A DNA stretch of 44,688 nucleotides, from positions 1-44,688 of the forward strand of contig JBLHTS010000001.1 of NCBI GenBank assembly GCA_047627695.1. The letters run 5' to 3'. The notes under the pieces are model-generated. The model was not told the DNA's origin. It worked only from the letters and a program-made list of their open reading frames with translations, and did not search any database. This document shows, in pieces, positions 1 to 44,688 of the stretch (position 1 is the first letter of the stretch; each line of letters starts with the position of its first letter). Source of the stretch: Yoonia sp. GTDB lineage: Bacteria; Pseudomonadota; Alphaproteobacteria; Rhodobacterales; Rhodobacteraceae. A program made the translations under genes and the position numbers.

Positions 1-651
1 CCCGCCAAAGTGGCCGCCATGGAAGGCAATTGGGAAACCGGCACAGGCGTGCCGTTGATCTTGTTCGCAATCCCTGACGAAGAGGCCCGCTAGAACAAGT
101 TTGAGATCGGGATTCCGAAACTCGCGTCCTTCATCCTGACCCACGACTGGAACGGCGAAGTCCAAGGCCTGAATGACTTTGTCACCGAAGACGGTGAAAT
201 CCTGCACCCGCGCGTGAATCCTGTGTTCTGGTCCTTCCGCGTGATGGTCGGCACAGGTTTGTTGATGCTGTTGGTGAGCTGGTCGGCGACCTATCTGATC
301 TTGCGCCGCAAGCGCGGTGTTGAAGGACTGCCCAAACCGATGCTCTATGCCCTTGTCGGGATGAGCTTTAGCGGTTGGCTCGCCACTCTAGCGGGCTGGT
401 ACACAACAGAGTTCGGGCGCCAGCCTTGGTTGGTCCACAGCGCGATGACAACCGAAGAAGCGGTCGCTGATGTACCTGCGCCTTTGGTTCTGTCGACATT
501 GATTGCCTATCTGATTGTCTATGCGGCTCTATTGTCTGCCTACATCTTTGTGATCTTCTACCTTGCCCGCAAGGCAGCACGCGGTGAAGAGATCGGAACT
601 CAGATCGCACCAACGCCAGCGGCTGGCCCCCGCGCCATGCCAGCGGAGTAG
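1..651 (+). pseudogene. cydA: Cytochrome bd ubiquinol oxidase subunit I, 3' part, interrupted by in-frame TAG at 91-93
   Basis: Frame 1 from base 1 reads PAKVAAMEGNWET...PDEEAR*NKFEIGIPKLASFILTH...FWSFRVMVG...TEFGRQPW. These are CydA motifs on both sides of the stop. cydB follows directly; the gene starts before the window. Confidence 0.85.
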
Positions 652-656
652 GTACA

Positions 657-1667
657 ATGAACTATTTTGGTGATCCAACTATTTGGCTGCCCTTCGTCTT
701 TGCGGGACTTATGGGCGCATCAATCCTGATCTACGTGATCTTGGATGGGTTCGACCTAGGTGTCGGCGTGCTTTCCCCGTTCGCGGAAGATGACGAAAAA
801 GACCGCATGATCGCGTCCATTGGCCCGTTTTGGGACGCCAATGAAACATGGCTTGTTCTTGCAGTTGGCTTGCTGCTGGTGGCGTTCCCATCGGCGCACG
901 GAACAATTCTGACAGCACTCTATCTGCCCGTTGCGATCATGCTGATCGGCCTGATCCTGCGAGGCGTGGCGCTCGAGTTTCGTGCCAAAGCACCAGCCCC
1001 GCATAAACGACTGTGGAACAATGCGTTCTTCATAGGCTCGCTAATGACCTCGCTTAGCCAAGGTTTCATGTTGGGCATGTATGTCATGGGGTTGGAATGG
1101 ACTTGGGTCAACTTTGCATTCGGGATGCTGACTGCTGTATTCTTGACTATGTGCTACAGTTTTATCGGGGCCACTTGGATCATCCACAAAACTGCGCACA
1201 CATTGCAAGTAAAGGCCGTTGCATGGGCAAGAGGCGGCATCTGGGGGCTTGTGTTGGGCATTGGCGCGGTCTCGCTTGCGACGCCCTTTGCGAGCACGCG
1301 GATTTTTGACAAATGGTTCAATTGGCCAGAAGCATTGTATCTTGCGCCACTCCCGATCCTATCTGTGCTGATCGTCTATTGGCTATGGGCGATGCTGCAA
1401 AGAATGCCATTTTCTGACGATCGCTGGTCTTGGTTGCCGTTTGCGGCAGCGACAGCATTGTGGGTGATGGCTTTTGGCGGGATGGCATATAGCTTTTATC
1501 CATATGTCGTCCCTGAACAGATAACGATCTATGAAGCGGCAAGCGCGCCGGAAAGCCTGTTTATTATCCTGATTGGCGCTTGCGTCGTGTTGCCGACGAT
1601 CATGGCGTACACTGTGCTATCGTACTTTATTTTTCGCGGAAAAGCGACAGAACTGCGCTATGACTAA
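657..1667 (+). CDS. cydB: Cytochrome bd ubiquinol oxidase subunit II
   Basis: LDGFDLGVG and IGPFWDANETW motifs, multiple TM helices, 5 bp after cydA. Confidence 0.95.
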   Translation: MNYFGDPTIWLPFVFAGLMGASILIYVILDGFDLGVGVLSPFAEDDEKDRMIASIGPFWDANETWLVLAVGLLLVAFPSAHGTILTALYLPVAIMLIGLILRGVALEFRAKAPAPHKRLWNNAFFIGSLMTSLSQGFMLGMYVMGLEWTWVNFAFGMLTAVFLTMCYSFIGATWIIHKTAHTLQVKAVAWARGGIWGLVLGIGAVSLATPFASTRIFDKWFNWPEALYLAPLPILSVLIVYWLWAMLQRMPFSDDRWSWLPFAAATALWVMAFGGMAYSFYPYVVPEQITIYEAASAPESLFIILIGACVVLPTIMAYTVLSYFIFRGKATELRYD

Positions 1668-1668
1668 A

Positions 1669-1694
1669 GTAAGGTGGGTTTAAACCCACCTTAC
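1669..1694. repeat. Perfect 26-bp palindrome GTAAGGTGGGTTTAAACCCACCTTAC (REP-like element or cydAB terminator hairpin)
   Basis: The sequence equals its own reverse complement and lies immediately after the cydB stop. Confidence 0.7.
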
Positions 1695-1707
1695 CGTCAG
1701 TTTCGGT

Positions 1708-1736
1708 TTGACACCCCTGCCCCCATTGCGTAATCG
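1708..1736 (+). promoter_or_regulatory. Putative sigma70 promoter of the tRNA gene
   Basis: TTGACA (1708-1713), 17-bp spacer, TAATCG (1731-1736), ending 14 bp upstream of the tRNA. Confidence 0.6.
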
Positions 1737-1750
1737 GACGCTCGTGGTTA

Positions 1751-1827
1751 GGCGCGGTAGCTCAGTTGGTTAGAGCGATCGACTCATAATCGATAGGTCG
1801 GGAGTTCAAGTCTCCCCCACGCCACCA
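1751..1827 (+). tRNA. tRNA with CAT anticodon, most likely elongator tRNA-Met
   Basis: Cloverleaf: acceptor GGCGCGG/CCACGCC, D arm GCTC/GAGC, anticodon arm ATCGA-CTCATAA-TCGAT, T arm GGGAG-TTCAAGT-CTCCC, encoded CCA. G1-C72 argues against an initiator tRNA; Ile2 is not fully excluded. Confidence 0.93.
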
Positions 1828-1948
1828 CCACTTTTCCCCACGTCGATTATTAACAGCGATTTCGCTGCCCAAAGCCACGCTTCGGGCGTTATTCACGCCA
1901 GCCGGGCAGTGCTTTCGTTCCGCCCCGACCCATGCAAAACTGGTTCCT

Positions 1949-2488
1949 ATGACCGATATCTTCAACTCCGCTAACATCACAACACCTCGGCTGCAGCTTG
2001 TGCCTTTTGCGGTGCATCATGCGCCCGCCCTCAAAGCGATCAATAATGAACCGCAGGTGATGGAATACTTGGCCAATGGCACCCCCGAACCCATCGACAG
2101 AACACTCGCCGCCATCGCGCGGGTTCGCGAACGCTGGCAACGACTTGGCTATAGCTGGTGGGCAATCATCGCGCGCGAAACGGACAGCGTGATTGGGGCT
2201 GCCTGCGTGCAAAACGTTGCCAACAAGGCGGCTACAGACCTTGAAATCGGGTGGCGTTTGACGACTGCAGCAACAGGGCAAGGCTATGCCACCGAAGCTG
2301 GAAAAGCCGCCGCCGATTATGCATTCGACGTGATCGGTGCCGCATATGTCATCGCTGTCGCCAATCCTGCCAACATCGCCTCTCACCGCGTCATGGAACG
2401 TGTTGGCATGACCCTGCGAGGGATCGAATCCCCCTACGATGAAGGCTGCACAACCTATGTGCTGCAAAAATATGACCGTTCCAGCTAG
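1949..2488 (+). CDS. GNAT family N-acetyltransferase (RimJ/RimL-like)
   Basis: TPRLQL start, LEIGWRL...GQGYATEA acetyl-CoA motif, NIASHRVMERVGM. Confidence 0.88.
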   Translation: MTDIFNSANITTPRLQLVPFAVHHAPALKAINNEPQVMEYLANGTPEPIDRTLAAIARVRERWQRLGYSWWAIIARETDSVIGAACVQNVANKAATDLEIGWRLTTAATGQGYATEAGKAAADYAFDVIGAAYVIAVANPANIASHRVMERVGMTLRGIESPYDEGCTTYVLQKYDRSS

Positions 2489-2553
2489 GAACGGCGCATC
2501 TTTCCCAACCATAAATTTCGCGCTAGCGTGCATCAACAAGTATACGAGGCACC

Positions 2554-3966
2554 ATGACCGTTCTCTCCCAAATCACCGCCGCTATCGGCGCAGCCCACGT
2601 GCTGACTGGCAGCGATGCCGCGCCTTATGGCAAGGATTGGACCGGCGCCTATACCTCTACCCCGCTGGCCGTTTTGCGCCCCGCCAATACGGCCGAAGTC
2701 GCGGCCATTCTGAAGATCGCGAACGAGACCAAAACGCCGGTCGTTCCAGCCTCTGGTCGCACCGGCTTGACCGGGGCCACGTTGGCGCAAGACGCGCTGA
2801 TGCTGTCCGTCGAACGCCTGAATGAGATCACCGACATCAACGCGACCGCCCGCACAGCGACCGTCGGTGCAGGGGTCATTCTTTCCAACCTTCACGATGC
2901 AGCAGAAGCCCATACCCTGATCTTTCCACTGACCTTGGGCGCGCGTGGATCTGCGATGATCGGAGGCTTGCTATCCACGAATGCAGGTGGGTCCAACGTT
3001 GTGCGCTATGGCAGCACGCGTGGCCTGTGCCTTGGGCTAGAGGTCGTCATGGCCGATGGTCGCATCATGAATTTGATGAGCGCGCTGCACAAAGACAATT
3101 CCGGTCTTGATCTGCGCAATCTAGTGATCGGGGCCGAAGGCACGCTGGGGATTATCACCGCAGCGGTTCTGAAATTGTGCCCTAAACCGCAAGCCTACGC
3201 TACCGCCATGGTCGCTGTGCCGACCTTGGCAGACGCGCTGACGCTACTGCACCGCCTGCAAGATGAAACTGGCGGCGGCGTCGAGGCGTTCGAGTATATG
3301 CCACGCAGCTATATCGACAAACACCGCCAGCTTTTTACGGATATACAGCCACCATTTGATGCCGCATATGACGTGAATATCATGATTGAAGTCGCCGCAA
3401 CGATGGCTCGCGATGCAGTGCCTAACACTGACGGCAGCATGCCTGTTGTCAGTGCGTTAGAAGAAACCCTTGGGCAGATGATGGAAGAAGGCACTGTTCT
3501 GGATGCTGTCATTGCGCAGAACGAAACCCAACGCCGCGCAATCTGGAAACGCCGCGAAGACGCAGGCGAAGTTGCCTTTTTCGGCGGCGTGTTCGTGAAT
3601 ACTGACGTGGCCTTGCCGCTTGATAAAATCGCCGCTTTCGAGGCAATGCTGACACCCCGCATCAAAGCGATTGATCCAGACGCCAGCGAAGTCATCGTGG
3701 CGCACTTAGGCGACGGCAACATCCACCACACCAGCTATATCAGCCGCAATGACCCTACCGTCATGGACGCCTTGGTCGAAGCGGTCGAAGATGTCGTGCA
3801 AGAGCTTGGCGGATCGTTCAGCGCAGAGCACGGGATCGGCGTTTCAAAACTGGAAACTATGAAGCGCCGCAAAGACCCTGTAGCACTCGACGCAATGCGC
3901 GCCATCAAGGCGGCACTTGATCCCAACAACATCCTGAACCCGGGCAAGGTGATCCCCGCGCGCTGA
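2554..3966 (+). CDS. FAD-binding oxidoreductase (D-2-hydroxyacid dehydrogenase / GlcD-like)
   Basis: GRTGLTG, IGGLLSTNAGG, GAEGTLGIIT, HLGDGNIH, SAEHGIG and LDPNNILNPGK motifs. Confidence 0.9.
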   Translation: MTVLSQITAAIGAAHVLTGSDAAPYGKDWTGAYTSTPLAVLRPANTAEVAAILKIANETKTPVVPASGRTGLTGATLAQDALMLSVERLNEITDINATARTATVGAGVILSNLHDAAEAHTLIFPLTLGARGSAMIGGLLSTNAGGSNVVRYGSTRGLCLGLEVVMADGRIMNLMSALHKDNSGLDLRNLVIGAEGTLGIITAAVLKLCPKPQAYATAMVAVPTLADALTLLHRLQDETGGGVEAFEYMPRSYIDKHRQLFTDIQPPFDAAYDVNIMIEVAATMARDAVPNTDGSMPVVSALEETLGQMMEEGTVLDAVIAQNETQRRAIWKRREDAGEVAFFGGVFVNTDVALPLDKIAAFEAMLTPRIKAIDPDASEVIVAHLGDGNIHHTSYISRNDPTVMDALVEAVEDVVQELGGSFSAEHGIGVSKLETMKRRKDPVALDAMRAIKAALDPNNILNPGKVIPAR

Positions 3967-3968
3967 TT

Positions 3969-4904
3969 TTAGAAGAAGTTTGGTCCGGCTTGAGAAAGCA
4001 GTTTCGCAGCCATAGCGCGGCCCATTTCTGGACCATCTTCGATCGCGCCACTGACGTCGTCGTTGTAAACTTCAGTCCCGTCTGTGCGCAGGATTTCCCC
4101 GCGCAGACGCATGCTTTTTCCGTCAAGTTCGGCCAAGCTGCCAATCGGCGTTTCGCATGACCCATCCAGATGCGCCAAAAACGTGCGCTCGGCCGCTAAC
4201 CGTTGACCGGTTGGGCCGTCATGGATCGCCTCTAGCATTGCAGCGGCACGGCTGTCATTGCCGCGCCGTTCAATGCCAATCGCACCTTGGGCCACCGCAG
4301 GCAACATATCTTCAGGGGCCACGGCAGTGCGCGGCACATCGTTCATGCCCAAACGGTTCAGGCCGGCCATGGCCAGAAACGTCGCTTCGGCCACGCCGTC
4401 ACCCAGTTTCTTCAGCCGTGTCTGCACGTTGCCGCGAAATTCCACGATGTTCAGATCAGGACGCTTTGCCAGTAGCTGAGAGCGACGGCGTAGCGACGAT
4501 GTACCGACTGTGGCGCCTTGGGCCAGATCATCCAGACTTTTGGCATTTAGCGACACAAACGCATCGCGCACATCTTCGCGCGGCAGATATGTATCGATCA
4601 ACAACCCGCCCGGTTGATCGACAGGCATGTCCTTCATCGAATGCACCGCGATGTCGATGGACCCATCAAGCAAGGCTTCTTCAATCTCGCGTGTGAACAA
4701 GCCTTTGCCGCCAATCTCTTTCAAAGGGAGGTCCTGAATGGCGTCGCCCATGACCTTGATCACGCAGATCGCAAAGGCATCTTGGGGCAAATCAAACGCT
4801 GCCATCAGCCGCGACCGCGTCTCGTGCGCTTGCGCAAGGGCAAGCGGCGAACCACGGGTTCCAATGTTGAAAGGTGAGGCGGGTGTCGGCATTAAAACAT
4901 TCAT
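3969..4904 (-). CDS. hemC: Hydroxymethylbilane synthase (porphobilinogen deaminase)
   Basis: IGTRGSPLALAQA, GGKGLFTREIE, AVHSMKD, GTSSLRR and GSCETPIG motifs. Confidence 0.97.
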   Translation of the reverse strand: MNVLMPTPASPFNIGTRGSPLALAQAHETRSRLMAAFDLPQDAFAICVIKVMGDAIQDLPLKEIGGKGLFTREIEEALLDGSIDIAVHSMKDMPVDQPGGLLIDTYLPREDVRDAFVSLNAKSLDDLAQGATVGTSSLRRRSQLLAKRPDLNIVEFRGNVQTRLKKLGDGVAEATFLAMAGLNRLGMNDVPRTAVAPEDMLPAVAQGAIGIERRGNDSRAAAMLEAIHDGPTGQRLAAERTFLAHLDGSCETPIGSLAELDGKSMRLRGEILRTDGTEVYNDDVSGAIEDGPEMGRAMAAKLLSQAGPNFF

Positions 4905-4918
4905 TAACTGGGTGTTAA
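4904..4918. promoter_or_regulatory. CtrA-box-like site TTAA-N7-TTAA in the hemC/hemE divergent region
   Basis: TTAA-CTGGGTG-TTAA matches the CtrA consensus spacing. Confidence 0.4.
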
Positions 4919-4998
4919 ACGTGTCAACCTAGCCTGACAACTCCCTTGACAACATCAGCTGCAATTGGGACCACAGGACCTGCAAAAAAGGACAACTT

Positions 4999-6033
4999 AT
5001 GGCGCTGCAAAAAACCATTATTCGGGCCCTCGCAGGCGAAACTTTACCGACACCTCCGATTTGGATGATGCGTCAAGCGGGGCGGTATTTGCCTGAATAC
5101 AAAGCCACCCGTGCGCAGGCCGGTGATTTCCTGTCGCTTTGCTATAATCCCGAACTGGCGGCAGAAGTCACCTTGCAACCGATCCGCCGCTACGGCTTTG
5201 ATGCCGCCATTCTTTTCGCAGATATTTTGCTGTTACCTCAGGCATTGGGTGCGGACCTTTGGTTTGTCACTGGCGAAGGGCCACGGTTGTCCACAATCAC
5301 GACGGCAGATGAATTGGCGCAACTGAAACCGCTTGATGCCATCCACGACACGCTGAACCCGATTTACGAGACGGTGAAAATCCTGTCGCGTGAATTGCCA
5401 AAGGAAACGACTTTGATCGGCTTTGCAGGTGCGCCCTGGACCGTTGCGACCTATATGATCGCAGGCCAAGGCACGCCGGATCAAGCCCCCGCACATGCGC
5501 TGAAGGCCGAAAACCGCCCTGTGTTTGAAGGGATCATGAACCGGATCACCGAAGGCACAATCGACTATCTATCAATGCAGATCGAAGCAGGAGCAGAATG
5601 CGTTAAGCTGTTCGATAGCTGGGCAGGGTCTTTGCAGGATGATGACTTTGTCGAATTTTCGGTCAAGCCGATGCAGCGCATCACGGCTGCTTTGAAAGAA
5701 AAGCACCCCGGCATTCCGATCATCGCCTTCCCGCGTGGTGCGGGCAAACGCAACATCGGCATGCATGCGGCCATTGGCGCTGATTGTATCGCATTGGATG
5801 ACGGTGTGGACGCGGTTTGGGCGGCAGAGAACGTACAAAAGGATGGCTGTGTGCAGGGCAACCTCAAGTCTTCGCATATGGTGACGGGTGGCGACACATT
5901 GGTGTCAGAGACACGCCGGATCGTTGATGCGTTTTCCAAAGGGCCACACATCTTCAACCTTGGCCATGGCATCACGCCTGATGCAGACCCTGCGAATGTG
6001 CAGTTGATGATCGACACTGTGCGCGGGGCGTAG
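4999..6033 (+). CDS. hemE: Uroporphyrinogen decarboxylase
   Basis: [28 protein letters not shown] and IFNLGHGI motifs. Confidence 0.97.
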
Positions 6034-6051
6034 ATTTTACGATGAATTAAG

Positions 6052-6080
6052 GTAGGCTCCTTTCAATGAAAGGAGCCTAC
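6052..6080. repeat. Inverted repeat GTAGGCTCCTTTCA-A-TGAAAGGAGCCTAC; the 3' arm contains the SD of the next ORF
   Basis: Perfect 14-bp arms; AAGGAG at 6070-6075 lies 7 nt before TTG at 6083. Confidence 0.7.
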
Positions 6081-6082
6081 GC

Positions 6083-6492
6083 TTGCATATACGGCTTACA
6101 TTTCGGCTGGTTTTTCACAGCTTTCGCGCAATCGTGCGGGCTGGACTGCTATTTCTTTGCGCGTGGCTACTCTTGATCCCCGCAAACCCATCCGAAATCA
6201 GCGCATTGGGCGCACGATCCGGCACGTCCTTTCCAGAAGGTCTGCGCCCGATGCGGGCAGCAAAAGCGATTGTCGCGTCGCCCCACCTTACACCTACACA
6301 TTGATCGCGCGCGTTATCGGGCCTTCGGCGCCCCCTATCGGTGTCGAGTTCATGATGGAACAAACGGCTGCAGGACGGCTGTTGCCGAGAACCGTCCAGA
6401 CAAACCCCGCACAACCAACAATCGTCCAGACAAACACAGACATAATCAGCAACCGCGACATCGTCGGGACGCTCTTTATCAAGGTCGATTAG
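6083..6492 (+). pseudogene. Small hypothetical protein with an N-terminal hydrophobic segment, apparently frameshifted near 6296-6301
   Basis: TTG start with SD. Frame A (MHIRLTFRLV...SPHLTPT) joins frame B (LIARVIGPS...LFIKVD*) if 2 nt are removed from the ACACA run. The joined ORF fills the hemE-hemF gap. Confidence 0.5.
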
Positions 6493-6493
6493 G

Positions 6494-7372
6494 TCAGACC
6501 CATTTCGCCAGTGGTGGCAGGCTCATAAGAACCGCGTTCGCGTCATGGCCTGTGGTCAGACCAAACTTTGTGCCGCGATCATAGACTAGGTTGTATTCGG
6601 CATATAGCCCGCGATGGATCAATTGCGTGTCCTTGTCTGCATCGCTCCACGGTGTGTTCCGACGCTTTTCGACCAACGGCACATAGGCAGGCAAAAACGC
6701 TCGGCCGATGTCTTGGGTCAACTCGAAATCCTTGCGCCAATTACCCGTGCAGTAATCATCCATAAAGATGCCCCCAACGCCCCTAGCACGATTACGGTGC
6801 GGGATATAGAAATACTCGTCCGCCCAAGCCTTAAGCCTGGGATAATGATCCTCGCCATGTGGATCGAGATGGGTTTTTTGAGTCGCATGAAAATGTGCGG
6901 TGTCTTCTGCATATTCGATGCAAGGGTTCAGGTCCGACCCACCACCGAACCACCACGCATGGGGCGTCCAGAACATGCGGGTGTTCATGTGGACCGCTGG
7001 CGCATGCGGGTTTTGCATGTGGGCCACCAATGAGATGCCAGAGGCCCAGAACCGAGGATCTTCGGCCATGCCGGGCACACCGCGCGCGGCCATCGCCTTT
7101 TGGGCCGCATCACCCAACTGGCCATAAACGGTCGAGATATTCACACCGACCTTTTCAAAGACGCAACCTCCGCGCATAACCGACATCACGCCACCGCCCG
7201 CGTCAGTACCATCGTCGGACGTGCGCGTCGTCTCGCTTACCTCAAACCGTCCGGCGGGCGCATCCCCTGCTTGGCTGTCTTCTAAGCCTTCGAATGCTGC
7301 GACGATTTCGTCGCGCAGGGTGCGAAACCATGCTGATGCTGTCTTTTTTTCCGCCTCAAAACCGTCTGACAT
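6494..7372 (-). CDS. hemF: Oxygen-dependent coproporphyrinogen III oxidase
   Basis: FEKVGVN, PAVHMNTR, WWFGGGSDLNP, RGVGGIF and YAEYNLVYDRGTKFGL motifs. Confidence 0.96.
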   Translation of the reverse strand: MSDGFEAEKKTASAWFRTLRDEIVAAFEGLEDSQAGDAPAGRFEVSETTRTSDDGTDAGGGVMSVMRGGCVFEKVGVNISTVYGQLGDAAQKAMAARGVPGMAEDPRFWASGISLVAHMQNPHAPAVHMNTRMFWTPHAWWFGGGSDLNPCIEYAEDTAHFHATQKTHLDPHGEDHYPRLKAWADEYFYIPHRNRARGVGGIFMDDYCTGNWRKDFELTQDIGRAFLPAYVPLVEKRRNTPWSDADKDTQLIHRGLYAEYNLVYDRGTKFGLTTGHDANAVLMSLPPLAKWV

Positions 7373-7472
7373 GCGTCGTTCCTATTTCTTGATATTGTAT
7401 ATCACCACGTTTTCACTTTTACGCACCTTACTGATCGCTTTACGATGATCCAGATCAAAACCGGAGAATGCC

Positions 7473-7859
7473 ATGCGCACTGCTTTCTTGATGCTTCCAC
7501 TTGTTGCTTTGGCAGCCTGTGCCACCCCGCGCGAGCAATGCATCAATGATGTGACACGTGATACCCGCGTCCTGAATGCCTTAGTCAATCAAACCCGTGG
7601 TAATATATCGCGTGGCTACGCGCTTGAGCAGCATCAACAGGTCCGGACTGTGCGCGGCACCTGCCGTGGACACAACGAAGACGGAACAAGGTTCTTGTTT
7701 TCATGTGAAGAGACAAACACCATCAACACCTCGACCCCTGTCGCTATTGATCTGAATGCGGAGCAAGCCAAACTGGCATCTTTGCAAGAACGCCTCGCGC
7801 AATCACAAACTGGTACAAATCAGGCGGTGGCGCAGTGTATCGCAATACATCCCAGCTAA
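7473..7859 (+). CDS. Conserved hypothetical lipoprotein
   Basis: SD GGAGA, lipobox LAAC, NISRGYAL, coiled-coil C-terminus. Confidence 0.8.
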   Translation: MRTAFLMLPLVALAACATPREQCINDVTRDTRVLNALVNQTRGNISRGYALEQHQQVRTVRGTCRGHNEDGTRFLFSCEETNTINTSTPVAIDLNAEQAKLASLQERLAQSQTGTNQAVAQCIAIHPS

Positions 7860-8663
7860 TTAATGCGCGGATACTGCCGCTGGGTCGATCAAAGTCCGAC
7901 CCCCGTCGACAGTAATAATCTGCCCCGTCACAAAGGCCGATGCATCAGAGGCCAGATACTGCACAGCATCTGACACCTCGCTCGGGCTTGCGATCCGGTG
8001 AAGCGGTGTGCCGTCGACAATGGCCTCGCGCACTTCGTCATGGTCCTTTAGCGCCCCCTTCAGGCTCGCGCTCATCACGCTACCAAATGCTACAGCGTTG
8101 ATGCGTATCCCGTGCGGCGCCAACGCCACCGCCATCGAGCGCGTCATTTGGTCCAATGCCGCCGAACTGACCGAATAGGCCAACAAATCTGGATGCGTCC
8201 GGCGTGCCGCAATCGAACTGATGTTCACGATTGACCCAAGGCTCCCACCGGTCGCACCGTCAGCTTGCTTGATCATGCGTCGCGCGACCGCTTGGCTGAC
8301 CCGCATCGCCGTTAGCGTATTTTGCTGCAACAATTCTTCGACAGATGTATCTTCAGGGTCCAGCGGGTCCGTTGTCATCACTTGACGTGATGCATTGACC
8401 AAGATGTCCACACGCTCGAAGGCATCAATCGTCGTTGATAAAAGATTGGTAATCGTCAGCTTCTTGCGCAGGTCACCAGCAAAAACGCGCACGTTTTCTT
8501 CTTTGTCTGCATCTTCGCCCATTTGGCGAAGCAGTTCCTTTTCATCCATATCGGCAAAGACGACATTCGCACCCATCTCGATAAAATGACGCCCGATCGC
8601 AAGACCGACACCGTTGGCGGCACCTGTGACAATCGCAGTCTTTCCAGTAATCGAAAATGACAT
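7860..8663 (-). CDS. SDR family NAD(P)-dependent oxidoreductase
   Basis: TGAANGVG Rossmann motif, NISS, GIRINAV, TGQIITVDGG. The catalytic YxxxK appears as YSVSS (atypical). Confidence 0.92.
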   Translation of the reverse strand: MSFSITGKTAIVTGAANGVGLAIGRHFIEMGANVVFADMDEKELLRQMGEDADKEENVRVFAGDLRKKLTITNLLSTTIDAFERVDILVNASRQVMTTDPLDPEDTSVEELLQQNTLTAMRVSQAVARRMIKQADGATGGSLGSIVNISSIAARRTHPDLLAYSVSSAALDQMTRSMAVALAPHGIRINAVAFGSVMSASLKGALKDHDEVREAIVDGTPLHRIASPSEVSDAVQYLASDASAFVTGQIITVDGGRTLIDPAAVSAH

Positions 8664-8683
8664 AAGGACGTTCCTTGGGCTGA

Positions 8684-9652
8684 TTAGCGTTTTGGCCGAT
8701 TGGCGTGAAACAGTTTAAACGCACCGTTGCCACCGATCACTTCGACGTTGCGGAAACATTCTGACAGAGTGTCTTCATAAGGCAAATGGCGATTTGCCAC
8801 CATCCAGAGTTTGCCATGCGGAACAAGCAGTCGCACGGCCGCCTGAATGAATGCCCGCCCAAGCGACGCATCAGGTGATCGGCCCACATGAAACGGCGGG
8901 TTCATCACGATCCCCTCATAGGTTGCACCATCAAATGCGATCGCGTCAGCCCAATGAAACGTAACACGCGGATCGGAGACGTTAAGGCGGGCACAGTTCA
9001 AAGAAAGCGCCTCTGCCTCAATCAGATCAAGCGATTTGACACCGTCGCGCGCCAAAATTGGTCCGGCAAGGTAACCCCAACCAGCCCCAAGATCTGCCAT
9101 ACGCGCAGGCAGCTTTGGCGGCAAAGCATTGGCTAAAAGCAATGAACCTGCATCGACTGCACCATCTGAAAAAACGCCGGCAGTTGTGAAATAGCCATGC
9201 GATCCTTTGACAGGCTCAGGGGCAGTCCAGTCCGAAAAAACATCTGTCGCTGCAAACCAAAAAATGCGCCCGTGCGCTTTGGTGATCGACGGCAAGTTGC
9301 CCAATGCCTTGCGGCACGCCTTGAACAGGCTATCAACACCGTCCGTCTTCTGCCCGTCGACAACCACAAAATCCGCATGTTTGCAGGCATCAGCGACCAT
9401 AGCGCGGGCAAGTGCTTTGGCACGCGGCACAACAACGATGGCTGTCGTCGTTTTGGTCTGGGTCTGCGTCGTGGGATACCCCGCACCCTGCCAAGCCGCG
9501 ACATCGGGGTAATACCCATGTACGATTTGCACGGCATCCCGCGTCAAGGGCGTCACATCATAGGTCGCGTCAGGGCGCATCAACGCGATGCGGCCTTCTG
9601 GCAGCGCAAGCAAACCATCTTCGATGGCAGTGGAAAGGCGGGATTGGGCCAT
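8684..9652 (-). CDS. rsmC: Class I SAM-dependent methyltransferase, 16S rRNA m2G1207 RsmC family
   Basis: GVFSDGAVDAGS, DLGAGWG, MNPPFH and WMVANRHLPYE motifs. Start moved to ATG 9652 to avoid overlap with clpS. Confidence 0.82.
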   Translation of the reverse strand: MAQSRLSTAIEDGLLALPEGRIALMRPDATYDVTPLTRDAVQIVHGYYPDVAAWQGAGYPTTQTQTKTTTAIVVVPRAKALARAMVADACKHADFVVVDGQKTDGVDSLFKACRKALGNLPSITKAHGRIFWFAATDVFSDWTAPEPVKGSHGYFTTAGVFSDGAVDAGSLLLANALPPKLPARMADLGAGWGYLAGPILARDGVKSLDLIEAEALSLNCARLNVSDPRVTFHWADAIAFDGATYEGIVMNPPFHVGRSPDASLGRAFIQAAVRLLVPHGKLWMVANRHLPYEDTLSECFRNVEVIGGNGAFKLFHANRPKR

Positions 9653-9677
9653 AAGGGCGGCGAATAGCGGCGAACCG

Positions 9678-10019
9678 CTATTCTTTCTCCATTGTGCATT
9701 GGAGCGGGTGCTGGTGGCGTTGCGCAAAATCCATGACCTGAGCCACTTTGGTTTCAGCGACTTCATGGCTGAACACGCCCACAACCGCGAGACCCTTTTT
9801 GTGTACCGTCAACATCAACTCAAAAGATTGCCCGTGCGATAGCCCGAAAAAGCGTTCAAGCACATGCACAACAAATTCCATCGGCGTAAAATCATCATTT
9901 AAGATCATAACCTTATACATCGGCGGCCGTTTCGTCTTTGGCTTCGTCTCAAGGACGACGCCAACGTCGCCTTCGCCATCATCCTTCTTGTCCGCCATCA
10001 TGTAAAACTTAGCCAGCAT
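9678..10019 (-). CDS. clpS: ATP-dependent Clp protease adaptor ClpS
   Basis: [25 protein letters not shown] and HPLQCTME motifs. The start is uncertain (10037, 10019 or later). Confidence 0.95.
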
Positions 10020-10300
10020 TGATCCGCCTTCTGTCATTGGCGTTATATATAAGGCACATATCGCTTATGAAAACCCCAAGGTTTGATAAAGCTAAACACC
10101 ACCGCCGGGCACAAAAACAGGCTATCTGGTAGCTAGCCGCGCCGCAACCGCTAGATATAGTATTTTTGGATGATACTCACCCTGAAAGTCTTTGAAATTA
10201 GGGTATTTTCGGAAAAGATGACCTGTGCTAGCGTTACGAAATAATAATAAGACCACCGGAAAAATTCGGGGTCACTGAGGCAGAAAATGAGGCACGCGAC

Positions 10301-11779
10301 GTGAAAAGTCGGCTGGGACAATGGGCCCTTAACGGGCTATTTCTATGTATCGTTATGATATCAATGATGCTTGCACCTATCGGTGCAACTGCAGCCCCTT
10401 ATGCTGCGATGGTGATGGATGCACGCACCGGAGAGGTGCTGCATTCGCGCAACGCCGACACCCGATTGCATCCTGCTTCGTTGACCAAGATGATGACGCT
10501 GTATGTGGCATTCCAAGCCATTGAACGCGGCGAAATCACACTTGATACTCCAGTTACAATCAGCCGGAACGCGGCATCCGAGCCGCCGTCAAAACTAGGA
10601 CTACGCTCCGGTCAGACCATTCCCCTGCGCTTTTTGCTCCGCGCGGCGGCGGTCAAATCGGCCAATGACGCGGCAACCGCGATCGGCGAAGCAATTTCAG
10701 GCTCTGAAGAGGCATTCGCGACGCGCATGAACCGCACCGCAAGTGCGATGGGCATGAACAGCACGACCTTCCGCAATGCACATGGTCTGACGCAGTCTGG
10801 CCATTTGTCGACCGCACGCGACATGACTGTCTTGGGTCGCCACGTGATCTATGACTTCCCACAATATTATAACCTATTCTCGCGCCGTTCAGCAGACGCC
10901 GGCATTGCGACTGTCCGTCATACCAACCGCCGCTGGCTTGACAGCTACGAAGGCGGTGACGGCATCAAAACAGGCTACACAAGTGCTGCAGGGTTTAACC
11001 TTGTGGCCTCTGCCCAGCGCGGTCAGGAACGTGTGATTGCAACCGTTTTTGGTGGCTCGTCCACTGCCGCACGCAATACACGGATCACAGAGTTGATGGA
11101 TATGGGCTTTAACCGGGCACCGTCACGCGTGACCATTCAGGAACCAACACCACCAGAAGCAATGCTCAGCAGTTCCGAGGCTACCGGCAACCCCGGAAAA
11201 ACAATCCGTGTAAGCGGCCTTGTCGCCACAAGCGGGCGTCCAATCGCACGACCCCCTGCAACCACGACCCCAACCCCAGCCCAGGAGGTCGTGGTTGCAG
11301 CACTCGATACCGCTATCATCAACACGGTTGTCGCCGATGCGGTTGATGCCGCCCTTACCGAGGCGCTTGGGCCAATCCTCGAAGAACCACATGTGACGCA
11401 AGTCGCGACCGTGGTGCCGGCAGTCACACCCATGGTGCGTCCTGCAATCGAAGAAACAATTGTTGCAGCTGCTGCACCACCATCTGACGAAATCGTCGAG
11501 ACAGGACCAGAAGTTGTCACACGCATTTCAACATCAGGCGGGCGTCATTGGGGTGTCAACGTCGGTCGCTATAACACCCGCTATAACGCAGAGCGTGTAT
11601 TGCTGCAGGTCGCCCTGAACGAGATGAGCACGCTTGACGGCGCACTTCGCCGTGTGACCCAGCGTGCAGGCGGATTTGACGCGAACTTTATGGGTTTGAC
11701 CCGTGAAGGCGCTGATCTGGCCTGCCGGCGCCTGCAAGCGCGTGGGACTATGTGCTTTATGATAGGGTCAGAAGGCTAG
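10301..11779 (+). CDS. D-alanyl-D-alanine carboxypeptidase (peptidase S11) with Pro/Ala/Thr linker and SPOR-like C-terminus
   Basis: Signal peptide, PASLTK (SxxK), KSAND (SxN) and IKTG motifs. Confidence 0.92.
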   Translation: MKSRLGQWALNGLFLCIVMISMMLAPIGATAAPYAAMVMDARTGEVLHSRNADTRLHPASLTKMMTLYVAFQAIERGEITLDTPVTISRNAASEPPSKLGLRSGQTIPLRFLLRAAAVKSANDAATAIGEAISGSEEAFATRMNRTASAMGMNSTTFRNAHGLTQSGHLSTARDMTVLGRHVIYDFPQYYNLFSRRSADAGIATVRHTNRRWLDSYEGGDGIKTGYTSAAGFNLVASAQRGQERVIATVFGGSSTAARNTRITELMDMGFNRAPSRVTIQEPTPPEAMLSSSEATGNPGKTIRVSGLVATSGRPIARPPATTTPTPAQEVVVAALDTAIINTVVADAVDAALTEALGPILEEPHVTQVATVVPAVTPMVRPAIEETIVAAAAPPSDEIVETGPEVVTRISTSGGRHWGVNVGRYNTRYNAERVLLQVALNEMSTLDGALRRVTQRAGGFDANFMGLTREGADLACRRLQARGTMCFMIGSEG

Positions 11780-11781
11780 TC

Positions 11782-13380
11782 TTAAACCACGTCGCCTGCA
11801 AAGGCTGCTGCCATCAAAGCGCGTGTATAATCGGACTTTGGCGCATCAAAAATTGCGTTCGCGTCGCCTGCTTCAACCACATCGCCTTGTTTCATCACCA
11901 TCACCTTGTGTGACAGCGCGCGCACGACTTTCAGGTCATGGCTGATAAACAGATATGCCAAAGCATATTTCTGCTGCAGATCGCGCAAAAGCTGTACGAT
12001 TTGAACCTGTACCGTCATATCCAAAGCCGATGTCGGTTCGTCCAAGATCAACAATTTTGGCCGCAAAATCATCGCCCGCGCAATTGCGATGCGCTGACGC
12101 TGCCCACCGGAAAATTCGTGCGGGTAGCGGTCCATCAGTTCTGGATCAAGCCCAACCTCGCCCATGATTTCGGCCACCATATCGCGCCTGTCACGGCCCG
12201 GTTCAACGCCATGCACGCCAAGCCCCTCAGAGATGATCTCGGCCACAGTCATACGCGGGCTAAGCGAGCCGTAAGGATCTTGGAACACAATCTGCATGTC
12301 GCTGCGCAAGGGCCGCATCTGGCGTTGGTTCAGGCGGTGAATATCGGTGCCCTGAAACACAATCCGCCCTTCTGACCGGATCAGTCGCATAACCGCTAGC
12401 GCAAGCGTCGTTTTGCCCGACCCACTTTCGCCGACAACGCCCAGCGTCTCGCCTGCGCGCACGGTCAAGGTAGCGTCATTCACAGCCTTCACGTAACCCA
12501 CTGTCCGTCTCAATAGTCCGCGCTGGATGGGGAACCAGATTTTGGCACCGTCCGTTTCCAGAACAACCGGTGCGTCATCCGGCACTGGCACGGGCCCGCC
12601 GGTCGATTCGGCGGCAAGCAGCATTTGCGTATAGGGGTGCTGCGGGTTCGCGAAAAGTTCGGCCGTTGGACCCGTTTCAACAATCTCGCCGTCTTTCATC
12701 ACACAGACCCGGTCCGCAATTTTGCGCACAATCGTCAGGTCATGGGTGATGAACAGCATCGACATGCCCTCATCGCGTTTCAGGACCGCAAGCAGATCCA
12801 AAATTTGCGCCTGAATGGTCACATCAAGAGCTGTTGTCGGTTCGTCCGCAATCAGCAGTTCCGGCCCGTTCGCCAGCGCCATCGCGATCATCACGCGTTG
12901 TCGCTGTCCACCGGATAACTGATGCGGATAAGACCCCATCCGGCTTTCTGCGTCGCGAATTCCAACCCGTTCAAGCAATACAATAACGCGGGCTCGCACA
13001 GCGGCACCACGCAGACCTTGATGCAGTTCGATACTTTCAGCTAATTGCTTTTCAATGGTGTGCAACGGGTTCAGCGATGTCATCGGCTCTTGGAAAATAA
13101 AGCTGATGTCATTGCCGCGCACGCGGCGCAGCGCGGCGTCACCTGCGCCAACCATTTCTTGGCCGTTATAGGTGATCGACCCTGCCATCACGGCGCTGTC
13201 GCCCAGCAATTGCACTGTGGACAGCGCGGTCACCGATTTACCAGACCCGCTTTCGCCGACAATTGCGACGGTTTCACCTTTATGGACCTGAAAAGACACG
13301 CCGCGCACGGCATGGCTCATCCCGCCGTCTTGGCGAAAGGCCACCCGCAGTTCGGTGACGTCAAGAACGACTTCGGTCAT
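11782..13380 (-). CDS. yejF: Peptide ABC transporter dual ATP-binding protein (YejF type)
   Basis: Two GESGSGK Walker A motifs, two SGGQRQR signatures, two DEPT Walker B motifs; operon context. Confidence 0.9.
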
Positions 13381-14561
13381 TGTTCGGCTGCCTTTGTTTT
13401 GGCGGCCGCAAATGCAGCATCATCCACAGTCACATTCCCGTCCGCGACAAACGTCTTGCGCGGATCAAAGGCGTCGCGGACCCCTTCAAAGATGAACACC
13501 AACAGCGACAACATAATCGCAAAGGTAAAGAAGGCGGTGAAACCCAACCATGGCGCTTGCAAGTTCTGCTTGGCTTGCAATGTCATCTCGCCCAGCGACG
13601 GGGCCGAAGACGGCAGACCGAAGCCTAGAAAATCAAGCGACGCCAATCCGCCAATCGCGCCCGTCACCAAGAACGGCAGCATCGTCACGGTGGCGACCAT
13701 TGCGTTGGGCAGCATATGGCGGAACATGATCGTGCGGTCGCGGACGCCCAGCGCCTTGGCCGCACGGACGTATTCCAAATTGCGGGCGCGCAGGAACTCT
13801 GCCCTGACCACCCCGACGAGGGCGGGCCATCCGAACAGCACTGTGAGGAACACAAGGAGCCAGTAACTTCGCCCCAAGATCGCGAAGACAATGATAATCA
13901 CGTAAAGCGACGGCATCCCCGTCCAAATCTCAATAAATCGCTGGAATATCAGGTCAGTCCAACCGCCAAAATACCCCTGCACAGCACCCGCCATGATCCC
14001 GATGATGGATGCAGCCACGGTCACTGTCAGCGCAAAGGTCACCGACAATCGAAATCCGTAAATGACGCGCGCCAGTACATCGCGTTTGGTATCATCCGTG
14101 CCTAACAAATTCTCTGCACTTGGTGGCGATGGGGCCACACCGCCGACATCCACAATGGTGTTGTAGGAATAGGGAATAACGGGCCAAAGCATCCAGCCTT
14201 CTTGAAAATCACCGTCCAGCGTCTCGCCTGCGGCAACAGCCGCAATAAACACATCCGGGGTATCAAAGCAGTCCTGCAATCCGCCTGTGACAATCAGGCA
14301 ATCAACCTCGACCTCGCCATAGCCTGCTTCGGTCGGGAAATCGCCGCCGAAGTCCTGTTCCGAATAGAAGTTGAAGATCGGCATATAAAGCTCGCCGCGA
14401 TAACTGACCGCGATGGGTTTATCGTTGGCGACGAACTCGGCCATTAGGGATAGGCCAAATAGCACGCTGAAAATAACGAGCGACCACAAAGCCCGCCGGT
14501 TACGCTTGAAATTGCGCACGCGCCGCCGGTTGAGCGGGGACAGGAAGGGACGTTTCGCCAT
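13377..14561 (-). CDS. yejE: Peptide ABC transporter permease (YejE type)
   Basis: LSPLNRRR..NFKRNRR N-terminus, LGTDD, VRAEFLRAR..EYVRAAKALG EAA loop. Confidence 0.9.
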   Translation of the reverse strand: MAKRPFLSPLNRRRVRNFKRNRRALWSLVIFSVLFGLSLMAEFVANDKPIAVSYRGELYMPIFNFYSEQDFGGDFPTEAGYGEVEVDCLIVTGGLQDCFDTPDVFIAAVAAGETLDGDFQEGWMLWPVIPYSYNTIVDVGGVAPSPPSAENLLGTDDTKRDVLARVIYGFRLSVTFALTVTVAASIIGIMAGAVQGYFGGWTDLIFQRFIEIWTGMPSLYVIIIVFAILGRSYWLLVFLTVLFGWPALVGVVRAEFLRARNLEYVRAAKALGVRDRTIMFRHMLPNAMVATVTMLPFLVTGAIGGLASLDFLGFGLPSSAPSLGEMTLQAKQNLQAPWLGFTAFFTFAIMLSLLVFIFEGVRDAFDPRKTFVADGNVTVDDAAFAAAKTKAAEQ

Positions 14562-15634
14562 CAGCCGCGTGCCTCGAAATCAATGCGAGGGTCAATGAGA
14601 ACATAGGTCAAGTCCGTCAAGATACCCACGACCAGCCCGATCAACGAAAATGCGAATAAAGTGCCGAACACGACCGGATAATCACGGGCCACTGCGGCCT
14701 CGAACCCCAACCGTCCCAACCCGTCAAGCGAGAAGAGTGTTTCGATAATCAGCGATCCGCCAAAGAACACGCCGATGAACAAGGCCGGAAAGCCGGAAAT
14801 CACGATCAGCATCCCGTTTCGAAACACATGCCCATAAAGCACGCGTCTTTCAGACAGACCCTTGGCGCGGGCTGTCATCACATATTGCTTTTTTATCTCA
14901 TCCAGAAAGCTGTTCTTGGTCAGCAAGGTCAGCGTCGCAAAGGCCGAAATCGTGGACGCCAACACAGGCAGCGTGATGTGCCAGAAGTAGTCCAGAACCT
15001 TGCCGATCATGCTAAGTTCTTCAAAGTTGGCAGAAGTTAAGCCGCGCAAGGGGAACAGGCGCCAGTAGGACCCGCCTGCGAACAAAACGATCAGCAGGAT
15101 CGCAAACAAAAAGCCCGGAATCGCATAACCCACAATGATCGCGCCAGAGGTCCACGTATCAAACGGTGTGCCGTCGCGCACGGCCTTTTTTATACCCAGC
15201 GGAATCGAGATCAGGTAGGCGATCAACGTCGACCAAAGACCCAAGGTGATCGACACGGGCATTTTTTCCAGCACCAGATCAAACACGCTGATCGAACGGA
15301 AGTAGCTTTCGCCAAAATCAAGGCGCATGTAGTTCCACATCATTGTCAGGAACCGCTCGAGCGGGGGTTTGTCAAACCCGAACTCGCGCTCAAGATCGGC
15401 GATAAAATCAGCAGGCAAACCGCGCCCACCAATATAGTCGCTATCGCCCGTATCAACCAACTCACTTCCGCTGCCAGAGATGCCTTCAAAGACATCACCG
15501 CGACCTTCCATCTCGGCCAGAATTTGTTCAATTGGCCCGCCAGGAACGAATTGGGTCAGGGCGAAGTTGATGATCATGATGCCCAATAATGTGGGTATCA
15601 CAAGCAGCAGTCGCCTTAGGATATATGCACCCAC
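14561..15634 (-). CDS. yejB: Peptide ABC transporter permease (YejB type)
   Basis: [36 protein letters not shown] and DPRIDF motifs; GTG start. Confidence 0.92.
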
Positions 15635-15644
15635 TTACAGCGCC

Positions 15645-17588
15645 TTACTGGAACGCGCCGGCAGCTGTTAAAGCCGCCGCTGCATCTGCGTCAAACCACC
15701 AATTATCAATTGGCGACAATGCCAGTGGCGGCACTTCTTTGAACCTGAACATGTTAAAATATGCCACGGTATGAACGCCCTTTTGCCATTGCGGAATCCA
15801 GAACCGTTCGGCCCGTAACACACGGTCCAATGCGCGGGTGCGAATGGTCAGGTCCTCTAGCGTCTCAGCTTCGACAATCTCGCGGATCAGACGGTCAGCG
15901 GCCGGCAATTTAAGGCGCATCGGGTTGCGCGAGCTGTCCTCGGCGGCCTCTGAGCCAAAGAACTGTGACAATTGCTGGCCCGGTTCATAGTCTTGGCCCA
16001 GCGACGCATTGATGATGTCAAACGAACCAGCGCGGCTACGTTCAACGAATTGCGCCGTATCAACCCGCTCTAAAGCCGCATCCACGCCCAGTCGTTTCAA
16101 GTTTTCGACGATTGGGTTGATGATGCGGTCGAACTGCGGTGAACGTTCAAGAAAGACCACAGAAAGCACTTCGCCGTCTTTGCGCCGCAGTCCGTCATCG
16201 CCTGCGATCCACCCCGCCTCTTTCAGCAAAGCAGAGGCAGCGCGCAAGTTTGTGCGATCCAGTGGACGCTCTGCTGTGGCGGATACCGGTGGGATCGTAG
16301 CTCCGGCGGTCAAGATAGAGGCATCAAGCAACCCATCGTCGACCAATGGCTGTAAGATCGCCAGCTCTTCAGTAGAAGGCACACCAACGGCTTTTAGGTC
16401 AGAGTTATCCCAGAAAGATTCAGGACGCTCGTAGAGGCCGTAAAACAGCGTTTCGTTCATCCATTCAAAGTTCACCATCAAGGTCAACGCTTCGCGGACC
16501 AACGGGTCTTGGAACTTTTCTTTGTTGAGGTTGAACACAAACCCTTGGCCCGTACCGATTGACCCGTCTGGCAATTCTTCAACCGTTACCCAGCCCTGTT
16601 CGCGCGCAGGGAAGTCGTAACCCGTCGCCCACTGCAAAGAACTGTTTTCATCGCGGAACGTATAAACGCCGGATTTAAAGCCCTCGAATGCCGCACTGCT
16701 ATCGGCAAAATATTCAACGCGGATCGTCTCGAAATTATTGCGGCCTTGGTTGATCGGCAGATCAGCCCCCCACCAATTGGGATCGTAGCGATAAATGATC
16801 TGGCGACCGATATCGACGGTATCCAAACGGTAAGGGCCCGTCGCCATAAACGGCGCGTCAGAGGCTTCGTCAAGCCGAGTTTCAGTGGACTCGAACCAAG
16901 CTTTGGAAAAGGCCGATGTGCCGCCAACCCAAGTCACAACATCACGGCGCGGCGCGCTTTCGGTAAAGTTGAATCTAATTTTAAAGTCATCCAGAACCTC
17001 GACGCTTTCGATGAACTGCGAATAGACACTACGGTACTCTGTGATACCTTGCTCCAAGTATAGCTCGAAAGTGAATTTGATATCCTCGGCGGTCATGGTG
17101 CTTCCGTCCCAGAATTTGACGTCATCGCGCAGGTTGAAAATCACCCAATCGCGGCTTTCCGGGTACTCGATCGTCTCGCACAGGTAGCAATAGGCGCCAT
17201 AGGGGTCATCAGCGGTAGAAGTCAAAATGCTTTCATATCCGATGGTGGATAGGGCCGCGGGAACACCTTTGCGGGTGGATAAGTTAAAGCTGTCGAATGT
17301 GCCTTGCGCCCACTGTGAAAACTCGCCGCCTTTTTGCGCGTCCGGGTTCACATAGTCTAGTATTTCATTGGGACCGTATTTCAATTCACCAAAATTCGCA
17401 TAGCCATGGCTTTGAATGACCGCGTCATGGGCGTCGGCAAATGCCTCTGTTCCCGCCCACAGTGCTGCAATGCTGATGACAGACCCGAGCAGCCAGTGTT
17501 TCGCCACGCGGTCACGGGCAACACGTTGTGCGGAAATAGCTTGGGCCTTGGGGCGATTTTGCATCATTCTCTCCGTGTTTGGTCTCAT
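15645..17588 (-). CDS. yejA: Peptide ABC transporter periplasmic binding protein (YejA type, SBP family 5)
   Basis: YVNPDAQKGG, GTFDSFN, GPY, NNFETIRVEYF and RALDRVL motifs; first gene of the operon. The start is uncertain. Confidence 0.88.
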   Translation of the reverse strand: MRPNTERMMQNRPKAQAISAQRVARDRVAKHWLLGSVISIAALWAGTEAFADAHDAVIQSHGYANFGELKYGPNEILDYVNPDAQKGGEFSQWAQGTFDSFNLSTRKGVPAALSTIGYESILTSTADDPYGAYCYLCETIEYPESRDWVIFNLRDDVKFWDGSTMTAEDIKFTFELYLEQGITEYRSVYSQFIESVEVLDDFKIRFNFTESAPRRDVVTWVGGTSAFSKAWFESTETRLDEASDAPFMATGPYRLDTVDIGRQIIYRYDPNWWGADLPINQGRNNFETIRVEYFADSSAAFEGFKSGVYTFRDENSSLQWATGYDFPAREQGWVTVEELPDGSIGTGQGFVFNLNKEKFQDPLVREALTLMVNFEWMNETLFYGLYERPESFWDNSDLKAVGVPSTEELAILQPLVDDGLLDASILTAGATIPPVSATAERPLDRTNLRAASALLKEAGWIAGDDGLRRKDGEVLSVVFLERSPQFDRIINPIVENLKRLGVDAALERVDTAQFVERSRAGSFDIINASLGQDYEPGQQLSQFFGSEAAEDSSRNPMRLKLPAADRLIREIVEAETLEDLTIRTRALDRVLRAERFWIPQWQKGVHTVAYFNMFRFKEVPPLALSPIDNWWFDADAAAALTAAGAFQ

Positions 17589-17676
17589 ACCATCGTAAAT
17601 GAACTAAAAGGACAGTTTGGCAAACTTTCAAGTTGAGTTTCCGTGATCTGCCCGTGTGACGTACAAGACATGCAAG

Positions 17677-17706
17677 AAAAAAGGCCGCTCGGAAGAAGCG
17701 GCCTTT
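17677..17706 (-). terminator. Rho-independent terminator of the cytochrome c gene
   Basis: AAAGGCCGCT...AGCGGCCTTT stem; the A-run at 17677-17682 gives the U-tract on the minus strand. Confidence 0.75.
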
Positions 17707-17728
17707 GATTTATCCAATGCGGTGTGGT

Positions 17729-18241
17729 CTAGCCGCCGATGGTTGCCAGATAAGCAATCAAGTTCGCGCGGTCTTCGACACTGCGCATCCCGTTATAGCC
17801 CATCGCTGTGCCAGGTGCGTAACCACGTGGGTTTTCAAGGAAACCATTCAGGTTCTCTGGGGTCCAGACGTCCACAACTTCGGCCAATGCGCCAGAATAG
17901 TTGAAGTCAGCATAAAATTGCACGGGGCGGTTCACGACGCCGTAAAGCGCAGGGCCTGTGCCATGCTGTCCCGATTCAAGTGCGTGGCAAGAGCGACAAC
18001 CGCGCCACAAGGTCTCGCCGTCGGTCGCACTTGCGGATGCCATAACAACTGCAAAATCAAGCTCAACGACATCTTCTTCAGCTTCGCCTTCGGCACCTTC
18101 GACTTCGATCACATAGGCCTGCTCACCGTAGTGGCCGCCTGAATGATAAACTTCTTCCGCCAGCCATGCGCCCAGCAAATAGACAAGAAAAGTACCACAA
18201 AGTGCACCAATCACTTTGGTCGTCGTCATTGTGTCGAACAT
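17729..18241 (-). CDS. Membrane-anchored class I cytochrome c (cytochrome cy/c552, CycM-like)
   Basis: MFDTMTTTK N-terminal TM anchor, acidic linker, CRSCH heme motif, GPALYGV, PGTAM ligand. Confidence 0.92.
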   Translation of the reverse strand: MFDTMTTTKVIGALCGTFLVYLLGAWLAEEVYHSGGHYGEQAYVIEVEGAEGEAEEDVVELDFAVVMASASATDGETLWRGCRSCHALESGQHGTGPALYGVVNRPVQFYADFNYSGALAEVVDVWTPENLNGFLENPRGYAPGTAMGYNGMRSVEDRANLIAYLATIGG

Positions 18242-18364
18242 GTCGCGTTCCATTCCGTTCAAATATTTGCGGTTATCTATCCGCTTCCCACACCGAGTTG
18301 CAAGGTATACTGCCGCGTTCTAACACCCCTTTTTTTGTCGGGGAAGCGCAAGGAGGTCACAATC

Positions 18365-19210
18365 ATGTCCCAGAAAATCGCATTTCAAGGCGAATTGGGT
18401 GCTTACGGTCACGAAGCCTGTATCACTGCACGCCCCGATTTCGAACCCCTGCCTTGTGGCACTTTCGAATCCGCAATCGATGCTGTGCGCAGTGGTAAGG
18501 CTGATATAGGCATGATTGCGGTAGAGAATTCGACTTATGGACGGGTAGCGGACGTTCATTCGCTTTTGCCCGAAAGTGGTCTGCATATTGTCGATGAAAC
18601 CTTTGTGCGCGTGCATGTCAATTTGTTGGGCAAACCAGAAGCACAGCTAAGCGACATCAAAGAGGCACATGGACACCCTGTCATTTTGCCGCAGTGCGGG
18701 CGTTTCCTTCGCGAACATGACATCGTCGGGCGGACCAGTTCGGATAATGCCCGTGCTGCACGCGAAGTGGCTACTGGGAATGATCTGGGCAGGGCGGCGC
18801 TTGCGTCCGAACTAGCCGCTGACATCTACGGGCTCAAAGTCCTTGCGCGCCACATCGAAGATCACGCCCGCAACACAACTCGTTTTTTGATCATGGCCCG
18901 CGACCCCGACTATACGCGACGTGGGGAATTCGGCATGATGACCAGCTTTGTATTTCGGGTCCGCAACATCCCTGCTGCCCTCTACAAGGCAATGGGTGGC
19001 TTTGCGACCAATAGCGTGAACATGACCAAGCTGGAAAGCTATATGGTCGACGGCGAATTCACCGCGACACAGTTCTATTCCGAGATCGAAGGGCATCCCG
19101 ACGACGCCAATGTGCAATTAGCACTCGAGGAGTTGGGTTATTTCACTGACCACCTGCATGTCATGGGCGTTTATCCGGCCGCTGCACGGCGTCACGAAAA
19201 AGCCAACTAA
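18365..19210 (+). CDS. pheA: Prephenate dehydratase
   Basis: IAFQGELGAY, ENSTYGRV, NTTRF and ACT-domain NMTKLES motifs. SD AAGGAGG precedes ATG 18365. Confidence 0.95.
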   Translation: MSQKIAFQGELGAYGHEACITARPDFEPLPCGTFESAIDAVRSGKADIGMIAVENSTYGRVADVHSLLPESGLHIVDETFVRVHVNLLGKPEAQLSDIKEAHGHPVILPQCGRFLREHDIVGRTSSDNARAAREVATGNDLGRAALASELAADIYGLKVLARHIEDHARNTTRFLIMARDPDYTRRGEFGMMTSFVFRVRNIPAALYKAMGGFATNSVNMTKLESYMVDGEFTATQFYSEIEGHPDDANVQLALEELGYFTDHLHVMGVYPAAARRHEKAN

Positions 19211-19669
19211 GCGTCGCGACGGTAGCGGTCTTCGATTTCTTCAGCAAAATCCAAGACGCGGCCATTGAAGCGCTTGGTCACCTTGGTCTTTGCAAGCTTT
19301 AACGATTGCACCAAAAGGTGTGCGGTCAACGTTTTTGCGCGCAGATCAAAACTGACCAAAACGCGTGTGCGGGTTTGGGATAACGCGATCAGTTCGATCT
19401 CTGTTGAGGCGTTCAGACCGTCAGATGCACTGTCGATTGTTAAAGCTTGCGGCTGATCCAAAACAGTTAGTGTTGCCTCGGCCTTGCGGTCGCGGCTGCG
19501 AAAATTGTTTGATATCCCAAATTGTACCTTGCGGCACCACATCATCAGGTCTGCGCGCCACTTCGGCACCTTGACGCATTGCACGCCGTTCAAAGGCTGC
19601 AAAGTCGCTGATCTGTGAAAATACATAATCGATTGGCGCCTCGATATCTTCGCGTGTGCTGAATTTCAT
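19207..19669 (-). pseudogene. SRPBCC (polyketide cyclase/CoxG-like) family protein, frameshifted near 19501-19510
   Basis: [17 protein letters not shown]...WDIK is in one frame and FRSRDRK...QSLKLAK...RYRRDA* in another. Restoring 2 nt gives a single ORF. Confidence 0.8.
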
Positions 19670-19691
19670 TCAGATCGTTCCCAAAAGACGT

Positions 19692-20639
19692 TTAATGCAG
19701 CCGATCAGACAACCATGCCTCAAGCAAGAAATGTGCAATCGACCCTTTCCGTGCTGGAAGAAGTTTAGGATGATTTCCTGTGAAAGCCAACGCGATGTTT
19801 TCACGAGTAACCCACAAAGCATCCTCGATTTCAACAGGATCTATCGTCAGCGCGGTATCTTCTGCCTCGCCTGCGCAGCCAAACATCAAGGATGCCGGAA
19901 ACGGCCACGGTTGGCTGGACAGATAAGTCACTTGACCGACACGCACGCCAGCTTCTTCAAAAACCTCGCGGCGCACGGCCGCTTCGATAGTCTCGCCCGG
20001 TTCAACAAAACCGGCCAGAAGCGAATACATGTTCTCTGGCCATCCCGGCGAGCGACCAAGAAGCACGGAGTTGCCGTGGGTGATTAACATTATGACAACC
20101 GGATCGGTGCGCGGAAAGTGATGCCCGCCACAAGCTGCACAGTCGCGCTGCCAACCAGCCATTGCAAAGCTGCTTTCGGTCCCGCAGCGCGCGCAAAAGC
20201 GGTGCGACAAATGCCAGCCCATCACCGCCTTTGCCGTCGCTGCAAGTTCAGCGTCGCGTGTCGACAGGCGTGTCATGATCGCCCGTAATTCGGCAAATCT
20301 GCCGCCTTCCAATGCAGGGTGTTCTTGCTCAGAAGGATCATGAAATCCACTAAGTGTGGCTTCATCAAGATCGGTTGGTGTCCAACCTGCAAGGTCAGCA
20401 GCAAATGTCGGTGCATCGTCTTCCAAGCCAAGAAAGACGCGGTCATTTGTCGCGTCCGCCATTACGGGATGCTCGAAAGGCACGCGGACCAGAACATCGC
20501 CCGCAATCATAGGCTTGCCCCGCCACATCAGTATCGCGCGCGCGCTTGTTTGCGCTTCAAGCTTATTGGCCTGCCCACGCAATTCTGCTGCACGGTTCAG
20601 GCTCGATCCGCCAAAGGTCACTGTTTCTGCAATTTTCAT
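19692..20639 (-). CDS. nudC: NAD(+) diphosphatase (NADH pyrophosphatase)
   Basis: Zn motif CARCG...CAACG, FPRTDP, Nudix box GFVEPGETIEAAVRREVFEEAG, SQPWPFP signature. Start placed at ATG 20639. Confidence 0.95.
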   Translation of the reverse strand: MKIAETVTFGGSSLNRAAELRGQANKLEAQTSARAILMWRGKPMIAGDVLVRVPFEHPVMADATNDRVFLGLEDDAPTFAADLAGWTPTDLDEATLSGFHDPSEQEHPALEGGRFAELRAIMTRLSTRDAELAATAKAVMGWHLSHRFCARCGTESSFAMAGWQRDCAACGGHHFPRTDPVVIMLITHGNSVLLGRSPGWPENMYSLLAGFVEPGETIEAAVRREVFEEAGVRVGQVTYLSSQPWPFPASLMFGCAGEAEDTALTIDPVEIEDALWVTRENIALAFTGNHPKLLPARKGSIAHFLLEAWLSDRLH

Positions 20640-20729
20640 TTCGTCCAGATGCCACGACCGCTTGCCAAGTGCAATTTTTTCCGCACAACTGCCGCAGTGT
20701 CTTGGAGAAATTCCCGCTAAGGTTGCATT

Positions 20730-22551
20730 GTGAAGCGTGACTTTCACCACCTACTAGGACGGCTTCACATTTTGCAGACAACGGACTTGCATATGCATCT
20801 ATTGGGCTGTGATTATTTTGTGGACCAACGCGATGATCGCCTTGGGTTGGCCAGTCTCGTGGATACGATCGAGGAATTAGGGACCGAAAACACTGACGCG
20901 ACTCTGCTGTTTGACAACGGCGATTTTCTGCCGGGAAACCCATTAGCTGACACACTGGCCGCAACATCGAACGCAGAAGAAACCCACACGATGATCGCGG
21001 CGATGAATTGTTTGCGCTATGATGCGATTACACGCGGAAATCAAGAATTTGACTATGGCGTACCTTTCTTGTGTCGCGCGCTTGGCCGCCTTCGCGCGCA
21101 TGTTGTCAGTGCGAATATCCGCTGCTTCGATGAACCGGCTTTGGCCTCGTCGTTTCGCATCCTTGCGCGCGATCTGCGTGTGATGACGGAGTGATTTGCT
21201 CCATCAAAATTGGCGTCACCGGATTTGCCCCGCCACAAATCGCAGATCGGGATTCCACATCTTTGACTAACCATATTGGGGTCGACGACATCATGAAGGC
21301 AGCAAGACGTGTCGTGCCCCAGATCCAAGCAGCTGGGGCAGATGTGGTGGTCGCCCTGTGTCATTCCGGCATAGGCGAAGCCGATGAAAGCCCGTTCTTG
21401 GAGAGGGCTGCCGTGCCATTGGCATCCGTTGACGGCTTGCATGCCTTGCTTGTCGGCCGCACTCACGAGCAGTTCCCCAACGCCCCGCTACAGCGCAAGT
21501 CGACCCAAATGCAGGAACGCCTTGCACAAAACCAGCGGTGATGGCCGGATTTTACAGCACATCGCTTGGTATGATTAACCTTGATCTGGCGTGGAAATCG
21601 GTAGGGTGGACCGAGCAGGATCAGTCCGCGCGACTTCAAAAACCAAAGAATGCAATGCGCCATAAAAGCGCGTATCGACGCGGAATCGAACTACTGGCGA
21701 CAAAGGCCCATACCGCCACGCTGACACATATTCGAAAACCTATTGCGAAGACTGCGGTACTGATCGCAAACTACTTTGCGACGATCCAGCCTGATCTAAG
21801 CATACAGCTTTTAGCCCAGGCGATGTAGGATGCGTTACCCGCGAATTTGCGCGGCACACCGATCCTTGCCGCTGTTTCACCGTTTCAGTTTGGTGGACGC
21901 AATGGTTTGGGTCATTTTATCAACATTCCTAATGGGCAGATAACCCTGCGCGAAGCTGCCGCCATCTTTCTCTATGCCGATACGCTTTGTGCAGTGCAAC
22001 GCAGCGGTGCACAGATTAAGGATTGGCTTGAACGTGCAGCCGGACACTACAACCAGATCAGCCCAGGCACGCTCCGTCAGGATTTGCTAAACCCTCAAAG
22101 TGCTGACTATAACTGCGATGCAATTTAAGGGCTGACTTACGAAATTGATTTGACGCAACCCGCCCGCTTTGACTTCTGGGGCAGAGAGATTACGCCCTCT
22201 GCCAGTCGTATTCGGCATATTGCCCTCAATGGGCGCGCCGTGGCTGCTGACGATGTTTTCATTGTGGCGACCAATAGTTTTCGGGCAAGCGGTGGCGGTG
22301 GTTTTGCGCCGATCCCACAAGCGGATCTTGTGTGGAAGACGCAAGACAAACTCCGCGATATATTAATTGGATCACTGCAAAAGCGTGCCTTGATCGCGGA
22401 TGCAAGCTATCCTGTGTGGCGTTTCAGTGCAATTGTGGGCCCGCATGCCCAGTTCCAGACTGTATCGCAGGCCATTCAGCATGCCGCGCACGCGATCACC
22501 CATGATGGGCTTGGCAAGAATGGATTTGAAACCTACAGCTTGGCCTTCTGA
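20730..22551 (+). pseudogene. cpdB: 2',3'-cyclic-nucleotide 2'-phosphodiesterase / 5'-nucleotidase family (CpdB-like), fragmented
   Basis: TTDLH, DNGDF, GNQEF, LCHSG and VATNSFRASGGG motifs are spread over five ORF fragments. Frameshifts at about 21177 and 21485; in-frame stops TAG 21826-21828 and TAA 22126-22128. Confidence 0.88.
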
Positions 22552-22555
22552 CGCC

Positions 22556-22584
22556 TTGCAGAGCGTCTGCTCCTGTCTTATATG
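22556..22584 (+). promoter_or_regulatory. Putative promoter of ffs
   Basis: TTGCAG-N17-TATATG just upstream of the RNA. Confidence 0.45.
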
Positions 22585-22589
22585 ACTTT

Positions 22590-22684
22590 TGAGAGGTTGG
22601 CGCGGGCGAGCGCCTCGCCAACCTGGTCAGATCCGGAAGGAAGCAGCCAAAACGAGCCCCGCTTGGGTCGTTGTCAACCTCTCA
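22590..22684 (+). ncRNA. ffs: Signal recognition particle 4.5S RNA
   Basis: Helix-8 motif GGTCAGATCCGGAAGGAAGCAGCC with GGAA tetraloop; terminal helix TGAGAGGTTGGC/GTCAACCTCTCA; close to dnaX. Confidence 0.93.
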
Positions 22685-22745
22685 CCTTTAATTTGCATCG
22701 CAAATTAAAGGAAAGGGACAGAGTTAAATTGCATAGCAATTTGAC
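22685..22745. promoter_or_regulatory. Two tandem related palindromes (core TTGC-ATN-GCAA); candidate operators overlapping a -35 TTGACG
   Basis: CCTTTAATTTGC-ATC-GCAAATTAAAGG (22685-22711) and GTTAAATTGC-ATA-GCAATTTGAC (22723-22745). TTGACG at 22741-22746 and AACAAT at 22763-22768. Confidence 0.55.
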
Positions 22746-22792
22746 GGAGTCCCACCTGGTGAAACAATGTCCACACAAAAAGGAGGAAGTTT

Positions 22793-22834
22793 ATGTTTGT
22801 CGCTAAAAATACCCTCCCGGTCCGGGTGCGCTGA
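22793..22834 (+). CDS. Putative leader peptide MFVAKNTLPVRVR (13 aa) upstream of rsgA
   Basis: Consensus SD AGGAGG (22781-22786) 6 nt before ATG; TGA at 22832-22834; 82 nt upstream of the TTG start of rsgA. Too short for the ORF track. Confidence 0.7.
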   Translation: MFVAKNTLPVRVR

Positions 22835-22916
22835 AGCAACTTTCGCCCGCCCCTCCGGTTCCCGCTGACTGCCACAGGCCGCCAGCGCATATCCCTTTTG
22901 TGACGAGGACGATCCA

Positions 22917-23948
22917 TTGACAGATTTCACCCGCGCCGACCTTGGATGGTCGCCATTTTACATGTCCCAACTTGAAATCGAAGAGCTGGAAACCCTTACC
23001 CCTGCCCGCATTGCAACCGTTCACCGCGACCGCGTTATTGGCTTTTCTGACATCGGTCCGCTTGAAATGACCCTTGATCCCGGCATCACGACTGCCGCTG
23101 TCGCCGTAGGCGATTGGGTGCTGTGCGCGGTAGAACAACACCGCCTGACCCGCGTTTTTAAACGCCAAACAGAGCTGACGCGCGGCACCGAATATCACAC
23201 GGGTGACAAGCAGCTGATCGCCGCAAACCTTGATACGCTTTTCATCACCTCATCGTGCAACAACGATTTCAACCCTGCTCGCCTGGAGCGCTACCTTACC
23301 CTTGCGCATGACGCGATGATCACGCCTGTTATCTTACTGACCAAAGCCGATCAATGTGACGATCCCGACAGCTATGTGGACCAAGCCCGCCAGCTTGGGC
23401 GCAACCTTGAAGTGATCGCCTTCGACGCCAAGAACGATGATGTTGCCGAGGTTTTGGCCCTATGGTGTGGCAAAGGGCAAACAGTCGCTTTAGCCGGATC
23501 TTCTGGCGTCGGCAAAACGACCGTTGCGAATGCTTTGACCGGTGGCAATGCCCTGACCCAAGACATCCGCGAAGACGATGCACGTGGGCGGCATACGACC
23601 ACAGGTCGGTCGCTGCACCGCATGAAAACAGGCGGTTGGCTGATCGACACCCCCGGTATGCGCGGGCTTGGCGTGGCAGAAGTCGCGTTCGGGATCGACG
23701 CAACCTTTCCCGAAATTTCGGAACGCGCCATGCAATGTAAATTTCGCGACTGCGAGCACGAATCTGAGCCGGGTTGTAAGGTGCAGGCAGGGATTGCGTC
23801 CGGCGATATTGACCCCGACCGGTTGGAGCGTTTCAGAAAGCTTAAACGCGAGAACGAACATGCGACCCAGACGATCGCGCAGTCACGCGAACGGGGCCGC
23901 AAGCAAGGCAAAATCTATCGGGCAGCCATCCAGAAAAAAAGCCGCTAA
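22917..23948 (+). CDS. rsgA: Ribosome small subunit-dependent GTPase A family (circularly permuted GTPase, RsgA/YjeQ/EngC)
   Basis: AVGDWV OB-fold motif, G4 TKAD, G1 GSSGVGKTT, G2 GRHTT, G3 DTPG, Zn finger CKFRDCEHESEPGC. TTG start with SD GAGGA at 22905-22909. Confidence 0.93.
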   Translation: MTDFTRADLGWSPFYMSQLEIEELETLTPARIATVHRDRVIGFSDIGPLEMTLDPGITTAAVAVGDWVLCAVEQHRLTRVFKRQTELTRGTEYHTGDKQLIAANLDTLFITSSCNNDFNPARLERYLTLAHDAMITPVILLTKADQCDDPDSYVDQARQLGRNLEVIAFDAKNDDVAEVLALWCGKGQTVALAGSSGVGKTTVANALTGGNALTQDIREDDARGRHTTTGRSLHRMKTGGWLIDTPGMRGLGVAEVAFGIDATFPEISERAMQCKFRDCEHESEPGCKVQAGIASGDIDPDRLERFRKLKRENEHATQTIAQSRERGRKQGKIYRAAIQKKSR

Positions 23949-24430
23949 GCAGGACCGACATCTTGCATCGCCCAATCCATCTGTGCGTCTGTTTCAACAG
24001 CGCACGGGCGAATGCCACGCAGCCGCACAAGTGCGGCGTCAGGGTATTCGCCCGCCGCAATCATCGCACGCAACACCATCATTCCAGAACGTCCGCAGCC
24101 CCCAAGGCAATGCACCAAGACGCGACCATTGCCGGCAAGCGTTTCCAAAACGCGCTGGCAAACATCATCCCAATCCATCCCCTCTGGCACGCCAAAATCA
24201 GCTACAGGCAAATGCAGCCATGCAATCCCTCCATCGGCAAGATCAGACCCAAGCGTGCCTACGCCTTTGCGGTCCAGCTCGGCTTGGGTTGTCATAGTCA
24301 GAACCAGATCAGGCCTCCATGACAAAAGATGCTGCCAATCTGTCCCATAGTGCCGCGTGCGCCCCGGCATCGGTGACAATGCCAAAGTACCGCTACCCAC
24401 GGACAAGCTATAAATCGCAAACTCAATCAC
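23945..24430 (-). CDS. Dual-specificity / protein-tyrosine phosphatase family protein (CDKN3-like)
   Basis: HLPVADFGVP, HCLGGCGRSG (CX5R) and RPCAVET motifs. GTG start at 24430 with SD GGAGGA. Confidence 0.88.
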   Translation of the reverse strand: MIEFAIYSLSVGSGTLALSPMPGRTRHYGTDWQHLLSWRPDLVLTMTTQAELDRKGVGTLGSDLADGGIAWLHLPVADFGVPEGMDWDDVCQRVLETLAGNGRVLVHCLGGCGRSGMMVLRAMIAAGEYPDAALVRLRGIRPCAVETDAQMDWAMQDVGPA

Positions 24431-24536
24431 GTATGATCCTCCGCCCGCCCTAAGTTGAGATGCACTGCATTCCGGTGGACCAATCAGTATCACCCGCATA
24501 ACCTATTGCCACGACCGAATCCTTGCGAAAGCCGCT

Positions 24537-26282
24537 ATGACCGATCAACCAACCTATCAAGTGCTCGCCCGTAAATACCGGCCTGAAACCTTCGCCGATA
24601 TGGTTGGGCAGGACGCCATGGTGCGCACTCTCAAGAATGCGTTTGCTGCCGACCGGATTGCACAAGCCTTCATCATGACGGGTATTCGCGGCACCGGCAA
24701 AACCACGACAGCGCGGATCATCGCCAAAGGCATGAACTGCATCGGATTGGATGGCACTAGTGGCGCGACGACCGAACCGTGCGGGAAATGCGAACATTGC
24801 GTGGCAATCATGGAAGGGCGTCATGTGGACGTCATGGAAATGGACGCCGCATCGCGCACAGGTGTGGGCGATATTCGTGAAATTATTGATAGTGTCCATT
24901 ACCGCGCGGCCTCTGCCCGCTTTAAGATCTATATTATCGACGAAGTTCACATGCTGTCCAAGAACGCGTTTAACGCACTGTTGAAGACGCTTGAAGAACC
25001 GCCAGAGCATGTAAAATTCATCTTTGCGACAACCGAAATTCGGCAAGTTCCTGTAACGGTACTATCGCGCTGCCAGCGGTTTGATTTGCGCCGCATTGAA
25101 CCTGAAACGCAGATCGCCTTGCTGCGCAAGATCGCTGCTGCCGAAGGCGCTGAGATTACGGACGAGGCGTTGGCGCTGATAACCCGCGCTGCCGAAGGTT
25201 CTGCGCGTGATGCCCAATCCCTGCTGGATCAGGCGATCAGCCATGGCGCTGGCGAAACATCGGCCGATCAAGTGCGTGCGATGCTTGGCCTTGCTGATCG
25301 CGGGCGGGTCCTTGATCTATTCAATATGATCCTCAAAGGCGAAGCTGCCGCCGCCCTAACCGAACTGTCTGGCCAATATGCTGACGGTGCCGATCCGGTG
25401 GCCGTTTTGCGCGATCTCGCAGAGGTGTGTCACTGGATCAGCGTGATCAAAATCACTCCTGAGACGGCCGAAGACCCGACCGTCAGCCCGGACGAGCGTA
25501 CACGCGGCCAAGCAATGGCCGCCGATCTGCCGATGCGTGTGATGTCACGGATGTGGCAAATGCTGCTCAAGGCACTCGAAGAAGTCGCAATGGCCCCTAA
25601 CGCCATGATGGCCGCCGAAATGGCCGTGATCCGCTTGACGCATGTGGCAGATCTGCCCAGCCCCGAAGAGCTGGTGCGCAAACTACAAGACGCGACACCG
25701 CCACCCAGCGGCCCATCAGGTGGACGCCCTGCGCCGCAAGATGGCAGTACAACCGCGATAGCCAGCACCCCAGCGCCGACATATATGGGTTCAAGCGGGC
25801 CAAGCGCATCTGGGGCGCAAGCGGCTGTGGCGCTGCAGACAGAGGCGCTTCAGCACTATGCGCGGTTCGAAGATGTGGTCGAGCTGATCCGCAGGCACCG
25901 CGACGTGAAATTACTGGTTGAAGTTGAGACCGGCCTGCGGCTGGTCAGCTATCAACCTGGCCGGATCGAAGTGAACCCGACTGAAGACGCTGCACCCGAC
26001 CTGATGGGTCGTCTTGGTGCGCGTTTGCAAGCTTGGACTGGTAACCGCTGGGCCATCAGCTGGGCCAAGGGTGACGCGCCCACGATTGCAGAAACGCGCG
26101 ACGCTGCTGAAAACGCGATCCGTCACGAGGCCGAACAACACCCGTTAGTGCAAGCCGTGATCGCCGCCTTTCCCAAGGCCAAAATCACCGAAATTCGCAC
26201 CGAAGCTGAAAAGACGCTTGAGGCACTGACCGACGCCCTTCCTGAAGTTGATGAGGAGTGGGACCCGTTCGACGAAGATTGA
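24537..26282 (+). CDS. dnaX: DNA polymerase III subunit gamma/tau
   Basis: LARKYRP, GIRGTGKTT, CGKCEHC, EMDAASRTG, IIDEVHML, ALLKTLEEPP and SRC motifs. Confidence 0.97.
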   Translation: MTDQPTYQVLARKYRPETFADMVGQDAMVRTLKNAFAADRIAQAFIMTGIRGTGKTTTARIIAKGMNCIGLDGTSGATTEPCGKCEHCVAIMEGRHVDVMEMDAASRTGVGDIREIIDSVHYRAASARFKIYIIDEVHMLSKNAFNALLKTLEEPPEHVKFIFATTEIRQVPVTVLSRCQRFDLRRIEPETQIALLRKIAAAEGAEITDEALALITRAAEGSARDAQSLLDQAISHGAGETSADQVRAMLGLADRGRVLDLFNMILKGEAAAALTELSGQYADGADPVAVLRDLAEVCHWISVIKITPETAEDPTVSPDERTRGQAMAADLPMRVMSRMWQMLLKALEEVAMAPNAMMAAEMAVIRLTHVADLPSPEELVRKLQDATPPPSGPSGGRPAPQDGSTTAIASTPAPTYMGSSGPSASGAQAAVALQTEALQHYARFEDVVELIRRHRDVKLLVEVETGLRLVSYQPGRIEVNPTEDAAPDLMGRLGARLQAWTGNRWAISWAKGDAPTIAETRDAAENAIRHEAEQHPLVQAVIAAFPKAKITEIRTEAEKTLEALTDALPEVDEEWDPFDED

Positions 26283-26659
26283 TCACGGCCGCAGTGCTTG
26301 TTTTTCCTGCCCCAGCTTGGGCAGACGTCTGCAAAGACCTGCGCCCGAACTAGGACTGCACAACAACGACCGGCTTGGGCGAACTGCTGCATCTGCTTCA
26401 AACACCGCTGGTTCTGCTGCTTGTTCTTGCAACGGCTTTGGCAGTGTGATTTTACCGCGAATGGGGCGGCGTTGCAATCGTTGTCGGATGGAGCCTTGCA
26501 ACCTTTCTGCTGACCGGAACAGGAGGCAACTACGGCATCGTGAACGACGGCCGGATAGAAGGCTGCGTCGGCAGCTCTGCTCTTTTCATTGCAGTTGCTG
26601 TGGCGGTATGTATCGGTGTAGTCCTCTACACAGCACCGCGACAGCGCGGAAAAGAATGA
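26279..26659 (+). pseudogene. Small membrane protein gene (signal peptide plus 3 TM) with two in-frame stops; not in the ORF track
   Basis: Frame from TTG 26279: LITAAVLVFPAPAWADVCKDLRPN*D...LLLVLATALAV*FYREWGGVAIVVGWSLATFLL...EGCVGSSALFIAVAVAVCIGVVLYTAPRQRGKE*. Stops are TAG 26351-26353 and TGA 26447-26449. Confidence 0.72.
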
Positions 26660-26674
26660 CGGGAGAACGACAGC

Positions 26675-27019
26675 ATGCTCAAAGGACTTGGTGGGCTTGG
26701 CGATATGGCCAAGATGATGAAGCAGGCGCAGGAAATGCAGGGCAAGATGGCCCAGATGCAAGACGACCTTGATAATATCATGGTCGAAGGCGTCAGTGGC
26801 GCGGGCCTTGTAAAGGCGACGGCAACTGCCAAAGGTGAATTGAAGGGTCTGAATATCGACCCGTCCATCTTTAACGGTGACGACAAAGAAGTTGTCGAAG
26901 ACCTGATCCTTGCGGCAATCAAAGACGCGCAGTCTAGAGCCACAGCGCGCGCGCAAGAAGAAATGGGCAAAATGACCGAAGGTCTAGGTCTGCCGCCGGG
27001 CATGAACTTGCCGTTCTAA
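26675..27019 (+). CDS. ybaB: YbaB/EbfC family nucleoid-associated protein
   Basis: [19 protein letters not shown] and [11 protein letters not shown] motifs; between dnaX and recR. Confidence 0.95.
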
Positions 27020-27026
27020 ATACAAG

Positions 27027-27620
27027 ATGAGCAACGGCAACGAAGACCTTGATAACCTAATCGCCTTGATGGCGAAACTGCCCGGGCTGGGGCCACGATC
27101 GGCCCGTCGGGCTGTTTTGCATCTTATTAAGAAGCGGTCCTTGGTGCTGCTGCCTTTGGCTGACGCTATGCAGCAAGTAGGTGCGACGGTGCGCGAATGC
27201 CTCAATTGCGGGAACGTCTGCACGGCTGACATCTGCGATATCTGCGCATCCGAAAAGCGCAACACAGGGCAGATTGCCGTCGTCGTGGATGTGGCCGATC
27301 TTTGGGCGATGGAGCGCGCCAAGGTCTTCAAAGGCCGTTATCACGTCTTAGGCGGCACGCTGTCGGCACTTGATGCCGTTGGGCCGGACAAGTTGCGCAT
27401 TCCCAAGCTGATCGACCGCATCAAGACAGAAAATGTGACAGAGGTTATTCTTGCACTTGCAGCGACAATCGACGGGCAAACCACGGCGCATTATATTGCG
27501 GACCAACTGCCGGGCATTGCGGTGACTTCACTTGCGCAGGGTGTGCCTGTGGGCGGTGAATTGGATTACCTAGACGACGGGACGATCACAGCGGCGTTAA
27601 ATGCGCGGAAGGCGATTTAA
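27027..27620 (+). CDS. recR: Recombination mediator RecR
   Basis: [11 protein letters not shown] HhH motif, C4 Zn finger, [18 protein letters not shown]. Confidence 0.97.
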
Positions 27621-28497
27621 GCGCCTCTGCCAAAGCATCAAACACGATCCGAATACGGCGGCTTGTACGCAACTCGCGGTGGGTGGTCAGCCAAGCCGGA
27701 AAGGTGATCTTGGGCACATCCAAGAACACAGGCTCCACCCCGTCCGTATGTGGCCAAAGATTATCCGGCAGCACCCCGATCCCAAGCCCCGCGCGCATCA
27801 TTTCCCACATGACCACACCACTGTCAGAACGCAGTTTGAACTGATCCTCGCGAATAGCGATGCCGTAGCCCGCAAGAATTTCCAGCATCATCTTCGTATC
27901 GCGCGGCCCTAAAAATAGGTGACCCGACAAATCATCTGTTGTGACAGGCCGTCCATGGGTGCGGATATAGTCGGTTGATGCAAAGAAACCGGCGCTGAAA
28001 TCCTTTATTTGCCGTGCAATCAGATCGGGCTGGTCTGGGCGGACATGCCGTATGGCGATGTCCGCATCGCGACGGGTCAATTCTTCAAGGCGGTCAGAGG
28101 CGACAATTTCGATATCGATCCCCGGGGCCTGTTGGCGCAGCCTTTGCATTACTGGCGGCAAGAAACCCGCTGCCATCAATTCGCTGGCTGTGATTGTCAC
28201 GCCGCCTGCAACGTCTTGCGACTGGCCCGATGCGACCATCGAAATCCGGCTGGCAGCGTCACCCATTGCTTGGACATGCTCTAGCAAATCATGTCCCGCC
28301 GATGTCATTTCAAATGACCGTCCCGCACGTTCAAAGAGCGTGACGCGCAGCGCCGCTTCCAAGGCGTTCACTTGCCGCCCCAGTGTCGGCTGGGTTGAAT
28401 TGAGCGCACATGCGGCAGCACTCAGCGAGCCTTTTTCAGCCGTCGCCAAGAACGCCCTGATCTGGTTCCAGTCAAAAGAGAACGCCTGCCAATTCAT
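27586..28497 (-). CDS. LysR family transcriptional regulator
   Basis: [26 protein letters not shown] and [10 protein letters not shown] motifs. Overlaps the recR 3' end by 35 bp. Confidence 0.93.
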
Positions 28498-28509
28498 ACA
28501 AATATGTAT
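28496..28509. promoter_or_regulatory. Dyad ATACA-AATA-TGTAT overlapping the LysR start codon; candidate LysR binding site
   Basis: AT-rich inverted repeat in the divergent LysR/methyltransferase spacer. Confidence 0.45.
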
Positions 28510-28608
28510 ACCAAATCGACAATTTTTCGCAATTTATATATCACATGCGTATATGTTAAAACTAATGCAGCAGGCAGATCGCCTCCACGCACTCAAAGGA
28601 CTATAGCC

Positions 28609-29226
28609 ATGGCCAGCGCCATCTTCTGGGACAAAGCGGCAAATAAATACGCCGCGTCAAAAATCGCCGATATGGGCGGATACGAGGAAACGCTCACCCG
28701 CACCCGCAGTTTTTTGCATGCCGAGGATCATCTGCATGAAATCGGCTGTGGCACGGGCAGCACCGCGCTAAAGCTCGCGCCCTTTGTACGACAGTTGACC
28801 GCCACCGACATCTCTGGCGGGATGCTCGCGATTGCCAACGAGAAACTGCAAAAGACCGACCTTACAAACCTCAGCTTTGTGCAGTCCGAAGTAACCAAAA
28901 CCATAGACGGCGGGCTGTTTGACGCCGTTTGCGCGTTTAGTCTACTGCATTTGTTGGACGATCTGGATGCGGGGCTTGCTCATATTCACAGCCTGCTCAA
29001 ACCCGGTGGTATCTTGATCACGAAAACGGCCTGCCTGCGCGATATGAGCTCTGCCATGGCCCCACTGGTCAAGGTGATGCAGTGGGTCGGCAAAGCGCCG
29101 CATGTCAGCATCTTTACTGCGCAACAACTTGAAGCCGCTTTCATAAAGGCGGGCTTTGAACTGGTCGAAACCGGTTATCACGGCAAGACTAAATCGACAC
29201 GGTTCATTGCAGCACGACGCAAATGA
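28609..29226 (+). CDS. Class I SAM-dependent methyltransferase
   Basis: FWDKAANKYA, EIGCGTG, DISGGM and LKPGG motifs. SD AAGGA precedes ATG 28609. Confidence 0.9.
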   Translation: MASAIFWDKAANKYAASKIADMGGYEETLTRTRSFLHAEDHLHEIGCGTGSTALKLAPFVRQLTATDISGGMLAIANEKLQKTDLTNLSFVQSEVTKTIDGGLFDAVCAFSLLHLLDDLDAGLAHIHSLLKPGGILITKTACLRDMSSAMAPLVKVMQWVGKAPHVSIFTAQQLEAAFIKAGFELVETGYHGKTKSTRFIAARRK

Positions 29227-29260
29227 AAAAGGGCGCTGCTTTCGAAAATGCAGCACCCTT
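29226..29260. terminator. Terminator hairpin between the convergent methyltransferase and trcR genes
   Basis: AAAAAGGGCGCTGC...GCAGCACCCTT stem; the A-run gives the U-tract on the minus strand. Confidence 0.65.
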
Positions 29261-29282
29261 AAATATTGAAACGTGAAATGCT

Positions 29283-30038
29283 TTAGTCGTTATCGCCCTG
29301 ATCGTCGTCGTCAGGAAGGTTAAAGAAGCTTTCAGCGTCTTTTACGTCGCGCTTATCTTCTACTTCTTCATCGTCATCGCTGTCTGACAGGCTGAATGTT
29401 TCCAACCCGGCCATCGCGGTAGGCATCTTTGGCTCTGCTGGCATGCCAAGTGACTGGTCTGTGCTGACCAGCTTGCGACGCTCGTCATCGGTCATTGCTT
29501 CACCGTCTTTCGCTTTTTTGGCGTTGGCTTTTTGTACGGCTGCATCCAATTCGGACTGCTTACACAAGCCAAGCGCCACCGGATCAATCGGGTCAATGTT
29601 GTTGATGTTCCAATGGGTCCGCTCGCGGATTGCTTGGATTGTAGGCTTGGTTGTACCAACCAGCTTGGAAATCTGACCGTCTGTTAGCTCCGGGTGGAAT
29701 TTGACCAGCCAATAGATCGACGCAGGGCGGTCCTGACGCTTGGACAGGGGGGTGTAGCGCGGGCCGCGGCGCTTTTCTTCGCCTGCGGCGGCGGCATAGA
29801 ACTTAAGCTTCAGCTGGTGTGCCGGATCGGCTTCCGCTTTATCAAGCTCTTCTTGGGTCAACTGGTTGTTTGCAATCGGGTCAAAGCCTTTGACGCCTGT
29901 CGCCACATCGCCGTCAGCGATACCCTGCACTTCCAATTCGTGGAAACCGCAAAAATTCGCGATTTGCTTGAACGTCAGCGTCGTGTTGTCGCAAAGCCAG
30001 ACAGCGGTTGCTTTGGCCATGATCGGTTTATCGGACAT
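29283..30038 (-). CDS. trcR: DUF1013 domain protein (cell-cycle transcriptional regulator TrcR)
   Basis: PIMAKATAVWL, ELEVQGIADG, RYTPLSKRQDRP, LVGTTKPTI..IRERTHWN motifs; acidic tail. Confidence 0.88.
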   Translation of the reverse strand: MSDKPIMAKATAVWLCDNTTLTFKQIANFCGFHELEVQGIADGDVATGVKGFDPIANNQLTQEELDKAEADPAHQLKLKFYAAAAGEEKRRGPRYTPLSKRQDRPASIYWLVKFHPELTDGQISKLVGTTKPTIQAIRERTHWNINNIDPIDPVALGLCKQSELDAAVQKANAKKAKDGEAMTDDERRKLVSTDQSLGMPAEPKMPTAMAGLETFSLSDSDDDEEVEDKRDVKDAESFFNLPDDDDQGDND

Positions 30039-30175
30039 CTTCTATCTCCATCTTATCATCAGACAAGCCTTTCCCGCGCCCTTGAGTTGGGCAGACTGCA
30101 CTGGCAGCCGGGTTCGCATTGTCGGGGAACTTGGCAACTGTATAGTGTCAGCCAAACCGATAGGAAAGATGAAAA

Positions 30176-30806
30176 ATGTATCGCTTGTTTGCTGTACTGT
30201 GCTTGCAGGCCACACCAACCGCTGCACAAGACCGCGCAGGTGACTTTGATTATTATGTCATGTCGCTTTCGTGGTCGGCAAATTGGTGCGCGCTGGACGG
30301 TGATAGCCGCAATTCACCCCAATGCGATCCGGAGGCGGATTTCGGCTGGATCCTGCACGGCCTATGGCTACAGTACGAGCGTGGCTTTTCAGCCCAATTG
30401 TAACACCACGCTACGCCCCCCTTCACGTGGCGATACTGCCGCTATGGTTGATATTATGGGCACTTAGGGGCTGGCTTGGCATCAATGGCGCAAACATGGC
30501 GTGTGCAGTGGATTGTCGTCAGAGGACTACTTTGCGTTGTCGCGGATTGCCTATGACAAAATCATGCGGCCAGAGGTTTTTCGCACGCTTACAAGCAATG
30601 TGACTTTGCCCGCATCTTTGATCGAAGAGGCTTTACTGCGTGATAATCCAACGCTTGCGGCCAATCAAATCACGATCACCTGCAAATCGGGCTATATCCA
30701 AGAGACGCAGATTTGCCTGACACGTGACTTGGAATTCCGCGATTGTGGCCGCGATGTCCGGCGCGATTGCGCGATGACAGATGCGCAGTTTGACCCGATA
30801 CGCTAA
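30176..30806 (+). pseudogene. Ribonuclease T2 family, disrupted
   Basis: Signal peptide, FDYYVMSLSWS, CAS I ILHGLW, CAS II HQWRKHGVCSG. A +1 frameshift at about 30386-30395 and in-frame TAG at 30465-30467. Confidence 0.87.
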
Positions 30807-30807
30807 C

Positions 30808-30837
30808 AAAAAAAGGCGTCAGTTATCTGATGCCTTT
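30808..30837. terminator. Likely bidirectional rho-independent terminator
   Basis: AAAAAAAGGCGTCAG-TTAT-CTGATGCCTTT between convergent genes. Confidence 0.75.
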
Positions 30838-30862
30838 CTCAAATACGCTATGTTTGTTTGGC

Positions 30863-31174
30863 CTATGCAGTCGGCTCTTGCTCTGCCGGGACCATCGTGC
30901 CGTCTTTCAACATCACTTGACCGCGTGTGTCCTGACAAACCGGTGTGCCTTCGCGGTTCAAACGAGGCGTCACGTAGCCTTCGATACCATCGTCAATATA
31001 CCAATGCTGGCAGCCATTTGGGTCAATCCTTATGTTCGCCACGCCATCACGTAGAAAGCCGCCGTCAATGCCGCCATCAACAATATCGTTGTTGTCACCA
31101 GAGCGTTCGCAAGCGAACAAAGCCGTCGCTGCCAAAACCAAAACTACGCTTCTTACAGAAATTATTTGCTTCAC
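30863..31174 (-). CDS. Small hypothetical lipoprotein
   Basis: Lipobox LFAC; compact domain IDPNGCQHWYIDDGIEGY...PVC. Confidence 0.78.
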   Translation of the reverse strand: MKQIISVRSVVLVLAATALFACERSGDNNDIVDGGIDGGFLRDGVANIRIDPNGCQHWYIDDGIEGYVTPRLNREGTPVCQDTRGQVMLKDGTMVPAEQEPTA

Positions 31175-31329
31175 ACCATTTAGACTGCGCGATTAGCGCG
31201 TTCGGCAATCGATACCATATTATGATGTGCGTGGCGATCAATCTACCGCATGTGGACCAAAACAGGCATTTATTTGGCATTCATGCACGGAAATCGTCCT
31301 CAAACAGACAGTAGTACAAGAATTTGGCG

Positions 31330-32106
31330 CTAAAGCATGATTTCATCAAGCAAACCGCTGCTTTGATCTGCCATCCCTTCGATGACGTCAAAATGATGCC
31401 GATCGGGCGCGACAACGATTTTGCAGTCCCAAGCCCGCGCCAGAGCATGTGCTTGTACAATAAACACCGGCCGTTCGTCAGCACCCACCCAAACCGTGAC
31501 TGGTAAGTTAGGGGCAGGTTGATGAACGGGGCTTTCGCGCAAAGCCTCTGCTTTAGTTAGCTTTAAGTCGCAATTCATCGCGGTCTGCATCAGCGGTGCC
31601 AAGTCGGCAACAGGAGATATTGCAACGATTTTCTGCACCCTTTTTTGCCAACCCGTCGCGTCAGGCAAAGCCACGACCCGAGTCACCAGATGCCCGCCCG
31701 CAGAATGCCCAACCAGCCTGATCGGCCCTGCCACTCGATCTGCGGTAAACGCAATTGCCTTGGCAACCTGCCGTCCGATTTCAGAGATGTTGACATCTGG
31801 GCAAAGCTCGTATGATGGCACCGCGACCGCCCAACCATGCGACAGCGGCCCTGCGGCAAGATGTGACCAGAATGATTTGTCAAAGCCTAGCCAATAGCCG
31901 CCGTGAACAAACACAACAAAGCCCTTAGCGGTGTGCGACGGATAGAAAACATCCATCTTTTGCCGCGGCGTTTCGCCATAAGGCACGTCAATCTCGCATC
32001 GGGTCACCGCGCGAAAGGCGGCGGCTGATTGCGTCCACGCGTCGGGATAGACCTCTGACCCCGGAATATGCGCAGCAATTGCATAAGCATCGTCGAATTC
32101 CATCAT
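31330..32106 (-). CDS. Alpha/beta hydrolase (arylformamidase/esterase-like)
   Basis: VFVHGGYW, GHSAGGHL nucleophile elbow, HHFDVI. Confidence 0.9.
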   Translation of the reverse strand: MMEFDDAYAIAAHIPGSEVYPDAWTQSAAAFRAVTRCEIDVPYGETPRQKMDVFYPSHTAKGFVVFVHGGYWLGFDKSFWSHLAAGPLSHGWAVAVPSYELCPDVNISEIGRQVAKAIAFTADRVAGPIRLVGHSAGGHLVTRVVALPDATGWQKRVQKIVAISPVADLAPLMQTAMNCDLKLTKAEALRESPVHQPAPNLPVTVWVGADERPVFIVQAHALARAWDCKIVVAPDRHHFDVIEGMADQSSGLLDEIML

Positions 32107-32168
32107 GTCCCCCTTTACGGCACTCCCCTGGATCGTTCAGATAGCGCCAATCTTATAAGGAGACCACC

Positions 32169-33647
32169 ATGCTCGATCAAACGACGAACTTGAAGTCTAT
32201 GCTCACAAGGCCCGATTTGCTTTGCGAGGCTGCTTTTGTCTCTGGTGAATGGGTGCAAGCGGCCAGCGGAAAAACCTTTGCGGTCACGAACCCCGCCCGA
32301 GGCGACGTAATCGCGCAAGTCCCCGACCTGACCCGTGCCGAGGTTGCCGCAGCAATCGCAGCGGCCGAAAAGGCCCAAAAGCCATGGGCGGCCCGTGCTG
32401 CTAAAGAGCGCGCGAACATCCTGCGCAAGTGGTTTGATCTATTGATGGCAAACCAAGAAGACCTCGCGATCATCATGACCGCAGAACAAGGCAAGCCACT
32501 GGCCGAAGCGCGCGGCGAAGTCGCTTATGGCGCGTCATTCGTGGAATGGTTCGCCGAAGAAGCAAAACGCGTCTACGGCGAAACCATTCCCGGTCATATG
32601 GCTGACAAACGCATTACCGTGATCAAACAACCCATTGGCGTCGCCGCAGGCATCACGCCTTGGAACTTCCCGAATGCAATGATCGCGCGCAAAGTGGCAC
32701 CGGCACTGGCAGCGGGCTGTTCCTTTGTGATCCGCCCTGCGTCGCTGACACCGCTGTCCGCACTTGCAATGGCCATACTTGCTGAAGAAGCAGGCGTTCC
32801 CAAGGGGCTGTTTTCGGTTGTCACATCGACCTCCGCTTCCGAGATCGGCAAAGAATTCTGCGAAAACCCGATTGTACGCAAACTGACATTCACAGGCTCG
32901 ACCGAAGTGGGTCGCATCTTGCTGCGTCAAGCTGCGGATCAGGTCATGAAATGCTCGATGGAGCTTGGCGGCAACGCGCCATTTATTGTCTTTGATGATG
33001 CCGACCTTGATGAGGCCGTGATTGGCGCAATCGCCTGTAAATTCCGCAACAACGGACAGACGTGCGTCTGTGCCAACCGGATTTATGTGCAAAAAGGCGT
33101 CTATGATGCCTTTGCTGCCAAGCTAAAAGTTGCGGTCGAGAATCTATTGGTCGGCGATGGCCTGAAAGATGGCACGGTCCTTGGACCACTGATTGAACCT
33201 GCAGCCGTAAAAAAGGTGCAAGAACACCTTGATGACGCGCTGGCCAAAGGCGGCAAGATCCTGACAGGCGGAAAGCCGCACGCTTACGGCGGTCAGTTCT
33301 TTGAGCCAACAATCGTCACCAACGCTTCAAAAGACATGTTGGTCAGCAAGGATGAGACATTCGGCCCCTTCGCGCCACTGTTCATGTTCGAGGACGAAGA
33401 CGACGTGATCGCCCAAGCCAACGATACGATCTTTGGTCTAGCGTCCTATTTCTATGCCAAGGACCTTAGCCGCGTGACGAAAGTTGCCGAGGCCTTGGAG
33501 TACGGGATTGTCGGCGTGAATACGGGTATCATTTCAACCGAAGTGGCCCCGTTTGGCGGCGTCAAACAGTCCGGTTTGGGACGAGAAGGGTCAAGCCACG
33601 GCATCGATGACTACCTTGAAATGAAATACATCTGCACAAGCGTCTAA
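32169..33647 (+). CDS. gabD: NAD(P)-dependent succinate-semialdehyde dehydrogenase
   Basis: ITPWNFP, FTGST, MELGGNAP, GQTCVC, ETFGP and PFGGVKQSGLGREGS motifs. Confidence 0.94.
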   Translation: MLDQTTNLKSMLTRPDLLCEAAFVSGEWVQAASGKTFAVTNPARGDVIAQVPDLTRAEVAAAIAAAEKAQKPWAARAAKERANILRKWFDLLMANQEDLAIIMTAEQGKPLAEARGEVAYGASFVEWFAEEAKRVYGETIPGHMADKRITVIKQPIGVAAGITPWNFPNAMIARKVAPALAAGCSFVIRPASLTPLSALAMAILAEEAGVPKGLFSVVTSTSASEIGKEFCENPIVRKLTFTGSTEVGRILLRQAADQVMKCSMELGGNAPFIVFDDADLDEAVIGAIACKFRNNGQTCVCANRIYVQKGVYDAFAAKLKVAVENLLVGDGLKDGTVLGPLIEPAAVKKVQEHLDDALAKGGKILTGGKPHAYGGQFFEPTIVTNASKDMLVSKDETFGPFAPLFMFEDEDDVIAQANDTIFGLASYFYAKDLSRVTKVAEALEYGIVGVNTGIISTEVAPFGGVKQSGLGREGSSHGIDDYLEMKYICTSV

Positions 33648-33737
33648 AATCGCCATACGCGGGCCTTTGTCGGTGCATCGACGCACCATGACTTAGGCTC
33701 GCACACCTACCCCATCAAAAAAATCTTAGCTTTCCAC

Positions 33738-33762
33738 CAAGGATTGACCATTCGCCTGCGTC
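33738..33762 (+). promoter_or_regulatory. Candidate ECF-type autoregulatory promoter (CAAGG-N16-CGTC)
   Basis: The ECF-like -10 CGTC at 33759-33762 ends 11 nt before ATG 33774; no SD is visible. Confidence 0.35.
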
Positions 33763-33773
33763 CAATCACCGTA

Positions 33774-34316
33774 ATGCGTATGACAACAAGCGACGAAGAC
33801 TTGGCCGAAGCGGCCGCTGCCGGCGACGGCGCGGCCTTCGCAAGCTTGCTTGATCGTCACTATGAACGGCTTTTTGAGTTTTGCTTTCGCCTGACAGGAT
33901 CGCGGGCCGAAGCCGAAGACTTGACCCAAGATATTTGCGCCGCATTGCCTGCGAAACTTGGCAGCTACCAACAGCGGGCCAAGGTCACGACGTGGCTGTA
34001 CCGCGTCGCCGTAAACGCCGCTCACGACCGACGGCGCAAGCGGACCACATATGCCAAAGCAACAACTGGCTGGGGTGATTGGGAAATCCATCGGACAGCC
34101 GTAAATCAGGACACGGCAGAAAAACTGAACTGGTTGACGGCGGCGATGTGCCACCTGCCAGTCGACCTACGCAACACGCTGGCGCTGGTGCTTGATGATA
34201 TGACCCACGCTCAAGCGGGCGACGTGCTGGGTGTCTCTGAAGGAACGATCAGTTGGCGCGTGTCCGAGGCAAAGAAAGCGTTGCGCGTCCTGCAAGAACA
34301 GGAGGTTAAGATATGA
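33774..34316 (+). CDS. ECF RNA polymerase sigma factor
   Basis: SDEDLA..AAAGD, AEDLTQD, TWLYRVAVN and LGVSEGTISWRVSEA motifs (regions 2 and 4). Confidence 0.93.
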   Translation: MRMTTSDEDLAEAAAAGDGAAFASLLDRHYERLFEFCFRLTGSRAEAEDLTQDICAALPAKLGSYQQRAKVTTWLYRVAVNAAHDRRRKRTTYAKATTGWGDWEIHRTAVNQDTAEKLNWLTAAMCHLPVDLRNTLALVLDDMTHAQAGDVLGVSEGTISWRVSEAKKALRVLQEQEVKI

Positions 34317-35029
34317 GTGATGACCTCAACCATCTGAAATTATTGATGGATGATGCCATGCCACGTCCTGATGCGGCACGGCGGGCCGTAAATTTGGCGC
34401 GGGCGCAGGACAGCTTTGCGGCGCTTCAGCAGGCGCGCACTACGACGGGCGGTGGTCGGTGGCAGCGCACGATGACATGGCTGCAAAGTGGTGTCGGAAA
34501 AGGGGCGGTCATGGCGTCTGTCATGCTTGTCTCGGCCGGATTGTTTCTTGTCGCACCGCCAGAGCCTTCGCAACTGAACGCACCTGTGTTTGCCGCCACG
34601 AAAATCGTCGAAAGCGAGCAAGAGGGTCTGGTCGCAGAGTTCGCATCCCCCGCCCAATTGAGTGCGGCAGATGATGCCCCAGTGGCTAGCCGCGCGGCTG
34701 AAACAAGTGCACGATATGCAGCTCCCTTCTCATCTTATGAGGCAATCCGTGCGGCCCTTTTGCGGGGCGTTTTTCCGGCAAAAAACGACGTGCGAATCGC
34801 AGAAATAATCAATGCATTCACATACGATTCTGACATTGTAGAGACTGACGAAAATTTCTCTGCCGCAGTATCAAGATTTGGACAATTGCTGCGCGACCCG
34901 AAAGCGTTGGGAGAGTCTGGCTATGATGGCGTCATCGCGCTTGCACAAGCAAACCTTGGGCCTGACGTTTCCGGGCAACGCGCCGAAGCGGTTATGCTGA
35001 TGCAGTTGGCCCGGGATTTGTCGCAATAG
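34313..35029 (+). CDS. Single-TM ECF partner (putative anti-sigma); YfbK/vWA-family protein lacking the vWA domain
   Basis: ATGA overlap with the sigma gene; one TM segment. SYEAIRAAL..G..P.KNDVRIAEIINAFTYD resembles the vWF_A N-terminal segment and is fused directly to FSAAVSRFGQLLR...RAEAVMLMQLA, which resembles the YfbK/DUF3520 C-terminus. Confidence 0.7.
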   Translation: MSDDLNHLKLLMDDAMPRPDAARRAVNLARAQDSFAALQQARTTTGGGRWQRTMTWLQSGVGKGAVMASVMLVSAGLFLVAPPEPSQLNAPVFAATKIVESEQEGLVAEFASPAQLSAADDAPVASRAAETSARYAAPFSSYEAIRAALLRGVFPAKNDVRIAEIINAFTYDSDIVETDENFSAAVSRFGQLLRDPKALGESGYDGVIALAQANLGPDVSGQRAEAVMLMQLARDLSQ

Positions 35030-35061
35030 CCGCAGAATGTAGGGTGAATTGTGATCCAATT

Positions 35062-36063
35062 TTACCCCATTTGCGCCCGTACTGTCGGCAATATCTGTCG
35101 TTCAATCAGGTTCTTCAGATCACCGAAATACGCACCACTGCGTGCAGGCCGTGTTGGATTCGACGTCAAGGCCAAAGTCATCTCGACCGAAGGTGCCACA
35201 CAAATGATCTGCCCTCCGTAACCGCGTGCCGGCGCATAGGACACGCCATCCGCAGCACCTAAAAACCAACCATACCAGTAGTTCAGACCCGAAAATGCCG
35301 ACCGGGTGCGCACTTGAAACGACCGTTTTATCCAATCGGCACTCAGAACCTGCACGCTACCGAACACACCGTTCTGGTGGTACATTTCGCCAAAACGGAC
35401 CATGCCTTCCAAGGTCAAAGACATCTCGTTCCCGCCCAAGTACCGCCCTTGTGGATCACGGGTCCAACTGGGTATTTCGATCCCCAAAGGCTCCCCGATC
35501 CGCGACCGCGCCAAAGTACGCAAGGATTCGCCCGACACTGCTGACAAGACTGCGCCCAGCACATGAAACGATCCCTTAGAATACAGCATTCGCGAACCCG
35601 GCTCTGCCACAAACGCGCGGCCCAGCGCATTCGCGACCCAATTGTTGCTACTAACCCAGCCACCGTAGTTTGCTCCAGAAGTACGCTCTAGCCCTGCTTG
35701 CATAGTGATCAAATGCGCAATAGTGATCGCTGCAACACGCGGATCAGCCCCGCGCGGGATCAACTGGGGTGCCACTTCGCCCAACTTCGCGTCCAACGAA
35801 GTGATTTCACCGCGATCAAGTGCTGCCCCAGTCAATGCAGCCACAACTGTTTTTGACACCGATTTGACCGGCACGGCCCGCCCGATCGATGGACCGCGAA
35901 ACACCTCTGACAATAGGTCGCGCCCAGATTGACGGATGATCAGCGCGTGGCATTGATCAAGTGCGCGTGCGCTGTCTGCGATATCCGACCACGGGTCTGC
36001 CTGCGCAAATGCAGGCGTCGCAAGGGCCGCACCACTGCCTGCCAAAAAGCTGCGCCTGTCCAT
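35062..36063 (-). CDS. Tat-exported serine hydrolase (beta-lactamase/AmpC family)
   Basis: MDRRSFL twin-arginine signal, SVSK (SxxK), LITMQAGL, RGYGGQ. Start placed at ATG 36063. Confidence 0.88.
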   Translation of the reverse strand: MDRRSFLAGSGAALATPAFAQADPWSDIADSARALDQCHALIIRQSGRDLLSEVFRGPSIGRAVPVKSVSKTVVAALTGAALDRGEITSLDAKLGEVAPQLIPRGADPRVAAITIAHLITMQAGLERTSGANYGGWVSSNNWVANALGRAFVAEPGSRMLYSKGSFHVLGAVLSAVSGESLRTLARSRIGEPLGIEIPSWTRDPQGRYLGGNEMSLTLEGMVRFGEMYHQNGVFGSVQVLSADWIKRSFQVRTRSAFSGLNYWYGWFLGAADGVSYAPARGYGGQIICVAPSVEMTLALTSNPTRPARSGAYFGDLKNLIERQILPTVRAQMG

Positions 36064-36141
36064 CTTCGAATTCCTTTGTCCGTTTTCACACATGAACATA
36101 GGACACCAAAGCGACTTAGCGACTGACAATTCGGTGGGGTG

Positions 36142-36897
36142 CTAGCCTTTGGCGGTCCAAGCAACACCCGCAATAGTCGTTGTCCGCGGTTTGTATTCAC
36201 CCGCAACCCAACCCGCATAGCCTTGCGCGTCAAGACCCGCAAAAAAGGCAGGATAATCAATCTGCCCTTTGTCTGGCTCTGACCGATCTGGCATTTGGGC
36301 AACTTGAACATGTGCGGTGATGTCGCGCATCTTGTTCCAAGTTCCCAGCACATCGCCGGTAATCTTGGCCGCATGAAACGTATCAAACTGTAGACGCAAG
36401 TTCGGTGCATCAATCAGCGTAACAATTTCGCGGCCCAAGTTAAAATCATTCAAGAAGTAGCCGAGGATTGTATCGTTGTTGATTGGCTCGATTGTCAGGC
36501 TTTGGTCTGGTGCCTCTGCTGCCGCCCAGCGCAGGTTTTCAATAAATGCAGCCTTAGCGGCGGCACCCTCGGCCACACCCGACATGATATGCAAATGCTG
36601 CGCACCCAGCGTCTGCGCATAGCGCAAAGCACGTTTAAAATCGGTGCGAAAGCGTGCCTCTAGGCCCGGAACGGCTGCAAAGCCCTGTTCGCCGCCAGTG
36701 TAGTTCGGCGGCGGGCAGTTGATAAGCACCATACCCAAGTCATGCTTGGCCAGTTGTTTAACGATGTCCTGGGCGTTCACATCATAGGGCGACAGAATCT
36801 CGACGGCATCAAAACCTGCCTCTTTGGCCGCCTCAAAGCGCTCAAGAAACGGCAACTCGGTGAACAGCCATGTGAGGTTGGCGCAGAATTTAGGCAT
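36142..36897 (-). CDS. hyi: Hydroxypyruvate isomerase family protein
   Basis: MPKFCANL, AGFDAVE, TIEPIN, QFDTFH, HVQVA and GWVAGEYKP motifs. Confidence 0.88.
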   Translation of the reverse strand: MPKFCANLTWLFTELPFLERFEAAKEAGFDAVEILSPYDVNAQDIVKQLAKHDLGMVLINCPPPNYTGGEQGFAAVPGLEARFRTDFKRALRYAQTLGAQHLHIMSGVAEGAAAKAAFIENLRWAAAEAPDQSLTIEPINNDTILGYFLNDFNLGREIVTLIDAPNLRLQFDTFHAAKITGDVLGTWNKMRDITAHVQVAQMPDRSEPDKGQIDYPAFFAGLDAQGYAGWVAGEYKPRTTTIAGVAWTAKG

Positions 36898-36941
36898 TGG
36901 GATCTCCAACAAGAATTCAGTTTGGCATGAAAAAGGTCGGC

Positions 36942-37529
36942 TTATTCCAATTCAGCAGACGGAATAATCGGAAAGAAGACGTCCTGCGAGTGCACGCCGA
37001 ACCAACGCGCACCATTATGGGACGCATGTTCACCAATCTCGACCAAGCGGTAAAACGACTTGCGATCTATCAAGGCCTCAAGGTTTGTGCGCACCAACAC
37101 ATAAGGCGACGGCTCGCCAGTTTCGGGATCACGCTCGACGCGGATCGGATGATCAGGTCCTGCCGTCATCCGGTCACCGACGTTTGTTTCAAACTCAAGC
37201 CCATCGCCACGCTTATTGAAATCAACTGCCACAAATGGTGCATCATCGACAGTGATCCCGACCTTTTCGACCGGCGTGACCAAGACATAATCGTCACCAT
37301 CGCGGCGTATGATGGTCGAAAACAGCTTCACTAACTCAGGTCTGCCAATGGGAGTCCCCATGTAAAACCAGGTCCCGTCGCGTGCAATACGCATGTCGAT
37401 GTCACCGCAATGCGGCGGATTCCACAAATGGACAGGCGGCAGACCGCCTTTTTGGGCAGCACGGGCGCTTTCAGCAAGGCTTTGAGCGGAAGGAGTCACA
37501 ATCTTTTGTCTGGTCATTGTTTTTGCCAT
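36942..37529 (-). CDS. DUF1285 domain protein
   Basis: PPVHLWNPPHCGDIDMRIARDGTWFY, LVTPVEK and PYVLVR..LEALI motifs; divergent from moxR. Confidence 0.9.
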   Translation of the reverse strand: MAKTMTRQKIVTPSAQSLAESARAAQKGGLPPVHLWNPPHCGDIDMRIARDGTWFYMGTPIGRPELVKLFSTIIRRDGDDYVLVTPVEKVGITVDDAPFVAVDFNKRGDGLEFETNVGDRMTAGPDHPIRVERDPETGEPSPYVLVRTNLEALIDRKSFYRLVEIGEHASHNGARWFGVHSQDVFFPIIPSAELE

Positions 37530-37586
37530 TGGGTGAGATGGGATTATCTGTTCGTATACAGACTATAGCTCATACGGAGGAATGTC

Positions 37587-38594
37587 ATGGCCAACGACGC
37601 AGATCTTGTCACCCAAATCGAAACTTTGGGTCTAAAACTGGGTGAAGCCCGCGAAAGTATCGCGGCCCGATTTATCGGCCAGCCGCGTGTTGTGGACCTG
37701 ACGCTGACCGCGTTGATCTGCGGCGGGCATGCTGTGTTGGTTGGTCTTCCGGGGCTTGGCAAGACCCGACTCGTCGATACGCTATCGACCGTGATGGGCC
37801 TGAACGGCAATCGCATCCAGTTCACGCCGGACTTAATGCCGGCGGATATTTTGGGATCGGAAGTCTTGGAAACCTCTGACGATGGTAAACGCAATTTCCG
37901 CTTTATCGAAGGTCCAGTTTTTTGCCAGCTCTTAATGGCGGACGAGATTAACCGCGCATCCCCGCGCACCCAATCAGCGCTTTTGCAGGCGATGCAGGAA
38001 AAAGAAGTTACCATTGCAGGCGCGCACCGCCCCCTTGGTGTGCCATTCCACGTCCTCGCCACGCAAAACCCGATTGAACAGGAAGGCACTTACCCGCTGC
38101 CAGAGGCACAGCTTGACCGTTTCTTGGTCCAAATTGATGTCCCGTACCCTGACCGCGCGACTGAAAAAGACATCCTGATCGCCACAACGGGTGCGATCGA
38201 CGCGCAGTCAAGTCAAGTTTTCACCGCGCAAGAACTACTCGACGCCCAAGACTTGCTGCGCCGCATGCCAGTCGGCGAAAACATCGTGGAAATGATCCTT
38301 GATCTGGTTCGCGCTTGCCGACCTGATGACGAAAACGCACCTGATCTGGTCCGCCAAAACGTAAGTTGGGGCCCGGGTCCACGTGCCGCACAAGCGCTGA
38401 TGCTGACAGTCCGTGCGCAAGCTTTGCTTGAAGGGCGCCTTGCGCCTTGCGCCGAGGACGTGCGCGCAATGGCTGTTCCGGTTCTCGAACACCGCATGGC
38501 CCTTTCCTTTGCCGCCCGCGCACGCGGTGAAAGCATCTACCACGTCATCAACACCGTCGCCGATCAAGTCACCACAGTTGCGGCGGCTGCATGA
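37587..38594 (+). CDS. MoxR family AAA+ ATPase
   Basis: GLPGLGKT, RIQFTPDLMPAD, ADEINRA, ATQNPIEQEGTYPLPEAQLDRF motifs. Confidence 0.96.
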   Translation: MANDADLVTQIETLGLKLGEARESIAARFIGQPRVVDLTLTALICGGHAVLVGLPGLGKTRLVDTLSTVMGLNGNRIQFTPDLMPADILGSEVLETSDDGKRNFRFIEGPVFCQLLMADEINRASPRTQSALLQAMQEKEVTIAGAHRPLGVPFHVLATQNPIEQEGTYPLPEAQLDRFLVQIDVPYPDRATEKDILIATTGAIDAQSSQVFTAQELLDAQDLLRRMPVGENIVEMILDLVRACRPDDENAPDLVRQNVSWGPGPRAAQALMLTVRAQALLEGRLAPCAEDVRAMAVPVLEHRMALSFAARARGESIYHVINTVADQVTTVAAAA

Positions 38595-39463
38595 CCGAAC
38601 CGCTTGCCCTCAGATCGCAGGCAGAAGCACTTGCCGAAAATTTGCCGCCCCTGCTGGCAGAGGCAGAGCATTTGTCGACAACTGTTTTGCTGGGCGACCA
38701 CGGGCGCAGACGGGCGGGCACAGGCGATACGTTCTGGCAATACCGCCCCGCGCAACCTCATGACGCCGCGCGCAACATCGATTGGCGACGCTCTGCACGG
38801 TCTGACGCGAATTTCGTGCAAGACAAGGAATGGCAGATCGCACAATCGATTATCTTCTGGGTGGATCAGGCCGCGTCGATGACATTCCGTTCCGATGACA
38901 ACCTGCCTAGCAAAGCGCAACGTGCACGCACTTTGGGTCTGGCATGCGCGATTTTGTTGATCCGTGGCGGTGAAAGGGTCGGCCTTTCAGGTCTGCGCCT
39001 GCCACCCCGTCGCGGCGAAGCACAACTAATGCAAATGGCGCAACTCTTGTCCCAAGACGATGACACCGACTATGGCGCGCCCGAATCGCAAGGCATGCTG
39101 CCGCATTCTCGCGCCTTGTTCATCAGTGATTTCCTAGGCGACCTTCAACCAATCGAAGACGCGTTGCTGCGTGCCGCAGATCGCGGTGTTAGCGGTGCGT
39201 TGCTACAAGTCCTCGATCCCCAAGAAGAAGCATTTCCCTTTGAGGGGCGCACGGTGTTCGAGAGCATGTCTGGAGGGCTGCGTCACGAAACGCTCAAAGC
39301 CAGCGATCTGAAATCCCGCTATCTGGACCGACTTGCCGCACGCAAAGACCGCCTGCAACACCTTGCTCGCATCACGGGCTGGCAATTCCAAACGCACCAA
39401 ACGGGCCAAAGTGCGACAAACGCGCTACTCTGGCTCTACAACGCGTTAGAGCGGCACGCATGA
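38591..39463 (+). CDS. DUF58 domain protein
   Basis: GDHGRRRAGTG, FWQYR, IDWRRSAR and ISDFL motifs; ATGA overlap with moxR. Confidence 0.93.
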   Translation: MTEPLALRSQAEALAENLPPLLAEAEHLSTTVLLGDHGRRRAGTGDTFWQYRPAQPHDAARNIDWRRSARSDANFVQDKEWQIAQSIIFWVDQAASMTFRSDDNLPSKAQRARTLGLACAILLIRGGERVGLSGLRLPPRRGEAQLMQMAQLLSQDDDTDYGAPESQGMLPHSRALFISDFLGDLQPIEDALLRAADRGVSGALLQVLDPQEEAFPFEGRTVFESMSGGLRHETLKASDLKSRYLDRLAARKDRLQHLARITGWQFQTHQTGQSATNALLWLYNALERHA

Positions 39464-39515
39464 CTTATAAAACCCCACCTCGCTTTGTTCCAAATACTCA
39501 TAAGGGCTACGCCTA

Positions 39516-42263
39516 ATGTGGTCGCTAGGTCCCATAGGCTTTACCGCGCCTTGGCTGCTGCTAGGGTTAATCGCGCTGCCGATCTTGTGGATTTTGCTGC
39601 GCGCCGTCCCCCCTGCACCAATCCGGCGGCGGTTTCCCGGGGTCGCGCTGTTGCTTGGTCTCACCGATGATGAAAACCAAACTGATCATACCCCTTGGTG
39701 GTTGCTTTTGCTGCGCACCATCGCTGTCGCATCGGCAATCATCGGATTTGCAGGGCCAGTACTTAACCCGCAAAATGCACGCGACGGATCTGACGATCTT
39801 GTGATCGCGCTAGACGGCACATGGGCAGGGGCGGGAAGCTGGCAATCGCGGATTGACCGTGTGGACACCCTACTAACAGAAGCCGCACTGGCCGACCGCC
39901 GGACCGCAGTTGTCAATCTTAACGACCTTCCTATCGGCGAATTGCCCTTTGCCGCACCGAACGACTGGCAAAACCGCCTGGCGAATATCCAGCCTAAACC
40001 GTGGCAACCAGATCACCCCGCCGCTTGGTTCGGAACTGTCGATGGAGCGTTCGAGACCTACTGGATTTCCGACGGACTTGAATGGGAAGGCCGCGCCGAT
40101 CTTTTGGCAACACTCGAAGACCGTGGCGCCGTAACCGTATTCCAAACACCGCGCCAAACCTTAGGATTGCGCCCCGCGCGGTTTGAGGGCGGCGAAGTCC
40201 GCGTATCAGCCGTACGCTCGCCCATTGGCAACCCGTTCGAGACGACAATTTCTGCGGTTGGCCTTGATCCGGCTGGGGTGGAACGCGCACTCGCCACAGT
40301 GCCGCTGACGTTCGAAGCCGGCGCAGCCGAGTTTGAAACCGCCATGGTTCTACCGCCCGAACTGCGCAACCGGATCACACGGTTCGAGATCACAGGCATC
40401 CGCTCTGCCGGCGCTGTGACCCTTACCGACGACGCGCTAAGGCGGCGTGAGGTCGCCCTGATCGCCGGACGCGATGACCGCGAAGGGCTGGATCTGTTGT
40501 CCCCTCTTTACTACCTGCGCGAAGCATTGGAACCAACCGCAGACATCATCAACGGCGCCATAGACGATATTTTGTTGGCCAACCCGGACGTGATCATTCT
40601 GGCGGATGTGGCAACCCTGGCAGAGGCTGATGCCATTGCCGCTTGGGTTAAAAAGGGCGGCATGCTGCTGCGCTTTGCCGGTCCCCGATTAGCCGCGTCA
40701 GACCAAGGGCGCAGTACGGACGATCCGCTTTTGCCTGTGCGCCTACGCTCTGGTGGACGGTCGGTTGGGGGTGCTATGAGTTGGGGCGAACCCAAGACCC
40801 TTGCCCCCTTCACCCAAGACAGCCCATTTTTCGGCCTTCCTGTACCGAATGACGTCACCGTCACATCCCAAGTTATGGCGCAGCCTGATCCTGCACTTGC
40901 GGACCGTGTTATTGCGCAATTGTCCGACGGCACACCTTTGGTCACACGCAAATTAATGGGTGAAGGCCAAGTGGTGTTGGTCCATGTCACTGCCAACGCG
41001 GAATGGTCCACATTGCCGCTGTCAGGTTTGTTTGTACAAATGCTGGAACGTCTGGCCGTCTCTACCCGCCCCGCCGCGTTGGAAGAAAGCGCGATGGAAG
41101 GCACGACATGGCTTCCCAACAAGGTTCTTGATGCATTCGGAAGACTGGAAGACGGCAGCGCCCTTTCCGGCGTGGCGGGCGAAATTTTGGCGCAAGGCAA
41201 CCTTGGCCCAAATCTGTTGCCCGGGCTTTATGCAGGCGGCGACCGCCAGATTGCAGTTAACGTCATTGGCCCCGAAACCACTCTTAGCGTTGCACAATGG
41301 CCTGCAAGGATCGCTGTCGAAGGTATGTCAGTCATCCGCGAAACTGCGCTGAAAGGGTGGCTGCTTAGTGCGACACTCATGCTGCTGCTGGTTGATGTCA
41401 TCGCTTCACTGGCGATTGGTGGTCGCCTTCGCGGACCGCGCGCGGACGTGGCCGCAGCATTGGTACTGGCCCTGTTCTGGGCGCCCGACGCACAAGCGCA
41501 ATCGGCTGATGACTTTGCCTTGCGTGCGACTTCCGAAGTCGTCTTGGGCCATATTTTGACAGGTGACCGCGAAACCGATGACATCGCTTTTGCGGGGCTA
41601 TCAGGGTTGTCACAAACCCTGTTCCGGCGCACCTCGATCGAACCAGAAACGCCTGTTGGCGTAAACTTGGAAACCGACGAACTTGCGTTTTTTCCGTTCC
41701 TCTACTGGCCTGTCACAACCGATCAACCCCTGCCTAGCCGCGACGCTTATGCCAAGCTGAACCGCTATCTGCGCACAGGCGGCATGATCATGTTCGACAC
41801 CCGCGACGCGGATACGGCGCGGTTCGGATCAAGCTCGCCCGAAGGGCGCAAACTGCAAGCCATTGCGCGGTCATTGGATATTCCGGCTATTGCGCCAATT
41901 CCGTCTGATCACGTCCTAACGCGGACATTTTACTTGCTGCAAGACTTTCCCGGCCGCTACGCCAGCCGCGATGTTTGGGTTGAAGAGGCCACACTGCCCG
42001 GTCCCCAAGTGGACGGCATGCCGTTTCGCAATCTTAATGACGGTGTGACGCCTGTGATCATTGGCGGCAACGATTGGGCGCGTGCCTGGGCCGTTGACGA
42101 AAGCGGGCGGCGCATGTTTCCCGTAGGCCGCGGCACGTCTGGCGAACGGCAACGCGAATTTGCCCTGCGCTTTGGTGTGAATGTGATCATGCACGTACTG
42201 ACGGGCAATTATAAATCCGATCAGGTCCATGTGCCTGATCTGTTGGACCGGTTGGGGCAATGA
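39516..42263 (+). CDS. BatA N-terminal / DUF4159 domain membrane protein of the MoxR operon
   Basis: F.APWLLLGL..LP.LW.LLR (BatA), TPWWLLLLR, C-terminal FPFLYWP...GNYKSDQVH (DUF4159). Confidence 0.9.
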   Translation: MWSLGPIGFTAPWLLLGLIALPILWILLRAVPPAPIRRRFPGVALLLGLTDDENQTDHTPWWLLLLRTIAVASAIIGFAGPVLNPQNARDGSDDLVIALDGTWAGAGSWQSRIDRVDTLLTEAALADRRTAVVNLNDLPIGELPFAAPNDWQNRLANIQPKPWQPDHPAAWFGTVDGAFETYWISDGLEWEGRADLLATLEDRGAVTVFQTPRQTLGLRPARFEGGEVRVSAVRSPIGNPFETTISAVGLDPAGVERALATVPLTFEAGAAEFETAMVLPPELRNRITRFEITGIRSAGAVTLTDDALRRREVALIAGRDDREGLDLLSPLYYLREALEPTADIINGAIDDILLANPDVIILADVATLAEADAIAAWVKKGGMLLRFAGPRLAASDQGRSTDDPLLPVRLRSGGRSVGGAMSWGEPKTLAPFTQDSPFFGLPVPNDVTVTSQVMAQPDPALADRVIAQLSDGTPLVTRKLMGEGQVVLVHVTANAEWSTLPLSGLFVQMLERLAVSTRPAALEESAMEGTTWLPNKVLDAFGRLEDGSALSGVAGEILAQGNLGPNLLPGLYAGGDRQIAVNVIGPETTLSVAQWPARIAVEGMSVIRETALKGWLLSATLMLLLVDVIASLAIGGRLRGPRADVAAALVLALFWAPDAQAQSADDFALRATSEVVLGHILTGDRETDDIAFAGLSGLSQTLFRRTSIEPETPVGVNLETDELAFFPFLYWPVTTDQPLPSRDAYAKLNRYLRTGGMIMFDTRDADTARFGSSSPEGRKLQAIARSLDIPAIAPIPSDHVLTRTFYLLQDFPGRYASRDVWVEEATLPGPQVDGMPFRNLNDGVTPVIIGGNDWARAWAVDESGRRMFPVGRGTSGERQREFALRFGVNVIMHVLTGNYKSDQVHVPDLLDRLGQ

Positions 42264-44329
42264 TGACAGGTACTCTTGTTCTTGATCCGATGATCCCGCT
42301 TGCGCTGCTTTATGTGGTAGCGGCTTTGGCGGCCTTTGGCATCGCACTCGCTGTCTGGCGCAGGCTAGCGGGCTGGTGGCTACGCGGACTTGCAGCGCTT
42401 GTCTTGCTGATCGCCTTGGCCAATCCCGCCGTGCAACAAGAAGACCGGGAACCGCTGAGCGATATCGTCCTTGTGGTCGTCGATGAAAGTGCCAGTCAGC
42501 GTATCGGCGGTAGACCCGCACAGAACGCGTCAGCCCTTGCCAATATCGAAGCAGAGTTGGACCGCTTACCCAACACCGAAACTCGCCTTGTGACATTGGG
42601 CGATGGCGATGGCGACGCAGGCACGGCACTGATGACATCGCTGGCCCAAGCCCTCGCTGACGAACCCCGCGGGCGGGTGGCCGGCATTATCCTTGTCACT
42701 GATGGGCGTCTGCATGATATCGAACGCGCACCGGATTTACCTGCGCCGCTGCATGCTATTCTGACCGGTCGGCCTGACGATTGGGACCGCCGTTTGGTCG
42801 TGTCCAACGCCCCGGCATTTGCAATCCTTGGCGAAGAAGTCGCCCTGACATTGCGTGTCGAGGACCAAGGGGCAGCGCCTGACACGACTTCTGTGCCACT
42901 TTCGATTTCGATTGATGGCGAGCCTCCGATCACGGTCGAAGTCCCTATCGGCCAAGACATCGGCCTGCCGGTTAAGTTGCCGCATGGTGGGATGAATGTA
43001 CTGCAATTCACGATCCCGGTGGCAGATGGCGAACTGACGAACCGCAACAACACCGCCGTGGTGCAGATCAACGGTGTGCGTGACCGCCTGCGAGTTCTTT
43101 TGGTTTCAGGTGAACCGCACCCGGGAGAGCGGACGTGGCGCAACCTTCTCAAATCCGATGCGGCTGTCGATCTGGTGCATTTCACCATTCTGCGCCCCCC
43201 TGAAAAGCAAGACGGCGTACCTGTGAACGAATTGTCCTTGATCGCATTTCCAACACGCGAATTATTCTTGGAAAAGATCCACGACTTTGATCTGATTATC
43301 TTTGACCGCTACCGCCGTCGCGGCATTCTGCCTAGCGCATACCTCGATAATATCCGCTCTTACGTTGAACAAGGCGGCGCCGTGTTGATCTCGTCCGGCC
43401 CTGAATACGGGTCCGCCGAAAGCATTTATCGGTCGCCATTGGGGCAGATCTTGCCGGGTACACCGACAGCACGTGTGTTTGAAGAAGGGTTTGTTCCGCA
43501 GATCACCGACATCGGGCAGCGACATCCTGTGACCGAGGGTCTTGATGCATTGTCACCCAATCCAGACGGCGACGGTCCCGGATGGGGGCGCTGGTTCCGC
43601 TTGGTCGACGTGCTGGTTCCAGAAGGCGCGACGACCGTCATGTCCGGCCTTGATGACCGCCCGCTTTTGATCCTGAACCGCATCGGTGAGGGCCGCGTGT
43701 CATTGCTCGCGTCCGATCATTCGTGGCTTTGGGATCGTGGCTATGAAGGCGGCGGGCCGCAGTTGGAACTGTTGCGGCGTCTGGCGCATTGGATGATGAA
43801 AGAGCCCGAGCTTGAAGAAGAAGCGCTTTGGGTGGAACCGACAGGCCAGACCATGCGGATCATTCGCCGCACGCTACAAGAAAAAACAGGAAATGTAACA
43901 GTCACGCATCCTGACGGATCTACGACAAGTGTGACACTCGAAGAAATCTCACCCGGGCGGTTTGAGGCGCTTTGGACTGGCCCCGAAATTGGGCTTTACC
44001 GTCTGGAAGACGCAGACAAATCCGCCGTGATCGCCCTTGGCCCCGCCGCCCCGCGCGAGTTCGAACAAACCAATGCGAGCGCCGAGACGTTACAGCCTTT
44101 GATCGACACGCAGCGCGGCGGAGTGATGCCCATTTCGGCAGGCGACATCAACATCCGCAGTATCCGTGAGGGTCGTCCCGCCGCAGGGCGGGGCTGGATC
44201 GGCATCACACCGCGCGGCGCGTACCGGACTGCCGACATCAGCATCACGCCGCTTCTGCCTGCTTGGGCGTTCTTGCTTTTGGCAGCAATTCTGATCGTAG
44301 GCGCTTGGCTGCGTGAAGGGCGGCGGTAA
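42260..44329 (+). CDS. Membrane protein with vWA-like and class I glutamine amidotransferase-like domains (MoxR operon)
   Basis: N-terminal TMs, VDESAS (DxSxS), LVTDG, SGEPHPGERTWRNLLK and ELSLIAFP motifs; C-terminal TM. Confidence 0.88.
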   Translation: MMTGTLVLDPMIPLALLYVVAALAAFGIALAVWRRLAGWWLRGLAALVLLIALANPAVQQEDREPLSDIVLVVVDESASQRIGGRPAQNASALANIEAELDRLPNTETRLVTLGDGDGDAGTALMTSLAQALADEPRGRVAGIILVTDGRLHDIERAPDLPAPLHAILTGRPDDWDRRLVVSNAPAFAILGEEVALTLRVEDQGAAPDTTSVPLSISIDGEPPITVEVPIGQDIGLPVKLPHGGMNVLQFTIPVADGELTNRNNTAVVQINGVRDRLRVLLVSGEPHPGERTWRNLLKSDAAVDLVHFTILRPPEKQDGVPVNELSLIAFPTRELFLEKIHDFDLIIFDRYRRRGILPSAYLDNIRSYVEQGGAVLISSGPEYGSAESIYRSPLGQILPGTPTARVFEEGFVPQITDIGQRHPVTEGLDALSPNPDGDGPGWGRWFRLVDVLVPEGATTVMSGLDDRPLLILNRIGEGRVSLLASDHSWLWDRGYEGGGPQLELLRRLAHWMMKEPELEEEALWVEPTGQTMRIIRRTLQEKTGNVTVTHPDGSTTSVTLEEISPGRFEALWTGPEIGLYRLEDADKSAVIALGPAAPREFEQTNASAETLQPLIDTQRGGVMPISAGDINIRSIREGRPAAGRGWIGITPRGAYRTADISITPLLPAWAFLLLAAILIVGAWLREGRR

Positions 44330-44344
44330 GGGGCTACTTACACA

Positions 44345-44688
44345 ATGTTCATGACCCTTTTAAAAATCAGCAGCGCCATCTTGGTCGCTTTGATCGGGTG
44401 TCAAACAGTGCGCCATTCAGGCAATAAGCCTTTGGTCGATCAGGCCGCAGGTACGCTGCGCGTGGCCACCTATAACGTCCACTACATCATTTTAGGCAAA
44501 GACACCGGACCTTGGTCGCTTGGCGATTGGGAGCGACGCAAGGGGCCAATGGCTTTGGCGTTCGACGCCATCGACGCGGACGTCATCGGGTTTCAAGAAA
44601 TGGAAAGCTTTGCGCGCAGCAGCGAGGGGCAAACCAACCTGAAACTTGATTGGCTTTTGCTGAACAATCCCGACTTTGCCGCAGCCGC
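44345..44688 (+). CDS. Endonuclease/exonuclease/phosphatase family protein, partial (runs off the window)
   Basis: MFMTLLKISSAILVALIGC (possible lipoprotein signal), LRVATYNVHY and DADVIGFQE motifs. Confidence 0.82.
   Translation, partial: MFMTLLKISSAILVALIGCQTVRHSGNKPLVDQAAGTLRVATYNVHYIILGKDTGPWSLGDWERRKGPMALAFDAIDADVIGFQEMESFARSSEGQTNLKLDWLLLNNPDFAAA

Follow-up and report, generated by a model that had tools for sequence, protein, structure and literature searches.

A conserved upstream open reading frame and predicted competing helices in the leader of an accessory rsgA gene of Rhodobacteraceae

Introduction

The leader ORFs of ermC and ermD are grouped with rli80, the leader of hflXr, as macrolide-type leaders, and R/K-x-R/K is the general macrolide arrest motif. 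In Listeria monocytogenes rli80 (14 aa) precedes the gene for an accessory paralog of a ribosome GTPase and acts by transcription attenuation; its RLR motif is described as a hallmark of macrolide leaders, and mutation of its start codon gives OFF (PMC6310831). The leaders toiL (of toiL-topAI in Escherichia coli), vmlR and cplR share a different logic: the downstream ribosome-binding site (RBS) is occluded in a manner dependent on the upstream ORF (uORF), the signal is an early or start-codon stall and the uORF start lies in a hairpin, with the toiL uORF itself pairing with the RBS such that a stall anywhere opens it (PMC12121999, PMC10201436). In Pseudomonas aeruginosa the short leader PA5471.1 precedes armZ (PA5471), a gene induced by antibiotics that target the ribosome; full translation of the leader gives OFF and an amber codon at position 3 gives ON, and transcription attenuation via a terminator is proposed (PMC13041342, PMC12057347). 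The targets of toiL, vmlR and cplR are a toxin-antitoxin pair or an ABC-F protein.

RsgA is usually regarded as a housekeeping GTPase of 30S maturation. The E. coli protein is described as a 30S-stimulated GTPase with a role in the maturation of this subunit (PMC5499641). An extra RsgA expressed under translation-targeting antibiotic stress is SCO6149, a paralog in Streptomyces coelicolor: it is listed at 68.4-fold in the tetracycline-treated wild type over the tetracycline-treated wblC deletion, with a ChIP enrichment of 29.0 for the transcription factor WblC (PMC7157823, the entry in Table S2).

Here we describe the leader of an rsgA gene in a contig of Yoonia sp. (JBLHTS010000001.1; 'the window' denotes the whole stretch of 44,688 nucleotides analysed), which is very likely a conserved, ribosome-dependent uORF attenuator on an accessory RsgA. 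An uORF or attenuator of rsgA is not described among the literature matches listed, a search that left most subscription papers and the supplements of RNA-motif surveys and bioRxiv preprints outside its scope; this agrees with the original prediction, which knew of no such control, and the switch is apparently unpublished.

Results and discussion

The rsgA locus and its neighbourhood

The perfect Shine-Dalgarno sequence (SD) and 13-codon ORF upstream of a TTG-started rsgA, with which the original prediction began, are both present (Table 1). A scan of 21500-24500 with Rfam at E up to 1 recovers the SRP RNA alone, and no cis-regulatory family for the leader. The promoter candidate is weak: the scan at the leader found one such pattern, and 2.1 are expected in shuffled sequences, hence no excess over chance. 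The SRP RNA, this candidate and the competing helices described below had not been part of the original prediction. The palindromes between ffs and the leader may possibly be elements of the ffs 3' end or of a terminator; outside this region a single site of the genome matches them, weakly and in part (E 0.058), and similar single hairpins occur 3' of ffs in many relatives.

Table 1. Features of the ffs-rsgA region in the window
Feature	Position	Strand	Basis and remarks
SRP RNA, small (ffs)	22590..22687	+	Rfam RF00169, 52.2 bits (gathering 40); same strand, upstream of leader
Two 10-bp palindromic hairpins after ffs	22687-22709 and 22723-22745	.	Fold; related to each other
Promoter candidate, Sigma-70-like (TTGACG, 16 nt, TG-extended AACAAT)	22741..22768	+	Pattern scan
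Segment 0, uORF Shine-Dalgarno AGGAGG	22781..22786	+	Sequence; conserved
uORF, 13 sense codons MFVAKNTLPVRVR	22793..22834	+	ATG at 22793, TGA at 22832-22834
Segment 1a (CCCTCC), complementary to the uORF's own SD	22812..22817	+	Consensus helix; conserved, unpaired with segment 2
Segment 1b (Pro-Val-Arg-Val-Arg codons), partner of segment 2 in predicted ON fold	22817..22831	+	Duplex -18.4 kcal/mol
Segment 2, switch strand, with anti-RBS heptamer at 22849-22855	22844..22858	+	
Spacer hairpin between segments 2 and 3	22863..22887	+	Similar hairpin in most relatives, sequence variable
Segment 3, rsgA ribosome-binding site GACGAGGA, partner of segment 2 in predicted OFF fold	22902..22909	+	
rsgA, 343 aa, accessory clade of RsgA/YjeQ GTPases	22917..23948	+	TTG start at 22917

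Upstream, a gene for a 2',3'-cyclic-nucleotide phosphodiesterase/5'-nucleotidase (20730-22551, plus strand) is split over about five ORF pieces, of which the N- and C-terminal ones match the family; it is likely a pseudogene. Downstream, a dual-specificity/tyrosine-phosphatase-like ORF (23945-24499, minus strand; Pfam PF22785, PF22784, PF05706) is convergent with rsgA with a 4-nt overlap, and is followed by dnaX at 24537. Two contigs of the same genome, C98 and C121, share near position 2261 an identical short ORF and the start of a 600-aa ORF, which suggests duplicated assembly sequence.

An accessory clade of RsgA

The encoded protein scores 135.2 bits against TIGR00157 (cut-off 100) and 151.4 against Pfam RsgA_GTPase (PF03193; cut-off 30, E 2.9e-44), and is the single copy above the cut-off in its genome. 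Its translation aligns with solved RsgA over residues 80-310 and contains TKAD, GSSGVGKT and DTPG followed by CxFxxCxHxxEPGC, which we take to be the circularly permuted G motifs and the Cys/His zinc site. Against PRK12288, the equivalog of the housekeeping enterobacterial protein, it reaches 146.8 where the cut-off is 360. In a FastTree phylogeny of 165 rows, with close Yoonia sequences thinned, the RsgA proteins of E. coli and Listeria fall outside a 162-row clade containing that of the window, a placement that carries a long-branch warning. The nearest named relatives are from Yoonia, at 93-95% protein identity.

The distribution of RsgA is patchy: scoring the top candidates per genome, matches were found in 77 of 150 family genomes at E 0.001 (four of them weak only) and in 21 of 200 genomes of the class at E 1e-15. 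Judged from these sequences, RsgA is an accessory protein in these bacteria, its gene usually lying just 3' of the SRP RNA. There are matches in 193 plasmid records, 70 of them from Rhizobium, although some are housekeeping copies on large replicons. Copies with the leader are scattered over a proteobacterial clade of 146 rows (SH support 99), within which whole groups have lost it: a 15-row group that includes Rhizobium plasmid copies (with one stray uORF call), Octadecabacter and the Y. vestfoldensis group.

Several side observations concern individual copies. Plasmid copies from Rhizobium, Phyllobacterium, Bosea and Paracoccus group together in a leaderless clade. On a Lysinibacillus plasmid (NZ_CP130332.1, 1480-3002), an accessory-clade rsgA precedes a fosfomycin resistance gene of the fosM family by 20 nt. 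An internal TAA in two rsgA matches (G029:C2:1718341-1719371 and G065:C33:67910-68926) suggests broken copies in some relatives.

A conserved uORF precedes rsgA

The original prediction asked for a test of whether an SD and a short ORF recur upstream of orthologous rsgA genes, and they do. We used a strict pattern (SD, ATG, 10-16 codons, 70-190 nt upstream), which is present at 28 of 29 loci of the genus (one split-gene locus having been dropped) and at 35 of 60 loci of the family (58%), these being one per genus and the strongest matches among the 77 matching genomes; as a control, it precedes 8 of 2,464 long ORFs of the window's genome (0.3%). The remaining 25 family loci lack the strict pattern. 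Among the best 30 loci of the genus, 29 have an SD and a uORF of 11-13 codons. The uORF before rsgA is real and occurs far above chance. Comparable uORFs are also found before 10 of 23 rsgA loci of other alphaproteobacterial families, before several gammaproteobacterial copies (five loci) and before one rsgA each of Bacillus and Streptomyces, with leader complementarity outside Rhodobacteraceae judged by eye; the housekeeping rsgA genes of E. coli and Listeria are without such a uORF. One Rhodobacteraceae RsgA subclade (five loci) has an SD with 3-codon uORFs (MSW, MSR, MPC), where a GC-rich hairpin after the uORF replaces the 12-codon leader; at one further locus the uORF has seven codons.

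The leader appears confined to rsgA in the searches made. By eye, no second leader of this type was seen among 126 sites with an SD and short ORF from a pattern scan of the window's genome. A sequence-only model of the leader (R1) recovered the rsgA leader alone in that genome and nothing else under E 0.03 in five genomes. In 101 family genomes, 24 of its 26 matches were at rsgA loci and the other two at the starts of unrelated genes, a weak test with 44-150 candidates scored per genome. A regulon sharing the leader is accordingly unsupported, within the limits of this weak test.

Mutually exclusive helices in the leader

We compared pairing in 44 leaders: 36 from the 60 family loci, at each of which a uORF had been detected (24 uORF-less loci being excluded), six named Rhodobacteraceae and two Yoonia. 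They were selected by uORF and not by structure, with rsgA starts chosen by script and two corrected by hand. Two duplexes compete for segment 2. The duplex of segments 1b and 2 (1b:2) averages -21.2 kcal/mol in cognate against -17.8 in non-cognate combinations (34 of 44 leaders, z -7.3) and beats its own shuffles in 40 of 44; that of segment 2 with the RBS (2:RBS) averages -11.7 against -9.8 (34 of 44, z -5.6) and beats its own shuffles in 35 of 44. The helix of the uORF SD with segment 1a (0:1a; 1a being nt 17-21 of a 12-codon uORF) beats own-sequence shuffles in 39 of 44, with a cognate z of -2.8. For two control pairings z was positive, at +0.9 for segment 2 with codons 1-6 and +0.6 for segment 3 with 1b; since the genomes are related, all these leader z-scores are overstated.

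Segment 1b extends from uORF nt 22 up to the stop; the signal of pairing with segment 2 sets in at nt 22, and codons 2-6 show none. Compensatory pairs are found at nt 23 (G-C 25, A-T 7, C-G 4, G-T 4) and nt 27 (A-T 11, G-C 8, C-G 8, G-T 4), with compensatory types at nt 29 also. Segment 1b (codons 8-9 onward) keeps an almost constant spacing from the start codon, while the spacing between the stop and segment 2 varies. Thus, in the relatives, a leader with mutually exclusive helices, one over the uORF and one hiding the rsgA RBS, is well supported by comparison. RNAalifold on eight Yoonia leaders returned the 0:1a helix and a small hairpin in the uORF only, missing the long-range helices and finding no two-sided change; such a miss is expected for competing folds and is uninformative. 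Single-sequence folding of the window's leader was no better than that of shuffles (z 0.29).

Predicted polarity of the switch

The effect of a ribosome on the uORF was modelled by equilibrium folding with everything blocked up to 15 nt from the first P-site base, co-transcriptional kinetics lying outside the model. As a mean of the 44 leaders, opening the rsgA RBS costs 5.2 kcal/mol when the leader is ribosome-free; with the P site in codons 1-3 the cost is 5.0-5.5, codon 4 gives 6.0, and the positions from codon 5 through the last give 7.3-8.7. In 37 of 44 leaders the cost is smaller with the ribosome at codon 1 than with it at the last codon, and in four it is larger; the same trend is seen in 62 mostly Yoonia leaders. 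With segment 1 shuffled, -1.5 of the -3.2 kcal/mol shift is retained, such that about half of the modelled switch is non-specific (p 8e-7 for the real leaders against the control). Once the ribosome reaches the last codons, the strand that would open the rsgA site is hidden, and the modelled cost consequently rises from about 5 to 8.7 kcal/mol. Late stalling on the uORF is hence predicted to repress rsgA, a polarity opposite to that of the original prediction, in which a stall at R-V-R or at the adjacent stop was the inducing event. Of its attenuator reading, the conserved regulatory uORF before a non-universal rsgA, very likely ribosome-dependent, stands; arrest at R-V-R or the stop as the inducer does not.

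The reading we favour, and consider probable, is that the 140 bases before rsgA act as a translational attenuator: rsgA would be off while ribosomes load on and traverse the uORF, and on when loading is late or the ribosome stalls at codons 1-3. A ribosome beyond about codon 4 would cover 1b, leaving segment 2 to pair with the rsgA RBS; if 1b were free when segment 2 is transcribed, 1b:2 would form first and the RBS would stay open. The 0:1a hairpin would then hinder reloading of ribosomes and hold the ON state. The predicted signal would be poor early translation, as with few active 30S subunits, in the cold or under drugs trapping ribosomes at start codons, and not a peptide motif; the outcome would be a feedback loop for a 30S maturation factor. 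The 3-codon uORFs of one subclade fit with sensing at the first codons. The anatomy of the switch is well supported, since sequence comparison recovers the uORF, the fixed distance from its start to 1b, the 1b:2 and 2:RBS pairings and the fold-back of 1a onto the uORF's own SD; the polarity comes from modelling only.

The same helices can be read in another way, in which the ribosome-free leader is OFF through 0:1a plus 2:RBS, and not ON as in the attenuator set out above, so that only a ribosome parked at the start codon turns rsgA on, as with toiL, vmlR and cplR; the leader would then sense tetracycline-, pleuromutilin- or lincosamide-type drugs. The conservation of the 0:1a helix is consistent with this, as are the minimum-energy folds of several ribosome-free Yoonia leaders, which consist of 0:1a and 2:RBS. 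So too are tetracycline footprints, which end at +16 to +18, just short of 1b (PMC12121999), and the cplR uORF, which is sequestered in a hairpin and inactive when its start codon is mutated (PMC10201436). Across the 44 leaders, however, the ribosome-free state is no more closed than the codon-1 state (5.2 vs 5.5 kcal/mol; codon 1 lower in 15 and higher in 22, p 0.33), and we regard this alternative as unlikely.

Transcription and the ffs gene

Control might instead be mainly transcriptional: ffs read-through would be terminated by Rho or processed, a ribosome on the uORF would mask a C-rich site, and the helices would be secondary. The spacer is indeed C-rich (33 C vs 19 G in the window; 1,320 vs 798 in 46 relatives). 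Moreover, in 24 of 78 leaders only 17-33 nt separate the end of ffs from the uORF, scant space for a promoter of its own, and this proximity makes read-through from the ffs promoter a plausible source of the leader transcript. An ffs gene lies within 330 nt upstream of rsgA at 28 of 36 family loci with the leader versus 6 of 24 without. The covarying 2:RBS pairing nevertheless points directly to translation initiation, and a simple pattern scan of 21500-24800 detected no plus-strand intrinsic terminator. As the main layer of control we therefore rate transcription as improbable, though transcriptional and translational layers could coexist.

The R-V-R ending as a probable RNA constraint

In the original prediction rsgA is induced when ribosomes stall at R-V-R, as in macrolide arrest, or at the stop next to it, and a conserved C-terminus of this type was to be sought in orthologous leaders. 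Within the Yoonia clade a terminal R-x-R is present in 38 of 54 leaders and a terminal Arg-TGA in 54 of 54, and the RLR of the hflXr leader described above provides a precedent. Yet R/K-x-R/K occurs in just 5 of the 44 family-level leaders, in which the commonest last residue is Ala (14). Among 49 distinct uORFs of the Yoonia clade, the codon at the first Arg position is CGG in 32, GGG in seven, TGG in seven, and CAG, AGG and GGC in one each, the residue having become Gly, Trp or Gln in 16. Where it is Arg, the codon is CGG or, once, AGG; CGC, CGT and CGA never occur at this position, although 73% of all Arg codons in the genome are one of these three (CGG accounts for 17% and CGC for 46%). 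The residue changes thus keep the GG bases while synonymous change is almost lacking, which indicates a constraint on the RNA and not on the residue. The last codon is CGC in 49 of 49. Ala at codon 9 is present in 40 of 44 leaders, written with all four codons, the third base of which also covaries with the partner strand. The terminal Arg-TGA and this Ala may reflect some peptide-level constraint.

The R-V-R ending itself looks like a by-product of RNA pairing and no macrolide sensor; as an arrest motif it was rejected on its 5/44 frequency, the codon pattern and the folding model. The anti-RBS heptamer lies 15-21 nt past the stop, beyond the roughly 12 nt of the assumed footprint, and the last-codon state is the most closed in the model. 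Macrolide-type arrest as the inducer is therefore very improbable. That the uORF and helices are chance or vestigial, without a regulatory role anywhere in the family, is hardly credible: several clades no longer have the leader, and both the window and its closest relative carry a degraded form, but the enrichment over the control, the compensatory changes and a frame and position fixed across genera speak against it.

Comparison with known systems and significance

In its predicted polarity the rsgA leader comes closest to PA5471.1-armZ; the targets differ, and where a terminator is proposed for armZ, the rsgA switch strand pairs with the downstream RBS. With toiL, vmlR and cplR it would share the uORF-dependent occlusion of the RBS, an early or start-codon signal and a uORF start in a hairpin. 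However, the intermediate strand in the rsgA leader inverts the toiL logic such that late stalls are predicted to close the site, and the target is a 30S assembly GTPase. As with rli80, a leader ORF of about the same length stands in front of the gene for an accessory ribosome-GTPase paralog, but the Arg motif of the rsgA leader is not conserved as a peptide. The likeness to SCO6149 lies in an extra RsgA under translation stress; its control differs, being exerted by WblC.

RsgA was found in about a tenth of the Alphaproteobacteria searched, and roseobacter copies usually lie behind a conserved, predicted ribosome-sensing leader. If the inferred polarity is true, cells would gauge their own initiation capacity and summon a 30S factor on demand; this would add a new class of target for uORF attenuation and allow a direct test of whether subunits damaged by cold or drugs are repaired by this second clade of RsgA. 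The natural leader variants in marine strains (intact, weakened, deleted and 3-codon) provide ready comparisons.

The window's allele and variants from ice metagenomes

The window itself departs from the consensus of its relatives. At the position of the anti-RBS heptamer, 37 of 47 close relatives have CCTCGTC; the window has GCCCCTC, which differs by three substitutions without a gap, ruling out a deletion of segment 2. The substitutions break three of seven pairs of the OFF duplex 2:RBS, which at -7.8 against a median of -14.2 kcal/mol is weaker than in 46 of 47 close relatives (energies for 28-37 C, not for sea-ice temperature), while the ON duplex 1b:2 is preserved (-18.4 vs -17.5). This leader gives a flat profile in the switch model: opening costs 5.4 with the ribosome at codon 1 and 4.0 once it is at the last codon. 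Given the weakened OFF helix, the modelled copy is probably leaky or retuned.

All eight sequencing runs containing half or more of the region's words are labelled ice metagenome, two of them possibly being where the DNA came from, and no RNA run containing the region is among the matches listed. Runs X3 and X8 yield gap-free contigs with the window's segment 2 allele, and a second strain has substitutions of its own there, so an assembly error is unlikely. This second strain, seen in X3, X4, X5 and X8 (22782-22926), has 17 differences, among which are a uORF substitution of Arg for Pro and a weaker anti-RBS; its OFF duplex is -8.9 vs a median of -13.8, and the DNA between ffs and the uORF SD differs.

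The window lineage may have lost repression, or its leader may have been readjusted to the cold, in which weaker helices form nonetheless. A bolder and rather doubtful proposition is that the accessory, often plasmid-borne RsgA clade would be a stress-inducible factor for 30S repair or antibiotic tolerance under cross-phylum uORF switches gauging the speed of initiation (30S quality), and that sea-ice Yoonia de-repressed it by erosion of the anti-RBS helix as a cold adaptation. In the sister closest to the window in the tree (L032, 2427-2503) the uORF is kept, segment 2 and most of the spacer are lost, leaving 34 nt from stop to start, and the rsgA start is ATG.
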